This document shows, one piece after another, positions 1 through 64,000 of a DNA stretch of 64,000 bases. The translations under genes were made by a program, and so were the position numbers. The notes under the pieces were generated by a model, which saw only the letters and a program-made list of their open reading frames with translations, was not told where the DNA came from and did no database searches. Position 1 is the first letter of the stretch, and every line of letters begins with the position of its first letter. Origin of the DNA: Nanobdellota archaeon (lineage in GTDB: Archaea > Nanobdellota > Nanobdellia > Woesearchaeales > JAHIVG01); contig JAZDHH010000008.1 in the NCBI GenBank assembly GCA_043806015.1, forward strand, positions 37,695-101,694. Direction: 5' to 3'.

Positions 1-198
1 GTCGATTTCTGCTTTCGGATACTTCCTCTTGAGCGCGGACAAGGCGGGGAGTGTCAGGGTCGTCTCGCCCAGGCCCCAGAGCTGGATGCAGAGGATGCGG
101 CGGACAGGTACAGGCTTACGCTTGGGAAGCAAGCCGAGGGCGAGGCAGATCATGCCTCCCTTGACGCGGTCCAGGATCCTGAGCAAGGGGATGTGCAT
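1..198 (-). CDS. Glycosyltransferase family 9 (heptosyltransferase-like), N-terminal fragment; the gene runs off the window start
   Basis: Own translation from the ATG at 198-196: MHIPLLRILDRVKGGMICLALGLLPKRKPVPVRRILCIQLWGLGETTLTLPALSALKRKYPKAEID. The IL-I-L-LG----L--PAL--LK---P-A-I pattern is typical of GT9 N-termini. Confidence 0.5.
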   Translation of the reverse strand, partial: MHIPLLRILDRVKGGMICLALGLLPKRKPVPVRRILCIQLWGLGETTLTLPALSALKRKYPKAEID

Positions 199-229
199 GC
201 AAGAACAAAAGCAGGAGTGCTTCTTAAAT

Positions 230-598
230 CTAGCGGCGTTTTTCCATAGCCATCTTGCGCACGATTTCCTCTGTCCTGTTCTGGATCTTGCGCATGACCG
301 TGTAGATATGGAAGATGAGCCCCATCACCAGCATGAAGCCGAGGATGATGAAGAAGTCGATAGGCCTCTGCAGGTTGAGCACTTCCTTGACGAAGACGTT
401 CAGGCTCTCGGGGAAGATCGTGATGCCGAGGAACGCGGCCCAGAGCACGATCCACGCGACATACTCCTTGACCGTGAATTCCTTCCGTTTCTGGTGCAGG
501 AACGTGAGGTAGCCCATGAACAGGGCGAAGAGGATCCCCAGAATCTGGATGCCGCTCATGGCGTGCACCAGCCCGCCTTCGTATTTAAAGGTTTGCAC
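230..598 (-). CDS. Small multi-pass membrane protein, DUF2304-like (commonly partnered with GT2 genes)
   Basis: 122-aa ORF with 3-4 hydrophobic helices and a basic C-terminal tail. It lies downstream of a GT2 on the same strand. Confidence 0.65.
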   Translation of the reverse strand: MQTFKYEGGLVHAMSGIQILGILFALFMGYLTFLHQKRKEFTVKEYVAWIVLWAAFLGITIFPESLNVFVKEVLNLQRPIDFFIILGFMLVMGLIFHIYTVMRKIQNRTEEIVRKMAMEKRR

Positions 599-634
599 GA
601 AACTTATTTATAGTTCCACCCAATCCCCCGGCAT

Positions 635-1096
635 ATGACAAACGGGAGGCGCAAGGGATCGTCACCCGGGCCAAAGAATGCTTTTTTTCTCGATCCGCTT
701 TCTATCTCCGGAGCGGCCTTTCATTCCGGAGATGATGAACCTTCAGGCGAGCCCGATCTGTCAGGGATGGTCTCCTCGCCTGGCAATGGCGGACCACGTC
801 CAGAAGAGATTTTGGCTGAGAAGCTGGGAGGGCCTGCCTATAGGATAGACGATCTGATGGTCGCCTTGATGCACCCCGAGCTCGGGCTTTGCCCAGACAC
901 TTTCGGCGACCGCCCGGTTTTCAAATATCTTCGCCAGCATAGTCTGCTAGTCGACGCCTCCCGTCATGGGGCCTCTCCCCGGCCGGAATTCTGGATAATG
1001 GCGTCATCGATACCGCGGTTGGTTAGGGGTATGGACATCCCGCATCCGCCGGAGAAGATCCAGGAACTCCTGGCCCAGCAAGGGCCGATGTACTGA
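635..1096 (+). CDS. Hypothetical protein (doubtful)
   Basis: Only ORF of 60 aa or more in a 500-nt gap. The N-terminus is P/G/S-rich and no motif is recognisable. Confidence 0.25.
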   Translation: MTNGRRKGSSPGPKNAFFLDPLSISGAAFHSGDDEPSGEPDLSGMVSSPGNGGPRPEEILAEKLGGPAYRIDDLMVALMHPELGLCPDTFGDRPVFKYLRQHSLLVDASRHGASPRPEFWIMASSIPRLVRGMDIPHPPEKIQELLAQQGPMY

Positions 1097-1098
1097 TT

Positions 1099-1758
1099 CT
1101 AGACAATGCCCCTGCGCAGCCGCCAGAAGAGCATGTTGAACGCGATGCTGATGCCGTCGAGGACTGTGGTGCCTTTGTAATGGTCCGCGTACACGGTCGC
1201 GATCTTGACCGTGGCGTAGCGCAGGCGGTGCCTGCCGGCGTTCGCGATCATCTCGGATTCCATGCTGTAGTCAGCCGCCTTCCACCTGATTTTGCGGTAG
1301 GCGGCCGCGGTGAAGGCGCGGAAGCCGCACTGGGTGTCCTGCAGCTCGATGCCGAACAGGAAGAAGGTCATGAAGTCCAGGAGGCGGTTGCCGATGTTGA
1401 AGACCAGGGGCATCTTCGCGTTGAAGAGTCGCTGGCCGAAGACGATGTCATGGCCCTTGATGGCCCTGAGGAACCGGGGGATGTCGCGGGCGTCATGCTG
1501 TCCGTCGCTGTCCATGAGGACGATCATGGTTGCGTCCCTCTCGAGGGCGTAGTCGCAGCCCGTCTTCGCAGCCGCCCCCTTGCCCATGTTGACGATATGC
1601 CGCAGCACGATGACTCCTTCACGCTCAGCGACTGCGCTGGTGCCGTCGCTCGAGCCGTCGTCCACCACGATGACGTTCTTAGACTGCCTGCGCGCGGCGT
1701 CGATGACCTTGCCGATGCGCTTCGCCTCGTTGAAGGCGGGGATGATGATACAGAGCAT
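1099..1758 (-). CDS. Glycosyltransferase family 2 (dolichyl-phosphate sugar synthase-like)
   Basis: N-terminus MLCIIIPAFNEAKRIGKVIDA...VIVVDDGSSDGT, followed by the DSD motif (LMDSDGQHD) of GT-A fold GT2 enzymes. Confidence 0.9.
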   Translation of the reverse strand: MLCIIIPAFNEAKRIGKVIDAARRQSKNVIVVDDGSSDGTSAVAEREGVIVLRHIVNMGKGAAAKTGCDYALERDATMIVLMDSDGQHDARDIPRFLRAIKGHDIVFGQRLFNAKMPLVFNIGNRLLDFMTFFLFGIELQDTQCGFRAFTAAAYRKIRWKAADYSMESEMIANAGRHRLRYATVKIATVYADHYKGTTVLDGISIAFNMLFWRLRRGIV

Positions 1759-1815
1759 AGCAGCGACAGGGAATCAGAAGTTAATAAAGGTTAGCATCAG
1801 GGAAATGATTCAGAC

Positions 1816-1918
1816 TTGACGGTTTCCTTGGCGTGGAAGGGTGGGGGTTGCCCCCTACGGGGTACCCTTAGGACAGGCCGAAGGCCTGGCCGTCCACCGC
1901 CTTAAAGGAAATCGTCAA
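1816..1918 (+). other. About 103-nt structured element (candidate ncRNA)
   Basis: A 14-bp closing stem (1816-1829 with 1905-1918) encloses a second stem and two GC hairpins (GGGGG-UUG-CCCCC and AGGCC-GAA-GGCCU). Two positions are G-U on the plus strand but A-C on the minus strand, which favours a plus-strand transcript. Confidence 0.3.
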
Positions 1919-1925
1919 AGGAAAG

Positions 1926-1977
1926 AGAATGTGGAATAAAGCGGATCCATTAGAATGTGGAATAAAGCGGATCCATT
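1926..1977. repeat. Perfect tandem duplication of a 26-bp unit (AGAATGTGGAATAAAGCGGATCCATT x2)
   Basis: Read directly: 1926-1951 and 1952-1977 are identical. The repeat abuts the aglB stop codon at 1979-1981. Confidence 0.95.
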
Positions 1978-1978
1978 T

Positions 1979-4900
1979 CTATTTTATCTTCACGACCTTG
2001 ACGCGGAAATGAAGCGTCTTGTTGGCCAAGGGGTGGCTGCCGGTGTATCCCTCGCTCGTATCGACCGCGAAGGTCTTCTCCTCGTCGAGCTGCATGCCCA
2101 GGACGGCCTTATCGAAGCCTGGGATGACCTGGCCCTGGCCGAGCGTGAACGATAAATCGTTGTTGGCATACGCCGAGAAGTCTGCGGAAAGGGAATCCTG
2201 GTCCCATCCCTCGATGCTCGAGTCGAACACGGTCTGGTTGTCGAAGAAGCCGACATAGTCGAGCGTCACCGTGTCTCCTGTCTTGGCTTCGGTCTTGATC
2301 ACGAACTCGTCCATGACGATCGGGTCGCCGCCTTTCCAGTCTACCTTGTAGGTGTAGATGTCCGTGCCGGTGAAATGGGTCTCGTGAAGGAAAGAATTGA
2401 AATGCTTGAGGCCGTGGCCGCGGTAGAAGAACATGACCGTGAACATGCTGGCGGTGAGCTCTGGCTGCATGAAGATGGTCGCATAGCCTTCGCCGCGTGG
2501 CACCAGGGCGACCCCATACGGGAAATCGCTGGCATAGGTCTTCTTGTGCACGCCGTCCTTGTCCGCGTAGGCGAACGCCTTCGGCTTGGCAAGGCCTTGC
2601 GGGCTCATCACGGACGGCTCCATCGATGTGAGGTTCACGGTGAGGCCGTTGCCGCAGTCGGCGAGTTCGCCGGAGACGCTGCACGATCCGAGGCCGGAGG
2701 CGAAGTTGGGCCAGGGCGCGATCCAGGCGTTGCCTTCCTCATCGGTTGAGAGGCTCTGCACCTCGAAATAGATCTGCTCAGCATAATCCTCAGGGAAGCC
2801 GAAACTCTGTTCCATGAACCTCACTGCTTCATCCTTGTCCATGCTCCTGGCTTTCTGGTAGATGTCCGCATGGGTGAAGTTCCAGGAGCCGAAATGGGCC
2901 CAGACGCCCGCCTTGCCTATCAGGTCCTCGCTGGCGATGAAGTAGTCCGCCGGCGGGTCGCAATGCGTGTACTGCAGCACCTTGTTGGCGTTTACCGGGC
3001 CGAACCTCGTCGTGAGATAGGCCAGGGCTTCCGCCTTGTCCAGCTCGAAGATGGCATACAGGGTGTCTGTCGAGTTGTGGAAGTCATTCGTGATGGAGAA
3101 AAGCGTGTCGAAGGCGTTGTTGGCCCCGCAGTCGAGCATGCGCAGGATGCCGACCGCTTGCTCTTCATTGTCGGTCAGCAGCGTCTTGCCGATCCAGTGC
3201 GCCTGCGGCCGGTCTTGCGTGGTGCCGTCGAAGGTCACCGGGCGGTCTGCCAACGCCTTGAAATGGTGGCCGAAGTCCCACCAGGAGTTGATGACCGTGT
3301 TCTCCGGCCCCGGCTTCGAGTCGTCCCTGATGGTCGTGAGCGTCTTGTACCAGGCCTGGTTGATGATGGGCACGTCGCTCCGTGCCATTTGGTAGCTCGC
3401 GCGCGCCGGCGCGATCAGGATGATGCCGCAGAGCAGGACCAGGATGGTGATGGCTGCGACGCGGGGGAGCTTCAGCTCCTTGGCGAGATAGTTGCCGACG
3501 CCGCTGATGATCGCTGCGACGCACACGCCGAAGGCGATGCTGAACGCGGGGGAGAGCATCAGGGTGAAGCGGACGCCCTTGATGGTCGCGTAGATCGTGG
3601 ACACGAACCAGATGGTGAGCAGGATGGCGTACTTCGGGTCGATGGACGTGTCCTTGAGGTAGATGACAGAAAGGAACGTGGCGGCGATGGGCAGGCAGAG
3701 GAGCGCCAGGTAGGTGATAGCGGACATCTGCAGCATGCCGTCGGTGCTAAGCAGCAGGAACCATGCGATGGAGAAGAGGATGAGCCCCCAGCGGACACCG
3801 GCGCGCTTGACCTTCATGGCCATGGTGAGCGTGATGCCGAGCAGCGCGAGGACATAGACGAGCTTGCCGCCGAACTGCGCGACGACCGAGCTGGCATTCC
3901 CCGGATTCAGCTCGGCGACGGTCGTCAGGACGTTGGGCCAGAGCGTCCCCCGGATGGGAGCCTTGAGGTTCGTGATGCCGAAGAACTGCTTCGGGAACGT
4001 CAGGGCGGTATTGCCCTCGCCGAAGAGGCTTGCGATAGCGACGGTCACGAGGAAAAAGACAGCGAGGACAACAGCGGCGTTGACGATGGCCGGCGTGCGG
4101 ACGAAATGGCCAATGCCGCCCTTGAGCTCTTTGCGATGCGCCACCATGAAGAAGCCAAGGTAGGCGAGGCTTGCCAGAACCAGGAAGCCGAGGATGAACC
4201 ACCAGCCGCCCCAGGCGAAGGCGAAGAGCCCGGTGAGGCCGCCCGCCAGCGCGCTGAAGATGAGACGTGGCAAGGGCTTTTTCGCGTCCATGGCCATCAG
4301 GTAGACCCAGGTGATCGCGGCGCTGAAGAACACGACCCACGCGTCAGAGTCCGCGTGGCCCATGAGCGTGCGGTTCACGAAGGGGATGGTCACCGCGGCG
4401 AAGGTCGCGGCGAAGAGGCCGCCGACGTTCCCGGCGATCTTGCGGCCGATCAGGAAGATGAAGAGGACGGCGAGCGCTGAGACGATAAGCGGATAGTAGG
4501 CGATGGAGTCTAGAAGGGTAACCGACGGGTCGAAGAGCTTGACGACGGGGAAGAGCCCGGCGAGGAAGTAGGCATGCATCATGTCCGAGGGCATCTGCTT
4601 GCCGACCGGGGCGAGCATGTGGTCATCCCACCAGAAGCCGTCCTTGATGGTGTCTCCGGGATAGCCGTGCTTGTTCACATTCTTCGCGTAGCGGTACCAG
4701 AAGTAGGGGTCGATGTCCGGGATGAAATAGTGGCCGTCCTCGTCCTGGTAGGTCTGCCGGAAGAACTGGGCGGTCTGCCGTATGCCCTCCTTCATGTTGT
4801 CGGCGTTCTGCGCCTTGAAGCGGGTGAATTCGGCGTCGATGATGCTATTCTTGTTCTCGTCCGGCAGGTTGGGGTACTGGTTGTTGATCGCGCCAACGAT

Positions 4901-5194
4901 CTGGTTGCGGTAGTAGTTATCGACGCTCTGCCGTGCCCAGTCGTCCGCGACAGGAAGGTTGTGATTCCCGGCGCGGATCATGATGCTGAGAACAATGGGG
5001 ATGAGGATGAGCAGCACAACGCTGAAACGCTTGAAGAACTTGCCGGCGTCCTTCCAGTTGATGGAGATCTCGTCGCCCTCTTCCGGTTCCTTGGTCTTCT
5101 CGGCAGTGGGATGGTGCTCGACGTGCTGCTTCTTTGGTTTTTTCTTGAAGAGCTTGGTGATGCCGCTCAGATCGATAGTATCATCTTCGTCCAT
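1979..5194 (-). CDS. aglB: Archaeal oligosaccharyltransferase AglB (STT3 family) fused to a C-terminal FKBP-type peptidyl-prolyl isomerase domain
   Basis: 1071 aa with about 13 TM helices, then the WWDYG-type motif NSWWDFGHH (nt ~3266-3289). The last 99 aa (nt 1982-2278) read GDTVTLDYVGFF..VFDSS...FTLGQGQVIPGFDKAVLGMQLDEEKTF...LANKTLHFRVKVVKI, the FKBP signature. Confidence 0.9.
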   Translation of the reverse strand: MDEDDTIDLSGITKLFKKKPKKQHVEHHPTAEKTKEPEEGDEISINWKDAGKFFKRFSVVLLILIPIVLSIMIRAGNHNLPVADDWARQSVDNYYRNQIVGAINNQYPNLPDENKNSIIDAEFTRFKAQNADNMKEGIRQTAQFFRQTYQDEDGHYFIPDIDPYFWYRYAKNVNKHGYPGDTIKDGFWWDDHMLAPVGKQMPSDMMHAYFLAGLFPVVKLFDPSVTLLDSIAYYPLIVSALAVLFIFLIGRKIAGNVGGLFAATFAAVTIPFVNRTLMGHADSDAWVVFFSAAITWVYLMAMDAKKPLPRLIFSALAGGLTGLFAFAWGGWWFILGFLVLASLAYLGFFMVAHRKELKGGIGHFVRTPAIVNAAVVLAVFFLVTVAIASLFGEGNTALTFPKQFFGITNLKAPIRGTLWPNVLTTVAELNPGNASSVVAQFGGKLVYVLALLGITLTMAMKVKRAGVRWGLILFSIAWFLLLSTDGMLQMSAITYLALLCLPIAATFLSVIYLKDTSIDPKYAILLTIWFVSTIYATIKGVRFTLMLSPAFSIAFGVCVAAIISGVGNYLAKELKLPRVAAITILVLLCGIILIAPARASYQMARSDVPIINQAWYKTLTTIRDDSKPGPENTVINSWWDFGHHFKALADRPVTFDGTTQDRPQAHWIGKTLLTDNEEQAVGILRMLDCGANNAFDTLFSITNDFHNSTDTLYAIFELDKAEALAYLTTRFGPVNANKVLQYTHCDPPADYFIASEDLIGKAGVWAHFGSWNFTHADIYQKARSMDKDEAVRFMEQSFGFPEDYAEQIYFEVQSLSTDEEGNAWIAPWPNFASGLGSCSVSGELADCGNGLTVNLTSMEPSVMSPQGLAKPKAFAYADKDGVHKKTYASDFPYGVALVPRGEGYATIFMQPELTASMFTVMFFYRGHGLKHFNSFLHETHFTGTDIYTYKVDWKGGDPIVMDEFVIKTEAKTGDTVTLDYVGFFDNQTVFDSSIEGWDQDSLSADFSAYANNDLSFTLGQGQVIPGFDKAVLGMQLDEEKTFAVDTSEGYTGSHPLANKTLHFRVKVVKIK

Positions 5195-5226
5195 AAACCA
5201 TCCCTCGTTGCGAGGCGTTGGCGCTA

Positions 5227-5235
5227 TTATATAAA
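5227..5235 (-). promoter_or_regulatory. TATA-like box upstream of aglB
   Basis: Minus-strand TTTATATAA about 35 nt upstream of the ATG at 5194. Confidence 0.4.
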
Positions 5236-5237
5236 GA

Positions 5238-6308
5238 TTACCATGCCTTCGGCAGGAACGTCAGGAATCCAGGTTCGGCCGCGATGATCCCCAGGAGAGC
5301 GGAAAACGCGTTGTCGCGGTCGCTTTTCTCGACGATGGAGCGGACGCGCGGCTTCGCCGCGAGCTGGACGAGCCGGTCGAAATCCTGCTCCAGGAAGCGG
5401 CTCATGGCGCGCTGGACCCTCGTGTGCGCCCACAGCTGCAGGCCGAGATGGCGCCGCCAGAGCAGGGGATAGCTCCTTTTTTCGATGATCGCTTTCGAGG
5501 CGAGCGCCGCGCTGCCCATCCCGGTGATGATACCGCCACCGGTCGAGGCCTTGACCATGGCGGCAGCGTCGCCCACGAGATACGTGTGCCCTATCTGGGT
5601 CTTCACGCCGGACCGATGCAAGGGGATGAGGCCGCCCTGCTTCTCCATGACCTCAGCGTCTGGGAATTCCTGCCGGAGCAGGGAATCGAGCAGGCTGTGG
5701 CTCTTGTTTTCCGCCATAACGCCGATGCGCGCCATCGTTTTGCTTTCCGGCACCATCCACGCGAAAAGGCCGCAGCGCTTTCCCAGGAAGACGGTGTAGC
5801 GATGGGGATGATCAGCAGCAAGCTTGGCCCGCACCTGGGCCCCGACGAGGCAGCGGTTGCCCTGCCGGAACACGTGCTTTGCCACCGCCGAGAGCGGCCC
5901 GTCAGCGCCGATGAGGATGCCCTCCGGCTTGGAACTTTTCTTGCCGCCGTGGATAAGGCCGTCAGCATAACGGTGCCCAAGACGGAATCTCGCCCCCTCG
6001 TTTTTCGCGAGGCGTGCCAGGTATTTGTCAAAGGCGTCGCGCCGCAGGATGATCTCTGGCGTGCGGAGCCTGAACAGGGCTTGATGCCTCGCGCTTTTAA
6101 CGAAGACTTCGTCGATAGAGTTGGCGACGCACGGCTTCGGTAGTTTGACCAGCTTGGTGATGTTCTGCGTCACGACCCCCGTGCATTGCACCGGCATGCC
6201 GATGCTTGCATGATCCTCGAAGACATCGACCGAGAATCCGGCTTTGGCAAGGAGCAGGGCGGCATAGCTGCCGGAAGGACCGGCGCCGATTATTGTGACC
6301 TTGACCAT
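5238..6308 (-). CDS. Geranylgeranyl reductase family FAD-dependent oxidoreductase (digeranylgeranylglycerophospholipid reductase-like)
   Basis: MVKVTIIGAGPSGSYAALLLAKAGFSVDVFE is a Rossmann GxGxxG motif, and ...YLVGDAAAMVKASTGGGI is present. The start was moved to the ATG at 6308 (codon 45 of the ORF), directly before the FAD fold. An AT-rich box lies about 25 nt upstream. Confidence 0.85.
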   Translation of the reverse strand: MVKVTIIGAGPSGSYAALLLAKAGFSVDVFEDHASIGMPVQCTGVVTQNITKLVKLPKPCVANSIDEVFVKSARHQALFRLRTPEIILRRDAFDKYLARLAKNEGARFRLGHRYADGLIHGGKKSSKPEGILIGADGPLSAVAKHVFRQGNRCLVGAQVRAKLAADHPHRYTVFLGKRCGLFAWMVPESKTMARIGVMAENKSHSLLDSLLRQEFPDAEVMEKQGGLIPLHRSGVKTQIGHTYLVGDAAAMVKASTGGGIITGMGSAALASKAIIEKRSYPLLWRRHLGLQLWAHTRVQRAMSRFLEQDFDRLVQLAAKPRVRSIVEKSDRDNAFSALLGIIAAEPGFLTFLPKAW

Positions 6309-6371
6309 CTCCCCTAGAAAGCTCGGATTATTAAAAAGGGTTTCGGAATGTTTTTCCTTTATATTCCTCGA

Positions 6372-6380
6372 GAGGCGGGG
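6372..6380. repeat. Target-site duplication, left copy (GAGGCGGGG)
   Basis: An identical 9-mer is found at 11844-11852, immediately outside the terminal inverted repeats. Confidence 0.7.
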
Positions 6381-6542
6381 GGCTTTGCACATAAATCGAG
6401 AATTGCACATTTTTAAAGGCTGTTTGCATATTATTACCATTCAGATTCTTTCATCAGACAATGACATCACAACTGTCTTGAGAGTTCCGAAAGGCTTATT
6501 AAGTACCCCCACGTCCCATGCCTTGCGAAATCGTAAAGCAGC

Positions 6543-7199
6543 ATGAGTACCTTCAACGACTTGGTCATTGAGTCAGCCGAGCACCGGCTGATGATCATTC
6601 TGAAAGCTGTCCGAGAACACGAAGGGCTCCACTACGGCGACCTACAGCATGTCGTTGAAAAGGAGAAGCCGAGAGGTCTAAGTAGCACCACGTTCTGGCG
6701 AACCCTTAAGGATTGCAAGAACATGCAGCTCGTGAAAAATGGCACAGGCCACCGCCTCACTCAGGTCGGAGAACAATTTCTCAATGGGATAAACAAGCGC
6801 GAGGCGTACCTCAACGTGCCATTGTTCAGGGAGTGCTACGATGCTAATCCCGACGTCGATGACTACGAGAAGATCAGGAATTGGTTTCTGCCTAGGCTCA
6901 AGGACGCAGAGGAGCGAATGAGAGGCACAATCATTCGCCGCTACTTCGAGGGATTATACCCAAACATCAAGATTGGAAAGGGTCAGCGCGTCAACATCAA
7001 GCCAACTATTTCAGACTTCATCAACAATAATATCCATTCGCCAACGGCCTCTCCAAAGTCGGAAGGTACGACTGTATATGCTTTCTTGCGAAGCCATAAT
7101 CTCGATCATCAGCAAATGCTCGACGTGCTTAAGCTAGTCGGCGAGGTGAACGAAAAAGACCGGCCTGAGATACTCAGGCAACTAATGCAGAAAATGTAG
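6543..7199 (+). CDS. Winged-helix (wHTH) DNA-binding protein, function unknown (transposon cargo)
   Basis: 218 aa. The N-terminal ~85 aa (LMIILKAVREHEGLHYGDLQHVV...TFWRTLKDCKNMQLV) look like a MarR/ArsR-type wHTH. Confidence 0.55.
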   Translation: MSTFNDLVIESAEHRLMIILKAVREHEGLHYGDLQHVVEKEKPRGLSSTTFWRTLKDCKNMQLVKNGTGHRLTQVGEQFLNGINKREAYLNVPLFRECYDANPDVDDYEKIRNWFLPRLKDAEERMRGTIIRRYFEGLYPNIKIGKGQRVNIKPTISDFINNNIHSPTASPKSEGTTVYAFLRSHNLDHQQMLDVLKLVGEVNEKDRPEILRQLMQKM

Positions 7200-7632
7200 A
7201 TGATGGAGAGAGAATGGGAGTTCCCCGACACGATCCTCTGAGGCGTCGCCAAGGAGGGGCGTCCAACCCAGGTTGGACCATGTCAAATTCCCGTTCCTCC
7301 AACATCCTTGATGAAGACTGAGCATTGAGGGGAGCAACGTGTCCCTCTGACTCTGCCTGCCGTGGAAGGTGGGCAGGCACTCAGGAGTGGAATACGCCCT
7401 CATGCTCCTTCATTAGCTTAAGGGGCGACAATGCGCAGGTTGCGAAATCGATAAAGCAAGAAGCCTTATCACCTGCGCCGCCGCTTAAGCGTATAAACCT
7501 ATACTAGGTTATAAAGCTTTTTAAGAGGTCTTTTGTGTGGTATAATTAACAAATTCGATTAAATGAGAGGTAAAATGACCATTTAACTGCAGGTTGAAAA
7601 GTTATTAATATAGAATATCCTTTTTCAGAAGA

Positions 7633-7818
7633 ATGAAGGAAAAAAAACATAATGAAGTTAAAACCAAACGGATAATGGTCGTAAATGGAAGGCAAATATG
7701 TCCTAGATGCGGTGAAAAACTTAATATAGAAAAAACCACTTTTAAATTTTATAAGATGACTAACGATTATAAACATTCCTTTTATAGATGCTCAAAGTGT
7801 GGTTTTTTCCAACTATGA
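7633..7818 (+). CDS. Small zinc-ribbon protein
   Basis: 61 aa with CPRC...CSKC cysteine pairs, in an AT-rich context. Confidence 0.4.
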   Translation: MKEKKHNEVKTKRIMVVNGRQICPRCGEKLNIEKTTFKFYKMTNDYKHSFYRCSKCGFFQL

Positions 7819-7854
7819 TTATACTATTTCTAGTAAATAAGTGACTTAGTTGAG

Positions 7855-7917
7855 TTTGTCCTTCATTTCAGACTTTGTCCGGTATGTCATCTTTGTCCGA
7901 GAAGAAGTAATCTGTCC
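7855..7917. repeat. Four iteron-like direct repeats TTTGTCC(G) spaced 18-19 nt apart
   Basis: Copies at 7855-7861, 7874-7880, 7892-7898 and 7911-7917 (the last reads TCTGTCC), between two convergent cargo genes. Confidence 0.6.
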
Positions 7918-7958
7918 GAAAAGTTATTCAGGCGACTTTAATTGGTGGGACGTGAGCG

Positions 7959-8435
7959 TTAGCGTCGCACGTGGCTTTGGAGGGGGGAGGTTTCTATGGT
8001 TTTTTTAAGCAAAGAGGCTATGCTTCGTGATGGAGAAAACCTCCAATCTGATGGAATCTCGGGAAAGTCCATTAATGAAAGTCTATCTCCGGTGACCATT
8101 CTTCCGAAAGAAAAACGCCAACGTTGTAGATTGATAAGTGTCGCATAGAGAAAAAGTTCATCATCGTCCATTTCTTCTTTTGGAACCAAAACAGTGAGAC
8201 CACTTCCCCCATTACCTCTGGGCAAGAATGGAGGGTTTTGGACTGTTGCCTCACAAAATGCTGATACACAAATGCATTTATTTCGGAAAATCTTTTCTTT
8301 AGGAAGAGGGGTGATATATCCGACTACACCATTGTTTACGAAGCTATTGGATACAAAAGGCATTGTTCCAGTTTCGTGGTCGTCAAATCCTTTTGAACGT
8401 GCGTTGAGAACATCGAATCTTGTAGGTAATTTCAT
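7959..8435 (-). CDS. Single target-recognition-domain protein (HsdS half-subunit-like), translationally coupled to the methyltransferase
   Basis: The ATG at 8435 overlaps the methyltransferase TGA (ATGA at 8435-8432). GTMPFVSNSFVNNGVVGYI......LTVLVPKEEMDDDELFLYATLINLQRW resembles type I S-subunit TRDs. Confidence 0.5.
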   Translation of the reverse strand: MKLPTRFDVLNARSKGFDDHETGTMPFVSNSFVNNGVVGYITPLPKEKIFRNKCICVSAFCEATVQNPPFLPRGNGGSGLTVLVPKEEMDDDELFLYATLINLQRWRFSFGRMVTGDRLSLMDFPEIPSDWRFSPSRSIASLLKKTIETSPLQSHVRR

Positions 8436-10345
8436 TGTGCTCCACCCATCTTTCTGACCACAAAGCAAGCATAATCTATTAGGCGTTCATTCATTTCCTT
8501 TCCAAGAATTTCTGTGCTTAATTGATTATCGGGCATATAAACTTCAGGAACAAGCTCAAATAATGGGCTATTGAAATCCACAGGGCAGGCATAGCAGATT
8601 CGCGGAACCTTCCGAACAGATATGTTCTGATTTTCTATGAATGATTTAAGCAATTCCGTATACGTTTCAAAATCGTTCGGTTCCTCAGATGAAGGAACTC
8701 TTTTTCCTTTCTTTTTAATGGATCCATCTCGTAGCAATCGTAACCATAACACCTTTTGTTGTCTAGGATGAGGAACACCCTTTTTTACAAATATTCCTAT
8801 TGTTTCGACAGCCACAGGATAAAACAATTCGGGAGGGAATGTAATGACCGACAATAGGGTGTTATGCTCTAATAATTCAGATAATCGCCAGTTCTTATCT
8901 TCTCCTCCCTCAACCATGACAGATACTGGCAATACGCTAAAAAGGATGCATCTATCCTGCATTTGCTCCAACGCGTGCTGAATGAATTTATACTCTTTTT
9001 CATCGTTTTTCTTGAGAGCAAAGGGAGGATTCATTAACACTTTCGTAGCGCCAGGACTTCTAACCCTCGGCAGGGAATCATTATTAAACAACTGGGCGCT
9101 TAACCTCCCGCCAACTGTTTTCGCTATAAGTGATTTTGAAAAGCAGTTTCCCTCCGTGATATTATTTTTTCCGTCTCCACGAAATATCATATTTACTATT
9201 GCTAATGCAGCCACTTCGGGTTCTTGTTCTACGCCAAATAGACCATTATTCTTGAAATATTCTACGTCATCAGAACGAGCGGTTTTTCTTGCATTGTCGA
9301 AAGCCGCAACGAGAAATCCTCCAGTTCCGCAAGTAGGGTCAAAAACAACATCACGATGCGATACGTTCAAGATGCTCGCCGCGAATCGCGTTATGTGTCT
9401 GGGTGTCAGGACTATACCTATTTCTTTCGCACCGTTTCCATATTTCAGGAACACCTCGTAGAAGCTGCCTAATACGTCTGTTCCTGAGTTCATAGCAGAA
9501 CGTATATTGAGGTTTTCTAACTCAAGAATAGTTTTCACTAACGCATTTTTAAATTTGATGTGGTTATCTTGACTTGGGGGGAGAGCAATTTTTATGCAAT
9601 CGAAAAACTCTTGTTTTCTATTTCTTATTAGTATGTTCTCTGCTCGGGAATTAATTTCTTGAATCAATACTCGCGGAGCGGCATCAACATTCGGACGAGT
9701 ATCATCTACCATTGAAAGAAGCAATGCTGCCATTACGCGAGCGCGTTGGTTTTTGTTAATTGCTCCAATATGAAGTATTTTGTTTATCTCTTCTGCTGCA
9801 CGTAAGAATAACTGTTCATCAATAGGCAGATCCTCTATTTCAGGGGAGTTTGCTTCGAGTATTAGGCGTGCGAGTGTTGGTGAAACGAAACCTGTTATCT
9901 CTTTACCATTGATTGTTATTGTGTGATATGTTCCGTTTTTCAAGAATTTACTCTTGACAAGAAAGCCGTCTGTTGAGTTACCAGCGACACCAGATATTAT
10001 TCTTGCTTTCAATATTCTACTCGCGTTAATCTTTCCGGCATAATCGTTTTCCGCCTCGGTAAGTGCCTGTGAAATCTGATCTTTATTTCTTTTCGCTTCA
10101 ATTACATACAACTCTGATTCTGTAATCTTGACGATGTTCTCTGGATGCGCTCTTACCAAGAAACGTTTTATCTCTTCATTGTCCAAACATTCTGTTTGAG
10201 TATATACCTGCCCCGCCGCTACCCTGTTAGGATTTTTAATGTTCCATCCTTGAATTGCTAAATATTCCTTGATGAACGCGTAGGCATCAACTTCCGAGTT
10301 TCTCGCTCGTGGCATGGGTATCACGGGAATATTTTCAAGGGGCAA
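8432..10345 (-). CDS. Fused PD-(D/E)XK nuclease-like domain plus N6-adenine DNA methyltransferase (type IIG / type I-like R-M enzyme)
   Basis: 637 aa. The N-terminus reads ...HPENIVKITESELYVIEAKRN (E...ExK nuclease motif). AdoMet motif I is VFDPTCGTGGFLV and catalytic motif IV is VLMNPPF. Confidence 0.8.
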   Translation of the reverse strand: MPLENIPVIPMPRARNSEVDAYAFIKEYLAIQGWNIKNPNRVAAGQVYTQTECLDNEEIKRFLVRAHPENIVKITESELYVIEAKRNKDQISQALTEAENDYAGKINASRILKARIISGVAGNSTDGFLVKSKFLKNGTYHTITINGKEITGFVSPTLARLILEANSPEIEDLPIDEQLFLRAAEEINKILHIGAINKNQRARVMAALLLSMVDDTRPNVDAAPRVLIQEINSRAENILIRNRKQEFFDCIKIALPPSQDNHIKFKNALVKTILELENLNIRSAMNSGTDVLGSFYEVFLKYGNGAKEIGIVLTPRHITRFAASILNVSHRDVVFDPTCGTGGFLVAAFDNARKTARSDDVEYFKNNGLFGVEQEPEVAALAIVNMIFRGDGKNNITEGNCFSKSLIAKTVGGRLSAQLFNNDSLPRVRSPGATKVLMNPPFALKKNDEKEYKFIQHALEQMQDRCILFSVLPVSVMVEGGEDKNWRLSELLEHNTLLSVITFPPELFYPVAVETIGIFVKKGVPHPRQQKVLWLRLLRDGSIKKKGKRVPSSEEPNDFETYTELLKSFIENQNISVRKVPRICYACPVDFNSPLFELVPEVYMPDNQLSTEILGKEMNERLIDYACFVVRKMGGAQ

Positions 10346-10556
10346 CTGAGGTATTTGAATGCTTTACGGTCGAATGTCTTGTGGTTATTTGACCAGTGAT
10401 TTCGGCTTTCTTATTGGATTTCCGGGGCATTTTCCAGTAGGGGCTCTTGCATTTTGGGCATATTATTGGTTCAGTCTCTTTTTTTGTTCTTGGTATCCAT
10501 TCGTGGCCACATCTTTCGCATTTGTAGCCTTCGACAGTGATCTTGATCTTTGCCAT
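10335..10556 (-). CDS. Zinc-ribbon protein heading the R-M-like operon
   Basis: 73 aa with CERCGHEW...CPKCKSPYW. It overlaps the methyltransferase start by 11 nt. Confidence 0.55.
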   Translation of the reverse strand: MAKIKITVEGYKCERCGHEWIPRTKKETEPIICPKCKSPYWKMPRKSNKKAEITGQITTRHSTVKHSNTSVAP

Positions 10557-10688
10557 GACTTTGACAATGTTTTACTCCTTTAAATAACTTTCTAAAGATT
10601 TGTTTATAAAGACTATTCTTTTATAAGTAATTTTACGATAAATTTATATATAAGTTATACTTATATAAGTTATACCTAACAAGGTAGG

Positions 10689-11831
10689 GTGATAAAGATT
10701 ATAAATCAGATCGCAATCACCGAACAAGAACTACACAGAAAGGTGAAAGAGCTATTAGGGTTAATAAACAATGTTGGAACGCCAGAACACAAAAAGCTGG
10801 CAGCAGAACTTCTTGATACATACACTGCTATAAACGCAAAGGGCAAAGAAAAAACCACTTACTCTCAGGAATGGCACGCCTACAATCAAGCCCAGCAGAA
10901 GGAGAAGATCATGCTGATGAGTCTCCTCGATGAGCTACTGAGCTACATTCGCTTTCCAGACAACAAAGGAATCGGTAGACACCCAATTTCATTGCGAGAT
11001 CGCATCTTCTATTTAGCAATGCAGTGCTATAACACGAAAAGCTCCCGGAGATGCATCAGCGACTTGGAAATAGCTAAAAAGCTTGGATACGTCACAAAAT
11101 CACCTCACTTTAATACAGTTCTAAAAATCCAAAAAGACCCCGAATTGACCAAGTACCTCATGCACCTGGTAAAAGTCGCAGGAATCCCCTTACAGAAGGT
11201 TGAGCACGACTTTGCCATCGATAGTTCTGGATTCTCCACGTCACAGTTCGGCAGGTGGTTCGATGTAAGATTAGGCTCTGAGAATGAAAAACGAACCTAC
11301 AAGAAAGTCCACCTGACCTGCGGAGTCATCACAAACATCATCACCGCTGTCAAAATTACGCCAGGAACTTGCAATGATTCCCCTGAACTCCCGAGCCTTG
11401 TCCGACAGACTATTGGTCTCTACAATGTTAGGGAGGTCAGCGCAGACAAAGGATACATCAGCGTCGAGAACCTTGAGACGATCTGGGACCTTGGCGCAAT
11501 CCCCTTTATCCCGTTCAAGGAGAATGTTCGGCAGAATAGCCGTCACGGAATGGTCTGGAAGAAGATGCTTAAGTTCTTCACCGAATATCCCGAAGAATTT
11601 TATCACCACTATCACAAACGGAGTAACGTAGAGAGCACCTTTAATATGCTCAAGCGCAAGTTTGGAAGCCATCTCCGAAGCAGATCTGAGGTTGGTCAAG
11701 CTAACGAGATTCTGGCAAAATGCCTTTGCCATAACCTCTGTGTCCTCATTCAAGAAGCTTTTGAACAAGGAATAGACCTAGATTTTAAAAAATGTGCAGA
11801 AATTGAGATTGCACATAATCAGACTATTTAA
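10689..11831 (+). CDS. DDE transposase, IS4/IS5 superfamily
   Basis: 380 aa with ...AIDSSGF..., ...VSADKGY... and the Y(2)R(3)E(6)K signature YHKRSNVESTFNMLK. GTG start. The stop codon lies inside IR-R. Confidence 0.9.
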   Translation: MIKIINQIAITEQELHRKVKELLGLINNVGTPEHKKLAAELLDTYTAINAKGKEKTTYSQEWHAYNQAQQKEKIMLMSLLDELLSYIRFPDNKGIGRHPISLRDRIFYLAMQCYNTKSSRRCISDLEIAKKLGYVTKSPHFNTVLKIQKDPELTKYLMHLVKVAGIPLQKVEHDFAIDSSGFSTSQFGRWFDVRLGSENEKRTYKKVHLTCGVITNIITAVKITPGTCNDSPELPSLVRQTIGLYNVREVSADKGYISVENLETIWDLGAIPFIPFKENVRQNSRHGMVWKKMLKFFTEYPEEFYHHYHKRSNVESTFNMLKRKFGSHLRSRSEVGQANEILAKCLCHNLCVLIQEAFEQGIDLDFKKCAEIEIAHNQTI

Positions 11832-11843
11832 ATGTGCAAAGCC

Positions 11844-11852
11844 GAGGCGGGG
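11844..11852. repeat. Target-site duplication, right copy (GAGGCGGGG)
   Basis: Identical to 6372-6380. Confidence 0.7.
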
Positions 11853-11923
11853 ATAAAATTTAAAAAGAAGTACTCATTTTAGGGTAGTAATAAAATATTC
11901 ACGCGAAGAGGGGGCGAAATAGC

Positions 11924-14395
11924 ATGGATACCATTGATGATCTTAACCCTATTGATCAAGGTCTTGAAGAGGCCCGAGGTCACTTCAGACGGCGTATGAG
12001 ATTTTCAGCTGCTGCCTCATTGTTCGCTTTTCTCCTTGGAACCGTGCCTCCCGCATTTGCGACCGCTCAACAGGATCCGCAGAAAAAGGAGCCGGTCGGC
12101 ACTACGACAATCATAAAAGGTGTCCCTCAAACATACGAAATCGGAACCGTCGAGGGGTCGATTCAAGCCGATGAGGTAGACGGGCTGAAGCCACTTTTTT
12201 ATGAATGGGTCACCCTTCCGGATAGTACCAAAGAGATGGCAATAGTGAGAGATCGGTATGGCCTCTTCAGGAGCGGCGACTTTAAGGCTCGCGGCACCTG
12301 GCTGGACAGCGCCGGTTTGCCTGATTCAGTCCGCGAGGGCGATGCGGAACAGGTTACCCTTCCCTACGCTCCTCGCGGGACGCCGAGGATTGTCTTTCGG
12401 AATCCGGCGATGACCGAAGCCATCCAGGACGGTTATCTCTCTGCGGAGGAAACGCGGGCGATTGGTCCTGGCCTCTACGCGGGTTATGAATCCTTCGATG
12501 CGAACCCGGATGCAGGTATCTTGCTGCCAGAATCGATTAGGCTGCTCATTCACATCACCGGAGAAGAATCTGTTTTGGAGCGGAAAGTGATTGCACGCGC
12601 TCGAGAGATTGCTGATACGCATAATACCCCGGAACATCCGTACCAGCCAGAAAAGCTGGAAAAACTTGGCGATTTGCTGCACGAATACGACCTGCTCCTG
12701 ACGGAACGCGACAGCATGAAGGTCGAAGTCGATCTAATCAAATTCAATGGCAAGGGGATGACCGCCGAGGAAGCGGAGAGACACATCGGCGACCTGGAAA
12801 AGCGCTTGGCCTCCTTGAGGGACGGGCTAAGTGAGAAAACGACGCTTTTATTGGATGAGTCTAGGCGCGTGAGTGAATATCTCACCACCTCAGGCAAAGG
12901 AAATGTTGATGTAACAAGTGGAACAATCGCTGGTGCGGACCTCTCGGTGAGACGCTTCATCGGGGGGAAGCCTCGATCGGTCACGCTCAGAGACAGCACG
13001 CAGCTCCATCTCTTGCCAGCACAACTCGCTACTTTGGGAGTGGAAGGAAGTTATGAGCCGGACAAATGGGCGGGTCTCGGGACCCTGGAGATCCCCTTTG
13101 GCAGTCCCTTGCTCGTAGTGAGCGGAGGTATCAGCGGTGTCTCTTCAGCATCTTCCTTCGCTCGCTCGCATGACGAGGAACAGGGATGGGTTTCGCAAAC
13201 GATTGATGAACAGGGATATCAAGATCAAAACATCTTGCGGCTCTTGGCAGGATTAGGGCTGCGATGGGGTCGCGTCGCAGGTGATGTGAAATATGTCCGC
13301 GTCGAGAGAAGTGATGAGATCCAGGCTATCACCGACATCTTAACGACGACCCCTCTCGGCTCGGAAAAACGTCGGTATCAAGTCATGCATGCTGAAGACA
13401 CGAATGCAAATATCGGCACAGGTTCATTGACCTTACAGGCGCTCCAGCACTTGTATTTGACCGGACGCCTCCGCCTCCAATCCATTGACGGAAGCGGTCT
13501 TCGCGAGCAAACGTCCATCGCAACCGGGCATGATTCCATCCCTAATGTGAACAAAGCCGATATGCGGCTAAAAGACGGCTCCAGGACAGGGTGGGGGGCA
13601 GAGTTGGGTTATCAGCCAGAGCATGCCCGCCTCTTGTTGGCCTATTTTTCGAGCAGGGGAGATGTTGAGCGTAATGAGAGATGGAATATCAATCCCCTTC
13701 AGGGGACTTTCACCACGAACCTTTGGATGCCGGAATATGCGCATGAATCAGTCGTCATGTCAGGTTCGTGTGACCTTGGCAATCTCCGCCTCCTGGCGCA
13801 CGGCTCCTATGACGATTCCGGGATTGACACCGAGCTGAGGATCGATGGCGAGCTCACTCGCCTCGCGCATGAAGGGACGATCCGACGTGCCGGCAATCTC
13901 GGCCTTTATTGGAGGATGACAGAAGATGTCGCATCCCTGCTCCAGGGGATTGAGCTGCGGAGGATAATGGACGATGACGAGCTCATCCAGGCGTTCACCG
14001 GCCGCCGCCCCCATGAGGATGTCTACCGTCCAGGCATGGGAACCGTCAGGGCGAGAGGGCTCTGGAGAACCGATCGGGCCTCAGAGCAAGATGCTATCGC
14101 GGCAACCAATCGATCGGACAAGATCGATGTCTATGGCGTAACAGTTGAGGGTCTCGTCCCGCTGGGACGGATCTCTTTGGGGACAGGTGCGACGTATGAA
14201 AAGGAAAAGAGGAAAACCGCAGGAGAGCCTCTTCATCCGCACAACGATACAGGATATCGCTTTCATATTGCTCCTGTCGGAGTCATCCCCGTCGGCCATC
14301 TGGATCTATTGTTGAAGGTCGATCTTCAATGGAACCCAGCATTCGATGGAAAACATAGCGGTGGTCGGATAAGTGTCGGTTACGGAGGTCGGTAA
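11924..14395 (+). CDS. Secreted or membrane-anchored hypothetical protein with a beta-strand-rich C-terminal half
   Basis: 823 aa. It has an N-terminal anchor/signal (FSAAASLFAFLLGTVPPAFATAQQ). A GAGGGGG SD-like element and an AT-rich box lie upstream. Its stop is 1 nt before the next gene's ATG. Confidence 0.7.
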   Translation: MDTIDDLNPIDQGLEEARGHFRRRMRFSAAASLFAFLLGTVPPAFATAQQDPQKKEPVGTTTIIKGVPQTYEIGTVEGSIQADEVDGLKPLFYEWVTLPDSTKEMAIVRDRYGLFRSGDFKARGTWLDSAGLPDSVREGDAEQVTLPYAPRGTPRIVFRNPAMTEAIQDGYLSAEETRAIGPGLYAGYESFDANPDAGILLPESIRLLIHITGEESVLERKVIARAREIADTHNTPEHPYQPEKLEKLGDLLHEYDLLLTERDSMKVEVDLIKFNGKGMTAEEAERHIGDLEKRLASLRDGLSEKTTLLLDESRRVSEYLTTSGKGNVDVTSGTIAGADLSVRRFIGGKPRSVTLRDSTQLHLLPAQLATLGVEGSYEPDKWAGLGTLEIPFGSPLLVVSGGISGVSSASSFARSHDEEQGWVSQTIDEQGYQDQNILRLLAGLGLRWGRVAGDVKYVRVERSDEIQAITDILTTTPLGSEKRRYQVMHAEDTNANIGTGSLTLQALQHLYLTGRLRLQSIDGSGLREQTSIATGHDSIPNVNKADMRLKDGSRTGWGAELGYQPEHARLLLAYFSSRGDVERNERWNINPLQGTFTTNLWMPEYAHESVVMSGSCDLGNLRLLAHGSYDDSGIDTELRIDGELTRLAHEGTIRRAGNLGLYWRMTEDVASLLQGIELRRIMDDDELIQAFTGRRPHEDVYRPGMGTVRARGLWRTDRASEQDAIAATNRSDKIDVYGVTVEGLVPLGRISLGTGATYEKEKRKTAGEPLHPHNDTGYRFHIAPVGVIPVGHLDLLLKVDLQWNPAFDGKHSGGRISVGYGGR

Positions 14396-14396
14396 G

Positions 14397-17300
14397 ATGA
14401 GAAAGATGATCTTGATTGCCGCGTTGGTGCTCTTGACAGCATTGCTCATCCCTTCCGTGCTTGCTGACAATCCCTCCATAACCTATTTTGTGTCTGATTA
14501 TGACCCGGATGCGGGCGAGTTAGTCTCCATTCAGGTCGTTGTAAGGTCTGGATATCCCGAAGGCCACATGCTGAATTATTTTAATATCACTGAGGACGGC
14601 CATATCATCAATCGGACCAATTGCATGAATTATTTTTGCGTGAACACCATCAATGTGACTGAGCAATCCGGTAGCCATTTTTTCAGAATCAATGCCATTG
14701 ACATTCAGAAGCATGTCGAAATGGAGTCGTTCACCATCACTTGGCATGTCACCAACAATCCCCCTTATGTGCCGTCCAACCCTGATCCCGCCAATCACGA
14801 GAACGGAGTCGGCAGGGATCATAACCTTTTTTGGATGGGGGGTGACCCTGACGCCGGTGACACGGTGACCTATGACGTCTATTTCGGCCTATTCAACGGG
14901 ACGTTGCCGCTTGTCGGGCGAGATATGCTTTACCCGACCTTCGAGCCAGGACAGCTCGGCTATGAGACGCGATATCAATGGAGGGTTGTCGCCAATGATA
15001 GCCACGGCCTCACTGTGCAGGGCCCGGTCTGGGATTTCATGACCGAGCAGCAGCCCAATCGTCCGCCCGTCGCCGAGGCAGGCGGTCCGTACCAGGGCAA
15101 TGAAGGGTCGACATTCACACTCAATGCATCCAACTCAACAGACCCTGATCATGACACTCTATGGTTCCGCTGGGATTTCCAGAATGACGGTCAGTGGGAC
15201 ACGAACCGTTCCTTGAATCCTATCAGCACTCATCTCTATCGTTATAACGGTAACTTTGTCGCGAAGGTTGAAGTTTGGGATGGCGAGTTAGCCGCGACAG
15301 ATACCGCAACAGTCACGGTCGCGAACGTGCCCATCGCCTCAGCGGACGCGGTGAGCAACGTTTCGAGTGGCTGTATCCCCCTTTCTGTAAGCTTCAATGC
15401 CTCTGCGCAGGGCGGCAACCAACCGTATACCTACCGCTGGGCGTTCGGCGATGGGACCAATTCCTCTCTCCAGAATCCCGTGCACCTCTTTACCGAGGAC
15501 CAGCTGTACAATGTCCTGTTGACGGTAACAGATAATGACGGCGACACCAAGACCGATAGCCTGACTATCGACGCGCAGTATTGCCCGCCGCCGAACCACG
15601 CGCCGGTCGCGGATGCCGGTGGCCCGTATGTTGTCAATGAGGGGCAGAACTTTTTCTTGAACGCATCAAGGTCTTATGATTCTGATGGCGATTCCATTGA
15701 GGTGCGGTGGGACTTGACGGATAATGGGGTCTGGGACACACCTTGGTCTTCGAACAGGTCTTTCCGTACGAATTACACCTCTGCTGGTGTCTACACGGTG
15801 AGGGTCGCGGTCCGTGATCTGTACGGCTTGAATGCGACGAATGTTTCGACGGTCACCGTGACCAACGTGCCGATCAGCTCGATGAACATCTCAGCGAACG
15901 ATACAATTGGTTGTGCTCCTCTTTCGGTCCGTTTCCGTGGTCAGGCTTCTGGGGGCAATCTGCCCTATTCCTGGTTTTGGGATTTTGATGATGGGCAGAA
16001 CAGTTCGCTGCAGAATGTGACGCATGTTTTTGCCGAGCGGCGTTCCTATGTCGTTTCGCTGACGGTGACTGACCTGGATGGGGACGAGTTGTCGGACATG
16101 GTTACGATCAATGCGTCAGATTGTCCGCCGCTGAACCATGCGCCGGTCGCGGATGCAGGCGGCCCGTATGTGGTGGGTGAGGGGCAGAACTTTTTGCTGA
16201 ACGCGTCGAGGTCTTATGATTCTGATGGCGATTCCATTGAGGTGCGGTGGGACTTGACGGATAATGGGGTCTGGGACACACCTTGGTCTTCGAACAGGTC
16301 TTTCCGTACGAATTACACCTCTGCTGGTGTCTACACGGTGCGGGTCGCTGTTCGTGATCTGTACGGCTTGAATGTGACGAATGTTTCGACGGTCACCGTG
16401 AACAACGTGCCGATCTCTTCGGTGGACATCTTGGAGAATGATACTCTTGGTTGTGCTCCTCTTTCGGTGCGATTCCGTGGTCAGGCTTCTGGGGGCAATC
16501 TGCCCTATTCCTGGTTTTGGGATTTTGATGATGGGCAGAACAGTTCGCTGCAGAATGTGACGCATGTCTTCACTCAGCAGCGCACCTATTCAGTGTCTTT
16601 GACCGTGACCGACAACGACGGTGATTTCAGCCAGAATATTGTCACCATTGATGCTTCAGACTGCCCGCCGGTCAACAATCCTCCGAATCAGCCGTTCAAC
16701 CCTGATCCATTTGACGGCGAGATGAACGTCGACATCAACCATAACCTGTACTGGTCTGGCGGCGATCCTGATGCTGGCGACACGGTGAGATATGACGTCT
16801 ATTTCGGGACTTCGGCAAGCCCTCCCATTCTCGTGTCCAACCATCCCACGACCTCGTTCGAGCAGGGCGTCATGACCCATGACACGCATTATTTCTGGAA
16901 GATCATCGCAAGGGACAATCACAACGCGACCAATGCAGGGCCTGTCTGGGATTTCATCACATCCCACTCTGTGCCTCAGAACCATGATCCGGTGGCCAAC
17001 GCCGGCGGCCCCTACAGCGACGACGAAGGGGACACCATCGTCTTCAACGGCTCAGGATCCTATGACCCTGACGATGACGATATCTGGCTCCGCTGGGACT
17101 TTGAGGATGATGGCCTCTATGACACCGACTGGAGCCAGGGCTTCACCGCATCGCACATCTATTATGATAACGGCACCTACACGGTGCGCCTCCAAGTGAA
17201 GGATGAGCATAACGCGATCGCCGAGGACACCGCGACCGTCACGGTCCGTGACAAGTCGCCTGTCGCAATCTTGGCCGGCGACCAGAGCGTTGTCGAGGGC

Positions 17301-20138
17301 ATCATCGGCAACTATGATTCATCCGACAGCTATTCTCACCCCGATGCTCTCGTCTTGATCGAATGGGACTGGGGGTATGACGGCAGCTTCACCCCGAGCG
17401 GGCAGACAGGCCAGGCCCTCGCGCACACCTGGCAGTATGCAGGCAACTACGTGGTCGCAATCCGCGTCCGGGACGATGACGGCAGCACCACAATTGCGAC
17501 GCTGCCAGTGACGGTGACGAACAATCCCCTCACCAGCGTTGACATCCTCTACGCACAGCCGGACACCGGCTGCGCTCCGCTGATGACCTACTTCATCGGC
17601 AGGGCGACGGGAGGCAATCCGCCGTATTCCTTCCATTGGTTCTTCGGCGATGGCCTGAACGACACCAGCAACAGCGACCATGTCACCCACATGTACTCTT
17701 TCCCCGGCAACTACACCGCGACGCTGCGCGTCTATGACAACGACGGCGATTCCGGGACAGACACTGTTCATATCGAGGTGCGCAACTGCACACCTCCGCC
17801 GCAGAATCACCCACCCTACACGCCGTTCAACCCTGATCCGTTTGACGGTGAGACCGGCGTAGATGTCAATCACAATCTGTACTGGTCTGGCGGCGATCAA
17901 GACGCCGGCGACACAGTGACGTATGACATCTATTTCGGCACGAACGGAAATCCCCCGCTCGCCGCATATAATAGGACTCAGGCGAGCTATGAGCCAGGCA
18001 CCCTGCAGATGAGCGCGCACTATTATTGGAAGATCGTCGCCCGGGACAACCATGGCGCGTTCACTCCCGGCCCTGTCTGGGACTTCTTCACGCAAGGGCC
18101 GGCAAACCATGCGCCGACAGCTGACTTTTACTGGATACCAGCGCACCCCTTGGTCGGGCAGCAGGTCCTCTTCGTCTCGACATCGACCGATTCTGACGGC
18201 GACCAGCTTACTTATCGCTGGGACTTCAACAACGACCATGCCTGGGACGCCTTCACCAGGAACGCGACCTGGACCTTTGCCAGCCACGGCTCATTCCCCG
18301 TCACCTTGAATGTCACTGACGAGCATGGCGCCACTGACGCCGAGACAAAGGCCGTGGCCGTCTCCCAGCAGAGCCTGAACATCACCTCGCTGGAATGCTT
18401 CCCCCGGGTCATCGTCGGCGAGAACCAGAGCTGCAGCGTGCGGCTCAGCATCCCTGTCGTGGCTGAGGTCGACCTGTTCTATCTTGACGGCTCGTCTTTC
18501 GGCAGCTGCACCACGGACCTAATCACCGGCGGCTGCGAGGCGAAAGACCTGCAGGAGACCATCGGCAATTTCACGGTCTACGCGGTCGCTCATGCTGACG
18601 GCTATCTGCCTGACGAGGACCATCAGCCGAGGTTCAGCTACGAGGTCATCCCGCACCGCTACGACATCCTTTCATTGCAGGTGTTCAATTCCACGGAGAA
18701 CATGGATCTCGACCTTCCTGATGACGTGTTCTACCGCGGACAGGACCTCTACATCAAGTTCCAGGTCGTGGACCTCAACAATCCGAACTGCACGCCTTGT
18801 GGCATCGTCACGGATGCTTGGCTTGTCTCCCCTCCCGGAGGAAGGGCCCAGCTCACCCAATTCGAGCATCAGCCAGAAACCCTGTTTTATTTCAGGCTGA
18901 CCCCCATCCCATTGAGCCATCTCTTCAAAGGCGAATCGCAGATATTCACCTTCGCCTTCAACTTCGATGACGGCTCGGGCGGCCAGGAGCAGGTCTCATT
19001 GACCATCCTCAACAACCCGCCGCTCATCCTCGGCCAGATTGGCCCGCTGGCCATGCCTGACAGCCAGCCGACCGTCATGTCGCTGACGCCTTTCGAGTTC
19101 GATCTCGAGGATCACGGCGCGAACCTCACCTGGGCAGCGCAGAACCACAACCCCGAGCTGTTCATGGTCAGCGTTAGCCCGGATGATCTCATGACAATCA
19201 CGCCGCTGGGCGAAGGACAGGGCGCCATGACACTTGTCTTGCATGACCTCGACGAGGACACCGACACCGAGCTCGTCATGATAACCGTCACATCGCACAA
19301 CCTTCCGCCGGTCGCCGAGGCAGGAGGCCCGTACAGCGGCGGCATCCTGCAGCCGATCCAGTTCGACGGCTCCGCAAGCTATGATCCTGACGGCTCCATC
19401 GTGAGCTATGCCTGGGATTTCGGCGACGGCACCTTCGGTTCAGGCGCAATGCCTGTCCACGCCTATGAGCATGAGGGCACCTACACCGCAAGGCTCACCG
19501 TGACCGATGACGACGGGGCGATAGGCTTCGACACCGCATCGGTGACCATCACCCACGAGCCATTCGGCGTCACCATCGTCGCCGAGCCGCGGCAGGGCCC
19601 GGCTCCTCTTGAAGTGATGTTCCGCGCAGAGGTCACGGGCAGCTGCCCGCAGAGCTTTGAATGGGACTTCGGAGACAGCACCTCTGGCTACCGGCAGACC
19701 GCATATCACACCTATGGGAAACAAGGCTCCTACACTGCCAAAGTGACGGTGAGGAACTGCCTCGGCGAGTCAGCCTCCGCTTCCGTGCTCATCAGCGTCG
19801 GCAGGGATCTGAACGATGACGAGGTGGCCAGGCGCAGGCTGCTCATACCGCAGTTCGAGGTCGAGGACGTCGTCAAGGCAGGCTCCCAGGTCCAGGTGCT
19901 GGTCTCGGTCGAGAACACCGGGGTTCGCATGAAAGAGGGCAAGATCACCGTCTGGCTGCGCGACATCGACGAGCGCTGCGTCCTTGGGCCCATGACGTTC
20001 CCCTCCAACGAGGAAGTGCATCGCGTCATCACCCTCGACGTCCCATCCTGGGCAAAGCCGGGAGTCTATGACGTCATGTTGCTGGTGGGTGACGACGACA
20101 TCAACCGGGTGAAATACCGGAGCATCATCGTGCGGTGA
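14397..20138 (+). CDS. Giant surface protein with multiple PKD domains and FN3-like modules
   Basis: Signal peptide MRKMILIAALVLLTALLIPSVLA, with GGAGGT 8 nt upstream of the ATG at 14397. There are at least 9 PKD signatures (e.g. FDGSASYDPDGSIVSYAWDFGDG). An FN3-like module (NPPYxPxNPDPxxxExGV...YDVYFG) occurs three times. Confidence 0.9.
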   Translation: MRKMILIAALVLLTALLIPSVLADNPSITYFVSDYDPDAGELVSIQVVVRSGYPEGHMLNYFNITEDGHIINRTNCMNYFCVNTINVTEQSGSHFFRINAIDIQKHVEMESFTITWHVTNNPPYVPSNPDPANHENGVGRDHNLFWMGGDPDAGDTVTYDVYFGLFNGTLPLVGRDMLYPTFEPGQLGYETRYQWRVVANDSHGLTVQGPVWDFMTEQQPNRPPVAEAGGPYQGNEGSTFTLNASNSTDPDHDTLWFRWDFQNDGQWDTNRSLNPISTHLYRYNGNFVAKVEVWDGELAATDTATVTVANVPIASADAVSNVSSGCIPLSVSFNASAQGGNQPYTYRWAFGDGTNSSLQNPVHLFTEDQLYNVLLTVTDNDGDTKTDSLTIDAQYCPPPNHAPVADAGGPYVVNEGQNFFLNASRSYDSDGDSIEVRWDLTDNGVWDTPWSSNRSFRTNYTSAGVYTVRVAVRDLYGLNATNVSTVTVTNVPISSMNISANDTIGCAPLSVRFRGQASGGNLPYSWFWDFDDGQNSSLQNVTHVFAERRSYVVSLTVTDLDGDELSDMVTINASDCPPLNHAPVADAGGPYVVGEGQNFLLNASRSYDSDGDSIEVRWDLTDNGVWDTPWSSNRSFRTNYTSAGVYTVRVAVRDLYGLNVTNVSTVTVNNVPISSVDILENDTLGCAPLSVRFRGQASGGNLPYSWFWDFDDGQNSSLQNVTHVFTQQRTYSVSLTVTDNDGDFSQNIVTIDASDCPPVNNPPNQPFNPDPFDGEMNVDINHNLYWSGGDPDAGDTVRYDVYFGTSASPPILVSNHPTTSFEQGVMTHDTHYFWKIIARDNHNATNAGPVWDFITSHSVPQNHDPVANAGGPYSDDEGDTIVFNGSGSYDPDDDDIWLRWDFEDDGLYDTDWSQGFTASHIYYDNGTYTVRLQVKDEHNAIAEDTATVTVRDKSPVAILAGDQSVVEGIIGNYDSSDSYSHPDALVLIEWDWGYDGSFTPSGQTGQALAHTWQYAGNYVVAIRVRDDDGSTTIATLPVTVTNNPLTSVDILYAQPDTGCAPLMTYFIGRATGGNPPYSFHWFFGDGLNDTSNSDHVTHMYSFPGNYTATLRVYDNDGDSGTDTVHIEVRNCTPPPQNHPPYTPFNPDPFDGETGVDVNHNLYWSGGDQDAGDTVTYDIYFGTNGNPPLAAYNRTQASYEPGTLQMSAHYYWKIVARDNHGAFTPGPVWDFFTQGPANHAPTADFYWIPAHPLVGQQVLFVSTSTDSDGDQLTYRWDFNNDHAWDAFTRNATWTFASHGSFPVTLNVTDEHGATDAETKAVAVSQQSLNITSLECFPRVIVGENQSCSVRLSIPVVAEVDLFYLDGSSFGSCTTDLITGGCEAKDLQETIGNFTVYAVAHADGYLPDEDHQPRFSYEVIPHRYDILSLQVFNSTENMDLDLPDDVFYRGQDLYIKFQVVDLNNPNCTPCGIVTDAWLVSPPGGRAQLTQFEHQPETLFYFRLTPIPLSHLFKGESQIFTFAFNFDDGSGGQEQVSLTILNNPPLILGQIGPLAMPDSQPTVMSLTPFEFDLEDHGANLTWAAQNHNPELFMVSVSPDDLMTITPLGEGQGAMTLVLHDLDEDTDTELVMITVTSHNLPPVAEAGGPYSGGILQPIQFDGSASYDPDGSIVSYAWDFGDGTFGSGAMPVHAYEHEGTYTARLTVTDDDGAIGFDTASVTITHEPFGVTIVAEPRQGPAPLEVMFRAEVTGSCPQSFEWDFGDSTSGYRQTAYHTYGKQGSYTAKVTVRNCLGESASASVLISVGRDLNDDEVARRRLLIPQFEVEDVVKAGSQVQVLVSVENTGVRMKEGKITVWLRDIDERCVLGPMTFPSNEEVHRVITLDVPSWAKPGVYDVMLLVGDDDINRVKYRSIIVR
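15587..16666 (+). repeat. Intragenic tandem duplication, 2 x 540 bp (a two-PKD-domain unit)
   Basis: 15587-16126 and 16127-16666 are near-identical, including two identical runs of roughly 90-130 nt (15672-15800 = 16212-16340; ~15940-16028 = ~16480-16568). A diverged third unit precedes at ~15047-15586. Confidence 0.9.
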
Positions 20139-20160
20139 CCCGACGCTGGGAACCGCAATG

Positions 20161-20168
20161 TTTAAATA
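20161..20168 (+). promoter_or_regulatory. TATA box TTTAAATA upstream of the 20239 gene
   Basis: Matches the recurrent (C)TTTAAATA motif of this window. A GGGGGG SD-like element sits at 20225-20230. Confidence 0.45.
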
Positions 20169-20238
20169 CAAGTTGTGACTATTGGATGGTTAGGAATATT
20201 AACCACTAACAAAGAAAAACTTTAGGGGGGTTTCGAAC

Positions 20239-21513
20239 ATGGGATTGAACCGCTTGGTCATGGGATTGCTTTTGGCGATTGTTCTGGGATGCAGCCTCGC
20301 GCTCGCTTCCGCGACGATCGACTGGGTCAAGATAGACAACGACGAGCTCGATGAGAGCGGCACCAACTTCATCAGGGACATGGAGCGTGGCGACGAGTTC
20401 GAGGTCAAGGTCAGCGTCACCGGCGGCAACGCCACGGTTGACAACGCCCAGATCGAGGCCACGATCAAGGGGTCGCACAACGACGACATCCGCGACACCA
20501 CCGACACCTTCGACATCAAGGCCGGCGTCACCTATGTCAAGAAGCTCACGCTCACTCTGCCGAGCGACATGGACCAGGATTCCTACAAGCTGCGCGTCCG
20601 CCTCGAGGACAGGGACGGCGTCGGCGAGACCATGAATTACGATTTCGAGATCGACACCGTGCGCAACAGCGTCATCATCCGCGACGTGGTCTTCAACCCG
20701 GACGAGAGCGTCATGGCGGGAAGGAGCCTGCTCACCGTGGTCCGCCTCAAGAACCTGGGCGAGAAGGACGAGGAGGGCATCAAGGTCCGGGCAGAGATCC
20801 TCGACCTCGGCGTCGCCGCTTCTGACTTCATCGACACGCTCGATGCCGACGAGGGCACCACCTCCGAGGAGCTGTACATGCGCATCCCGAATTGCGCCGA
20901 GCCTGGTGAGTATGACGTGAAGGTCACCGTCTCCTATGATGATGGTGACAAGTCCACCACCAAGGTGGCGACCATCATGGTCACCAAGGACGAGGCCTGC
21001 GGCCAGGCAACCCAGCCAGGCCAGACGCAGGACCAGACCATCGTCTCTGTCCCCACGAGCCAGCGCATCAGCGTCGGCAGTGGCGCGGTCTATCCGATAA
21101 CGATAACCAACACCGGTTCGCAGGCCAAGACTTATGCCTTGGCGGTCTCGGGCATCGACGCCTGGGGCACCTTCCGCATCGACCCGACCAATGTCCTGGT
21201 CGTGGGCTCGGGCGAGACCAAGACGGCCCTCGTCTACGTGAACGCCAAGGATGACGCGGCGGTCGGCACCTACACCTTCGGCCTCTCGGTCCAGAGCGGC
21301 AGCGAGACCAAGGTCGCGAACATGGAGGCCGTGGTCCAGGAGGGAAGCCAACAGCAGGGCTCCACCGGTTGGACCAGCGTCAAGAAGGGCCTGGAGATCG
21401 CCCTGGTCGTGCTCGTGGTCGTGCTCGTGATCCTCGGGCTCATCATCGGCTTCAACAAGCTGCGTGGTGACGGCGAGGATGAGGAGCAGGAGAAGAGCCA
21501 GACCTATTACTGA
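20239..21513 (+). CDS. Cell-surface (S-layer/CARDB-like) protein with signal peptide and C-terminal TM anchor
   Basis: 424 aa. The signal is MGLNRLVMGLLLAIVLGCSLALASA. It has repeated beta-sandwich-like segments and the C-terminal anchor IALVVLVVVLVILGLIIGF followed by an acidic tail. Confidence 0.85.
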   Translation: MGLNRLVMGLLLAIVLGCSLALASATIDWVKIDNDELDESGTNFIRDMERGDEFEVKVSVTGGNATVDNAQIEATIKGSHNDDIRDTTDTFDIKAGVTYVKKLTLTLPSDMDQDSYKLRVRLEDRDGVGETMNYDFEIDTVRNSVIIRDVVFNPDESVMAGRSLLTVVRLKNLGEKDEEGIKVRAEILDLGVAASDFIDTLDADEGTTSEELYMRIPNCAEPGEYDVKVTVSYDDGDKSTTKVATIMVTKDEACGQATQPGQTQDQTIVSVPTSQRISVGSGAVYPITITNTGSQAKTYALAVSGIDAWGTFRIDPTNVLVVGSGETKTALVYVNAKDDAAVGTYTFGLSVQSGSETKVANMEAVVQEGSQQQGSTGWTSVKKGLEIALVVLVVVLVILGLIIGFNKLRGDGEDEEQEKSQTYY

Positions 21514-21585
21514 ACCTCCTTTCCCTTTCTTTTTTTCTTCCTTTTTCTTCCTCTTCTTTCAACCCTTTTTCTTCTTGTTTTCTCT
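21506..21585 (+). terminator. Almost pure polypyrimidine (C/T) tract with several oligo-T runs
   Basis: Read directly after the stop at 21513: CTCCTTTCCCTTTCTTTTTTTCTTCCTTTTTCTTCCTCTTCTTTC... Archaeal termination typically uses oligo-T. Confidence 0.4.
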
Positions 21586-21629
21586 CGACGAAAGGTATAT
21601 ATATGAGTTCCTCTTCTGGAGTAGCGACA

Positions 21630-24173
21630 ATGGGGGTTCATCTGATGCGGAAGCTACTTGTCCCTTTCTTACTCATCATTTCCCTCGCGTTTTGCGCGGA
21701 GGCGCTGACCTCATCCTTTGAGGCGACGGCGCAGCATGCATCCTTCTCCCTCTGCCAATGCGACGCCGTTGCTGAGCGCATGCTCGTCCAGAACACCGGC
21801 GACCTGCCGCTGACAATCCTCGTCGAGCAGACCGGGGAGGGCGCTGCCTTCGCGACGACCTATCCGCTCGCGTTCACGCTGCAGCCAGGGAAAGCCCAGG
21901 AGATCTATTCCTATGTCAGCGTGCCCTGCAAGACCTCCAGGGGAGGCTACCCTCTGCAGACCACGTTCATCGCTGACAATGGGGTGAAGAAGCAGTTGGA
22001 GCAGGGCATCCAGGTGAGCCGCTGCCCGAACCTCAATGTCTGGGCCACGAAGGCTGAGGCGCAGGTCCTTCCCTGCCAGAGGGCGAATTTCACGTTCTTC
22101 ATCCAGAACACCGGCAAGAGCCCGGAGACCTTCGACATCAGTGTGAAGCCCCTCGGGGAATATGCGCTGCTGAGCTTCGCGGCCGTCGAGGTGCAGCCGA
22201 ACGGCACCGCGCCACTCGTGCTGCAGGTCGCTCCGCCCTGCAACCTTTCCGGAGACTTTGACCTCACGCTCTCGGTGCTCGCGCGCAAGAGCCGCTTCCT
22301 CGCCGAGACGCCTGTCGCATTGAGCATCCTCCCTTACTATAATTACTCTGTAACGTTGCCGCAGAGCATTTCTCTCTGCGAGGCGGACACCCTGGCCATC
22401 CCGGTCAGGATCCAGAACCAGGCGGGCTTCTCGAACAGCTTTGTCGTGGAAGCGATGGGTTTTGCCTCCCAGAGCTTGCAACTCGGCACGAAGGAGACAG
22501 GACATCTCAATCTCACGGGGCAGCTCGTCCCTGGAGAGCGCAACCTCACGGTCACCGTGACGAGCGTCTTCGGCAAGGCGGTCTACGGACAGAACATCAG
22601 CGTCTCGGTCGAGCGCTGCGCAGCTGTCGAGCTCTCCGCGCCGCAATACCTGACCCACGCCTGCGTGGGCGAGACTGCCTGGCTGCCATTCACAGTCAAG
22701 AATGCAGGAACAAGGGCGCAGAACCTGAAAGTCAAGGTCTCGCCGGCCTGGGCCATTGCGCCGCAAGCGCTGCAGCTCGCGCCAGGGGAACAGAAAGACA
22801 TCGTCGTAGGCATCGCGCCGGATGCTGAAGCGAAGGAAATCCCCGTCACCGTCGAGATCACCAACAGCAAGGCCCTCGCTTCGGCCACTGCGCATGCTTC
22901 CTTCGTCAGCAAGCAGGCATGCGAGTACGCCGTTGTCGAGCCGGCCGCGAAGACCATCTCTCCGATGAACCAGACCGTAACCTTCACGATTTCCAACCGC
23001 GGTGTCAGGGACGCGAACTATACGCTGAAGCTCGACGCCCCGGACTGGATCTCCCTCTCCTCGCCGCAGGTGAGCGTGCCCGTGGATGGCGAAGGCAGTG
23101 TCTCTCTGCAGGTCTCCCCTCCGAACCTCAGCGGCACCTATCCTGTCGCCCTGACCGTCTTCGTGGGAGGCAAGGACACTGAGTACCATGCCGACCTCGC
23201 GCTCAAGGTGCGCAAGCCAAGCCCCCTGATCGTCTGGGCTACCACGTTCCTCAAGGCGTACTGGATGTATGTGCTCATCGCTTTGCTGCTCCTCATCATC
23301 ATTATCATCCTGGTCGTCCTGCTGGAAGACCGCAGGCGAAGGAAAGAGGCGCAGAAGAGCAAGGAGGAACGCGACGAGGAAGCGGCAGCTGCCGCGTTCC
23401 GCGGTGCCGAGGCGTTGCAGGACCAAGGCATGCCCTACAACGCGCTGCTCGGCTATCAGGACGTTGTCAATCGCTATCGCCGGACACCCTCTGCCCGGGA
23501 GGCGAGGAAGCGCATAAGGCGCCTGGACAAGAAGCTCAGGCTCGAGGCCCAGCGCTCCGCCAAGCAGGAGATCGTGGCTGAGAAGCGGGTCGAGAAGCGA
23601 CAGGAACAGCGGCAAGAGCGCAGGCCGGGGCGCAAGAAGAAGGAGCGCGAGCCGTCCCTGCTGTTCAACATCCTGCTGACCCTCCTGATCCTGCTGCTCC
23701 TCATCGCCGCCATCGTGGCGCTCTACTACACAACGTTCAGGCGCGGCCAGCAGGAGGCGAACGCGACGGTCAGCGAGACGCCCTCGATCCAGCCTTCCCT
23801 GCAGCCATCCTTGCTGCGCGTCCTCAGGCAGGACACGCCATTGACGCTCAACCTTTCCACCATGTTCTCTGATCCGGACAATGATCCTCTGACCTTCGCT
23901 GCCGCCCCATCCGAGCATCTCAGCGTCGCCATCAACGGCAGCCTCGCGACCATCACGCCGGCAGACGGCTGGACAGGCGAGGAAGACCTCGTCTTCAACG
24001 CGAGCGATGGCAGCTCGGTCATCTCATCGCCGCCGCTTTCTTTTCGCGTGGTCGAGGGAAAGCAGAGCCTGCTGCAGAAGCTCGGCGGCTACCGGACGTA
24101 CATCATCATCGGCATCGTTGCCCTGGTCCTGCTCATCGTCTTCTTTCAGCTGATGGCAAAGAGAGAGAAGTAA
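21630..24173 (+). CDS. Multi-domain surface protein with three TM segments and an internal basic/acidic coiled region
   Basis: The ATG at 21630 lies ~30 nt after the TATATATATA box (21595-21604), so the transcript may be leaderless. The signal is LLVPFLLIISLAFCAEA. It carries CARDB-like repeats, a TM at ~aa 545, a K/R/E-rich segment with one TPR-like unit, a second TM, an Ig-like domain and a C-terminal TM. Confidence 0.8.
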   Translation: MGVHLMRKLLVPFLLIISLAFCAEALTSSFEATAQHASFSLCQCDAVAERMLVQNTGDLPLTILVEQTGEGAAFATTYPLAFTLQPGKAQEIYSYVSVPCKTSRGGYPLQTTFIADNGVKKQLEQGIQVSRCPNLNVWATKAEAQVLPCQRANFTFFIQNTGKSPETFDISVKPLGEYALLSFAAVEVQPNGTAPLVLQVAPPCNLSGDFDLTLSVLARKSRFLAETPVALSILPYYNYSVTLPQSISLCEADTLAIPVRIQNQAGFSNSFVVEAMGFASQSLQLGTKETGHLNLTGQLVPGERNLTVTVTSVFGKAVYGQNISVSVERCAAVELSAPQYLTHACVGETAWLPFTVKNAGTRAQNLKVKVSPAWAIAPQALQLAPGEQKDIVVGIAPDAEAKEIPVTVEITNSKALASATAHASFVSKQACEYAVVEPAAKTISPMNQTVTFTISNRGVRDANYTLKLDAPDWISLSSPQVSVPVDGEGSVSLQVSPPNLSGTYPVALTVFVGGKDTEYHADLALKVRKPSPLIVWATTFLKAYWMYVLIALLLLIIIIILVVLLEDRRRRKEAQKSKEERDEEAAAAAFRGAEALQDQGMPYNALLGYQDVVNRYRRTPSAREARKRIRRLDKKLRLEAQRSAKQEIVAEKRVEKRQEQRQERRPGRKKKEREPSLLFNILLTLLILLLLIAAIVALYYTTFRRGQQEANATVSETPSIQPSLQPSLLRVLRQDTPLTLNLSTMFSDPDNDPLTFAAAPSEHLSVAINGSLATITPADGWTGEEDLVFNASDGSSVISSPPLSFRVVEGKQSLLQKLGGYRTYIIIGIVALVLLIVFFQLMAKREK

Positions 24174-24178
24174 AAAGC

Positions 24179-24479
24179 TGGGGGTGCTGGGACTTTCAAG
24201 CGACACTCGTCTCCTGGGAAGGCAAGGCCCGTTTCTTTTTTTCCAGTCACGAGCCGTTATTCAGGGGCTTGAGCGCGTAGCGCGAAACCCCCATCGCAGT
24301 CTTTTTAATCCGTCAAGGACCTTTCGACCGCTCAGGTATTTTTCCCAGGTGCACGAAACCCAAAGGTTTCGGCAGCTGTTTGAACCCAGATTGGCTGGTG
24401 TCTGGCCGGAATCGTCATCGCCCGAAGGCTCCGCGCTCCTCTGGAGCCAGCCGTACTAGCCAGCTTATACGACACCCCC
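24179..24479 (-). tRNA. tRNA-Trp(CCA) with two introns (41 nt at 37/38; 186 nt in the T-loop at 59/60)
   Basis: Acceptor GGGGGTG/CACCCCC. D arm GTAT-AAGCTGGCTA-GTAC. Anticodon arm GCTGG-CTCCAGA-CCAGC. T arm CTGGG-TTCAAAT-CCCAG. Exons are 24479-24441, 24399-24379 and 24192-24179, giving 74 nt mature. TTTAAATA lies ~30 nt upstream (24508-24515) and a T5 run follows the 3' end. Confidence 0.85.
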
Positions 24480-24507
24480 AAGGGTAGGGAAAAGAGGAAG
24501 GCTTTGG

Positions 24508-24515
24508 TTTAAATA
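24508..24515 (-). promoter_or_regulatory. TATA box for tRNA-Trp
   Basis: TTTAAATA/TATTTAAA centred ~32 nt upstream of the tRNA 5' end. Confidence 0.5.
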
Positions 24516-24650
24516 ACTTATGTTGACGTGAAATCCCCTCTTGGCGGGTCGACGGCCGCCTCATTCCATTCGACGTCCTGCTCGCCACCCCGACGGAGCC
24601 AACCCCCGGCTCGCCGACCGCGAGGGGATTTCTCAAATCCCCCGACTATT

Positions 24651-24995
24651 TCAAAACGATATTTTGTCCCCGATACGAGTCTTCGTCCTCGAAACAGTCC
24701 CCGCAGGCAGCTCGATGACCGTGCAGGCGGCCTTTTTCGGGCTGTAGAAGGCGAAGGGCAGAAGGCGCTCCTTGAGCTCGACGACCCGTTTCTTCTCGTC
24801 GAGGAAGAGCACGTCGATCGGGAAGAAGACGAAGAGCATGTGCAGCGAGACCCGTTGCTTCCCCTTGAAGAGGAAGAGGAACGCCTCGTCCTTGAGCTTG
24901 CGGTGGAACATCAGGCCGAGGGCCTTGGAAGGGATGCTGCGGCAGGCCGTGACCTCGGAAGCCAGGCGACGCTTCCTGGTGGCATTGGAAAGCAT
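24651..24995 (-). CDS. DUF192 family protein
   Basis: 114 aa with ...ALGLMFHRKL...FLFLF......LHMLFVFFPIDVLFLDEKKRVVEL......TVIELPAG......IGDKI, which matches the DUF192 (COG1430) pattern. A TATA box at 25018-25026 lies ~27 nt upstream. Confidence 0.8.
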   Translation of the reverse strand: MLSNATRKRRLASEVTACRSIPSKALGLMFHRKLKDEAFLFLFKGKQRVSLHMLFVFFPIDVLFLDEKKRVVELKERLLPFAFYSPKKAACTVIELPAGTVSRTKTRIGDKISF

Positions 24996-25078
24996 GGCTT
25001 TTCCACGGCATGGTTGCCTTTAAATAGCCTTCGGTGAGGTGGACAAAGTACGGATCAGGCGGAAAAAATAACAATAAG

Positions 25079-25086
25079 CTTAAATA
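25079..25086 (+). promoter_or_regulatory. TATA box (CTTAAATA) for the 25112 gene
   Basis: Lies ~29 nt upstream of the ATG at 25112, which implies a leaderless or near-leaderless mRNA. Confidence 0.5.
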
Positions 25087-25111
25087 GTTGTTATTCCCTA
25101 GCAGTAATTTT

Positions 25112-28100
25112 ATGGGGGGATCATTAACTGCTGCGGTTTTAGTTTCATTACTCGGCTTCTTTTTCTTCCAGGGCATGCTGATGGCTACTGCTGAGGACAT
25201 ACCTGTTTCCTTCGTTCCACAAGAGGGCGCAATCTACCGGGTGAGTGCAATCGATCATTCGAATCCTCGCTCGGTAAAAGCACCCACTTTCTTGGCATCC
25301 ATGCCTGCGGAGAGGCTCATGACGCTCCCCCAAGGAGTCTATATGCTGGAGCGAGAGGGTCCGGCTGGTGAACGGACGCTGGTGCGAAAGGAAGGAGAGA
25401 ACGACTTCCGCGTTTATGTCTATTTTAAACTTCTTTATGACAGCTATACGACCTATGGGTACGAAGAAGGCACCGTCTGGGAAGGGGGCAACATCCAATA
25501 CCAGTGCGAAGGCCCCTATGGAGGCAACTGCGATACCTACGAGGTCATGTGCGTCGATTATTACGAGGATTACCAATTCGACGAGTGCTGGGGGCGGACT
25601 AGCACGTTGATGAATGCGTGCAAGAACAAAATAACTGAGATATACGATCTGTGTTCATCCCAATCGTGGATGTGCCATTCAAGCGGGGTATCATCCTCGC
25701 ACTGGTTTGACAGTGCGGTATTGGAAAGCGCGGCAACCTTCGGGAATACGATGTATGTTTTCTATAATTGCACTACCCCCACGGCGCGTTGGTACAGCGA
25801 CTATCAAGGGGTCAATGTCATCGACAGGATCAGGTCATATACCGGATACAACCAAAACAGGTGGGAAGTGAGGGGAAGGACAGACTCTTACCACTATATT
25901 GATGAGATGACTTGCGAATCCGGGAAGGTTCGCGATGATAGTATCGTTGGCTACATATCGTATGATGACGATTATCGATATGAGAACGATTATCCCCATT
26001 ATCCTTGCCGTCTTTCAGACGGCCAGCAATGCACGCAGGGCAGCGAATGCCTGACCGGCCATTTCTGTGCCTGCGGCAAATGTAACACGACCACCGTCTG
26101 CTGCGGCAACAGCATCTGCGATGGCGGCGAGAACTACTCGAGCTGCCCTCAAGACTGCCCGAACCCTTGCCCCTACCCGAACGGGACCTCTGAGGACTGC
26201 GAGTGCGACTCTGACCCGGACTGCACGCCCTACGGCGACATGTACTGCCATCAGCAGTCAGGCTGGGATCCTTGCTTGCCGGTCATCCACACAAACGAGT
26301 GCCAGAGCGCCGGAACCTTCTTCTGCGAGAACGGCTGGGTGAAGAAGTGCGTCTCCCAGGGAAGCTACAACGTCAAGGTGCCAATCGAAGATTGCAATGG
26401 CCGCTATAAGTACTGCGATCCCCTGGTCGTGGACGGTGGCAACTGCTCGACAACGCAGCATGATGTCTGGATTGACTACGCCGATACGGGAGTAAAGGTG
26501 AACAAGCAAGCAGGTGATATTATTGAAATGAATATCTTTTTGCAGGCTACTGGGTCTGTGAACGTGCAGTACGATACTGACACCTTCTCCTCTGAATGCT
26601 TCGGTCAAAGGAACCTGCCGGCAGGGACATGGACATGCTCCTTCACTGTTCAGGAGGATGCACAACCCGGCATTTACACTCTTTGGGCGGATGACAAGCC
26701 CGCAATGGTCGAGGTTATAAGTTCGCCAGACTTCCTGGTCGTGACGCATTCAGAGAACCTTCGAAAGCATTACCCGAACGAGCAGGCCGGCGTCGACGCT
26801 GTCCTGAAGCAGGCGTACTGGAATGCGGTAGATAGGGGCGTTGTGTATGACCTCGCGCTGTACGATCTGGGAGTCGTTCATCCCTTCTCTTTGTATGGTG
26901 ATTACCATGAGAAACTCTCAGCTCCGACCTTTATGGACAATCTCTATGCCGTTCGAGTCTCTGAGTTTGTTGTGTCTCATTGCCAATCGTGTAGAGAGAT
27001 TATGGTGATAGGAGATGATTTTGTTCTTCCTTCTTATCGTTCCATAGCACCGGTGAGCAAGGGTTTGTCGCTTTTTGGGATTACGAATATTTTTGAAAGG
27101 CAAGAGGATGTCCCTATCTACACTGACGCATCCTTGATACCTCGAAACGTCAATACGCTTCAATTCAAGGACATGCCGTATGTATTCGCTCATTACAATT
27201 ACAAACATCACAGGCTCGAGGAAAAGACCGTTGTCTTCATCATTCCGGAGGCCGCATCGGCCGATTTATTACTTGCTATAAGAGACTTAGAAAATACTAT
27301 TGAAACGAAATATAACGCCTCAATCGAAGAAAAGCAATCATCCGCCATCCGGTGTGATTCTTTAGAATATTTTGATACCTTGCGCACGGCAACGCCGGTG
27401 ATTATCGGTGATCGTGAACATAACCAGGCCTTTTCCTGTTATCCTTTCCTTGACTTTTTATCGAATTCGGTCTCACTGGAGCTTAATGTCTGGGACAGCG
27501 ACGAGCCTGCGGTATTGATAACTTCTATGAATCCGAATATCACGGCGAATTTTAATTTGATGGTTCAAGATGACATCGTCGATTATATTGCGGCAAGAAG
27601 CATGACAATGACCGATAAGCTTCTTATGGTCGGGGGGGCAGTCGCGATTGGTGGAACCATTGTCGCTGCTGCCGCAGGGGCGCCCGTTATTGCCGCAGGC
27701 GCAGGCATCGTGGCCATTGTTGCTGCAGGGACGAGTGTAAGCAATGAATGCATCATAAAAAATGAGGGTGGGCGCAACTGGGTGATGTGCGCCGTGGATG
27801 TTGGAGTCAACGCGGCAGGGGGATTGTTAGGAAAAGGGGTCGCGAAAGTCGCATTCTGGGCAAAGGAACGGTTCATCGCAATAGGGGGTGATGCCGCCGT
27901 CAGGCTGATGACGAAATATTCAGATGATGTCATCCTTAATCTAAAAAAACTGATGACCTCTCACTGGGGCGGAGAGCGCTATGAGGCGTTTATGAATTTT
28001 TTACGACGGTATCGTGAAATGAGCGATATTGCAGATGATTTTTACAAATATGTGGCCAGATATAATGGTTTTGAGAAACAGACGTTAAAAGAATTTGAGA

Positions 28101-28576
28101 TATTAGATGAATATGTAGATTATTACCCCACTCAGAATCCTTTTAAAAATTCTGTAAGCGATTTCGATTTGGTCGGCGCATTCGAGTCCCCAAATACGCG
28201 GATTTTAATTAACGGTCATTCGATCGATGAATCAGCAAGATTGCTTGAAGGGAATGTTCTTACTAATCGTGGATGGAGACATATTGTTGCCGATCATGTT
28301 GGACTTGCACATACACCTGGAAAAACTGCGTTTATCAAGATTGTTGAAGGTCAAGAAGAATACATGAATGAACAAGAGGTTATGGATTTAATAAAGAGTG
28401 CATTAAAAACTGGGTGGGAAGATACTTTAAATAATAATGACCCTGAAAATGTTAAATTAATCGTTCTGACATTACCTGAAGGATCCTATAGGCGAGGTAT
28501 TCGAGTGATTGTTGATAAGAACGATGGTGAAGTTATTTCAGCATATTTGACAAATCAGATTCAGGATGCACCATGA
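25112..28576 (+). CDS. Large secreted Cys-rich protein with a Gly/Ala-zipper hydrophobic segment and a low-GC C-terminal toxin-like module (polymorphic-toxin architecture)
   Basis: The signal is MGGSLTAAVLVSLLGFFFFQGMLMATA. A Cys-rich region includes CGNSICDGGENYSSCPQDCP. GGAVAIGGTIVAAAAGAPVIAAGAGIVAIVAAG lies at nt ~27630-27730. The final ~230 aa are encoded by ~33% GC DNA and end ...GWRHIVADHVG...RGIRVIVDKNDGEVISAY. Confidence 0.8.
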   Translation: MGGSLTAAVLVSLLGFFFFQGMLMATAEDIPVSFVPQEGAIYRVSAIDHSNPRSVKAPTFLASMPAERLMTLPQGVYMLEREGPAGERTLVRKEGENDFRVYVYFKLLYDSYTTYGYEEGTVWEGGNIQYQCEGPYGGNCDTYEVMCVDYYEDYQFDECWGRTSTLMNACKNKITEIYDLCSSQSWMCHSSGVSSSHWFDSAVLESAATFGNTMYVFYNCTTPTARWYSDYQGVNVIDRIRSYTGYNQNRWEVRGRTDSYHYIDEMTCESGKVRDDSIVGYISYDDDYRYENDYPHYPCRLSDGQQCTQGSECLTGHFCACGKCNTTTVCCGNSICDGGENYSSCPQDCPNPCPYPNGTSEDCECDSDPDCTPYGDMYCHQQSGWDPCLPVIHTNECQSAGTFFCENGWVKKCVSQGSYNVKVPIEDCNGRYKYCDPLVVDGGNCSTTQHDVWIDYADTGVKVNKQAGDIIEMNIFLQATGSVNVQYDTDTFSSECFGQRNLPAGTWTCSFTVQEDAQPGIYTLWADDKPAMVEVISSPDFLVVTHSENLRKHYPNEQAGVDAVLKQAYWNAVDRGVVYDLALYDLGVVHPFSLYGDYHEKLSAPTFMDNLYAVRVSEFVVSHCQSCREIMVIGDDFVLPSYRSIAPVSKGLSLFGITNIFERQEDVPIYTDASLIPRNVNTLQFKDMPYVFAHYNYKHHRLEEKTVVFIIPEAASADLLLAIRDLENTIETKYNASIEEKQSSAIRCDSLEYFDTLRTATPVIIGDREHNQAFSCYPFLDFLSNSVSLELNVWDSDEPAVLITSMNPNITANFNLMVQDDIVDYIAARSMTMTDKLLMVGGAVAIGGTIVAAAAGAPVIAAGAGIVAIVAAGTSVSNECIIKNEGGRNWVMCAVDVGVNAAGGLLGKGVAKVAFWAKERFIAIGGDAAVRLMTKYSDDVILNLKKLMTSHWGGERYEAFMNFLRRYREMSDIADDFYKYVARYNGFEKQTLKEFEILDEYVDYYPTQNPFKNSVSDFDLVGAFESPNTRILINGHSIDESARLLEGNVLTNRGWRHIVADHVGLAHTPGKTAFIKIVEGQEEYMNEQEVMDLIKSALKTGWEDTLNNNDPENVKLIVLTLPEGSYRRGIRVIVDKNDGEVISAYLTNQIQDAP

Positions 28577-29130
28577 TACATATTGATAAATTTGGCTTGA
28601 CAGTAATCCAATATAATAAATTTGGACTTAAGAATGAGAAAGAGTATCTTCGGATATGTAAGAATCCCTTGCAGGAAAGTGATGTTACTTACACATATTA
28701 TTTTGACAACGTGAATATCAAAAATAGCGGTGATTTTTTTACAAGTGTCCATACGGTTTTAAACGATCTTGCTTCTTCTGAAAAAGATGAATATTTTTGG
28801 TTTGATGACGGTGGCGAACATTTTCTATATATTCAGGTTAGTGGCTCGAATGTCAGAATTTTTGTAAATAATGATAATCAACATTCTGAACTTGGAGTTA
28901 CAACCAGCAGAAATGGGAATAATATGAAATATTGTGCAGAATTTATAATGGAGAAAAATATTTTTTATCTTCAACTCATCTTGGCTTTTAATAGTATATT
29001 AAAACGCTTTGAATTACCGCTAAAAGAACAAATATTGAATTCAAAAGAGCATCAACATTTTTTACAATATATTCTAAAAAAAAGGGCGATCTGCAAAGAA
29101 TTATTGGTGAAATATAAGCATGTCCTCTAA
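28573..29130 (+). CDS. Small cytoplasmic protein, candidate immunity protein for the upstream toxin-like module
   Basis: 185 aa with no signal or TM. There is an ATGA start/stop overlap with the upstream gene (28573-28576). It shares the low GC of the toxin-like tail and overlaps the next gene's start by 11 nt. Confidence 0.6.
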   Translation: MIHIDKFGLTVIQYNKFGLKNEKEYLRICKNPLQESDVTYTYYFDNVNIKNSGDFFTSVHTVLNDLASSEKDEYFWFDDGGEHFLYIQVSGSNVRIFVNNDNQHSELGVTTSRNGNNMKYCAEFIMEKNIFYLQLILAFNSILKRFELPLKEQILNSKEHQHFLQYILKKRAICKELLVKYKHVL

Positions 29131-32100
29131 AATTTGGATCATTTGGATAATTGGATTGCTCTTATTAAGCTCAGTAATCGCTTTTTCCAACGAAACCGCC
29201 GGTGTCGCCCGCATCGTCGGAGAGTCGCCCACCGAGATGCTCCGTCAGATGAAGCGGACTGATCTCAACATCAATGACGCATCCTATTATACAATTGACA
29301 TGCAGACCGGGTATACCAAATACCAGATTCTCAATGAGCAATTCAATACGCGGTTAAGGAGCAATAGCAACCTGCTTCCCCAAGGCCAGAGCGCACTTTC
29401 ATGGCCAACCGTATCCTCTGCCATGCAGAATCTGAATCGCAATGAATTAGTGATCCTTGAGAGCGGTGGAGACATCCCTCCCTTACGAGCATATGATAAC
29501 CTGTTCGCGCCTTTTTATTATCGCCCGCTTTATCCACAAGATGTTACTCCTTGGCAGACTAGTGTTGAACAGAACAACCCGCTCATTCTTTTTGATGGGC
29601 CATATACGGGGGGATATCTGCCCAAAGAGGATTCCTTTGTCTCCCGCCTTGTCCGCGACTCAACGATCATCGCGCCGACCGCGTTTCATTCTCCTCAATT
29701 CACGAAATCTTTCTTGTGCTCGATTTGGGATGGGAAGACAATCGGAGAGGTATTTAGGGATGCGAGAAATTTCCATTATGAAGGTGGTTCGACTTCCGGA
29801 AGGGACAATCTCATCGGTCTCGTGCTTCAGTCCTACATGTTGTATGGCAACCCCCTTCAAAAAATTCACATTGGATGGACGGCAACAGATCGACAGCAAA
29901 TAAAGGACCTATGTGAGAATGATCATCAAAATCTTGCACCAGATATTGAATTTTTAGAGAATGTCGACGGCAATCCCAAATTCCGAAAGCATTTACTTTT
30001 CCAAATCCCAGAAGTAAACGTCTTATCTTATAATGGAAGTTCAATAATCAATGCATCTAATACGTACCAACGGATGGAAATCGGAGAATTGATCCTTCCG
30101 ATGGCAACCAGGACAACTCATTTTCCGCTCCGGACATTAATAACCAATTATTCGATTGTCAGCATCGGAGATCCCTTAGAGATGAATGTGCCTAATCTAA
30201 CTGATTATCCCATCTACGGGTCTCGATCTTGTCTCCCGAATAGTGAAAACGTATCTATCGATATTCAATTAGATCGTGCAGAAAATGGCATGGACGCCAT
30301 TTTTTCCTTTTTCCCGGTCAAGGTTGTCAATTGCACATCCGGCTCGGTCATCTTGTATCGAGAATTTAATTATACGATTGATTACATAACCTTCAGTCCA
30401 ACCTACATCAAAGAGCTCACGTTTCCATCGGACGTGAGAAAAAATGAGAAAATTGATCTATTCATCCAATTGATGCCTGTCTCGATTAATTTAACTAATA
30501 TTTCAATCGTAATTAAGGATAAAAACGATTCATTTCAATGGTTGGTAGAGACCAACTCCACCATCACCTCACTCAACGCCTCCTTCTTCGCCCCGTTGCA
30601 GGAAGGCCTGCAGGAATACTCCGTCGAGATCATCGACGGCAACGACACGGTCAGCTACTATCCCTTCCAGGTGTATGTCACCGTGCTCGAGCTTTCCGCC
30701 GGCATCCCGGTCACCACGCCGCCCAGCCCGGTCATCAACCTCTCGTTCCAGTCCTACCACAACGAGACCTTCGCGCTGAACGCGTCCTACTACCTGCTCA
30801 AGAACCGCACCATCCTCGCCCAGGGATCCTTTGACCAGATGATCGCCCCAGGTCAGAACCTGCATCTGCTGTCCTTCACCGGCCTCAACAAGGGCAACCA
30901 GAGCTATGATCTCCTGGTCGAGACTGCCTACCTCGGCGAGCGGCAGTCCCAGACCTTTCTCCTCACCACCAACAACCCGCCGCTTCTCTACCTGGTGGCA
31001 GATGCCATTGAAGAATCGCAAATGGCGCTTGTAAACGTCTCTGCCATTGACCCGGACGCTGACCCTGTCGCCCTTGCCATCAACGACTCCCGCTTCCAGC
31101 GCATTGCCGACAATTTCGTCTGGCAGACCGGATACCATGACGCCGGCTCCTATGATGTCATGATCTCGGCTTTTGACGGCCTACTGATGACCAATCGGAG
31201 CATCACCGTCCAGGTGGCAGAAAAGCTGTGGTGCAACGACACTGTCACCGGCTTCCAAGTGCTCGACCATAACATCGGGAACTGCTCTTCGCTCGGCATC
31301 ATCCTGGGAGAGAACGCCTCGCTGTATTGCGACGGCGTCAATATTTCGGGCACCGGCAGCGGCACCGGCATCTGGGTAGCAGGCAGCCACGCGACCGTGG
31401 CCGGCTGTACGATTACGCAGTTCGGAACGGGCATGCTTCTTCAAGGCTCTAACGGCTCGTTCGGCGGCAATGCCTTCCTCAGCAACCAGCTCGGCATCAG
31501 GGTCAATGGCTCCTGGAACACGATATATCAAAACACCTTCACCAACCAGAAGAACGCGAACGAGACCTTGAGCAATAACGCTTGGAACCTCTCCCTCACC
31601 GGCAACAACTGGTCTGACTTCCCTCAGAACCCCGGCTTCCCCTACCGGTATGAGGTCCCCGGCCCTGGCGACGGCGTCGACTGGCACCCCATCTATAACT
31701 CCACCAATCACCCTCCTGTCATGTCCAACCTGACGAACCAGTCTTTCCCAGAGAACCAGACGCTGATCATCGACGTGAATGCGACAGATCCCGATAATGA
31801 CACGCTGACATTCGGGACGAACGCGTCGCTCGCCCTTCCGAGCCCTTCGTCCTTCAATTCGAGCACCGGGCTCTTCCGGTGGACAACGACCTTCAACGAT
31901 TCGGGAAGCTATGTTGTCTCTTTTAATGTCACCGACGGGATGTTCAGCGACAGGAAGACCATCACCATCACCGTCACGAATGTCAATCGTCCGCCTGTCC
32001 TCGCGTCGATGCAGAACTACACCCTCACCGAGAACCAGACGCTGCTCGTCGACGCGAACGCCACCGACCCGGACAACCAATCGCTGGCCTTCTCCCTCCT

Positions 32101-35100
32101 GGCGCCGCCCACGAACATGACGATCAACAGCTCGACCGGCCTCATCCGATGGACGCCGGGCTTGAGCCAGGCCGGCAACTATACGATCACGGTCCGGGTG
32201 ACGGACGGGCTCCTCAATGACACAAAGCAATTTATGATCACTGTCCAGAATTACCTCTCTTGCGGAGATTCCATCTCCCAGAGCACGATATTGACCCGGG
32301 ACCTGAATTGTCCAGGCCGGGGCCTGACGGTCATAAGCGCGAACGTGGACCTGGACTGCCAGGGCCATGCCATCCGAGGCTCGAACCTGGATGACGGCGT
32401 CTGGATCCAGGACCTGGCCAATGTGACGGTCAGGAATTGCGAGGTATCCGGTTTCCTTGAAGGTGTCTTCTGGTACGGTGGCTCCGGCTACAGGCTCCTG
32501 GACAGCTACCTCCATAACAACATCTATGTCGACCTGCGGGTGAACGGAGTGAGTGTTTCGGGTGTGTCAGGGAACCGGTTGGCAGCTTCCCAGCGAGGCA
32601 TCCATCTTGGCAATTTGGGCAGTATGGACTCGACGAGGATCAACATCACGAATAACACCATCTCCGCAAACGAATGGGGCATCGAATCCCAGGACGCCGT
32701 GAACAACACCATCTGGAACAACACCTTCCTGAACAACCTTGTCCAGGCGGTCTCGACGTACCAGAACGACTGGAACAGGACGGTCGGGAATTATTGGTCT
32801 GATTTCCCGAATAACACCGGCTACCCCCTGCGCTATGAGATCGGCGGGGGCGGCACCGGCATGGGGGGCGTCGATTACGCCCCTATCTGGGTCTTCGCCC
32901 CGCCGCAGGTCACCAACCTCTCGGCAATCCCCAACCCGGTCGGCCAAGACAGGCCCTTGAACCTTTCCGCGACCGTCTTATCGCCTCTGCCCTTGAGCGT
33001 TGTGTTCGAGATCGACCACCTGATGAACCTCTCCACGCGCAACATGAGCTCACGGTACATGAACCTGAGCCCTGCCACCTATCCGCTGGGGAACCACACC
33101 TTCAGGGTCATCGCCAGGGATTATCGCAATCAGACGAATGCCTCGGAATCCATGGTTTTCACGGTGCGGGATGTGACGCCTCCCCGGGTCACGAACCTGA
33201 CCGCCATCCCGAACCCGGTCGTGCAGTACCTGCCGATCAACCTCAGCGCCAGGGTCACTGACCAGAACAACGTGAGCGCGGTCCTCTTCGAGATCGATGG
33301 CCTGAAGAACCTCACCGGCTCCAGGGTCAACGATGTCTACTTCACCCTGCAGGCGAACACGAGCGTCCCTGGAGCGCATGCCTTCCGGGTGATCGCCAAC
33401 GACTCGCAGAACAACATCAACCGGAGCGAGCTTTCGACGTACAATGTGACCGCAGGGAATCGCCCGCCGTCGATCAATTCCTCGCCGGTCACGGTTGCGA
33501 CAGAGACCTTCATCTACCTCTATGACGTCAATGCCTCTGATCCTGATAACAACACGCTGTCCTATGCGCTGGCCCAGTTCCCGCAGAACATGACGATCAA
33601 CAGCTCGACCGGCCTCATCCGATGGATGCCGGGCTTGAGCCAGGCAGGCCTGTACAACATCACCGTTGTCGTGACCGACGGCCAGCTGAACGCCAGCCAG
33701 GACTACCTGCTCACTGTTCAGAACTTCCTCTGGTGCGGTGACTCTATCCTGGGGAACCTGACGCTCGGCCATGACATCGGCCCCTGCGACCGGGGATTGG
33801 TCATCGCGGCAAACAACCTGCTCTTCAACTGCTCCCGCCATCGCATCTTCGGCAGAGGGAATGGGACTGCCATCGCCATCGTCAACAGGACCGGCGTGCA
33901 GGTAACGGACTGCCTCGTGGACACGTTCGCTTACGGCATCGCCGCCAACGGGACCAATCTCAGCGCATTCACTCGGAATCGCCTTTTCAACCACTCGCAA
34001 GGAGCCTTGATGCTCAACGGGAAAGGCCTCCGGGTTTCCGCGAACAATATCTCTGAGGCGAATTGGGGAATCATCCTGGACACGGGCCGCGAGGCTGCTG
34101 TCGAGGACAATGCCATCGATTTCGCGGATTACGGGATCCTTACCTTTGTCCAGAGCGCCTCGAACATCTCGCGGAATAACATCTCTCACGCAGCGGCGGG
34201 CATCTTGCTCTACGGTTCCTCCTTCCTGATCGTGGCGCAGAACAGGGTCATGGACAGCAGCGAGGGGCTGTTCGGTTACGGCTTGAGCAACGGACGCCTC
34301 GAGATGAACAGGCTCACGGGGAATGCCCAAGGGATGGTCCTTGATGGGGCAATCTCCTGGATGAATATCACCAACAATACGCTCATCGGAGGGTACACGG
34401 GCATTTTCTTTTACGACACCATGAACAGCCGGGTGACTGGGAACAACATCACCGGCCAGGTCGTCGGGCTATTCATGAACGCGTCGAGCCAGAACACCGT
34501 CGCCCAGAACGCCTTCAGCGCGGCGGTGAACGCGAACGAGACCGCGGATTCGCTGAACAACAGGTGGAACACAAGCATCGGCAACCAATGGAGCGATTTC
34601 CCGCAGAATCCCGGGTATCCTCTCACCTATATCGTGCCGGGCCCGGGCAATGGCGTCGACTATCGGCCCGTCGGCCAGAATCACCCGCCTGTCCTCGCGC
34701 CGATCCCGAATCGCACCGTCAATGAGTCCGAGACTCTCGTGCTCGACATCAACGCCACGGACGAGGACAACCAGACTCTCGTCTTCGGGACCGATGCCTC
34801 GGCTGTCTTACCCGGGGCAGTGCAGTTCAATTCCACGACCGGGATCCTCGTCTGGACGCCGGCTCAGGGCGACGCCGGGACTTATGTCGTGCTGTTCAAT
34901 GTCACTGACGGGATCCTCGCGGACAATGGCACTTCCTGGATAACGGTCGTGGAGGACAACCTTCCGCCTACGCAGGGGGACCCGGTATTGGTGTCCGAGT
35001 TCGGCTCCAACCTAACGGAGGAGAACCTCATATGCATGAACCAGAGTACCCTGGATCCTGAAGGCGGCAGGGTCGAGAACGTCTTCAATTGGATGCGGGT

Positions 35101-38100
35101 CGGCGATCCCTTCTACACCCTGCTCATGCCGTTCCCTTCAGACGAGGCATTGATTAAGGACTATGCCGGGCAGAGTCATGGCAACAAGAGCTATGGCCCG
35201 ACATGGAACGATTCTGCATACATCATCGAGTTTTCATTAGGTCAGCCGAGAAAATCCATCGACATCCCTGGATCAGTCCTGCGGGAGAACCATACGCTCT
35301 GCGTCTCCTATATCCCCCTCTCCAACCCGCCGGATGACAGCTGGCAGAACAATTCCAACATCTTCTACTATGACGGGAAGACCTGGAACACCAGCCGCAT
35401 TGACGTCGAGTTCGGCAAGGATTACGACCTGAGCGTCGAGATGTACGATTATCTCGGCGGCATCTCGGGAGACTGGAATTCGCCGAACAATGTCTCGGTA
35501 CCCTTCGTGGAGAATTGGTATTGCTATGTCTTCAGGAACAATGCCTCGCTTCGGAACTATGTCAACGGCACCTTCCGCCAGCAGACGAACCTGACCGGTA
35601 AATGGTACAACCTTTCTACGATCGACAAGATCAACCTGGGCAAGGGGGGAAGCGGCCGGAACAACGTGAGCATCACCAACTTCCTGGTCGTCGGAGAGGC
35701 GCTTTCGGATGCCGAAATCGCGATGATCCAGGCGAGAAGATGGGATCGGAGGCACAGCGACAGCACGAGGGTAGGGGATGTGTGGCAGTGCGCCGTCACT
35801 CCCAATGACGGCCTGGACGATGGCATCACCAAGGAGAGCAACAGCCTGGCGATCAGGCCGCTCGGCTGCGGAGACCCGATACGCCAGAGCACGCTGCTCG
35901 ATTATGATCTTATCAACTGCACAGGCAACGGCTTGGAAATCAGGGCCAGCAACATCACCCTGGATTGCGGAGGCCATTCCCTTCTGAGCAGGACTCGGCA
36001 GGGTTATGGGATCTATATCCACGAGCAGTCAGCCATCACAATGAAAGATTGCATCATTAAGAATTTCAGCGTCGCGGCCCTCGTGAATCACAGCCAAATT
36101 GTTTCCTTGTCCGGCTTCCTGGCCGAGAATAATTCCGAAGGGATTTATTTCCGAGATAGCAGCCACGTCATCATCACCAACAACACTGTCCAAAACCATT
36201 CCTATGATGGCATTTCGGTCTTCTCGGTGAGCTTCCCTTCCACGAACGTGACTGTTTCCAGAAATCATGTCCTGAGGAATCGCTATGGCATCTCCCTCTC
36301 CGTCAATAAGAGCCTCATCTCCCAGAACCTTGCCGAGCTCAACCAGATTGTCGGCATCGTCGTCCAGAACAACGCAACTCAGGTGACGATCGCGGACAAC
36401 AGGGCGACCAGGAACCAGCAGGGGATCATCCTCTACTCTGTTTCCTCCCCCAACATATCCGTGCAGCACAATGTCGTGGCAAACAACACCTTTTATGGGA
36501 TACGGCTCTGGAAGACCCGAAATGCTGCGGTTTCCCATAATATCGTGCAGCGCAATGCGGAGGGCTACCGCCTGGACGAGGCTGTCGGCAACCGCCTCTG
36601 GAACAACACCCTTGTGAACAACACCGTAAGCGCGAATGAGACATCCACCGCGACAGGGAATCAGTGGAACCTTAGCACGGTCGGCAACTATTGGTCTGAC
36701 TTCCCCGACAACCCCGGCTACCCCTTGAGCTATGTCGTTCCCGGGCCAGGCGACGGCGTTGATTGGCATCCCTGGGGAGCGTTCATCAACATCACCAATC
36801 ATCCGCCGGTCATGGGGAACCTTTCGAATCAGTCGATCTTCGAGAACCAGACGCTGGTCATAGACGTGAACGCGACAGACCCTGATAATGACACCCTCTT
36901 CTACGGGACAAACGCTTCACTTGCCCTTCCAAGCCCGTCCTCCTTTAACACATCCACCGGCCTCTTCCAATGGACGCCTTCCTTTAGCAGCGCAGGCGCC
37001 TATGCGGTCGGTTTCAACGTCTCGGACGGCAACCTGAGCGACCGCAGGGCCATCACCATCACGGTCGTCAACGTCAACAGGCCGCCGGTCATTACGACAT
37101 CGCCGCCTCTCAACGCCACCGAAGGCGTCCCTTATATCTATGATATGAATGCCACTGACCCGGACAACGAGACGCTGACCTATCTCCTGCCCGTCGCTCC
37201 AGCGAACATGTCTATCAATGCTTCCACCGGCCTCATCCGGTGGGTGCCGAACGCGAGCCAGGTCGGCAACCACAGCGTCGTGGTCAGGGCGACTGACGGC
37301 CAGGCGAACGCGACGCAGTCCTACACCCTCCGCGTCTTTGACTTCCTTTACTGCGGCGACAACATCACGCAGAGCACGGTCATGGTGAACGACGTGCTCA
37401 ACTGCCCGGGCTTTGGCCTGCAGATCCGGTCGGACAACATAACCCTTGACTGCAACGGCCACCGCATCACCGGCGCTCCAGGAACCTACGGGATCCACAT
37501 GACCCAGCGGAACAACATTACCGTGAAGGGCTGCACTGTCGAGGGCTTCAGCCATGGCACGGCGGTCTACCAATACCGTAATCGCATCATCAATAATACT
37601 TTCCGGCTGAATAGTGAGGGCATCTACCTCCACAGCATCAACGGCAACAACCTCATCGAGGACAACACGCTCGATGAAAACTTAAACTACGGCCTGAGGA
37701 TCCACGAAAGCTCGGCGAACGTGGTTCGGAACAATGTCATGCGGGAAAATGGGCTGGTCGACCTGTTCCCCGAATCATGGGGAGCTGACAATCCCTGCGC
37801 CAACCAGGTCGAAGGCAACATCGGCTCGGGCAACAGGCCTATCCTCTTTGTCAATAGCCCATCTACCGTCTATGGTCTCTCTCTTTCCGAGCTTGTGCTT
37901 TGCATGGCGCACGGGTCGACGGTCACGAATATCACGGTCGAAGGCTCTGCGGTGTTGCAGAATAATGGCCTTTATTTCATGATGACCAATACCTCGACAG
38001 TCACCGGCTCCCGCTTCATCGGGAATCGCGTCGGCATCAGCGCTTTTTCCAGCAGCAGGAACGCCATCGCTGGCAACCAGTTTGAGGCGAACGGAGAGAA

Positions 38101-39148
38101 CGCCTATGAAAATGACCGTGCAGTGGAGAATGCCTGGAACCTCAGCACCATCGGGAACTGGTGGTCTGACTTCGGGCAGAATCCAGGCTATCCGTATTAT
38201 TACGAGATTTCCGGCCCTGGCGCTGGCATAGATTGGCACCCGATCGGCGGCATCCTGCAAATCGACCCCAACCGATCCTCTGTCTTCCTGACCGCTTCGA
38301 ACATGGCCGGCATGACCACCTGCCCTGCCGGCGACAGCCCTCCCTATCAGTTCCTTGCCGTCGTTCTCCGCAACGCAGGAGGCAATCCTGTATCAGGGAT
38401 CCCGGCAAGTCGCTTCACCTTCCTCGTATCTCCGGTGCCTGGCACCAACACCCAATGCGTAGGCAGCTGCTCGGCGACCTTCAATCCATGGGATGCGCAG
38501 ACGAATGCCTCGGGAACCATCCGCTTTGAGATCATTGGCGACACCTCCATGGTGGGGAACCTGAGCATCCAGGCCAGGATTGACAACCAAACGATTCCTG
38601 ATGCCCCTGTGCTCCCCTGCAAGCCCTTGGACATCACGGTCGACGGGGCGGTGGGACTTCCTGATTTCACATTGTTTGGCCGAGATTATAACAGTACCGA
38701 ATGGAGGAGCGATTTCACATGGGATGGGTATGTCGGTTTGGGCGACTTCAGCATGTTCGGCGGGCATTATACACATCACAATGGCTCGATGGACCTTGGC
38801 ATCCCGCCATTGTCAGAAGATGACCTTGCGGCATTACTGCTTAAGGAAGGCTCAGAAAGCGAAGATGGGGAAACGGGATCCGCGGAAGCCGAAGGATCGC
38901 CCATCGCTGAAGTCAGCGAGCCGGAAGCTACCCCTCAGGATGAAGTGATTGAAAGGGCTACCGACGCTATCCTCACGGAAGACCCTGGAGAAGTCATTGT
39001 TGTCCCCGCTGGCAGCCCCTTGGAAGCAATCACGCAGAATCAAAGCGAGGACTCGCAGAATGCTTCTCTCATTTCATCTGATGATAGATCTTCAGGATCG
39101 CCTATTTTTCTTAAGGTAACTGACCCTGTATTCTTAAGCAAATCCTAG
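29120..39148 (+). CDS. Giant (3342 aa) surface adhesin-like protein: repeated right-handed beta-helix (PbH1/NosD-like) modules, cadherin-like Ig domains and a C-terminal dockerin-like pair
   Basis: Signal anchor IWIIWIIGLLLLSSVIAFS. The module cap N-WSDFPxNPGYPxxYxxPGPGxGVDxxP occurs five times (nt ~31610, 32796, 34588, 36690, 38158). Ig units read NHPPVxxNLxNQSxxENQTLxIDVNATDPDNDTL...VTNVNRPPV. The dockerin-like repeats are DITVDGAVGLPDFTLFG and DFTWDGYVGLGDFSMFG. Confidence 0.9.
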   Translation: MSSKIWIIWIIGLLLLSSVIAFSNETAGVARIVGESPTEMLRQMKRTDLNINDASYYTIDMQTGYTKYQILNEQFNTRLRSNSNLLPQGQSALSWPTVSSAMQNLNRNELVILESGGDIPPLRAYDNLFAPFYYRPLYPQDVTPWQTSVEQNNPLILFDGPYTGGYLPKEDSFVSRLVRDSTIIAPTAFHSPQFTKSFLCSIWDGKTIGEVFRDARNFHYEGGSTSGRDNLIGLVLQSYMLYGNPLQKIHIGWTATDRQQIKDLCENDHQNLAPDIEFLENVDGNPKFRKHLLFQIPEVNVLSYNGSSIINASNTYQRMEIGELILPMATRTTHFPLRTLITNYSIVSIGDPLEMNVPNLTDYPIYGSRSCLPNSENVSIDIQLDRAENGMDAIFSFFPVKVVNCTSGSVILYREFNYTIDYITFSPTYIKELTFPSDVRKNEKIDLFIQLMPVSINLTNISIVIKDKNDSFQWLVETNSTITSLNASFFAPLQEGLQEYSVEIIDGNDTVSYYPFQVYVTVLELSAGIPVTTPPSPVINLSFQSYHNETFALNASYYLLKNRTILAQGSFDQMIAPGQNLHLLSFTGLNKGNQSYDLLVETAYLGERQSQTFLLTTNNPPLLYLVADAIEESQMALVNVSAIDPDADPVALAINDSRFQRIADNFVWQTGYHDAGSYDVMISAFDGLLMTNRSITVQVAEKLWCNDTVTGFQVLDHNIGNCSSLGIILGENASLYCDGVNISGTGSGTGIWVAGSHATVAGCTITQFGTGMLLQGSNGSFGGNAFLSNQLGIRVNGSWNTIYQNTFTNQKNANETLSNNAWNLSLTGNNWSDFPQNPGFPYRYEVPGPGDGVDWHPIYNSTNHPPVMSNLTNQSFPENQTLIIDVNATDPDNDTLTFGTNASLALPSPSSFNSSTGLFRWTTTFNDSGSYVVSFNVTDGMFSDRKTITITVTNVNRPPVLASMQNYTLTENQTLLVDANATDPDNQSLAFSLLAPPTNMTINSSTGLIRWTPGLSQAGNYTITVRVTDGLLNDTKQFMITVQNYLSCGDSISQSTILTRDLNCPGRGLTVISANVDLDCQGHAIRGSNLDDGVWIQDLANVTVRNCEVSGFLEGVFWYGGSGYRLLDSYLHNNIYVDLRVNGVSVSGVSGNRLAASQRGIHLGNLGSMDSTRINITNNTISANEWGIESQDAVNNTIWNNTFLNNLVQAVSTYQNDWNRTVGNYWSDFPNNTGYPLRYEIGGGGTGMGGVDYAPIWVFAPPQVTNLSAIPNPVGQDRPLNLSATVLSPLPLSVVFEIDHLMNLSTRNMSSRYMNLSPATYPLGNHTFRVIARDYRNQTNASESMVFTVRDVTPPRVTNLTAIPNPVVQYLPINLSARVTDQNNVSAVLFEIDGLKNLTGSRVNDVYFTLQANTSVPGAHAFRVIANDSQNNINRSELSTYNVTAGNRPPSINSSPVTVATETFIYLYDVNASDPDNNTLSYALAQFPQNMTINSSTGLIRWMPGLSQAGLYNITVVVTDGQLNASQDYLLTVQNFLWCGDSILGNLTLGHDIGPCDRGLVIAANNLLFNCSRHRIFGRGNGTAIAIVNRTGVQVTDCLVDTFAYGIAANGTNLSAFTRNRLFNHSQGALMLNGKGLRVSANNISEANWGIILDTGREAAVEDNAIDFADYGILTFVQSASNISRNNISHAAAGILLYGSSFLIVAQNRVMDSSEGLFGYGLSNGRLEMNRLTGNAQGMVLDGAISWMNITNNTLIGGYTGIFFYDTMNSRVTGNNITGQVVGLFMNASSQNTVAQNAFSAAVNANETADSLNNRWNTSIGNQWSDFPQNPGYPLTYIVPGPGNGVDYRPVGQNHPPVLAPIPNRTVNESETLVLDINATDEDNQTLVFGTDASAVLPGAVQFNSTTGILVWTPAQGDAGTYVVLFNVTDGILADNGTSWITVVEDNLPPTQGDPVLVSEFGSNLTEENLICMNQSTLDPEGGRVENVFNWMRVGDPFYTLLMPFPSDEALIKDYAGQSHGNKSYGPTWNDSAYIIEFSLGQPRKSIDIPGSVLRENHTLCVSYIPLSNPPDDSWQNNSNIFYYDGKTWNTSRIDVEFGKDYDLSVEMYDYLGGISGDWNSPNNVSVPFVENWYCYVFRNNASLRNYVNGTFRQQTNLTGKWYNLSTIDKINLGKGGSGRNNVSITNFLVVGEALSDAEIAMIQARRWDRRHSDSTRVGDVWQCAVTPNDGLDDGITKESNSLAIRPLGCGDPIRQSTLLDYDLINCTGNGLEIRASNITLDCGGHSLLSRTRQGYGIYIHEQSAITMKDCIIKNFSVAALVNHSQIVSLSGFLAENNSEGIYFRDSSHVIITNNTVQNHSYDGISVFSVSFPSTNVTVSRNHVLRNRYGISLSVNKSLISQNLAELNQIVGIVVQNNATQVTIADNRATRNQQGIILYSVSSPNISVQHNVVANNTFYGIRLWKTRNAAVSHNIVQRNAEGYRLDEAVGNRLWNNTLVNNTVSANETSTATGNQWNLSTVGNYWSDFPDNPGYPLSYVVPGPGDGVDWHPWGAFINITNHPPVMGNLSNQSIFENQTLVIDVNATDPDNDTLFYGTNASLALPSPSSFNTSTGLFQWTPSFSSAGAYAVGFNVSDGNLSDRRAITITVVNVNRPPVITTSPPLNATEGVPYIYDMNATDPDNETLTYLLPVAPANMSINASTGLIRWVPNASQVGNHSVVVRATDGQANATQSYTLRVFDFLYCGDNITQSTVMVNDVLNCPGFGLQIRSDNITLDCNGHRITGAPGTYGIHMTQRNNITVKGCTVEGFSHGTAVYQYRNRIINNTFRLNSEGIYLHSINGNNLIEDNTLDENLNYGLRIHESSANVVRNNVMRENGLVDLFPESWGADNPCANQVEGNIGSGNRPILFVNSPSTVYGLSLSELVLCMAHGSTVTNITVEGSAVLQNNGLYFMMTNTSTVTGSRFIGNRVGISAFSSSRNAIAGNQFEANGENAYENDRAVENAWNLSTIGNWWSDFGQNPGYPYYYEISGPGAGIDWHPIGGILQIDPNRSSVFLTASNMAGMTTCPAGDSPPYQFLAVVLRNAGGNPVSGIPASRFTFLVSPVPGTNTQCVGSCSATFNPWDAQTNASGTIRFEIIGDTSMVGNLSIQARIDNQTIPDAPVLPCKPLDITVDGAVGLPDFTLFGRDYNSTEWRSDFTWDGYVGLGDFSMFGGHYTHHNGSMDLGIPPLSEDDLAALLLKEGSESEDGETGSAEAEGSPIAEVSEPEATPQDEVIERATDAILTEDPGEVIVVPAGSPLEAITQNQSEDSQNASLISSDDRSSGSPIFLKVTDPVFLSKS

Positions 39149-39230
39149 GGGAACTGAAGGCCCTGAATCGAAAAGCTTTTAAATGCCATTTGCGGTTACA
39201 GACCCATTGATTAAAAAAAGGGTGGTGTGA

Positions 39231-42200
39231 GTGAGACAAGGCAGAGCTACACTGATAGGATTTCTCGCAATCGCGCTGGTCGTCGTCGGCATCCTCCTGG
39301 TCCAGGCGGACGCCCCCAACGGCGGGCCGGACATCAACGTCACTTTTCATGCCGTTGGTGGTGAACGGATATGGTTGAATGAGACGGCAGGAGTCATCAA
39401 CAACATATCCCTGAGCCGCTTCGTCCTCAACCTCTCGAATGTGACGGACAACGGCAACGTCAGCACCATCTGGTATCTGTTCGACGGTGTCCGATACGAG
39501 GTGAATGCTTCGGATAATTGCTCCAACATCTCCCAGGATTTTGTCACCGGATTCTTCACTCCCGGCGTGCATACGCTCGTTGTCTATGCCAACGATTCCA
39601 GCAACAATGTCTCCACCAAAACCTATACCCTCAACGTAACGATCGCCAACGCCACCGCGCTGGAGAACGCCCTCGCGGGCGTGACAGGATTCTCGGTGAA
39701 CCTCACGTTCATGGACAAAAGTGACGCGTACCTCGAAAACTACTCGAACCTGTCGGACTACGTCCTCATCATGAACCGATCCAACATCTGGATTGGCATG
39801 CATAACTTCTCCTTGAACAACATGAACTTCTCTCGTCTCTCGAACATCGGCGTAAACTATACCAATCCAAACCTCTCCCCGCTCGGCTTCAATTTCAGCG
39901 CCTTCGGCTACATCAATTTCAGCGGATTCATCGATAGTAGCAGCTATACGAACGGCACGATTAATTTCTCGACAGGAAATTACACGAAATATTTCTATTG
40001 CACCGGGAATGATCCGGTTAATCCAACCTGCTCCGAAGTCTCTGCATGCGCAGGCAGCATCCCGACGGACAGCGCTTGCTACCTCACCGAGCTCGGCTGG
40101 GCGACGATCTATGTCGACCATTTCAGCGGCGGCGGTGCCGGCAACGACACGACTGCTCCCGTCATTACTATCCTTGTTCCAACCGCCGGGAATTATTCGT
40201 CAAGTTTGCAGAACCTTAGCTGGACAGTAACGGAAGTAAACTATAATGGAACTTTTTATATTACCAATGTGAGCGGTGACGTATTCAACTATTCTGCAAC
40301 ATACAATAACACCGCAGGGATATACTTGGGATTGCCTGATGGCGATATTAACATTACCGTCTATGCCAATGATACCTATCGAAATAATGCATCGGCGTCA
40401 GTCATCGTGCGCATCGACAACACCACGCTTACCGCCTTCGACCTCTTCCTGCCGGCCAACAACTCCATCGCGGCGAACAACAGCCCGAGCTTCAACTGGA
40501 CCAACACGTCGAACAGCAACTTCAGGAACTACACGCTGCAGGTCACCACGGACAGCACCTTCGCGACGATTGGGTATTACAACAACTCCTACGCCTACGA
40601 CACCAACTACACGCTGATCAACGCCTTCCTGGCCAACGAGACGCTCTACTACTGGCGTGTCATCGCCTACGACTACTTCGGGCACGCCGTTACCTCGACA
40701 CATGTTTATAACTACACGCCGGACAGCAAGGCGCCGGTTGTGGCCCTCAGCAAGCCGGCCAACAACACGGCCACGACGCTGAACAACCTGACGTTCAACT
40801 TCACGGTCACTGAGCCCTACATCCATAATTGTACGCTCTATGGCAACTTCAGCGGCGCGTTCGGCGCAAACGGCTCGAACCAGACGGCCATAACCTCGGG
40901 AAGCGTGACCAACATCACCTTCGGCAACCTGACGAACGGCAGCTATGTCTGGAACGTCAAATGCTTCGACGCCGCCTCCAACAGCGCCTTCAACGCCACG
41001 AACTTCACCCTCACAGTCGACACAGTCGCCCCGAACATCACGAACGCGACCATCAACGGTTACGTCCCCGTGAATGACGAGAACATCACCGCGAACGGGA
41101 TTCTGTTCGGTTTCAATGTCACTGACTCGAATATTGATGCCTGTGTTATCTGGGGCAACTTCGGGGGCTCCTGGGCGGCGAACCTCACCAACCATAGCCC
41201 GGTCAGCAAAGCATTGACCAACTTCTCGGCGCTATACCTCACGACCGGCAACTACAACTGGACGGTCTGGTGCAACGACACCGCAGGCAACGGCGTATGG
41301 TACGCGAGCAACTTCAGCTTCAATTTCAGCGACGCTATCGCCCCCAACGTCTCGGTGGCCATGACTTCGGTGGCCGACACAGACACCGACGGGAACATCG
41401 AGCTCGCCTGGACAGACCTCGCCGGGGAAGGGAGCGCCACATATGTAATCTATCGCGCTTCCCAGAACATCACAGCCATCAACAGCACAACGACGAACAT
41501 TTACAATGTTTCGGCGGGCGTACAGTCCTTTGAGGACAACACGACTGCGCATAACACCACCTACGGCTATGCGATCGTGGTCAAGGATGCCGCGGGTAAC
41601 ATCAACTATTTCGTGGTCAGCAACTCCCTCAACTCCACCGCGAACGACGCCATCGCCCCAGCCATGCTCACCGCGGTCACCGCCACCAACACCTCGGAAG
41701 GCACCATCCGCCTCAACTGGACGCCGGTGCGACGGGACACGGCGGGCAACGCGGACAACAATGTGCGCTACTATGTCTTCCGCTTCAACTCCAGCTTCGC
41801 CGCGGACACCATAGTCCTCACCAACTTCAGCCAGGTGAACGTCGCGTTCTTCAATGCGACCGGCTACACTACCACCCGGAGCGAATGGAACGACACCACG
41901 ACAACAGTTCCGGGGCGCGAATACCGCTACATCGTGACCGTGCAGGATGACGGCTTCAACTACAACTCAAGTTTCTTAGCTAACAACGCCTCTGAGACCG
42001 CCAATCCCTGCAACGCCGACTGGACCGAAGTCGGAGACTGCGAAGACGACGAGCAGGACATCCAGCGCATCTGCTACGGTTCATGGACCACTAACCACTC
42101 CACCTGCGACTCCGGCGACGGCACCACCACTCCGTCGGGCGGCAGCGGCGGCGGCGACGAGGGCGATGACGTCGGCGACAGCACGACGCAGGAATGGGAC

Positions 42201-43268
42201 ACCATGGCCGCGAACACCGCGACCATCATGCGCATCGGCCGCACGACCATCGCGATCAACAAGATCACGGTCACTCCATCGAGGGCCTTGAGCAACACCG
42301 GCATCGCGGTCGCCAAGCTGGACTCGCGGCCAGTCAACGCCACGAACTTCACCGGCACGGTCTACGAGTACGACCGCATCATCGCGACCGCAATCCCGGA
42401 CAGCGCCATCAGGAGCGTGGTCATCGAGATCAAGGTGCCGCAGACATGGCTCGAGAGCAACAACATCCTTCGGAGCGAGCTGGCGATGTACCGCTTCAGC
42501 AACAATGCATGGAACAAGCTCACCACGACCTACAAGAACACCACGGGCGGCGTCCTTTACTTCGACGTCGCTACCCCCGGCTTCAGCTATTTCCTCATCG
42601 GCAAGGAAGGGTTGCCTGCGCAGCCAGGGGCGCCGACCTGCGCGGACGAGATACGGAACCAGAACGAGACGGGCGTCGATTGCGGTGGTCCCTGCGACCC
42701 CTGCAACGCCACCATCGCGACCTGCTTCGACGGCATCCGCAACCAGAACGAGACCGGCATCGACTGCGGCGGCCCGTGCGCGCCCTGCGACGGCACCCTG
42801 CCGAGGTGCGACGACGGAGTCAAGAATGGCGACGAGACGGGTGTGGACTGCGGCGGCTTGTGCCCCGCATGCGCAGGGGCGGGAGAGAGCAATGGGAAGA
42901 ATCTGAATTGGCTGCTCCTGGTCATCATCATCGCGGTCGCCCTGCTCGGCCTCACCATGGGCGCCTTGAAGTTCATGAAGCGCCGCGGCGGCTTCCACAT
43001 CGAGCTCCCCAAGCGGGCGAAGAAGGAAGCCCCGAAGATGGCGCCTCCGTCGGATGAGAAGCCCGAGCCGAAAACCCCGGAGAAACCCGTCGAGATCGTC
43101 AAGCCGGCCGAGGAGAAGCCTGTTGAGATCAAGGTCGAGAAGCATATCGAGGTCAAGCCTGTCGAGAAGAAAGGCGCGAAGTCTGAGAAGGATGTGGACG
43201 ACCTGCTCAAGGAGCTCCGCGAGACCGTAGAGAAGGCCAAGACCGAGCGGAAAAAGAAGAAGAAATAA
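39231..43268 (+). CDS. 1345-aa Ig/FN3-rich surface protein with three Cys-rich repeats, a TM anchor and a K/E/P-rich cytoplasmic tail
   Basis: GTG start preceded by GGTGGTG. The signal anchor is LIGFLAIALVVVGILLVQADA. The Cys-rich repeats are C-DxIRNQNETGxDCGGPCxPC x3 (nt ~42640-42870). The TM is LLLVIIIAVALLGLTMGAL, followed by a tail of KPEPKTPEKPVEIVKPAEEKPVEIK... Confidence 0.9.
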   Translation: MRQGRATLIGFLAIALVVVGILLVQADAPNGGPDINVTFHAVGGERIWLNETAGVINNISLSRFVLNLSNVTDNGNVSTIWYLFDGVRYEVNASDNCSNISQDFVTGFFTPGVHTLVVYANDSSNNVSTKTYTLNVTIANATALENALAGVTGFSVNLTFMDKSDAYLENYSNLSDYVLIMNRSNIWIGMHNFSLNNMNFSRLSNIGVNYTNPNLSPLGFNFSAFGYINFSGFIDSSSYTNGTINFSTGNYTKYFYCTGNDPVNPTCSEVSACAGSIPTDSACYLTELGWATIYVDHFSGGGAGNDTTAPVITILVPTAGNYSSSLQNLSWTVTEVNYNGTFYITNVSGDVFNYSATYNNTAGIYLGLPDGDINITVYANDTYRNNASASVIVRIDNTTLTAFDLFLPANNSIAANNSPSFNWTNTSNSNFRNYTLQVTTDSTFATIGYYNNSYAYDTNYTLINAFLANETLYYWRVIAYDYFGHAVTSTHVYNYTPDSKAPVVALSKPANNTATTLNNLTFNFTVTEPYIHNCTLYGNFSGAFGANGSNQTAITSGSVTNITFGNLTNGSYVWNVKCFDAASNSAFNATNFTLTVDTVAPNITNATINGYVPVNDENITANGILFGFNVTDSNIDACVIWGNFGGSWAANLTNHSPVSKALTNFSALYLTTGNYNWTVWCNDTAGNGVWYASNFSFNFSDAIAPNVSVAMTSVADTDTDGNIELAWTDLAGEGSATYVIYRASQNITAINSTTTNIYNVSAGVQSFEDNTTAHNTTYGYAIVVKDAAGNINYFVVSNSLNSTANDAIAPAMLTAVTATNTSEGTIRLNWTPVRRDTAGNADNNVRYYVFRFNSSFAADTIVLTNFSQVNVAFFNATGYTTTRSEWNDTTTTVPGREYRYIVTVQDDGFNYNSSFLANNASETANPCNADWTEVGDCEDDEQDIQRICYGSWTTNHSTCDSGDGTTTPSGGSGGGDEGDDVGDSTTQEWDTMAANTATIMRIGRTTIAINKITVTPSRALSNTGIAVAKLDSRPVNATNFTGTVYEYDRIIATAIPDSAIRSVVIEIKVPQTWLESNNILRSELAMYRFSNNAWNKLTTTYKNTTGGVLYFDVATPGFSYFLIGKEGLPAQPGAPTCADEIRNQNETGVDCGGPCDPCNATIATCFDGIRNQNETGIDCGGPCAPCDGTLPRCDDGVKNGDETGVDCGGLCPACAGAGESNGKNLNWLLLVIIIAVALLGLTMGALKFMKRRGGFHIELPKRAKKEAPKMAPPSDEKPEPKTPEKPVEIVKPAEEKPVEIKVEKHIEVKPVEKKGAKSEKDVDDLLKELRETVEKAKTERKKKKK

Positions 43269-43269
43269 G

Positions 43270-43283
43270 TTTTTTCTTTTTCA
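43270..43283 (+). terminator. Oligo-T terminator candidate
   Basis: GTTTTTTCTTTTTC immediately after the stop codon at 43266-43268. Confidence 0.45.
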
Positions 43284-43294
43284 CTATGCGCATC

Positions 43295-43302
43295 TTTAAA
43301 TA
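43295..43302 (+). promoter_or_regulatory. TATA box TTTAAATA for the CDP-alcohol phosphatidyltransferase gene
   Basis: Centred 27 nt upstream of the ATG at 43325. This argues against the GTG at 43304 as the start. Confidence 0.55.
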
Positions 43303-43324
43303 GGTGCCATCCTTCTCATTCTCT

Positions 43325-43921
43325 ATGCTGGGAAAGCATCTTCGTCCCCTGGAGCGGCGCATCTTCGAGCGGCTCACGCCAAAGGTCGCCATCCATCCGA
43401 ACACGGTCTCCCTGCTCACCGTACCGCCCGCAGCGCTCTCTGTGTATTTCCTCGCCCGGTCCAACTTTCTGGCGGCGGGGCTGCTGATCCTGCTGTCGCT
43501 CATCCTCGACATGATGGATGGCGCGCTCGCGCGCGCAGGGAAGAGAGCGACGCCTTTCGGCGCCTACCTTGACCCGATGATGGACAAGCTCGTCGAGTTC
43601 TGCGTCTACCTCGGCCTGTTCCTGGCCGGCTTCCCCCTGGAGGCGTTCCTCGCCTTCAACGGCATCCTGCTGATCGGCGCGGCCAAGGCCTGGGCCTACA
43701 CGGTCGTCCCTGGCAAGAACGAGGACTGGCCTTCCATCGGCGAGCGCTCGGAGCGCTACCTGCTCCTGTTCCTTTCCTTCGCGCTCGCGATTGCCGGGCT
43801 GTCGTTCTTCGGCCAACACCCGGTAAAATTGGTCCTTTGGCTCATCATCATCCTCGTCGCCATCGGCACGCTGCAAAGGATGCTGTTCGCGAAGCGGCTA
43901 ATTGAGAATAGGAAGCAGTGA
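43325..43921 (+). CDS. CDP-alcohol phosphatidyltransferase family protein (archaetidyl-serine/inositol-phosphate synthase-like)
   Basis: DMMDGALARAGKRATPFGAYLDPMMDKL matches D(x)2DG(x)2AR(x)8G(x)3D(x)3D. The protein is multi-pass membrane. Confidence 0.85.
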   Translation: MLGKHLRPLERRIFERLTPKVAIHPNTVSLLTVPPAALSVYFLARSNFLAAGLLILLSLILDMMDGALARAGKRATPFGAYLDPMMDKLVEFCVYLGLFLAGFPLEAFLAFNGILLIGAAKAWAYTVVPGKNEDWPSIGERSERYLLLFLSFALAIAGLSFFGQHPVKLVLWLIIILVAIGTLQRMLFAKRLIENRKQ

Positions 43922-44243
43922 GTTCAAGGCCGTCTTCGTACGGCTTCATCGAGTGCCGGACGGCGCTGATCCATTCCACTGCGAGCGCGGAAGCACTATC
44001 GAATTCTTGATTCCTGATAAGGTCCTTGTACCTGTTCAGGCGATCGTCTGCGGTGCCAGGGAAAGAAATATCCTCTTCGATTTCATCGCAGAGGGCAGCC
44101 GGGATTGCCTGATCGAAGATGATTTTGAGCCTTGCCTCGGCACGCCTGCGGACATGCTTGCTCGGGGATGAAAGGAGTGCGGGAAGGCCGACAAGAGGTA
44201 CGAGGGCGGCCTCGAGCTCTCGCAATTGGGCGTTCTCGCTCAT
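43848..44243 (-). CDS. Hypothetical protein occupying the position after S7 (doubtful)
   Basis: 131-aa ORF whose ATG overlaps the S7 stop (ATGA). Its 3' end overlaps the convergent gene by 74 nt. No motif is recognisable. Confidence 0.3.
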   Translation of the reverse strand: MSENAQLRELEAALVPLVGLPALLSSPSKHVRRRAEARLKIIFDQAIPAALCDEIEEDISFPGTADDRLNRYKDLIRNQEFDSASALAVEWISAVRHSMKPYEDGLELTASYSQLAASRTASFAACRWRRG

Positions 44244-44842
44244 CTGCTCGCGTCAGCCTGGCGTTCGAGCTCGAGCTTCTTGGTTATCGAGTTCGAGTTC
44301 GGGCTGAGGTAGAAGGCGTTCAGGATCTCGTCAGCCAGGACCTGCGCGATGCCGCGCTTGGCGTTGAAGCTCTTGTGGAACGCTCCCTGCGTCATGGTCC
44401 GGATGGCGACATCGATCCTGCGCTGCGGGGCGCACTCGACCGCCTTGGGATAGCGCGCGCCGCCGTACTCGATGGAGATGATCTCCTCGCGGGGAGCAGC
44501 GTTCTCGATGGCCTTGACGAAAACCTTGAGCGGGTTCTGCTTGGACTTAGCCTCGACGATGGTCAGGATCTCCTGCAAGAGGTTGTAGGCGGTGTAGCCC
44601 TTGCCGCTCATGTGATAGCTGGTCTTGAAGTGCTTCTTGCTCTTGTGGCCCGGGATCATGATCTTGTTCATGAAGCGCTCGACGATGAAGCAGCGCGACT
44701 TGTGGAACCGGTTGCCAGCGTAGGTAGCGCCAGTCCTCGGCACGATGCGCGGCTCGAGGCAGAGATAGCGCTGCAATCCCTGGTCTTCCACCTTGATGCC
44801 TTCCATACTCCAGCGGTTGAATACTTTTATCATCATGATCAC
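44240..44842 (-). CDS. rps7: 30S ribosomal protein S7 (uS7)
   Basis: ...[19 protein letters not shown]......[38 protein letters not shown] is archaeal uS7. The position after S12 fits. Confidence 0.95.
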
Positions 44843-45276
44843 TTACGTGCCTTCTCGACCCGGCCCTTTCGCAAGGCCAGAAGGCTTTGGTCGTTCACCT
44901 TGATTACCTGCCATCGCACGCCTGGGATGTCGCCCTTCGCGCCACCCATGGCGCCGCCGATGCTCTCCACGATGACCTCGTCATGCTCGTCGATCAGCTT
45001 GATGGCGCCGTCGCCGGGGCAGAACGCGGAGATCTGCTTGCTGTTCTTGATGAGCTGGACGCGGACGCACTTGCGCATGGCCGAATTGGGCTGCTTGGCC
45101 TCGAGCTGGATCTTCTCGAGCACGATGCCTTTGGCCTGGGGCGCCCCCTCGAGGGGGTCGGACTTCTTCTTGAGGAACAAAGCCTTCTGGACGTATTTCT
45201 TGTCGGCCCAGCGGCCCTTCCTGCGCCTGCGCGCGAGCTTCTTCCCGGCGAACAAGCCGTTTGATTTTTTTCCCAT
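44839..45276 (-). CDS. rps12: 30S ribosomal protein S12 (uS12)
   Basis: ...[35 protein letters not shown]...FCPGDGA......[14 protein letters not shown]. Confidence 0.95.
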
Positions 45277-45692
45277 TATGCTACCTCGATGGATTCGACG
45301 GGGAAATACCGCTTGACGATCTCATTGAGGCTGCGGAGCCGGTGGCCCTCGCGTCCGATGAGAATGCCCTTGGCAGCGGTATCCGCCCCCACGATAGTGA
45401 TGCGATTCCCTTCGTTCCGTATCTCCTTCGGCTGAAGGGGATACACCATGTTCCTGACGAATTGCGCGACGTCAGGATGAAATTCTACTATTTTAATCTT
45501 TCTGTTGAGGGTGCGCTCGAGCAGGTGGACGTTTTGCCCTCCCCGGCCGATGGCCTTCCCGATCTGCGTCTCGGCGACCACGAAGGTGAGGGCCTGCCCT
45601 TCCTCGATGCAGTCCTTGACCTGCGTCTGGGTGAGGTTCTCGAAGATGGTGATGCACTGCATCAGAGCCGCATCATACTTGATGCGCGTCAT
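45276..45692 (-). CDS. nusA: Archaeal NusA-like KH-domain transcription termination factor
   Basis: Two KH motifs ([12 protein letters not shown] and [11 protein letters not shown]). The start was set at the ATG at 45692, which overlaps the L30e stop (ATGA). Confidence 0.9.
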
Positions 45693-45970
45693 CGAGAGAG
45701 GCCCAAGACCTGCACGGAGTACGGCTTCTTGCACAGGGTGCCTATCTCGTCGCTGGGGTATTCCAGGGCGACGACCTCGGCGCCCGCGAGCTTGGCGTAG
45801 CGCTCGATGTCCTCCCGGACCAGGGCATTGCAGTTCTGGGTGATGTAGGCCTTGCGGAGCCTGCCTTTCTTCAGGGCTGCCACAGTCTCCTTGGTGCCGA
45901 GGATGATCTTGCCAGCCTCGAGCTGCTTCTTGATCTCCGTGATCGTGGTATCCAATGCTTTCTTTGCCAT
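45689..45970 (-). CDS. rpl30e: 50S ribosomal protein L30e
   Basis: MAKKALDTTITEIKKQLEAGKIILGTKETVAALKKGRLRKAYITQNC... The ATG at 45970 lies 4 nt after the rpoA'' stop. The longer ORF prefix is R/S-rich and was discarded. Confidence 0.9.
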   Translation of the reverse strand: MAKKALDTTITEIKKQLEAGKIILGTKETVAALKKGRLRKAYITQNCNALVREDIERYAKLAGAEVVALEYPSDEIGTLCKKPYSVQVLGLSR

Positions 45971-45974
45971 GATT

Positions 45975-47105
45975 TCACCTTGTCTTTGTAACCAGGCCGG
46001 GCAACCCGGTGCCGACAGGCACCGGCTGGTTGAGCATGACGTTCTCCACCACCGAGGTGAGCTTGTCCGTCTCCCCGACCAGGGAAGCCTCGATGATGTG
46101 CTTGATGGGGGTCTCGAAGCTCGCCCGCGCCAGGACGCTGCTCTTGTCCGACACGATGCCATACCTCGTGACGCCCTTGATCGTTCCCGTGGTGCACATC
46201 GTGTCCGAGACCAGCATGATGTGGCGCACGTCCACGTTGAGGCCCTGGCTCTCGATGACCTTGAACACCTCGTTGATGATGGCCTGCCGCGCCGCCTCGA
46301 TGCCCAGCACGTCCTCGATCTCGGCGATGCTGTTGGTGGTTGTCCTGGCCGTGTCCACGAAGTCGAGCTGCAGCACCTCGTTGAGGTTTGTCCCGGCGGT
46401 GATGATGACGAACTCGTCCTCGCGCTTCACGGGGAGCACCTGGTGGATGCCCTTGACGCCCTTGACATAGAGCTCCTTGAGCTTCTCCTTGAGGCGGTAG
46501 ATCTCGTTGAGCGTGTCGTCCTTGCCGCGCAGCTTGAGCGTGATGACGTCCTTCTCCTCCTTCTTGACGCCGACGTTCTTGGTGTTGGTCTCGATGATCT
46601 TGATGATGGACGAGGGGATCAGGTCGAGGTCCTTCATGCGGTCCGGGTTGAGCCGGATGTCGACCGTGCTCTCGGCGATGTTGATGATAAACTCATGGAT
46701 CACGTCCCTGAGCTTGGTCTCCTTGACGCGCTCCGCGATCAGCTTGATGTCCTTGCCCGAGGAATAGGGGTGCTTGAGGTAGATCTCCATCATCGGGGTT
46801 ACTGGAGCCTTGCGGCCGTCGAGGATCTCGATGATGCGGGGGAGGCCGGTCGTGACGTTCATCTCGGCGACGCCGGCGAAGTGGAACGTGTTGAGGGTCA
46901 TCTGCGTTCCCGGCTCGCCGATGCTCTCGGCGGAGACGAGGCCGACGGATTCTCCCGGCTCGACCTGGGCGTTGCGGAACTCCTCTTCCACGTGGCGGAA
47001 GACCTCGTTGGTCTTGCCCTGGCCCATCTTGGGCAGGTGCTCCCGCAGGTCTTCGAGGACCCGCTTGGGCAGCTTCTCTTTGTAGTCGTCGTAAGGATCG
47101 CTCAT
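45975..47105 (-). CDS. rpoA2: DNA-directed RNA polymerase subunit A''
   Basis: 376 aa with ...[36 protein letters not shown]... It has a 4-nt overlap with rpoA'. Confidence 0.95.
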
Positions 47106-49807
47106 TTTTCCTCACCCACCAGCTCGATGATGCGCTTGACGTTGATCTGGCCGTTCTCGGACTTGGAGACGTCGATGCCGTCCTCGCCGTAGGAGAACTG
47201 CACGATCCTGCCGCTCGCGTCGCGCACGGTATGGTCATACTCGACTTTGAGGTCCTGCAGCGCGTTCGCCAGCCGGCGATAGAGGTAGCCGGACTTGGGC
47301 GTGCGCAGCGCCGTGTCCATGAGGGAGTCTCGCCCGGTGATCCCCATGAAGAAGAACTCGGCAGGGGTGAGGCCGGACTTGAAGCCGTTCTTGATGAATC
47401 CTCTCGATTCGGGGGAGACATCGTTCTTCCTGAAGCAGGAGAGCGTCCTTCCGCGGTAGCCCTTCTCGATGCGCTTGCCGCGCATGGCTTGCTGGCCGAC
47501 GCAGGCGGCCATCTGGGCGAGGTTGAGCAGGTTGCCTCTCGCCCCTGACTGCGCCATGATCATGGAGCAGCTGTGCTGGTCGCTCTCTGCGATGACGACC
47601 TTGCCGGACTCGTTCCTGGCCTTGTTGAGCAGCTCGAGCAGCTTCAGCTCGAGGGTCTCGGCGGCGCTCCTGCCCGGGAAAGCCTCCAATTTGCCTTCCT
47701 TGAAGTGCTGGATGAGGTCATCGGAGTCCTTCTCTGCCTTGGCCATTATATCAGTAATATGCTGCCTCGCGCTCGGGGGCAGGTCGGTGTCAGTGAGCGT
47801 TACGGTGAAGCCGGTGCGGAGCAGCACTTTGATGCCGAGCCGGAACATCTTGCCCAGGATCTCGATGGTCCTGTCCGCGCCGTACTTCTTGTGCAGGTTC
47901 CTGAGGAGCAGCCCTGATTCCTCGCCGAGGTTGTTCTTGTCCATGACGCCGGAGATGAGCTTGCCGTTCTTAATCACCACCAGGGTGTCCTCGTTCTCCT
48001 TATCTTTCTTGTAGCCGCGGGCATAGCCGAGGAAATTGAAGTCCTCGGGGATGAGCGCGCTGAAGATCTCGCGGCCGGTGATGTTCTCCTTCCGGGGGAT
48101 GCGCGAGAAATTGTCCTCGCCGATGGACGCGAGGAGGGCGACAGCGTCGGCGCGCGGCATCGTGAGGCTTTTCGTCAGGATGAAGTTGCCCGAGATGGCG
48201 TCCTGCATGCAGCCCATGACGCTCAGGCCGTACCTCGGGGAGATCAGCTGGGTCTGCACCTCCATGAGGATCTCCGCCTCCGCCCTGGCTTCCTCGGTCT
48301 GCGGGATATGGAGGTTCATCTCGTCGCCGTCGAAGTCCGCGTTGTACGGGTGGCAGACGGCGGGGTTGAGGCGCAGCGTGCGGAAGGGCAGCACCCTGAC
48401 GCGGTGGCACATCATCGACATGCGGTGCAGGCTGGGCTGGCGGTTGAAGATGGCGATGTCGCCGTCCATGAGATGGCGCTCAACGGTGTAGCCGGGCTGC
48501 AGCTCCTCCAGGAGCTGCTCCTTGGTCTCGTCGGTGATCTTCTTCTTCTTGCCGTCCGGCCGGACGATGTAGTTCGCGCCCGGGTACACGGCCGGCCCCT
48601 TCTGCACGAAGGACTTGAGGAACTCGAAGTTCCAGTCGTTGATGCGCTCGGGCACCGTCAGCTTCATGGCGATGATGAGGGGCACCCCGACTTCGTTGAG
48701 CTTGATGAGCGGGTCAGGGCTGATGACTGTCCTGGCCGAGAAGTTGGTGCGCTTGCCCGCGAGGTTGTGCCGGATGCGGCCTTCCTTGCTCTTGATGCGC
48801 TCGGTGAGCGTCTTGAGCGGCTGGCCGCTGCGGTGGCGCGCCGGCGGCAGCTGGGCGATGTTGTTGTCGAAGAACGTGGTGATGTGGTACTGGAGCAGGT
48901 CCCAGAGGTCCTCGATGATGATCTCGGGGGCGCCCGCGTTGATGTTCTCGAAGAGGCGCTGGTTGATCCTGACGATGTCGCCCAGTTTGTGGGTGAGGTC
49001 GTCTTCCGAGCGCTCGCCGCTCTCCAGCGTTATGCTGGGCCTCATGGTCACTGGAGGAATAGGCATGACGGTGAGCACCATCCATTCCGGCCGCACGATA
49101 TGGGGATTGATGCCGAAGACCTCGAGGTCCTCGTCCGGGATGCGCTCCATCCGGGTGCGCACCTCGATGGGGCTGATGCGCTTGTCGTTCTCCACGAAGG
49201 TCGTGGGCTTCTCCATGGCAATCTTGTGCTGGCGCGCCCGGCAGTGGGGGCACTTGTTCTGCGTCTTGAGCATGGAGATCATTTCGCGGATCTTCTCACG
49301 GCGAGCTTCGAGGCCGAACTCGTTCTCGATCTGCTTGAGCACGGCGACGAAGCTGCTGATCCGGTTCTTGGGGATGAGGATGTGGCCGCATTCGCGGCAG
49401 GTGCAGCGGAGCAGCGTGTAGACGATGGTGACGAACTTGACGTGGATGGTCGGACGGGCGAGCTCGATGTAGCCGAAATGGCCGGGGCATTCCTTGAGCT
49501 TCTGGCCGCAGGTCTTGCATTTCAGGCCCGGGTCGATGACGCCGAGGCGGACGTCCATGAGCCCGCCGTCGACAGGATAGCCTTCCTTGTCGTACAGCTC
49601 TGGGGTCACGATCTTGGCGGATGACATCTTCTTGATGAGCTTGGGCGACAAAACGCCGAAGATGATGCTGTCCACCTTCTTGAACACGTGCGGCTCCTCA
49701 TCGATGCGCTCGCTCTTATCGTCCTTCTCTTCGACGGGCATCTCGGGGAGCACTGCGTCCTGGGTTTCCGCTTCCGGCCGGGTTGTTTCCTCTTCCATAG
49801 TGAGCAC
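47102..49807 (-). CDS. rpoA1: DNA-directed RNA polymerase subunit A'
   Basis: 901 aa with the zinc motifs [16 protein letters not shown] and the catalytic [10 protein letters not shown]. The start is the GTG at 49807, or alternatively the ATG at 49798. Confidence 0.95.
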
Positions 49808-51610
49808 CTAATACTTGTTTTTCAGGGTGAGCTTGGGGTAGATGCACAGGCTCTTCAGCTCGTCCAGCAGCAGCTTGAAGGCGTAGCTGATCTCGATGTT
49901 GCTGATCTCCGCAGCGTCGCCATAGATCGGGCAGTAGCTGCGCTTCTTGAACTCGTCCTGGATCGCGATGAGCCCTGACTGCTCGCTCACCGGGATGATG
50001 GTCCTGTCCGAGTCGAAGCGCTCCTTGAGCAGCAGGCTCGCGCCATGAGCGACAAAAGTGTCCTTCTCCATCTCGCCGAGGCGCAGGCCGCCTTCCTTGG
50101 CCCTGCCCTCGGTCGGCTGCCTCGTGAGCAGCTGCACCGGGCCGCGTGCCCTGGAGTGGAGCTTGTTGGCGACCATGTGCTTGAGCTTCAGGTAATACAT
50201 GTTGCCGACGAAGATCTTGGTGGTGAACCGCTCTCCGGTGACGCCGTTGTACATCGTCTCTGTGCCGTTCTCGATGAAGCCGAAGCTGGCGAGCTGCTTG
50301 CGCAGGTCCGTCTCCTTCTCCGAATGGAATGTGGTGGCGTCGATGTACCTGCCGCTGAGGGCGCCCACCTTGCCGGCGACCAGCTCGATGAGATGCGAGA
50401 TGGTCATCCTGCTCGGGATGCCGTGCGGAGAGAAGAGGAGGTCAGGCACGATGCCGGACGCCGTGAAGGGCATGTCCTCTGCGGGCACGATTAAGCCTAC
50501 AACGCCTTTCTGGCCGTGGCGGCTGGTGAACTTGTCGCCGATCTCGGGGATGCGCTGGTCGCGGAGGCGGACCTGGACGAGCTTGTTGCCCTCATCGTTC
50601 TCGGTGAGCATGACGAAGTCGACGACGCCCTGCTCGCCGTGCTTCAGGCCGACCGAGCTCTCGCGGCGCACGTTGCTCGTGAGGTTGTACTCGTCGAGGC
50701 TGCTCAGGAACCTTGGCGGGGAAGTCTTGCCGATGATGACGTCCCCTTCCGCGACCTTCGCCTCCGGGAAGATGATGCCGTCCTCCTCGAGGAAGCGGTA
50801 GTCGCGTTCGCTCTTGTAGCCCTTGACTTCCTTGTCCGGGATGCAGATCTGGTCGATGAGGCCGCCGGAGTAGCGGAGCTCCTCGGCGATGGCCGGCCGG
50901 TAGTAGGTGGATCTCCCCAGGCCGCGCTCGATGCTGGCCTTGTTCAGGACGACCGCGTCCTCCATGTTGTAGCCCTCGTAGCTCATGATGGCCACCACAA
51001 TGTTCTGGCCAGCGGGATGCTCCTCGTACTTGGTGATGTCATGCATCACGGTCTTGACAATGGGGATCTGGGGGTTGATGAGTAGGTTGACGTCCATGTC
51101 CATGCGCACGAAGAAGTTCGAGGCGTAGAAGCCGAGCGCCTGCTTCTGGTTCTTGGAGCCGGCATTGAGCCTGGTGCTCTGGTTGTGGTTGCCGTAGGGA
51201 ACGAGGCTGGTGCACAGGCTGACCATTGCCAGGGGAGTAACCTCCAGGTGGGTGTGCTGGGGCGTGAGGTCGCTTTCGAAGAACGCGACGAGGGCGTTCT
51301 CCTCCTCTGCGGCGTCGAGGTATTCGATGATGCCCTGGCCGACAAGGTCGCTCCAGGAGATCTCGTTCTTGGAGAGCTGCTCGAAGTGCTTGTCGGTGAT
51401 CAGCGGGATACCGTCCTTGACCACGATGAGGGGCCGCCTGACGCGGCCGCGGTTGGACTCGAGGTAGACGTCGTTCTCCTCCTCGTTGAAGTGGAGGTTG
51501 AGGTTCAGGAACGCCTTGTTCTTGCGTCGCTCCAGGAGGATGCGGTCGATGAACTCCTTCGGGTTGTCGGCGACGCCGACGAACTTGCCGTTGAGGTAGA
51601 CGTCGCTCAT
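49808..51610 (-). CDS. rpoB1: DNA-directed RNA polymerase subunit B' (C-terminal part of the split B subunit)
   Basis: 600 aa with ...SRHGQKGVVG..., ...GEMEKD... and a C-terminal Zn region. Confidence 0.95.
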   Translation of the reverse strand: MSDVYLNGKFVGVADNPKEFIDRILLERRKNKAFLNLNLHFNEEENDVYLESNRGRVRRPLIVVKDGIPLITDKHFEQLSKNEISWSDLVGQGIIEYLDAAEEENALVAFFESDLTPQHTHLEVTPLAMVSLCTSLVPYGNHNQSTRLNAGSKNQKQALGFYASNFFVRMDMDVNLLINPQIPIVKTVMHDITKYEEHPAGQNIVVAIMSYEGYNMEDAVVLNKASIERGLGRSTYYRPAIAEELRYSGGLIDQICIPDKEVKGYKSERDYRFLEEDGIIFPEAKVAEGDVIIGKTSPPRFLSSLDEYNLTSNVRRESSVGLKHGEQGVVDFVMLTENDEGNKLVQVRLRDQRIPEIGDKFTSRHGQKGVVGLIVPAEDMPFTASGIVPDLLFSPHGIPSRMTISHLIELVAGKVGALSGRYIDATTFHSEKETDLRKQLASFGFIENGTETMYNGVTGERFTTKIFVGNMYYLKLKHMVANKLHSRARGPVQLLTRQPTEGRAKEGGLRLGEMEKDTFVAHGASLLLKERFDSDRTIIPVSEQSGLIAIQDEFKKRSYCPIYGDAAEISNIEISYAFKLLLDELKSLCIYPKLTLKNKY

Positions 51611-53097
51611 GCTCTCACCATCTTTAGACCGGAGGTCTTGAGCATCTTGAGGACCTCTTCCTCGTCCGCGTCCTGGGACACGGTCGCGAGCAGCGCGAGG
51701 TTCTTGCGCAGCCCGATGTTTGTTCCTTCTGGCGTCTCGATAGGGCAGAGCCTGCCGAGGTGCGTGGGATGCAGCTCCCGGGCCGCGAAGTTCTCCTGCG
51801 AGGCGCTCAGGGGAGAGACGACGCGCTGGAGATGGCTGAGGGTCTCGAGGAAGTTGAGGCGCTGGATGCGCTGGCTGATGCCCTTCCGGCCGCCGACCCA
51901 GACGCCGGTGGCCATGCTGCTGTAGATCCTGCTCGTGAGCAGCTTGTCCCTTATCACCACCTTGATGCTCGGGAACTTGCCGCGCTTCACGATGCGCTGG
52001 AAGTTGTAGAGGATGTCGCTGATGAGCACTTTGAGGTTGACCCGGAAGAGGTCGGCCATGAGGTCGCCGCTGAGCTTGAGGCGCTTGTTGTGGTAGTGGT
52101 CCTTGTCGTCCTGGGCGATCACGCCGTTCGCGACGAGGTTGTAGCGCTTGATGAGCTTGCAGAGGTTGTACGCCTTGAAGATGCGGTCCTCCTTGCTGAT
52201 CCCCAGGTGGGGGAGGAGGTAGCGGTCCAGGAGCTCGCGCATCCGGTCGATGCGGATGTCCCTGCTCTGGGTGATGCCGAGGCGCTTCGCCAGGTAATCG
52301 TAGGCGTCGTCCTCCTTCTTGATGCTGACGTACTCGTAGAGGTTGATGAGGACAGCGTCATCGGTCTGTGGGCCGCTCGCGGAGAAGCGCATGATGTCCT
52401 CGTCCTTGAGCAGGCCGAGCGCCTTGATGACCACGATGAGCGGCGCCCGCTTCACTCTGGTGAACGTGATGTAGAGGATGCCGTCCTTGTGCCGCTCGAT
52501 GGTGTGCGGGATCTTGAAGCTGCCGCGCTCGGAGAACATCTTGCCGACCCACTTCGACGGGCCGACGCTCGCGTCCTCGACGATGAACTTGTTCGCCGCG
52601 AGGTCCTCGATGTTGACGAGCACCTTCTCCGTGCCGTTGATGATGAAGTAGCCGCCGGGGTCGTCCGGGTCCTCGCCCTTCTCGATGAGCTCTTCGCGGC
52701 CCATCTTGGAGAGGTGGCAGTACTTGCTCTTGAGCATGATGGGCAGGTTGCCCACTTGGGTGGTGAAGCTCTCGCGCTGCACGCCGTTGATGTGCGCGCT
52801 CACTTCGATGAAGCAGGGCGCGGAGTAGGTGATCTTCCGGAGCCTGGCTTCGATGGGGAAGATTGGCCGCCTGCTGCCGTCCGCCTCCGTGATCTCCGGC
52901 TTGGTGACCCAGATCTTGTCGAGCCGGATCTTGAACTCGTCGATGTTGTGCGGGATGATCGTCGGCTCGATGTCACGGTTCTCCTCGATGATCAGCTGCA
53001 GCTCGTGGTCGATGAAGTTGTTGAAGCTCTCGATGTCGCTCTGCACCAGGGAGTTTTCTTCGAAGAACTTGGTGATGAGAATCTCGTGCTTAAGCAT
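51607..53097 (-). CDS. rpoB2: DNA-directed RNA polymerase subunit B'' (N-terminal part of the split B subunit)
   Basis: 496 aa ending ...LGRLCPIETPEGTNIGLRKNLA... It has 4-nt overlaps on both sides. Confidence 0.95.
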   Translation of the reverse strand: MLKHEILITKFFEENSLVQSDIESFNNFIDHELQLIIEENRDIEPTIIPHNIDEFKIRLDKIWVTKPEITEADGSRRPIFPIEARLRKITYSAPCFIEVSAHINGVQRESFTTQVGNLPIMLKSKYCHLSKMGREELIEKGEDPDDPGGYFIINGTEKVLVNIEDLAANKFIVEDASVGPSKWVGKMFSERGSFKIPHTIERHKDGILYITFTRVKRAPLIVVIKALGLLKDEDIMRFSASGPQTDDAVLINLYEYVSIKKEDDAYDYLAKRLGITQSRDIRIDRMRELLDRYLLPHLGISKEDRIFKAYNLCKLIKRYNLVANGVIAQDDKDHYHNKRLKLSGDLMADLFRVNLKVLISDILYNFQRIVKRGKFPSIKVVIRDKLLTSRIYSSMATGVWVGGRKGISQRIQRLNFLETLSHLQRVVSPLSASQENFAARELHPTHLGRLCPIETPEGTNIGLRKNLALLATVSQDADEEEVLKMLKTSGLKMVRA

Positions 53098-53332
53098 TGG
53101 TGACCACCCTGTAATAGACCGATTCTCCCGCAGTGGGGCTTTTGCGGATGATCTTGATGATGTCGCCGACCTCGGCGCCGAGGTCGTGCAGGGCGGGATC
53201 GCCCTTGATGATCTTGGGCAGCTCCTTAGGGGTGATCTGATACTTCTCGAGCAGGGTCTTTTTTTCCTTCTCCCCCACTTTCACGTGTTTTGGCACCAGG
53301 TCGTGTTTGCTGAGGTATATGCGCTTTTTCAT
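53090..53332 (-). CDS. rpoH: DNA-directed RNA polymerase subunit H
   Basis: MKKRIYLSKHDLVPKHVKV...LPKIIKGDPALHDLGAEVGDIIKIIRKSPTAGESVYYRVV. The start was set at the ATG at 53332 because the longer ORF would overlap tRNA-Lys. Confidence 0.9.
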   Translation of the reverse strand: MKKRIYLSKHDLVPKHVKVGEKEKKTLLEKYQITPKELPKIIKGDPALHDLGAEVGDIIKIIRKSPTAGESVYYRVVTNA

Positions 53333-53355
53333 GCATCTTCCTCCGAGGAAATGCA

Positions 53356-53560
53356 CGGGCCGGACGAGACTTTCGTCGCCTTTCACGGCTTTTCGTAAAA
53401 GGCGCTTCGAACTCGCGACTCCCGCATTAAAAGTGCGGTGCTCTGCTGCCCGAGATCTCCGGATGAGATTTTCAAAGCCGTTTTTTCATCCGATAAGGCT
53501 GAATAAAGGCTTATTGAGTGTATCTCAAGCGGTAATCGCTCCAGGCTGAGCTACCGGCCC
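53356..53560 (-). tRNA. tRNA-Lys(UUU) with two non-canonical introns (~95 nt in the D-loop; 36 nt in the T-loop at 59/60)
   Basis: Acceptor GGGCCGG/CCGGCCC. D arm GCTC-AGCCTGG[intron]CA-GAGC. Anticodon arm CCGCA-CTTTTAA-TGCGG. T arm GCGAG-TTCGAA[intron]T-CTCGT. Exons are 53560-53541, 53445-53406 and 53369-53356, giving 74 nt mature. The exact D-loop junction is uncertain. Confidence 0.75.
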
Positions 53561-53571
53561 GTTTGTGCATT

Positions 53572-53594
53572 TTAATCATCCTTTGGATGATTAA
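53572..53594. repeat. Perfect 10-bp inverted repeat TTAATCATCC-TTT-GGATGATTAA between tRNA-Asp and tRNA-Lys
   Basis: Read directly. It may be a processing or termination hairpin or a pair of AT-rich promoter boxes. Confidence 0.8.
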
Positions 53595-53599
53595 ATAAA

Positions 53600-53688
53600 C
53601 GCCCTGGCCGGGATTTTCGTATTAGCTGTGTCGAACCCGGGTCAGAGCCTCGACAGGGCTCTATGATAGGCCACTACACTACCAGGGC
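53600..53688 (-). tRNA. tRNA-Asp(GUC) with a 16-nt intron in the T-loop (59/60)
   Basis: Acceptor GCCCTGG/CCAGGGC. Anticodon arm GAGCC-CTGTCGA-GGCTC. Variable loop TGAC. T arm CCGGG-TTCGAC[53629-53614]T-CCCGG. The mature tRNA is 73 nt. TTATAA lies ~24 nt upstream. Confidence 0.85.
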
Positions 53689-53932
53689 ATTTAAATGGTT
53701 TGATAACCCTTATAACCCCTCCTTCGGCGGCAATAGCCATAGCTAGGCGTTGCTTTGGCGTCAGAAGGATTATGTGGGCATCGGACGGGGGTTTATTTCG
53801 GTATATATAAACCTTGCTGTTTTTATAGAGAACAACCTATCTATATAAGACTCCGCTTTTCATCCCAAGCGCGCTTTCAAACAAGGATTTCCTTGATTCT
53901 GTTCTTTTTATGTTTATATGTAGTGGAGAATA

Positions 53933-54304
53933 ATGAAACGGAAAAACCATAAATATCTCCTTCAATTTCCTCGGGATATGGGATATCAATGGGTATGCTA
54001 TGGGAATTTTGGGCAGTATGAGCCGAGAGGGAATTATGATATTTTCCGTCGTTGGTGGGACCCACAACCACCCTCAGAACGCCCTCGCGATGAGGGTTTC
54101 CACGAATTTTGTCGGGTCATTTTTGCAGCCCCTTTTGTATCGCTTGCTTTGGGACTCGCATTAGGGCACGATCATCCACAAATGGGTCAGGAAGGGAGGC
54201 TGCCGCCCAACCCGGCCCCTATCGTCCACCAGCTTACCGCCGAGGAGATGAAGCTGCTTACAAGCGAGTCCGCACAGGGCATCGACGGGCTGCTGATGAA
54301 GTAA
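53933..54304 (+). CDS. Hypothetical small membrane protein (doubtful)
   Basis: 123-aa ORF with one hydrophobic helix. An AT-rich TATA-like box lies ~25 nt upstream. Confidence 0.3.
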   Translation: MKRKNHKYLLQFPRDMGYQWVCYGNFGQYEPRGNYDIFRRWWDPQPPSERPRDEGFHEFCRVIFAAPFVSLALGLALGHDHPQMGQEGRLPPNPAPIVHQLTAEEMKLLTSESAQGIDGLLMK

Positions 54305-54384
54305 GACTGGATCCGCTTCACTGTTTTTTCCCCCGCCCCCAGCACATTATAATAATACAATCTATTTAAAAACAAAATAGAAAG

Positions 54385-54395
54385 TTTTATATATA
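54385..54395 (+). promoter_or_regulatory. TATA box (TTTTATATATA) for the ATPase gene
   Basis: Centred ~26 nt upstream of the ATG at 54416. Confidence 0.5.
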
Positions 54396-54415
54396 CTATG
54401 TACTAACTGCTCGAA

Positions 54416-55573
54416 ATGATAGATCGACTGAGTCAGTATAACCTTTGGGACCGTGAGCAGGACTTTGGGGTAGATCGCCTTTTTGCCTATCCTCAGATCG
54501 TCGATCTGCTCAGCCGCAAGGAGATTCAGGTTCTTACCGGCATAAGGCGGTGCGGCAAGACCACGCTCATGCGTCAGTGCATGCGCCACTTGGTTGACAC
54601 TGGTGTGGATCGTAAGGACATTCTTTTTGTTCCATGTGATAATCCTCTGCTCAAGCTGAAAGATTTTGAAAAGCTTCACAAGCTTCTCCAGGAGTTCCGC
54701 AAGAATAAGGAACGTAGAATGTATGTCTTCCTCGACGAGGTGCAGGCAGTCAAGGGTTGGGAGCGTTACCTGAAGAGTGTTTATGATTCCGGCGCTCCCA
54801 TCAAGTTTGTGATCTCAGGCTCGACAGCTTCCTTTTTTGCAGGCGACGTTGCCTCGCTATTGACCGGTCGGCATTTTTATCATCGGATCGAGACCATGCG
54901 GTTCAAGGAGTTTCTGCGCCTTCGTCCGGACGGCGGTTTACGAGAGTACGTTGAGTGGGGAGGTTTTCCTGAGGTCATTAAGGCAAGCGTCACCCAAAAG
55001 CCAGCCTTGCTCGAAAGCTATCTGCAAACGGTCCTGCAGCGCGATATCATCGAGCGCTATGACATCCGCAACACGAAGAAGCTGTCAGATCTGCTCAAGA
55101 GCATTCTTTTCACCGTCGGCGGGAAGGTGAATATGGCAAAGCTCTCGAAGCAATTTGCCATGAATCCCCGGAGCATCGAGCGTTACATCAACCTGGCAGA
55201 GGACGCGTTCCTCTTCAAGGAAGTGCCCTTCTTTTCCTATTCGAGGCGGAAGAATCGGCACACGCTTCCCAAGCTGTATCCGGCGGACATTGGCTTCACC
55301 AGGATCCTTACGAAACGCTTTGAGGAAGGTAGAGGCACCGAGTGGGCGGTCGCGCATGCGCTTGAGGAGCCTTCCTACTGGTCGGATGGCAAGCATGAGA
55401 TCGATTTTGTGACTAAAGACGCTGCGATCCAGGTGACGACGGCGACGCGAATTCCTGTGCGTGAAACCGAGGCTCTGAAAGTCTTCACGAAGAAGTATCC
55501 ACTTAAGCCTATCTTGATTGGTCCGCAGACCACGGACGCAACCATATCTGTGGGGGAGTTTCTGGTGCAATAA
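54416..55573 (+). CDS. AAA+ ATPase with a DUF4143-type C-terminal domain (COG1373-like)
   Basis: Walker A is LTGIRRCGKTTL and Walker B is YVFLDEVQ. The C-terminal part is typical of archaeal DUF4143 ATPases. Confidence 0.85.
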   Translation: MIDRLSQYNLWDREQDFGVDRLFAYPQIVDLLSRKEIQVLTGIRRCGKTTLMRQCMRHLVDTGVDRKDILFVPCDNPLLKLKDFEKLHKLLQEFRKNKERRMYVFLDEVQAVKGWERYLKSVYDSGAPIKFVISGSTASFFAGDVASLLTGRHFYHRIETMRFKEFLRLRPDGGLREYVEWGGFPEVIKASVTQKPALLESYLQTVLQRDIIERYDIRNTKKLSDLLKSILFTVGGKVNMAKLSKQFAMNPRSIERYINLAEDAFLFKEVPFFSYSRRKNRHTLPKLYPADIGFTRILTKRFEEGRGTEWAVAHALEEPSYWSDGKHEIDFVTKDAAIQVTTATRIPVRETEALKVFTKKYPLKPILIGPQTTDATISVGEFLVQ

Positions 55574-55834
55574 GGAGCACTGCTGGGAAAACTTCACGCG
55601 GGAATCTCTCCACTCACAGATCAGCGATTCGCAAGTTCTCTGCATGTTTTCGTAAAATCAGTTAATAACTTGTGTCAGGTCATTCAATACAGATGACTAT
55701 CCGGCGCACGGGCCAATACGTGTAAGAGTGGAGTTGGCGGATTCATCATTAACATCAATCCAGATGTCGGTGCATTCGTAACTTATAACCCTATTCTCAA
55801 TGCTGCTGGCAATAGCGTTTTTGGTTTAAACGCA

Positions 55835-56080
55835 ATGATCCCTCTGAATGAATTGATGGCCGCCCCTGGAACAGTAAGATTAAGTGTAGCTGAGATGGAA
55901 GCAACACGACTCAGATTTGAACAAGGAGACGTTCCCCAAACTTATGCAATGATTCTTGGACTTATTAAGCAAGGTCAAGGACCGCACGCATATAGGACAC
56001 GACCAGAACATGTTGCTCAAATTTTGGCCGATCACGCTGCGCAGGGAAGATTAATTGAGAAATTAGTTGCTCAACCATAA
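55835..56080 (+). CDS. Hypothetical protein (doubtful)
   Basis: 81-aa ORF in a lower-GC stretch, with no recognisable motif. Confidence 0.25.
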   Translation: MIPLNELMAAPGTVRLSVAEMEATRLRFEQGDVPQTYAMILGLIKQGQGPHAYRTRPEHVAQILADHAAQGRLIEKLVAQP

Positions 56081-56260
56081 CCTTTCTCATATTTTTTATC
56101 CAACTAATCCCGAAGTGGTGTAGTTTTCGTCAGGGACTAACTAAATAGCTGAAAGATTGGTTTCTCAGTGGACATTCGCTTCCGTAAAGAATATACCCCT
56201 GCTCCTCTACGGCAGCATCATAGGCATCCACGATGCTGCCGCATTGGAACATACGGTCTA

Positions 56261-56385
56261 TCCCCGCCCCCGGAGTCGAACCAGGAACCTTTCGGTGCCG
56301 GCTGGCTATTCTTCATCCTCGGGGCGTTGCGCCCAAGTCAAAAAGCTTCTACAGCCGAACGCTCTAACCATTGAGCTAGGCGGGG
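56261..56385 (-). tRNA. tRNA-Tyr(GUA) with a 52-nt canonical (37/38) intron
   Basis: Acceptor CCCCGCC/GGCGGGG, with the C1-G72 pair typical of archaeal tRNA-Tyr. D arm GCTC-AATGGTTA-GAGC. Anticodon arm TTCGG-CTGTAG[56348-56297]A-CCGAA. T arm CCTGG-TTCGACT-CCGGG. The mature tRNA is 73 nt. Confidence 0.85.
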
Positions 56386-56408
56386 TAAGAGAAAGGATTG
56401 GTATATTC

Positions 56409-56418
56409 TTTATAAATA
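56409..56418 (-). promoter_or_regulatory. TATA box for tRNA-Tyr
   Basis: Minus-strand TATTTATAAA centred ~28 nt upstream of the tRNA 5' end. Confidence 0.55.
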
Positions 56419-56423
56419 TTGTG

Positions 56424-56576
56424 CCGCGCTCCCGTCGAAGGGGAAAGCGATAGAGCGCGGACGGGTGCGAGAAGCGCAAAGGTCCGCTCCGCCGGGCGGA
56501 GCGCTTCAAGCCGGCCAAAGGCCGGACCCTGCCGCTGGCGGAGCCAGCGGGATTGGCTGCGCGCTGTGGCGCGCAG
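56424..56576. other. Cluster of six consecutive GC-rich hairpins (candidate ncRNA or 3' UTR/terminator array)
   Basis: The stems are: CCGCGCTC/GAGCGCGG (56424-56460), TGCG/CGCA (56466-56478), GCTCCGC/GCGGAGC (56486-56502), CCGGCC/GGCCGG (56511-56525), CCGCTGG/CCAGCGG (56532-56550) and CTGCGCGC/GCGCGCAG (56557-56576). Confidence 0.3.
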
Positions 56577-56623
56577 CATATTTCTATTGTGCTAAGGAAA
56601 GAACGGATCAGGGAAGAATGGCC

Positions 56624-58099
56624 TTACGTCCCCTCGTTGAACGCGATCCTGTTGCTCTGCTTGCTCAGCATGACGCCGCGCCGGTCCTTGAACTTCACCG
56701 TGGCAGCGGGCAGGTCGATGCCGCCGATGATATGCAGGCTGCTCGTGAGCTGGTAGGTGATGATGCGCTCCTCGAAGGGCTCGAGGGTGTTCAGCTCCCA
56801 GATGACCAGGGTGGCTCTCGCGTGCTTGGCGATGATCCTCGTGGGCTTCACGGTGCCGACGGCGAAGTCGCTCTCCAGCTGCGTTATGTTGGGGATATGG
56901 TCGACGACCCTGAGCTGCTCGAACATGCTCTTGGTGCGGTTCTTGATGTGGATGACGACCTTCATCTTGAAGATGCCGCCCGCCTTGTCCTCGGAGCGGT
57001 GCACCTCGGAAAGGTGCTTCTTCACGATGACCGGGCTGCGGAACTTGAAGTAGGCGAGGATGATCAGCAGGATGATGATCGCCGCATAGAGGACGGGCAG
57101 GTAATTCTGCTTGATCGTGATGGCCACGGTCTGCGGCCCGGCCTCGTTCTCCGCCCGGAGGTTGATGTTCCAGTAGTAGGCGTACTTGCCGTTCTCGCTC
57201 CTCAGCTTGGTCTTGGGCTCGGTTGCCGTGAAGAGCGCGACGAACGGGGAGATCCCCTGGGTGACAAGGGTCGAGCGCTCGATGTTGCCGCGGTTGGTGT
57301 AGGTGAGAGTCGTCTCCTTCTTCAGGAAGCCTGATGTTTTCCTCTCCTGCGATTCCAGCTCGGAGTAGGCCATGACGTTGAAGGCCATGGGCATGAGCTC
57401 CCAGGTGAAGGTCTCATTCTGGGAGAAATAGCTGGCAGTCACCGAGACAGCGTCTTTCGCGGGCATGGTGAAGGGGTTGAAGCTCAGGCGCACCTCTTGC
57501 TTGCGCTCCTCGTTCGGGGAGAGCGCGAGGGTGAGCTGCTGCTGCGAGAGCAGGCTTATTACGTCGACGTGGAGATTCTCGATGGGCCGCGGGTTGTTGT
57601 TCTTGATGGTGAGCCTGATCACGAGCTGCTCCCGGGGATCCACCTCGGTGGCTGCGAGCGTCGCGGACATGCGCACGTCGGGCAGGTATTCGCGCTGCTC
57701 GGTCGTGCCGTGCTGCACCTCGATCGGCACGATGCTCCTGATCCTCGTGCCGCTCTCCCTGGACTTGACATCGATGAACAGGCGGTAGAGGGCGTAGCCG
57801 ACGTACAGCGGCCTCATCTTGACGACCACTGTCTTGGTCTCCATGGCGCCGATGGTCACGACATAGTCTGTCCGCGGCTCGGTGTAGAAGTCCCAGTCCG
57901 GGACATTGGGCGAATCGATGGTGAATTCGGCAGCCATGTCTAGGTTGTTCTTGATGGTCATCCGGATGGTCGCCTCGTCGACGCCGTCGAAGAAGACGAT
58001 GGACTTCACGGGCTCGGCCGTGACCTCGAACTCGTCAAGGGCGATGACGCTGGTGGTGAGCAGGACTGCTAGGACGAGGAAAAACAAGGCTTTTTTCAT
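56624..58099 (-). CDS. Membrane-anchored surface protein (beta-sandwich repeats, one TM, ~140-aa cytoplasmic domain)
   Basis: The signal is MKKALFFLVLAVLLTTSVIA, starting at the ATG at 58099. The TM is YLPVLYAAIIILLIILAYF. No catalytic motif was seen. Confidence 0.75.
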   Translation of the reverse strand: MKKALFFLVLAVLLTTSVIALDEFEVTAEPVKSIVFFDGVDEATIRMTIKNNLDMAAEFTIDSPNVPDWDFYTEPRTDYVVTIGAMETKTVVVKMRPLYVGYALYRLFIDVKSRESGTRIRSIVPIEVQHGTTEQREYLPDVRMSATLAATEVDPREQLVIRLTIKNNNPRPIENLHVDVISLLSQQQLTLALSPNEERKQEVRLSFNPFTMPAKDAVSVTASYFSQNETFTWELMPMAFNVMAYSELESQERKTSGFLKKETTLTYTNRGNIERSTLVTQGISPFVALFTATEPKTKLRSENGKYAYYWNINLRAENEAGPQTVAITIKQNYLPVLYAAIIILLIILAYFKFRSPVIVKKHLSEVHRSEDKAGGIFKMKVVIHIKNRTKSMFEQLRVVDHIPNITQLESDFAVGTVKPTRIIAKHARATLVIWELNTLEPFEERIITYQLTSSLHIIGGIDLPAATVKFKDRRGVMLSKQSNRIAFNEGT

Positions 58100-58131
58100 G
58101 AGCGGCACCACTCTCGTATGGTTAAAGGTGC

Positions 58132-58139
58132 TTTAAATA
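58132..58139. promoter_or_regulatory. Palindromic TTTAAATA box in a divergent promoter region
   Basis: It lies between the divergent starts at 58099 (-) and 58210 (+). A GGGGGTG SD-like element precedes 58210. Confidence 0.45.
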
Positions 58140-58209
58140 GTTTTCGTTCCACCCTTAAAGCCGCAATCTATTAATAGCAAGTCCCTTTTCCAGGGAAGGG
58201 GGTGTCAAT

Positions 58210-59724
58210 ATGCGTAAAATAGGCGTCTTCGGCATGGGGGCCATAAGCCCTATCGGCAACAGCGTCCCTGAGCTCTGGCAGAGCCTCTTGGACGGGAAGT
58301 CAGGCATCGGCCCCATCACCCATTTCGATCCAGCTGATATCGTTTCTTTCGTGGAGCCTTCTGCCCAGCAACCCCTCATCGCGGAAGTGACCGACGCTGA
58401 AGGAAAAAAAACCTACATAGACCTCGCGGCAAAAGGACCGATACGGCTCGTGACGAGGAGCGGCGAAACGTATGAGCCCACAACGGTGCGGATCCCGAGG
58501 TCCTTCTCTATCGAGACAAGGGAGTCCGCGGAGGTCAGGGACTTTGACGCTGAAGCGATCCTTGCCTCTTATATCCAACGGCACCCTCGCTTTGCAAGCC
58601 TCCCTCCAGAAGAAGCAGCGAGCCTCGCGAGGGGGTCATTGCGGCAGTTCGATCCTTTTTCCTTGTTCGCAATAGCGGCGACCATGGAAGCGGTTTCCGG
58701 CATCCCAGTCATCGAGGATCTTTTTCGCGTAGGAGACAAGCGGAAAGCAGATGAGCGCAACGACCGTGCAGGATGCTACATCGGCACAGGCATCGGCGGA
58801 GCGCAGACCTGGGAAAGGGGCTATCACGAATTCCTTCTGCGCGGACCTTCCCGCGTCGGTCCAAGGGTCATTCCCGGCCTCATGGCAAACCGCCCGGTCT
58901 CTGACATCGCGACGCTGTTCGGGCTCACCGGAGGAGGCTATGCTGTCGTGAACGCCTGCGCCTCAGGCAAGAGCGCCCTTATGACCGCGATCGAGGCCAT
59001 CCACGCGGGCACCCTTGACCTGGCGGTTGTCGGCGGAACGGAAGCATGCGATACTGCGTACACGGTTTCCGGCTTCACCAACATGCAGGCCCTGGCCAAG
59101 TCTTCGCGCTACGCTTCCCCCGAAGCGGCGAGCAGGCCGTTCGACATTGATCGTTCAGGATTTGTTATCGGAGAAGGCGCGGCCATGTTCGTCATCGCCG
59201 ACCTCGATTATGGCAAGAGTCTCGGCCTGAAACCGATCGCGACTATACTCGGCTATGGGATGAGCAATGACGCCTTCCATCCTACTGCTCCGCATCCAGA
59301 TGCGTTAGGCATGATCGTCAGCATGCGGAATGCGCTCGGGATGGCAGACATCCGCCCATCCCACGTCGATTACATCAACTCCCATGGCACCTCGACCGAG
59401 CTCAACGATCCCTTGGAGGCGAAGGCGATCGAGGAGGTGTTCGGCGATTGGGCCGAGACTGTGCGGGTCACCTCGACCAAGGCGAACCACGGCCATCTCC
59501 TCGGCGCAGCAGGAGCGCTCGAGTCCGCAATCGCCATCCAGGTCTTGCGGCACGGCATTGTGCCTCCTCAGGCAAACCTCAACGCCGTCGACCCGGCTTG
59601 CGCCAGGCTCAACATCCCGACGCGGGCCATGGAAGGAGACTTCAGGGTAACCATGTCCAACTCGCTCGCCTTCGGCGGCGGCAACGCGACGATCATCTAT
59701 GCCAGGCCAGACTTCCAGAAATGA
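58210..59724 (+). CDS. Beta-ketoacyl synthase, KAS II (FabF)-like, with N-terminal insertions
   Basis: The Cys-His-His triad is present in conserved context: VVNACASGKSAL, NDAFHPTAPHP and YINSHGTSTELND, plus STKANHGHLLGAAG and SNSLAFGGGNA. The protein is 504 aa, against ~410 aa for typical FabF. Confidence 0.9.
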   Translation: MRKIGVFGMGAISPIGNSVPELWQSLLDGKSGIGPITHFDPADIVSFVEPSAQQPLIAEVTDAEGKKTYIDLAAKGPIRLVTRSGETYEPTTVRIPRSFSIETRESAEVRDFDAEAILASYIQRHPRFASLPPEEAASLARGSLRQFDPFSLFAIAATMEAVSGIPVIEDLFRVGDKRKADERNDRAGCYIGTGIGGAQTWERGYHEFLLRGPSRVGPRVIPGLMANRPVSDIATLFGLTGGGYAVVNACASGKSALMTAIEAIHAGTLDLAVVGGTEACDTAYTVSGFTNMQALAKSSRYASPEAASRPFDIDRSGFVIGEGAAMFVIADLDYGKSLGLKPIATILGYGMSNDAFHPTAPHPDALGMIVSMRNALGMADIRPSHVDYINSHGTSTELNDPLEAKAIEEVFGDWAETVRVTSTKANHGHLLGAAGALESAIAIQVLRHGIVPPQANLNAVDPACARLNIPTRAMEGDFRVTMSNSLAFGGGNATIIYARPDFQK

Positions 59725-59731
59725 GAAAAAA

Positions 59732-59985
59732 TGGGGCCACCGTGACTTTCAAGCTGTTCTCTCAAGGGGGCTTGAGCGCGTAGCGCGAAACCCCCAAAGC
59801 GGTCATGTCTTTCCGTAAAGGAATGAAGGACCGCGCTGGTATTTTTCCCAGGTTTTTTTTGTCCGTGAGGACAAAAAAAGCTGTTTGAACACGGGTCACT
59901 AGCTGTCCGTCTCATCGATTCGGCGGGAACCGCCGCTCTTGACGTCCCCGAGCTAGTAGGATAGACCAGGCTACCCTATGGCCCC
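59732..59985 (-). tRNA. tRNA-Pro (anticodon CGG or GGG; register ambiguous) with two introns (~41-43 nt in the anticodon loop; 138 nt in the T-loop at 59/60)
   Basis: Acceptor GGGGCCA/TGGCCCC. D arm GGGT-AGCCTGGTCTA-TCCT (Pro-like). Anticodon stem (A)CTAGC/GCTAG(T). Variable loop TGAC. T arm CCGTG-TTCAAA[59883-59746]T-CACGG. TTTTAAAT lies ~29 nt upstream and a T6 run follows the 3' end. Confidence 0.7.
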
Positions 59986-60010
59986 ATGGAAAGAAGGAAA
60001 TCCGGCGTGT

Positions 60011-60018
60011 TTTTAAAT
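60011..60018 (-). promoter_or_regulatory. TATA box for tRNA-Pro
   Basis: TTTTAAAT centred ~29 nt upstream of the tRNA 5' end at 59985. Confidence 0.5.
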
Positions 60019-60031
60019 CTTGTGACAATGC

Positions 60032-60038
60032 TTAAATA
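60032..60038 (+). promoter_or_regulatory. TATA box (TTAAATA) for the GT2 gene
   Basis: Centred 28 nt upstream of the ATG at 60063, consistent with a leaderless mRNA. Confidence 0.5.
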
Positions 60039-60062
60039 GAAAAGCGCTGCTCCCTCCGTGCC

Positions 60063-60794
60063 ATGGGGCCGGCTCTCGTTTCGGTTGTGATGACTAACTT
60101 CAACTACGGCAGGTTTATTGCTGAATCGGTGGAAAGTATAGTTGCCCAGACCTATAGGCCGTTGCAGTTGATCCTTGTCGATGATGCCAGTGAGGATGAT
60201 TCTCGCGAGCGGATTGAGAGGCTGCAACAGAGGCATAAGAGCAGGTTCCAAGGCTTCACAGTCGTGTTACTCGACGAAAATAGGGGGATTAATGGCGCCC
60301 TCAACCGGGCCATTGCTGAAGTCGGGGGAGAGGCAACGGCCGTCCTCGACGCGGACGACCGTTTTGCGCCTGACTACCTCGAGAGGACTGCCGCCCTCCT
60401 GTTTGCAGGGTCTCCCTCATTGGGATTTGTCTATACGGATTGCGCGCTCATTGACGATCAAGGAAGGTCGCTTGGCTTTGGTCATTCCAATGCCTTTGAT
60501 GCAGAATTATTGAGAGAAAAGAGCTATATCCCGGGCTGCGGGACGACGAAGACCGAGGCCCTGATGGCAGCGATGCCATTGGATGAATCCATTGAAGTGG
60601 CGACCAAGGTTTATCGCTGGCGGGACATCGTCGCCCATGGCTTTGTCGGCCTCCACATCCCCGAGCCTCTTTTTTTCTATCGGATGCATGGCGCGAATGT
60701 GTCTGGCATCGGACGAAGGATCATCGCCGATCTCAATGCCGGCAATCAGAGTGCCATCCTCTCAGGCTACTGGCAAAGCCACGATCCTAAGTGA
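60063..60794 (+). CDS. Glycosyltransferase family 2
   Basis: VSVVMTNFNYGRFIAESVESIVAQTY..LQLILVDDASEDDS, followed by LDADD (DxD). Confidence 0.85.
   Translation: MGPALVSVVMTNFNYGRFIAESVESIVAQTYRPLQLILVDDASEDDSRERIERLQQRHKSRFQGFTVVLLDENRGINGALNRAIAEVGGEATAVLDADDRFAPDYLERTAALLFAGSPSLGFVYTDCALIDDQGRSLGFGHSNAFDAELLREKSYIPGCGTTKTEALMAAMPLDESIEVATKVYRWRDIVAHGFVGLHIPEPLFFYRMHGANVSGIGRRIIADLNAGNQSAILSGYWQSHDPK

Positions 60795-64000: not shown

Follow-up and report, generated by a model that had tools for sequence, protein, structure and literature searches.

In archaea, the tRNA-splicing endonuclease EndA excises bulge-helix-bulge (BHB) introns from the pre-tRNA, after which an RNA ligase joins the exons. 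An idea from the literature is that introns in the T arm may disrupt the sites at which integrating elements usually attach. Multiple non-canonical introns of the BHB type have been described in Thermoproteales and Nanoarchaeota, and 59/60 is one of the listed non-canonical tRNA intron sites (PMC4090602). In the Thermoproteales, similar introns are shared between different tRNAs, and movement between tRNA genes has been described (PMC4090602, summarising Sugahara 2008 and Fujishima 2010). In DPANN archaea, including a Woesearchaeote, single-subunit EndAs go together with tRNA genes that are disrupted in large numbers and with predicted tRNA sets that are incomplete, and their broad specificity is attributed to an 'L3' C-terminal insert (Kaneta 2018, PMC5829648). 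A 2026 census of Asgard tRNA genes found repeated intron gains, no general arrival route and no copying between tRNAs (bioRxiv 10.64898/2026.10.13.758758). For the arrival of introns in archaeal tRNA genes, transposition was inferred from the Thermoproteales, with no mechanism attached. We found no paper in the literature with a detailed description of the intron landscape of Woesearchaeota.

In this study, we analyzed the tRNA genes of a 64-kb stretch of archaeal DNA (the window, at its full length). The introns of this locus resemble those of Thermoproteales and Nanoarchaeota (PMC4090602) in that their predicted protein splicing is BHB-defined, several of them occur in one gene, and they use the listed 59/60 site; the genes are likewise overlooked by standard tRNA finders. 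The host, however, is an uncultured DPANN archaeon of the Woesearchaeota type, and its EndA has a single subunit.

Interrupted tRNA genes of the window

We scanned the window for GTTCRA preceded by a T-stem strand, with the partner strand at most 450 nt downstream and then an acceptor strand complementary to the upstream 7-mer. This acceptor-stem and T-arm scan found five tRNA genes, all on the minus strand and all with 7/7 acceptor pairing: tRNA-Trp(CCA) at 24179-24479 (301 nt), tRNA-Lys(UUU) at 53356-53560 (205 nt), tRNA-Asp(GUC) at 53600-53688 (89 nt), tRNA-Tyr(GUA) at 56261-56385 (125 nt), and tRNA-Pro(GGG) at 59732-59985 (254 nt). The Trp, Lys and Pro genes are supported by the scan, by a cloverleaf parse and by ARAGORN on the spliced form; the Asp gene has the acceptor pairing and a T arm, and its spliced form of 73 nt is called tRNA-Asp by ARAGORN. 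The Tyr gene matches the Rfam tRNA model at 52 bits; the alignment has a single large insert, which falls in the anticodon loop, and the T arm is intact. It should be noted that default ARAGORN called no tRNA in the unspliced 64-kb window, and that Rfam at the gathering score reported tRNA-Tyr only, in addition to a sub-threshold match to the 5' part of tRNA-Asp. After in-silico removal of the introns, all five genes yield full-length tRNAs in ARAGORN, with the anticodons GUC, UUU, CCA, GGG and GUA. The Lys gene adjoins the Asp gene, and does so in many relatives as well.

The original prediction was that all five tRNA genes are interrupted, by eight introns in total, and the scan and the cloverleaf parse bear this out: there are four introns at 59/60, three at 37/38 and one in a D-loop, all on the minus strand like their genes. 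The coordinates that had been proposed for the intron of tRNA-Asp are exact (53614-53629; 16 nt, ACAGCUAAUACGAAAA); its central helix UUCG/CGAA has 4/4 pairs, and the bulges are ACA and AAU. The lengths predicted for the other T-loop introns were also correct. In tRNA-Lys this intron is 36 nt long (53370-53405; central helix UUCG/CGAA 4/4, outer helix 5 bp), in tRNA-Trp 186 nt (24193-24378; UUCA/UGAA 4/4, outer helix 5 bp, inner helix 3 bp), and in tRNA-Pro 138 nt (59746-59883; UUCA/UGAA 4/4, outer helix 5 bp, inner helix AGCU/AGCU 4 bp); the Trp and Pro introns contain a structured module that is described below. The D-loop intron of tRNA-Lys lies right after G18-G19 (53446-53540; 95 nt) and has a GCCU/GGGC helix, which was derived by hand; the 95-nt register was not scored by script, and this boundary is less certain than the others, with 53448-53538 as the alternative. 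Removal of this intron leaves the D-loop AGCCUGGCA, the same as in intron-less orthologues.

Three introns occupy the canonical position 37/38. In tRNA-Tyr this intron (56297-56348; 52 nt) is the only one, as had been predicted, and it is supported by the Rfam alignment, the cloverleaf parse and ARAGORN on the spliced form, with the T arm intact. The intron of tRNA-Trp (24400-24440; 41 nt) leaves an anticodon stem with 5/5 pairs and the loop CUCCAGA, in agreement with intron-less orthologues, and has 2/4 central-helix pairs in strict register. The intron of tRNA-Pro (59905-59945; 41 nt), located by the cloverleaf parse, has 3/4 central pairs and an outer helix of 7 bp, and is homologous to introns of the sister genera. 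With 2-3 of 4 central pairs in strict register, the 37/38 motifs of Trp, Pro and Tyr are relaxed; their boundaries were set by the cloverleaf and by intron-less orthologues, and not by a strict BHB.

The comparison set consisted of 40 relatives, all of the same order. Two of these (G001 and G002) are from the same family as the present genome (G000) and represent two sister genera.

Splice motif and splicing endonuclease

We used the following rule for the BHB of an intron of n nucleotides located between exon positions X and X+1: exon positions X-5 to X-2 pair with intron positions n-5 to n-2, the bulges are (X-1, X, i1) and (i(n-1), i(n), X+1), and the outer helix starts from X-6 and X+2. 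For X = 59, the exon strand is U54-U55-C56-R57, and therefore the intron has to end with YGAA followed by two bulged bases, with U60 next. All four T-loop introns of the window are inserted after the first six T-loop nucleotides and have a 3' end of the form (C/U)GAA-A(A/G)|U paired to UUC(G/A), precisely as the original prediction stated: these ends are CGAA-AA, CGAA-AG, UGAA-AG and UGAA-AG, each followed by U60. In all four, the central helix of 4/4 pairs is flanked by 3-nt bulges, and the T stem serves as an outer helix of 5 bp. In Trp and Pro, the palindrome AGCU at the two intron ends forms an additional, inner helix of 3-4 bp, which Asp and Lys lack. The common 3' end had been taken as terminal similarity among these introns. 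This part did not survive, because the splice motif at 59/60 forces the shared end, which is thus no evidence of common descent.

We infer from these structures that the window introns are ordinary archaeal BHB introns that are spliced in the usual way. U54-U55-C56-R57 would pair with the intron YGAA (n-5 to n-2) in a 4-bp central helix, A58-N59-i1 and i(n-1)-i(n)-U60 would form the 3-nt bulges, and the T stem would be the outer helix; cuts after N59 and after the last intron base would then restore a normal 7-nt T-loop.

Interrupted genes that standard finders overlook could be suspected to be pseudogenes or assembly artefacts. These five genes are, however, the only ones for their anticodons (Asp, Lys-UUU, Trp, Tyr and Pro-GGG) in a genome that is rated 100% complete (1.56 Mb in 24 contigs), each of them gives a perfect cloverleaf upon splicing, and independent assemblies keep the exons identical while the introns vary; for tRNA-Asp, both sister genera have orthologues with exactly the same exons. 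Pseudogenes or artefacts are, therefore, hardly credible. Another reading concerns the motif itself: YGAA may be a target-site duplication of the T-loop that was left by insertion at the DNA level, rather than the product of a need for pairing in RNA. The sequence UUCGAA is palindromic, so that a copy of C56-A59 would also pair with U54-G57, and in tRNAs with the T-loop UUCGAA the intron CGAA is at once identical to C56-A59 and complementary to U54-G57. Hosts with A57 separate these possibilities. In a pool of 48 introns at 59/60, drawn from this genome and the 40 relatives, 23 of 26 A57 hosts (T-loop UUCAAA) have U at n-5, that is, the complement UGAA and not the CAAA expected of a duplicate, whereas C is found at n-5 in 14 of 22 G57 hosts. 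A duplication origin is thus refuted for the A57 hosts and is highly improbable in general. The central helix has 4/4 pairs in 38 of the 48 pooled introns and 3/4 pairs in the other 10, and N60 is U in 46 of 48.

We found one EndA gene, a 178-aa open reading frame (contig C17) with the N-terminal and catalytic domains (PF02778; PF01974, 104 bits). The search for a second subunit or paralogue was negative: there is a single PF01974 match, and phmmer against all open reading frames gave nothing else below E = 2. The homologues have 59-73% identity and come from metagenome-assembled genomes labelled mostly as Woesearchaeota or Nanoarchaeota, which marks the organism as a DPANN archaeon of the Woesearchaeota type. 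Among solved structures, the best relatives are the alpha subunits of N. equitans and A. pernix, together with the homotetramer of M. jannaschii. In the catalytic domain, the alignment with the M. jannaschii enzyme (1A79), which is of strict specificity, is gap-free between the catalytic Tyr and His, and the insert that N. equitans has there is missing. The broad-specificity types, (alpha-beta)2 with CSL and epsilon2 with ASL, were considered and rejected, given that there is no beta subunit and no three-unit fusion, and the protein has 178 aa. Nevertheless, relaxed central helices (2-3 pairs of 4) are found in the 37/38 introns described above and in some 59/60 introns of relatives, despite the single-subunit EndA. 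Judging from sequence, relaxed motifs are apparently processed by an EndA of one subunit in which no specificity insert can be recognised, and, if so, this would be a challenge to the current rules that link enzyme type to substrate range.

The 59/60 site in the genome and among relatives

The genome-wide census that had been suggested along with the original prediction was performed using Rfam matches, ARAGORN and home-made scans, and not with tRNAscan-SE or SPLITSX. Automatic splicing by BHB enumeration followed by ARAGORN was tried and discarded as noisy, with many false anticodons; it was replaced by a cloverleaf parse of spliced forms that combines a profile HMM with a stem-pair score. 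The gene for Gln-UUG was located by BLAST with its G001 orthologue. We found 44 tRNA genes and one odd locus; at least Ile-GAU, Gln-CUG and a third CAU tRNA are missing from the census, and a relaxed search of the genome for these three produced noise only. The possibility that most tRNA genes are uninterrupted did not materialise: 30 of the 44 are interrupted and 14 are not. Their 37 introns are distributed as 22 at 37/38, nine at 59/60, three in the D-loop after G18-G19, two at 53/54 and one in the variable region, and the main non-canonical site in the genome is thus 59/60 (9/15 non-canonical introns). Five of these nine are long (Lys-CUU 148 nt, Glu-UUC 145 nt, Trp 186 nt, Pro-GGG 138 nt and Arg-CCU 147 nt), and four are short (Ala-UGC 22 nt, Lys-UUU 36 nt, Asp 16 nt and Ser-CGA 46 nt). 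Compared to the whole genome, interruption of 5/5 window genes is unremarkable (p = 0.13), whereas four of five genes with an intron at 59/60, versus 9/44, is an enrichment (hypergeometric p = 0.004), which is indicative only, as the window was picked post hoc. Duplicated tRNA 3' ends adjoin several tRNA genes of this genome.

Introns at 59/60 recur among the orthologues of the window genes. The Asp intron is found in 17/28 orthologues (16-52 nt, plus one of 113 nt), including both sister genera with 19 nt each, and the intron sequences are unrelated beyond the forced 3' end. The Lys-UUU intron is found in 7/19 orthologues (15-38 nt; 21 and 29 nt in the sister genera); the D-loop intron of this tRNA after GCCUGG is also widespread and has a conserved 3' end (GGGCA(A/G), or GGGCAAU). 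For Pro-GGG, the lengths are 138 nt in this genome, 19 and 22 nt in the sister genera and 103 nt in one other genome, with no intron in three. The T-loop intron of Trp was detected in this genome (186 nt), in G001 (17 nt) and in one further genome (16 nt), and is absent from ~21 of ~24 orthologues, among which the 37/38 intron of the same tRNA is nearly universal. The other tRNAs differ among the three genera of the family. For Arg-CCU, the 59/60 intron is 147 nt long here, 12 nt in G001 and 35 nt in G002; for Glu-UUC, 145 nt here and 46 nt in G002. At least one whole intron at this site, that of Lys-CUU (148 nt), is absent from both sister genera, which have a 37/38 intron instead that is, in turn, absent from this genome. 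Conversely, there is no 59/60 intron here in Gln-UUG (which has a 53/54 intron instead; 124 nt at 59/60 in G001 and 20 nt in G002), in Arg-UCG (which has the module at 37/38; 124 nt at 59/60 in G001) or in Glu-CUC (115 nt in G001).

All three genera of the family share a 59/60 intron in Asp, Lys-UUU, Pro-GGG and Arg-CCU, and short introns at this site are present across many families in which the module is not detectable. The simplest reading of these distributions is that the 59/60 site has long been in use within the order, that the short introns are the older layer, and that those of Asp, Lys-UUU, Pro-GGG and Arg-CCU are at least as old as the family. The lengths of the pooled introns are bimodal: they are either 12-52 nt or 94-186 nt, with nothing in between. 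The module search enriched this sample for long introns; however, the gap persists in the untargeted sets of orthologues.

The long introns carry a structured module, which is shared by the five long T-loop introns of this genome (138-186 nt) and by all nine T-loop introns of 94-124 nt from relatives; a member of this module superfamily is present in each inspected intron of at least 94 nt. From the 5' end, it consists of (C)AGCU, a T-run/A-run hairpin around CCUCNCGG, the segment ACCUGGGAAA, a variable hairpin, and a hairpin GGGGGUUUCGGCG...CGCCUCAAGCCCCC; compensatory changes are seen in 10 of 25 predicted pairs. The long introns have no match in Rfam, even at E <= 10. A search with nhmmer and a covariance model (R1) detected 11 copies in this genome (46-117 bits; R1 scores of 74 bits for the Trp intron and 97 bits for the Pro intron at 59/60), four weaker matches in G001 (28-51 bits), and few in other genomes. 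The repeat CAGCU...AGCU at the module ends was considered as a target-site duplication and rejected, the AGCU palindrome being the two strands of the inner BHB helix. The sets of tRNAs that carry the module do not overlap between this genome and G001, while short introns at 59/60 are shared: here, the 59/60 introns with the module are those of Lys-CUU, Glu-UUC, Trp, Pro-GGG and Arg-CCU, and in G001 those of Glu-CUC, Arg-UCG and Gln-UUG. In Arg-UCG it is found in both genera at different sites, as a 130-nt 37/38 intron in this genome and as a 59/60 intron in G001.

Copies of the module are also located outside introns in this genome. They directly follow Val-GAC, occur downstream of Leu-CAA and, behind a 13-nt stump of the 5' end of this tRNA, upstream of Cys, and are found in reversed orientation downstream of His, flanked by two copies of the 13-nt tRNA 3' end. 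When 17 copies from four genomes are placed in a tree, those of one genome fall together, with support of 100/99 for G001 and 95/97 for G029. The tree reaches the minimum possible number of label changes, and none of 200 shuffles clusters as well. Within this genome, the copies of Pro, Trp and the locus downstream of Val form a clade (95/97). Sequence comparison thus points plainly to the copying of one module between tRNA genes.

Origin of the T-loop introns and relation to known systems

We consider it probable that these are BHB introns at an old, portable 59/60 site, on which the long module introns form a second, younger layer. The family ancestor would already have had short 59/60 introns in Asp, Lys-UUU, Pro-GGG and Trp. 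The structured module of ~100 nt would then have spread within each genome, mostly into 59/60 introns or as such introns, and also once into a 37/38 intron (in this genome) and beside tRNA genes. It would have loaded or replaced existing introns in Pro, Trp, Arg-CCU and Glu-UUC, and would have arrived as a complete new intron in Lys-CUU, so that the range of intron sizes would result from the gain of a block and not from gradual decay.

The original prediction had offered two origins, repeated gain at a preferred site and a size series that was produced by decay of the large structured intron. Repeated gain is supported in substance by the share of 59/60 among non-canonical introns, by its recurrence in orthologues and by the intron of Lys-CUU that both sister genera lack. 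Under decay, a large structured intron would be ancestral at 59/60, and the introns of 16 to 46 nt would be its deletion remnants. The 16-nt Asp intron indeed starts with ACAGCU (ACAGCT in DNA), unpaired and matching the 5' end of the module, as would suit a decayed copy in this single gene. In G001, moreover, Arg-UCG has a 37/38 intron of 24 nt whose ends, CAGC... and ...UGAAGAG, are shared with the 130-nt module intron of the same tRNA in this genome. The chance expectation for CAGCU in the first ten bases is ~0.6% of introns; however, starts of the AGCU type are met repeatedly among relatives, as they supply a strand of the inner helix. Decay predicts intermediates, shared loaded states and residual similarity, none of which is seen, and the size series is thus left without support: no intron of 53-93 nt is found among the 48 pooled, the short introns of the sister genera, when compared to the long ones, share nothing beyond the forced YGAA-AR, and many families have short 59/60 introns with the module undetected. 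In addition, the non-overlapping sets of loaded tRNAs would require an ancestor with at least nine loaded tRNAs and complementary clean losses, and the copies of the module cluster by genome, although gene conversion, instead of recent spread, could be behind this clustering. We consider decay quite improbable. Inheritance and loss only, with one insertion per 59/60 intron in the ancestor of the order and no gain at a preferred site, fares slightly better and is still unlikely. It is consistent with the occurrence of the site in orthologues from many families, with the four tRNAs that have it in all three genera of the family, and with near-identical exons around introns that have diverged past recognition. 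It does not fit, however, the 148-nt intron of Lys-CUU, for which the sisters have only a 37/38 intron, the presence of the Trp T-loop intron in 3 of ~24 orthologues, the near-identical module introns in five different tRNAs of one genome, or the module of Arg-UCG at different sites in two genera.

The preferred reading, gain at an old site with later spread of the module, raises the question of why 59/60 is favored. The exon half of the 59/60 BHB (UUCRA and the T stem) would be the same in every tRNA, and an intron ending with YGAA-AR would therefore work in any tRNA without co-adaptation, whereas the exon half at 37/38 would contain two anticodon bases and so differ among tRNAs. From this, we infer that 59/60 is preferred as a landing place because it is portable. 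The second non-canonical hot spot, after G18-G19, has a helix between the conserved D-loop GCCU and the intron GGGC, which fits the same rule of a conserved exon half. The duplicated tRNA 3' ends of this genome show that integration-type events happen. Somewhat doubtful, but worth considering, is the suggestion that 59/60 is the homing site of an undescribed mobile intron element of Woesearchaeota-type archaea. Such an element would be a module that brings its own BHB half (5' (C)AGCU and 3' AGCU-YGAA-AR), would be suited to any tRNA gene by complementarity to the T-loop, would spread in genome-specific bursts, and would leave duplicated tRNA ends (stumps) at faulty insertions. If this is true, the empty, short and loaded sites of the sister genera would be the first tractable system for the study of intron gain in archaeal tRNA genes. 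It should be noted that standard tools badly under-call tRNAs here, which bears on inference of genome completeness and codon usage in DPANN archaea.

Non-canonical BHB introns, the 59/60 site, movement between tRNAs and disrupted tRNA genes in DPANN archaea are already known. Order-wide dominance of 59/60, two discrete length classes and a module in genome-specific bursts seem to be undescribed. Compared to the α4-type EndA of DPANN archaea (Kaneta 2018, PMC5829648), the similarity is in one two-domain EndA of ~180 aa, many disrupted tRNA genes and incomplete predicted sets; the 'L3' insert attributed to those enzymes was not identified in the present one, for which the Tyr-His segment aligns without gaps to that of M. 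jannaschii and the N. equitans insert is missing. Heavy interruption, introns hidden from annotators and gains at BHB-capable sites are shared with the Asgard census (bioRxiv 10.64898/2026.10.13.758758), unlike which one module has evidently been copied between tRNA genes here. Unlike in Thermoproteales and Nanoarchaeota, 59/60 is the chief non-canonical site (9/15) order-wide, and the T-loop introns are bimodal and reach 186 nt. The similarity to the transposed intron families of the Thermoproteales type lies in near-identical introns across tRNA identities and positions (five at 59/60 and one at 37/38), which imply movement between genes. The differences are in the unit, a three-hairpin module of ~100 nt versus 12-53 nt for most other introns of this genome (except for the 95-nt D-loop intron), in its presence outside introns, beside tRNA genes and short duplicated tRNA ends, and in the genome-specific clusters of copies. 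These genomes thus provide a clean comparative set, with one portable site used across the order, two intron states (short and module-loaded), and sister genera in which the same site is empty, short or loaded.

Module copies and tandem units beside tRNA genes

Copies of the module, the structured RNA unit of about 100 nt that lies inside long tRNA introns of the source genome, were also found outside introns, beside tRNA genes or pieces of them. On contig C15 (23386-23621), a copy stands behind a 13-nt stump of the 5' end of tRNA-Cys, upstream of the intact gene, and this stump-module-gene arrangement is found in two relatives as well (G001, a sister genus, and G037, of the same order). The copy at C6:97879-98180 is reversed, with the 13-nt 3' end of tRNA-His repeated on each side of it; that at C3:32570-32690 begins 3 nt past tRNA-Val(GAC), and that at C17:34751-34856 lies downstream of tRNA-Leu(CAA).

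Tandem units of about 94 nt, one to three per locus, were observed directly downstream of four tRNA genes of the same genome, all beyond the window: tRNA-Ser(GGA) (C3:13116-13304), tRNA-Ser(UGA) (C3:17799-18129), tRNA-Gly(UCC) (C19:66014-66111) and tRNA-Ser(CGA) (C20:39379-39471). The 3' end of each unit repeats the last ~14 nt of the adjoining tRNA, i.e., the 3' strands of the T-stem and the acceptor stem, and both tRNA-Ser genes on C3 have 12-nt stumps of the tRNA 5' end upstream. The units with their duplicated tRNA ends could be scars left by integration, or could serve as a signal for processing.

T-arm introns, a possible nested tRNA and gene neighbourhood

Two tRNA genes of the source genome carry an intron between G53 and U54 of the T arm: tRNA-Gln(UUG) (C4:124303-124428; 32 nt) and tRNA-Pro(UGG) (C12:52149-52240; 17 nt). 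In place of the 53/54 intron of tRNA-Gln(UUG), both sister genera have one at the T-loop site 59/60. A second shared family of 59/60 introns, 42-46 nt long and defined by UAUUGGCGC ... CAGUGAGARAG, includes locus L162 of G037 and C20:39249-39378 of the source genome; the host tRNAs differ, the two genomes belong to different families, and the central helix of these introns pairs just 3/4.

A further locus beyond the window, C21:13312-13583, resembles a second tRNA-Val(UAC) gene; an insert of about 175 nt interrupts it after position 26, and its anticodon loop contains an 18-nt intron as well. The insert of about 175 nt holds a complete, uninterrupted tRNA-Val(UAC) (13354-13426) bordered by the inverted repeat AAAGAAATGTGATGT / ATCACATTTCTT. 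The locus looks like either one tRNA nested within an intron of a second tRNA or the relic of a gene. Using all methods, we recovered no tRNA-Ile(GAU), tRNA-Gln(CUG) or third CAU tRNA in the whole genome; a UAU-anticodon tRNA was found at C21:1055-1160. Heavier disruption, splitting of the genes or gaps in the assembly may account for the absent tRNAs.

Within the window (53356-53700, and downstream to ~52300), the gene order is tRNA-Asp, tRNA-Lys(UUU), rpoH, rpoB. The two tRNA genes are neighbours in many relatives of the same order, with match coordinates a few dozen to ~150 nt apart.

Anticodon loops and the tRNA-Trp intron

In mature tRNA-Pro(GGG) (region 59905-59950 of the window), the anticodon loop reads UCGGGGA, with C at position 33, where U is near-universal in tRNAs. 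We considered a splice-site artefact and ruled it out, because an orthologue lacking the anticodon-loop intron (L143) has the same loop. The anticodon loop of tRNA-Ser(GCU) of this genome was parsed as CCGCUAA, likewise with C at 33.

Almost all tRNA-Trp orthologues of the order (loci L113-L140) have the 37/38 intron. It carries the conserved motifs GGAGCGAUGAG ... CGAUGA, which the window copy (24400-24440) retains in part only. In other archaea, tRNA-Trp introns are known to contain a box C/D guide RNA, which the motifs of this order resemble.

Follow-up and report, generated by a model that had tools for sequence, protein, structure and literature searches.

Archaea and bacteria differ in membrane chemistry, a separation known as the 'lipid divide'. 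Scavenging is the presumed source of lipids in DPANN archaea. An ACP-independent route of fatty-acid synthesis in archaea was reportedly proposed by Lombard et al. in 2012. Bacterial fatty-acid genes in Woesearchaeota and DPANN have already been reported in survey form: according to two studies (Castelle et al. 2021, PMC8204110; Zhang et al. 2024, PMC10936187), Woesearchaeota carry bacterial-type fatty-acid and lipid genes (FabG, FabI, FabZ and G3P dehydrogenase) whose nearest non-DPANN matches are bacterial. In bacterial FabF, the ACP is docked by residues that in the E. coli enzyme are K65, R68, K69, R127, K128 and R206, together with the hydrophobic F132 (PMC7138838). Here we describe a ketosynthase (KS) encoded in a 64-kb window (C8:37695-101694, the whole stretch of DNA that was analysed, 64,000 nucleotides) of a Woesearchaeales genome. 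Judging by its residues, it is a catalytically intact representative of a bacterial-type, chain-elongating enzyme that has long been kept in this archaeal order, mostly without a carrier or an activating enzyme.

The gene (58210-59724, + strand) is an intact ORF of 504 aa with an ATG start (P0001), and its assignment as a FabF/KAS II-type ketosynthase, originally made from motifs in a sequence-only reading, is borne out by profile searches. Both ketoacyl-synt domains (N, PF00109; C, PF02801) are matched with E ~1e-34 each, and the top NCBIfam model is fabF TIGR03150, at 390.4 bits against a curated cut-off of 493.75, in an alignment that is broken into two parts by insertions. PRK07314 also scores below its cut-off (369.6 vs 387), the KAS I model PRK07967 (221 bits, cut-off 630) lies well under the FabF models, and Thiolase_N (24.7 bits, less than its cut-off of 26.4) covers the active-site Cys region alone. 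An AF2 model of the protein has a pLDDT of 89.6, exceeding 90 in the core, and its top Foldseek matches are FabF structures (TMt 0.93-0.96). The motifs ACASG (Cys250), NSHGTST (His392), GHLLGAAG (His429) and FGGGN are present, and mapping onto E. coli FabF gives the catalytic triad C250/H392/H429, so that GHLLGAAG supplies the second catalytic His. The earlier choice of catalytic histidines was therefore right for NSHGTST but not for (F)HPTAP, as H357 in the latter is a conserved motif residue outside the triad. Also conserved are K424, D354, T394, T396 and the gating F488 (equivalent to Lys335, Asp265, Thr305/307 and Phe400 in E. coli FabF), and 23 of 24 Woesearchaeal KS proteins keep all the catalytic residues tested. 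The whole genome contains this one ketoacyl-synt gene. Features of the locus are listed in Table 1.

Table 1. Coordinates of features at the KS locus, given as positions in the window.
Feature	Position	Strand	Remark
Divergent 495-aa predicted membrane/surface protein, no Pfam family	56624..58111	-	Conserved neighbour of KS in the family
Intergenic region, 98 bp, common to KS and the divergent upstream gene	58112..58209	.	Read from sequence
Insertion 1, residues 41-104	58330..58521	+	64 aa vs ~7 in bacterial FabF (~57 extra), between HFD (D40) and SAEVRDFD
Insertion 2, ~residues 121-141	58570..58632	+	~20 extra aa (alignment to E. coli FabF)
ACP-docking region 1 equivalents: G142 (K65), R145 (R68), Q146 (K69)	58633..58647	+	E. 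coli FabF alignment
Active-site Cys250 codon	58957..58959	+	Equals E. coli FabF C163; invariant across a 90-sequence alignment
Catalytic His392 codon	59383..59385	+	Equals E. coli FabF H303
Lys424 (K335) to catalytic His429 (H340), STKANHGHLLGAAG segment	59479..59496	+	E. coli FabF alignment

The presence of a bacterial-type KAS II in an archaeal genome, claimed earlier from the sequence, stands up: the SSU and LSU rRNAs of the genome are archaeal (Nanoarchaeota/Woesearchaeales), and the split rpoB and rpoA genes (rpoB''/B'/A') lie 5-11 kb upstream of KS. Bacterial contamination, or a chimera within the metagenome-assembled contig, could be suspected from the named nearest relatives outside the order, all of which are bacterial FabF proteins at ~44% identity. 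This explanation is effectively refuted, as archaeal genes occur within 5 kb on both sides of KS, two further genomes of the family (G001 and G002) have the genes in the same order, the GC of KS is typical and its GC3 lies at the 41st percentile of the genome, and genome markers indicate 100% completeness and 0.19% contamination in 24 contigs. With rpoB and rpoA upstream, and with orthologues that two sister genera carry in matching synteny, KS is neither contamination nor a recent transfer. The idea that it was acquired recently or privately fails on the same syntenic orthologues and on its distribution, since 28 of 401 Woesearchaeales genomes carry FabF-like genes and a single clade for the KS proteins of the order is not rejected (p-AU 0.76). 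No bacterial donor can be named from the tree because its backbone lacks resolution, and no relative of KS above 44% identity was found in 5.8 billion proteins.

Within the window KS stands alone, as had been noted: when reference Fab proteins were compared by blast with all genome ORFs, KS was the only match in the window, which contains no homologue of reference ACP, FabD, FabG, FabH or FabZ. The intergenic region contains A/T-rich TATA-like boxes (TTTAAATA at 58133-58140 and ATTAATA at ~58170-58176) that, from their letters alone, may be promoter elements, and a Shine-Dalgarno-like GGGGGTG is located 5 nt ahead of the KS ATG. On the other side of KS, neither ARAGORN nor Rfam detects a tRNA-Pro following the gene. 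Orthologues of the divergent membrane/surface protein, 48-49% identical, adjoin KS in G001 and G002. Across the syntenic block shared with these genomes, identities are 75-90% for RNAP, 52-61% for Rad50, 49% for the membrane protein and ~42% for KS, the lowest in the block. KS evolves faster than its neighbours and has long branches in the tree, a behaviour that also fits relaxed selection. The family clade has an SH-aLRT of 94, and none of its three KS members contains a frameshift or stop.

The genes that accompany KS elsewhere in the order vary. Among 26 published KS-positive genomes, a carrier (PP-binding) domain is absent in 19 and AcpS in 21, the carrier-less ones including assemblies of 6-30 contigs, and FabH-like and PlsC genes are present in 16 and 18, respectively. 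KS is part of a KS-GpsA-PlsC operon in G156 and follows an AMP-ligase in G090. The sister genome G001 encodes an ACP-AcpS pair within an FkbH/MaoC-methyltransferase cluster away from KS, G239 has a PKS-like KS-AT-ACP gene, and AcpP-like DSLD carriers occur in some Woesearchaeales.

The enlargement of KS relative to bacterial FabF, estimated earlier as a ~55-aa insertion with ~20 further residues, is real (~57 and ~20 residues). In a phmmer comparison with T. thermophilus FabF, KS residues 1-43 and 134-499 align to residues 1-43 and 55-407, leaving ~79 extra, and the insertions were placed using a MAFFT alignment of KS with 28 other KS sequences. Insertion 1 forms a surface loop between strands β2 and β3 and is predicted to be poorly ordered, as the model has low confidence here (pLDDT 44-59). 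Insertion 2 forms predicted helices (114-124 and 133-144, pLDDT 86-95) and lies, in the sequence, directly ahead of the equivalents of E. coli FabF K65/R68/K69, i.e. ACP-docking region 1. At the insertion 1 site G001 and G002 have shorter insertions of ~20 and ~25-30 aa, respectively, and G090, G094, G170 and G084 have independent ones. No close relative bearing the insertion was found in 5.8 billion proteins or in 1.84 billion representatives, although multi-KS PKS giants dominated the matches in the latter search. A mobile element, intein or copied DNA is ruled out as the source of insertion 1 by a composition matching the rest of the gene, by the failure to find a second copy in the genome and by the failure to find a recognisable domain within it. 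A tandem duplication of the β3 segment (AEVTDAE vs AEVRDFD) was also considered and rejected, as protein self-alignment is no better than shuffles (612 of 1000 reach the score); at the DNA level the repeat is only 21 nt, 71% identical, with a spacing of 147 nt, a weak hint of duplication. Both insertions may be expansions particular to this lineage, in a surface loop that tolerates them and lies at the edge of the ACP-docking face.

The docking face itself is altered. Compared to E. coli FabF, K65 is replaced by Gly, K69 by Gln, R127 by Ser, R206 by Gln and F132 by Arg, leaving 2 of 6 basic docking positions where 66 FabF-like database proteins (bacterial where named) average 4.7, although the patch also varies among bacteria; two or fewer basic positions are found in only one of the 66. 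KS has the most eroded patch of the Woesearchaeal KS proteins compared, whereas several others from carrier-less genomes keep 5 of the 6 basic residues, so docking loss is not general in the order. These substitutions suggest that KS may no longer dock a canonical acidic AcpP.

A search of the genome for ACP and other FAS II genes, recommended by the sequence-only reading, recovered FabD-like and FabH-like genes and one FabG-like SDR, which lie on other contigs or elsewhere beyond the window and together fall well short of a complete set. The FabD-like transacylase keeps the malonyl-binding Arg as well as basic residues aligned to E. coli FabD K189, R190 and R287, which we take to be ACP-docking positions, and their retention argues for the continued existence of some carrier. 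The FabH-like enzyme keeps Cys-His-Asn and has a Pro at the position of R249, presumably another ACP-docking residue. No ACP was found in the genome by PF00550 or by two custom ACP HMMs run with --max (one mixed bacterial/G001, the other Woesearchaeal and applied to all frames of at least 30 aa), and AcpS was not found either. With a single FabG-like SDR, and neither a FabA/FabZ dehydratase nor an acetyl-CoA carboxylase carboxyltransferase (the malonyl-CoA source) found in the genome, no full elongation cycle was recovered. The consumers PlsC and PlsY were also not found there, and with neither a malonyl-CoA source nor a consumer the pathway appears incomplete on both sides. Because the assembly consists of 24 contigs, a gap could hide an ACP gene of 240 nt. 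Since the docking patch is eroded and neither ACP nor AcpS was found, the modified function proposed earlier is plausible.

We tentatively favour, at somewhat less than an even chance, the reading that KS is an active condensing enzyme of an old, eroding bacterial lipid toolkit whose partner-docking face has been remodelled. As in its bacterial relatives, an acyl chain would be loaded on Cys250, after which a malonyl thioester would be decarboxylated with His392 and His429 to yield a β-ketoacyl product extended by two carbons. The substrates may be CoA or pantetheine thioesters, or may be presented by a carrier that is unrecognised or externally supplied, and the partners left in the genome would be the malonyl-specific FabD-like transacylase, the FabH-like enzyme as initiating synthase and the single SDR. 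KS would be an old resident of the Woesearchaeales (DPANN), in which a toolkit of FabF, FabH, sometimes FabD, GpsA and PlsC has been patchily kept, and within the family it would have passed on by vertical descent, staying at one place in the chromosome as its sequence changed rapidly. In a bolder version, which we consider possible but unlikely, the Woesearchaeal FabF- and FabH-like enzymes would work without any ACP, on CoA/pantetheine thioesters or on host-derived carriers or acyl groups, together making up a hybrid lipid pathway of minimal size; the enlarged KS, with an insertion at docking region 1 and most docking charges lost, would then be more derived than any other known ACP-independent KAS II.

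KS could instead be an ordinary ACP-dependent FabF whose ACP and AcpS are hidden in assembly gaps, have diverged beyond recognition or come from a bacterial host, its insertions being neutral decorations. The FabD-like gene, with its malonyl specificity and presumed docking residues, speaks for this reading, as do the ACP-AcpS pair of G001, the DSLD carriers of some Woesearchaeales, the many KS proteins of the order with 5 of 6 docking residues and the fragmented assembly. Castelle et al. moreover propose an episymbiotic life on bacteria for some Woesearchaeota (PMC8204110). We nevertheless regard ACP dependence as doubtful, though a serious contender: three independent searches of a genome scored as 100% complete found no ACP, and AcpS, FabZ and ACC genes are missing from it as well, the G001 ACP belongs to a cluster apart from KS, 19 of 26 KS-positive genomes, near-closed ones included, lack carriers, and the docking patch of KS is the most eroded. 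The missing partners, the low family identity (~42%), the long branches, the poorly ordered insertion 1 and its variable length across three genera (20, 25-30 and 57 aa) would also be expected of a decaying remnant, in which the toolkit is being lost, KS is under relaxed selection with little or no function and the insertions are a symptom. Such decay seems unlikely to us, as all three family members are free of frameshifts and stops, all catalytic residues are kept despite the overall divergence, the core is modelled with high confidence, GC3 is genome-typical and KS has been retained at one locus over three genera. That KS scores below the curated FabF cut-offs, that G001 has an FkbH-type extender-unit cluster and that G239 has a PKS-like gene could mean that KS serves not lipid synthesis but the making of polyketides or secondary metabolites, for example within a dispersed type II PKS-like system. 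This is very improbable, since every best-matching model and structure is a FabF, the single ketosynthase in the genome leaves no KS/CLF pair, no dedicated ACP was found in the genome and no ACP, cyclase or tailoring gene near KS, and elsewhere in the order the KS gene is accompanied by GpsA and PlsC.

The retention of such an enzyme raises the question of what the Woesearchaeal KS proteins condense, and on what carrier. If KS works without ACP, it would represent a new operating mode for KAS II and a natural example of a fatty-acid pathway rebuilt in an archaeal cell. If an ACP is found in closed genomes, the case reduces to the already reported bacterial lipid genes of Woesearchaeota, with an enzyme that is unusually decorated.

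Among known systems, the proposed ACP-independent archaeal pathway, including the S. acidocaldarius FAS complex (preprint 10.1101/2024.07.05.601840, which mentions neither DPANN nor FabF), resembles the present case in having fatty-acid chemistry in an archaeon without ACP; however, it uses a thiolase/DUF35-type condensing system, whereas KS is of the decarboxylating Cys-His-His KAS type. The accessible passages of the Woesearchaeota reports (PMC8204110, PMC10936187) name neither FabF, nor missing ACP/AcpS, nor the insertions. KS shares with bacterial FabF/KAS II (T. thermophilus 1J3N, B. subtilis 4LS5, E. coli 1KAS/6OKG) the two-domain thiolase fold, the Cys-His-His triad and the equivalents of Lys335, Thr305/307, Asp265 and Phe400, at ~37-45% core identity. 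It differs from them in its ~80-90 extra residues, mainly the two insertions ahead of helix α2, in its scores under the curated NCBIfam cut-offs, in its reduced docking patch with Arg in place of F132, and in lying outside a fab operon in a genome with no ACP or AcpS detected. The other Woesearchaeales/Nanoarchaeota KS proteins (MBU0979713.1, RMF55846.1, MBI2129924.1, HLD88639.1 and others), automatically annotated by NCBI as beta-ketoacyl-ACP synthase II, resemble KS in their order, possibly in belonging to a single clade, in their catalytic residues and, mostly, in lacking carrier genes, and several use the same loop for insertions. These proteins are mostly 409-442 aa long, are 45-49% identical to E. 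coli FabF and keep 4-5 docking basic residues, whereas KS and its two family orthologues form the long-branch, insertion-bearing and docking-eroded extreme among the ketosynthases of the Woesearchaeales.

The KS is securely established as a real, intact and vertically inherited condensing enzyme of the FabF type, with bacterial ancestry, in a DPANN archaeon. Its product matches both the N- and C-terminal beta-ketoacyl-synthase domains (E ~1e-34 each); the best NCBIfam match is fabF TIGR03150, at 390 bits under a curated cut-off of 493.75, and the score against PRK07314 is likewise below cut-off (369.6, cut-off 387). An AlphaFold2 model computed from a 90-sequence alignment has a mean pLDDT of 89.6, and the solved structures that it matches best are FabF proteins (TM-score of 0.93-0.96, by target length). 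Alignment to E. coli FabF (from NC_000913, the reference for residue mapping) reveals a complete catalytic set, in which Cys250, His392, His429, Lys424, Asp354, Thr394/396 and Phe488 correspond to C163, H303, H340, K335, D265, T305/307 and F400, respectively. The same alignment corrects the sequence-only reading, which had taken the histidine of HPTAP as the second catalytic His: that residue is not part of the triad, and the true one is held by GHLLGAAG. The predicted chemistry would likely be a standard decarboxylative Claisen condensation.

The genomic context of the KS is archaeal. The source genome (G000; 1.56 Mb in 24 contigs, completeness 100%, contamination 0.19%) carries archaeal SSU and LSU rRNA, RNA polymerase genes in the split form of archaea (rpoA', rpoB', rpoB'') lie upstream of the KS in the window and Rad50 and MTHFR downstream, and the GC3 of the gene (0.71) is at the 41st percentile among the genome's ORFs. 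The names that NCBI gives to proteins of relatives put the order within Nanoarchaeota/Woesearchaeota. In G001 and G002, same-family genomes of sister genera, the orthologue has the same two neighbours, the membrane-protein gene on one side and Rad50 on the other. The G001 block is wholly collinear with that of G000, with identities of 76% for rpoA'', 81% for rpoA', 90% for rpoB', 87% for rpoB'', 75% for rpoH, 49% for the membrane protein, 42% for the KS and 52% for Rad50; the G001 KS gene is in two overlapping pieces, solely as the result of a contig break. The conserved neighbour, divergent from the KS, encodes a predicted membrane/surface protein with no Pfam match and is present in 3/3 family genera (48-49% identity). 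The conserved block is flanked by ATPase and glycosyltransferase genes whose GC3 (0.62-0.64) is much below that of the surrounding core genes (0.81-0.94) and which are absent from the corresponding positions in G001 and G002; they look like variable fillers, possibly recently acquired. Just after the KS stop codon (window 59732-59985) no tRNA-Pro was detected, either by ARAGORN or by an Rfam E-value search of 59600-60100.

FabF-like genes occur in 28 of the 401 Woesearchaeales genomes surveyed, a tally that includes the unpublished G184 and G374, both excluded from all alignments, trees and later searches. A quick maximum-likelihood tree places the KS of G000, G001 and G002 together (SH-aLRT 94), with that of G090, another genome of the order, adjacent; the family's branches are long, and the backbone of the tree is unresolved and no donor can be named from it. 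When the 24 Woesearchaeal KS were constrained to one clade, the likelihood was better than that of the free search (p-AU 0.76). The data thus do not reject a scenario of one old acquisition and many subsequent losses.

Using phmmer, residues 1-43 of the KS align to 1-43 of T. thermophilus FabF and residues 134-499 to 55-407, and in a multiple alignment the extra residues fall into two main insertions, with a few more at ~165-180. These insertions are securely lineage-specific and located in a surface loop adjoining the carrier-docking face. Insertion 1 is poorly modelled by AlphaFold2 (pLDDT 44-59) and insertion 2 forms two confident helices (pLDDT 86-95); neither matches a Pfam family or has anything similar elsewhere in the genome, and the composition of both resembles the rest of the gene. 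The site of insertion 1 holds ~20 extra residues in G001, ~25-30 in G002 and 57 in G000; its presence in all three indicates that the expansion dates back to the ancestor of the family, with additional growth in G000. Judging from the alignment of the order's KS, in which the same loop carries independent insertions in G090, G094, G170 and G084, this loop appears to be a tolerant hot-spot for insertions. An imperfect direct repeat, whose copies encode AEVTDAE and AEVRDFD, gives a faint hint that insertion 1 may have started as a local duplication of the beta3 segment; the repeat is not significant at the protein level.

Coordinates of the KS, its insertions, its neighbours and related loci (contigs other than the window are named)
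Feature	Location	Strand	Description
KS ORF	window 58210-59724	+	504 codons, ATG start
Insertion 1	KS residues 41-104		64 aa vs ~7 in bacteria, between HFD and beta3 strand SAEVRDFD
Insertion 2	KS residues ~121-141		~20 extra aa (multiple alignment)
Direct repeat	window 58380-58400 and 58527-58547		21 nt, 71% identity, spacing 147 nt (49 codons)
Membrane/surface protein	window 56624-58111	-	495 aa
AAA_14/DUF4143 ATPase	window 54416-55573	+	flanks conserved block
GT2 glycosyltransferase	window 60063-60794	+	flanks conserved block
FabH-like synthase	L095 (G000:C15) 7033-8316	-	427 aa vs ~320, enlarged by several insertions
AcpS-ACP-FkbH-MaoC/methyltransferase cluster	L093 (G001:C22) 6292-9947	-	
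KS-GpsA-PlsC operon	L134 (G156:C56) 3759-7143	-	headed by the KS; a PfkB kinase follows the operon
PP-binding/PlsC-type ORF	G135:C3:101358-102071		example

Among the 26 published KS-positive genomes of the order, PlsC is found in 18, a FabH-like gene in 16, FabD and PP-binding in 7 each, AcpS in 5, and FabZ and the ACC carboxyltransferase in 2 each. PP-binding across the whole order reaches 61/401 genomes, counting in the unpublished G122, G184, G210, G245 and G315; where present, carriers and AcpS co-locate, in clusters other than that of the KS. In G001 one such compact cluster combines AcpS with a small carrier (LVDSFG motif), an HAD/glyceryl-loading enzyme similar to FkbH (TIGR01686 at 303 bits) and a fusion of MaoC dehydratase and methyltransferase; it resembles the extender-unit modules of PKS systems, here in a DPANN archaeon. 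Many Woesearchaeales also join PP-binding and a PlsC-type acyltransferase in one ORF of ~730-870 aa (further examples on G188:C38 and G166:C334); many carrier-domain matches in the order are of this type, and these ORFs resemble bacterial Aas-like lipid re-acylation enzymes. A FabH-like gene often adjoins the KS, and in G090 an AMP-ligase precedes it. The operon of G156 connects the KS of the order with glycerolipid synthesis of the bacterial type; its GpsA is an NAD-dependent glycerol-3-phosphate dehydrogenase and its PlsC an acyltransferase, and together these archaeal genes form a glycerolipid set like that of bacteria.

The AcpP-FabF interface consists of region 1 (K65, R68, K69), region 2 (R127, K128, R206) and a hydrophobic patch that takes in F132, with most contacts supplied by the subunit opposite the served active site (Mindrebo et al., PMC7138838). 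At these seven positions, in the same order, the KS has G142, R145, Q146, S214, R215, Q293 and R219, and insertion 2 ends exactly at G142. Counting K/R at the six basic positions, the G000 KS has 2, Woesearchaeal KS average 3.7 (n=24), and comparison FabF-like proteins (database matches, bacterial where named) average 4.7 (n=66), with 2 or fewer in 1/66. Several carrier-less Woesearchaeal genomes retain 5/6 of these residues in their KS, and the erosion of these docking residues therefore appears to be family-specific, not general.

The source genome is without detectable carrier machinery: a domain search and two custom HMMs returned no PP-binding/ACP protein, and no AcpS, FabA/Z, carboxyltransferase, PlsC, PlsY, AMP-binding ligase or clear GpsA was found in it. 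An ACP that is present in G000 and undetected, or is external, is in our judgement unlikely. The possible partners that the genome encodes are a FabD-like transacylase on contig C19 (fabD 198 bits vs cut-off 261) retaining Q11, S92, R117, H201 and Q250, the FabH-like synthase on contig C15, which retains Cys-His-Asn but in which Pro replaces E. coli R249, and one FabG-like SDR, 3.6 kb beyond the window. The C15 gene adjoins radA and has a low GC3 (9th percentile). That the KS is a functionless relic we consider improbable; the catalytic residues are all in place. As a whole reading of the KS we favour, tentatively, the loss of canonical ACP docking.

Databases already contain relatives of the KS, with KAS II as their automatic annotation, and bacterial fatty-acid genes have already been reported in Woesearchaeota (PMC8204110, PMC10936187). 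The portions of these two papers that were consulted do not describe the insertion-bearing, docking-eroded form or, within the order, a systematic absence of ACP and AcpS alongside FabF/FabH. The kind of enzyme is therefore known, and its insertion-bearing, docking-eroded form, as compared with those portions, appears to be new.
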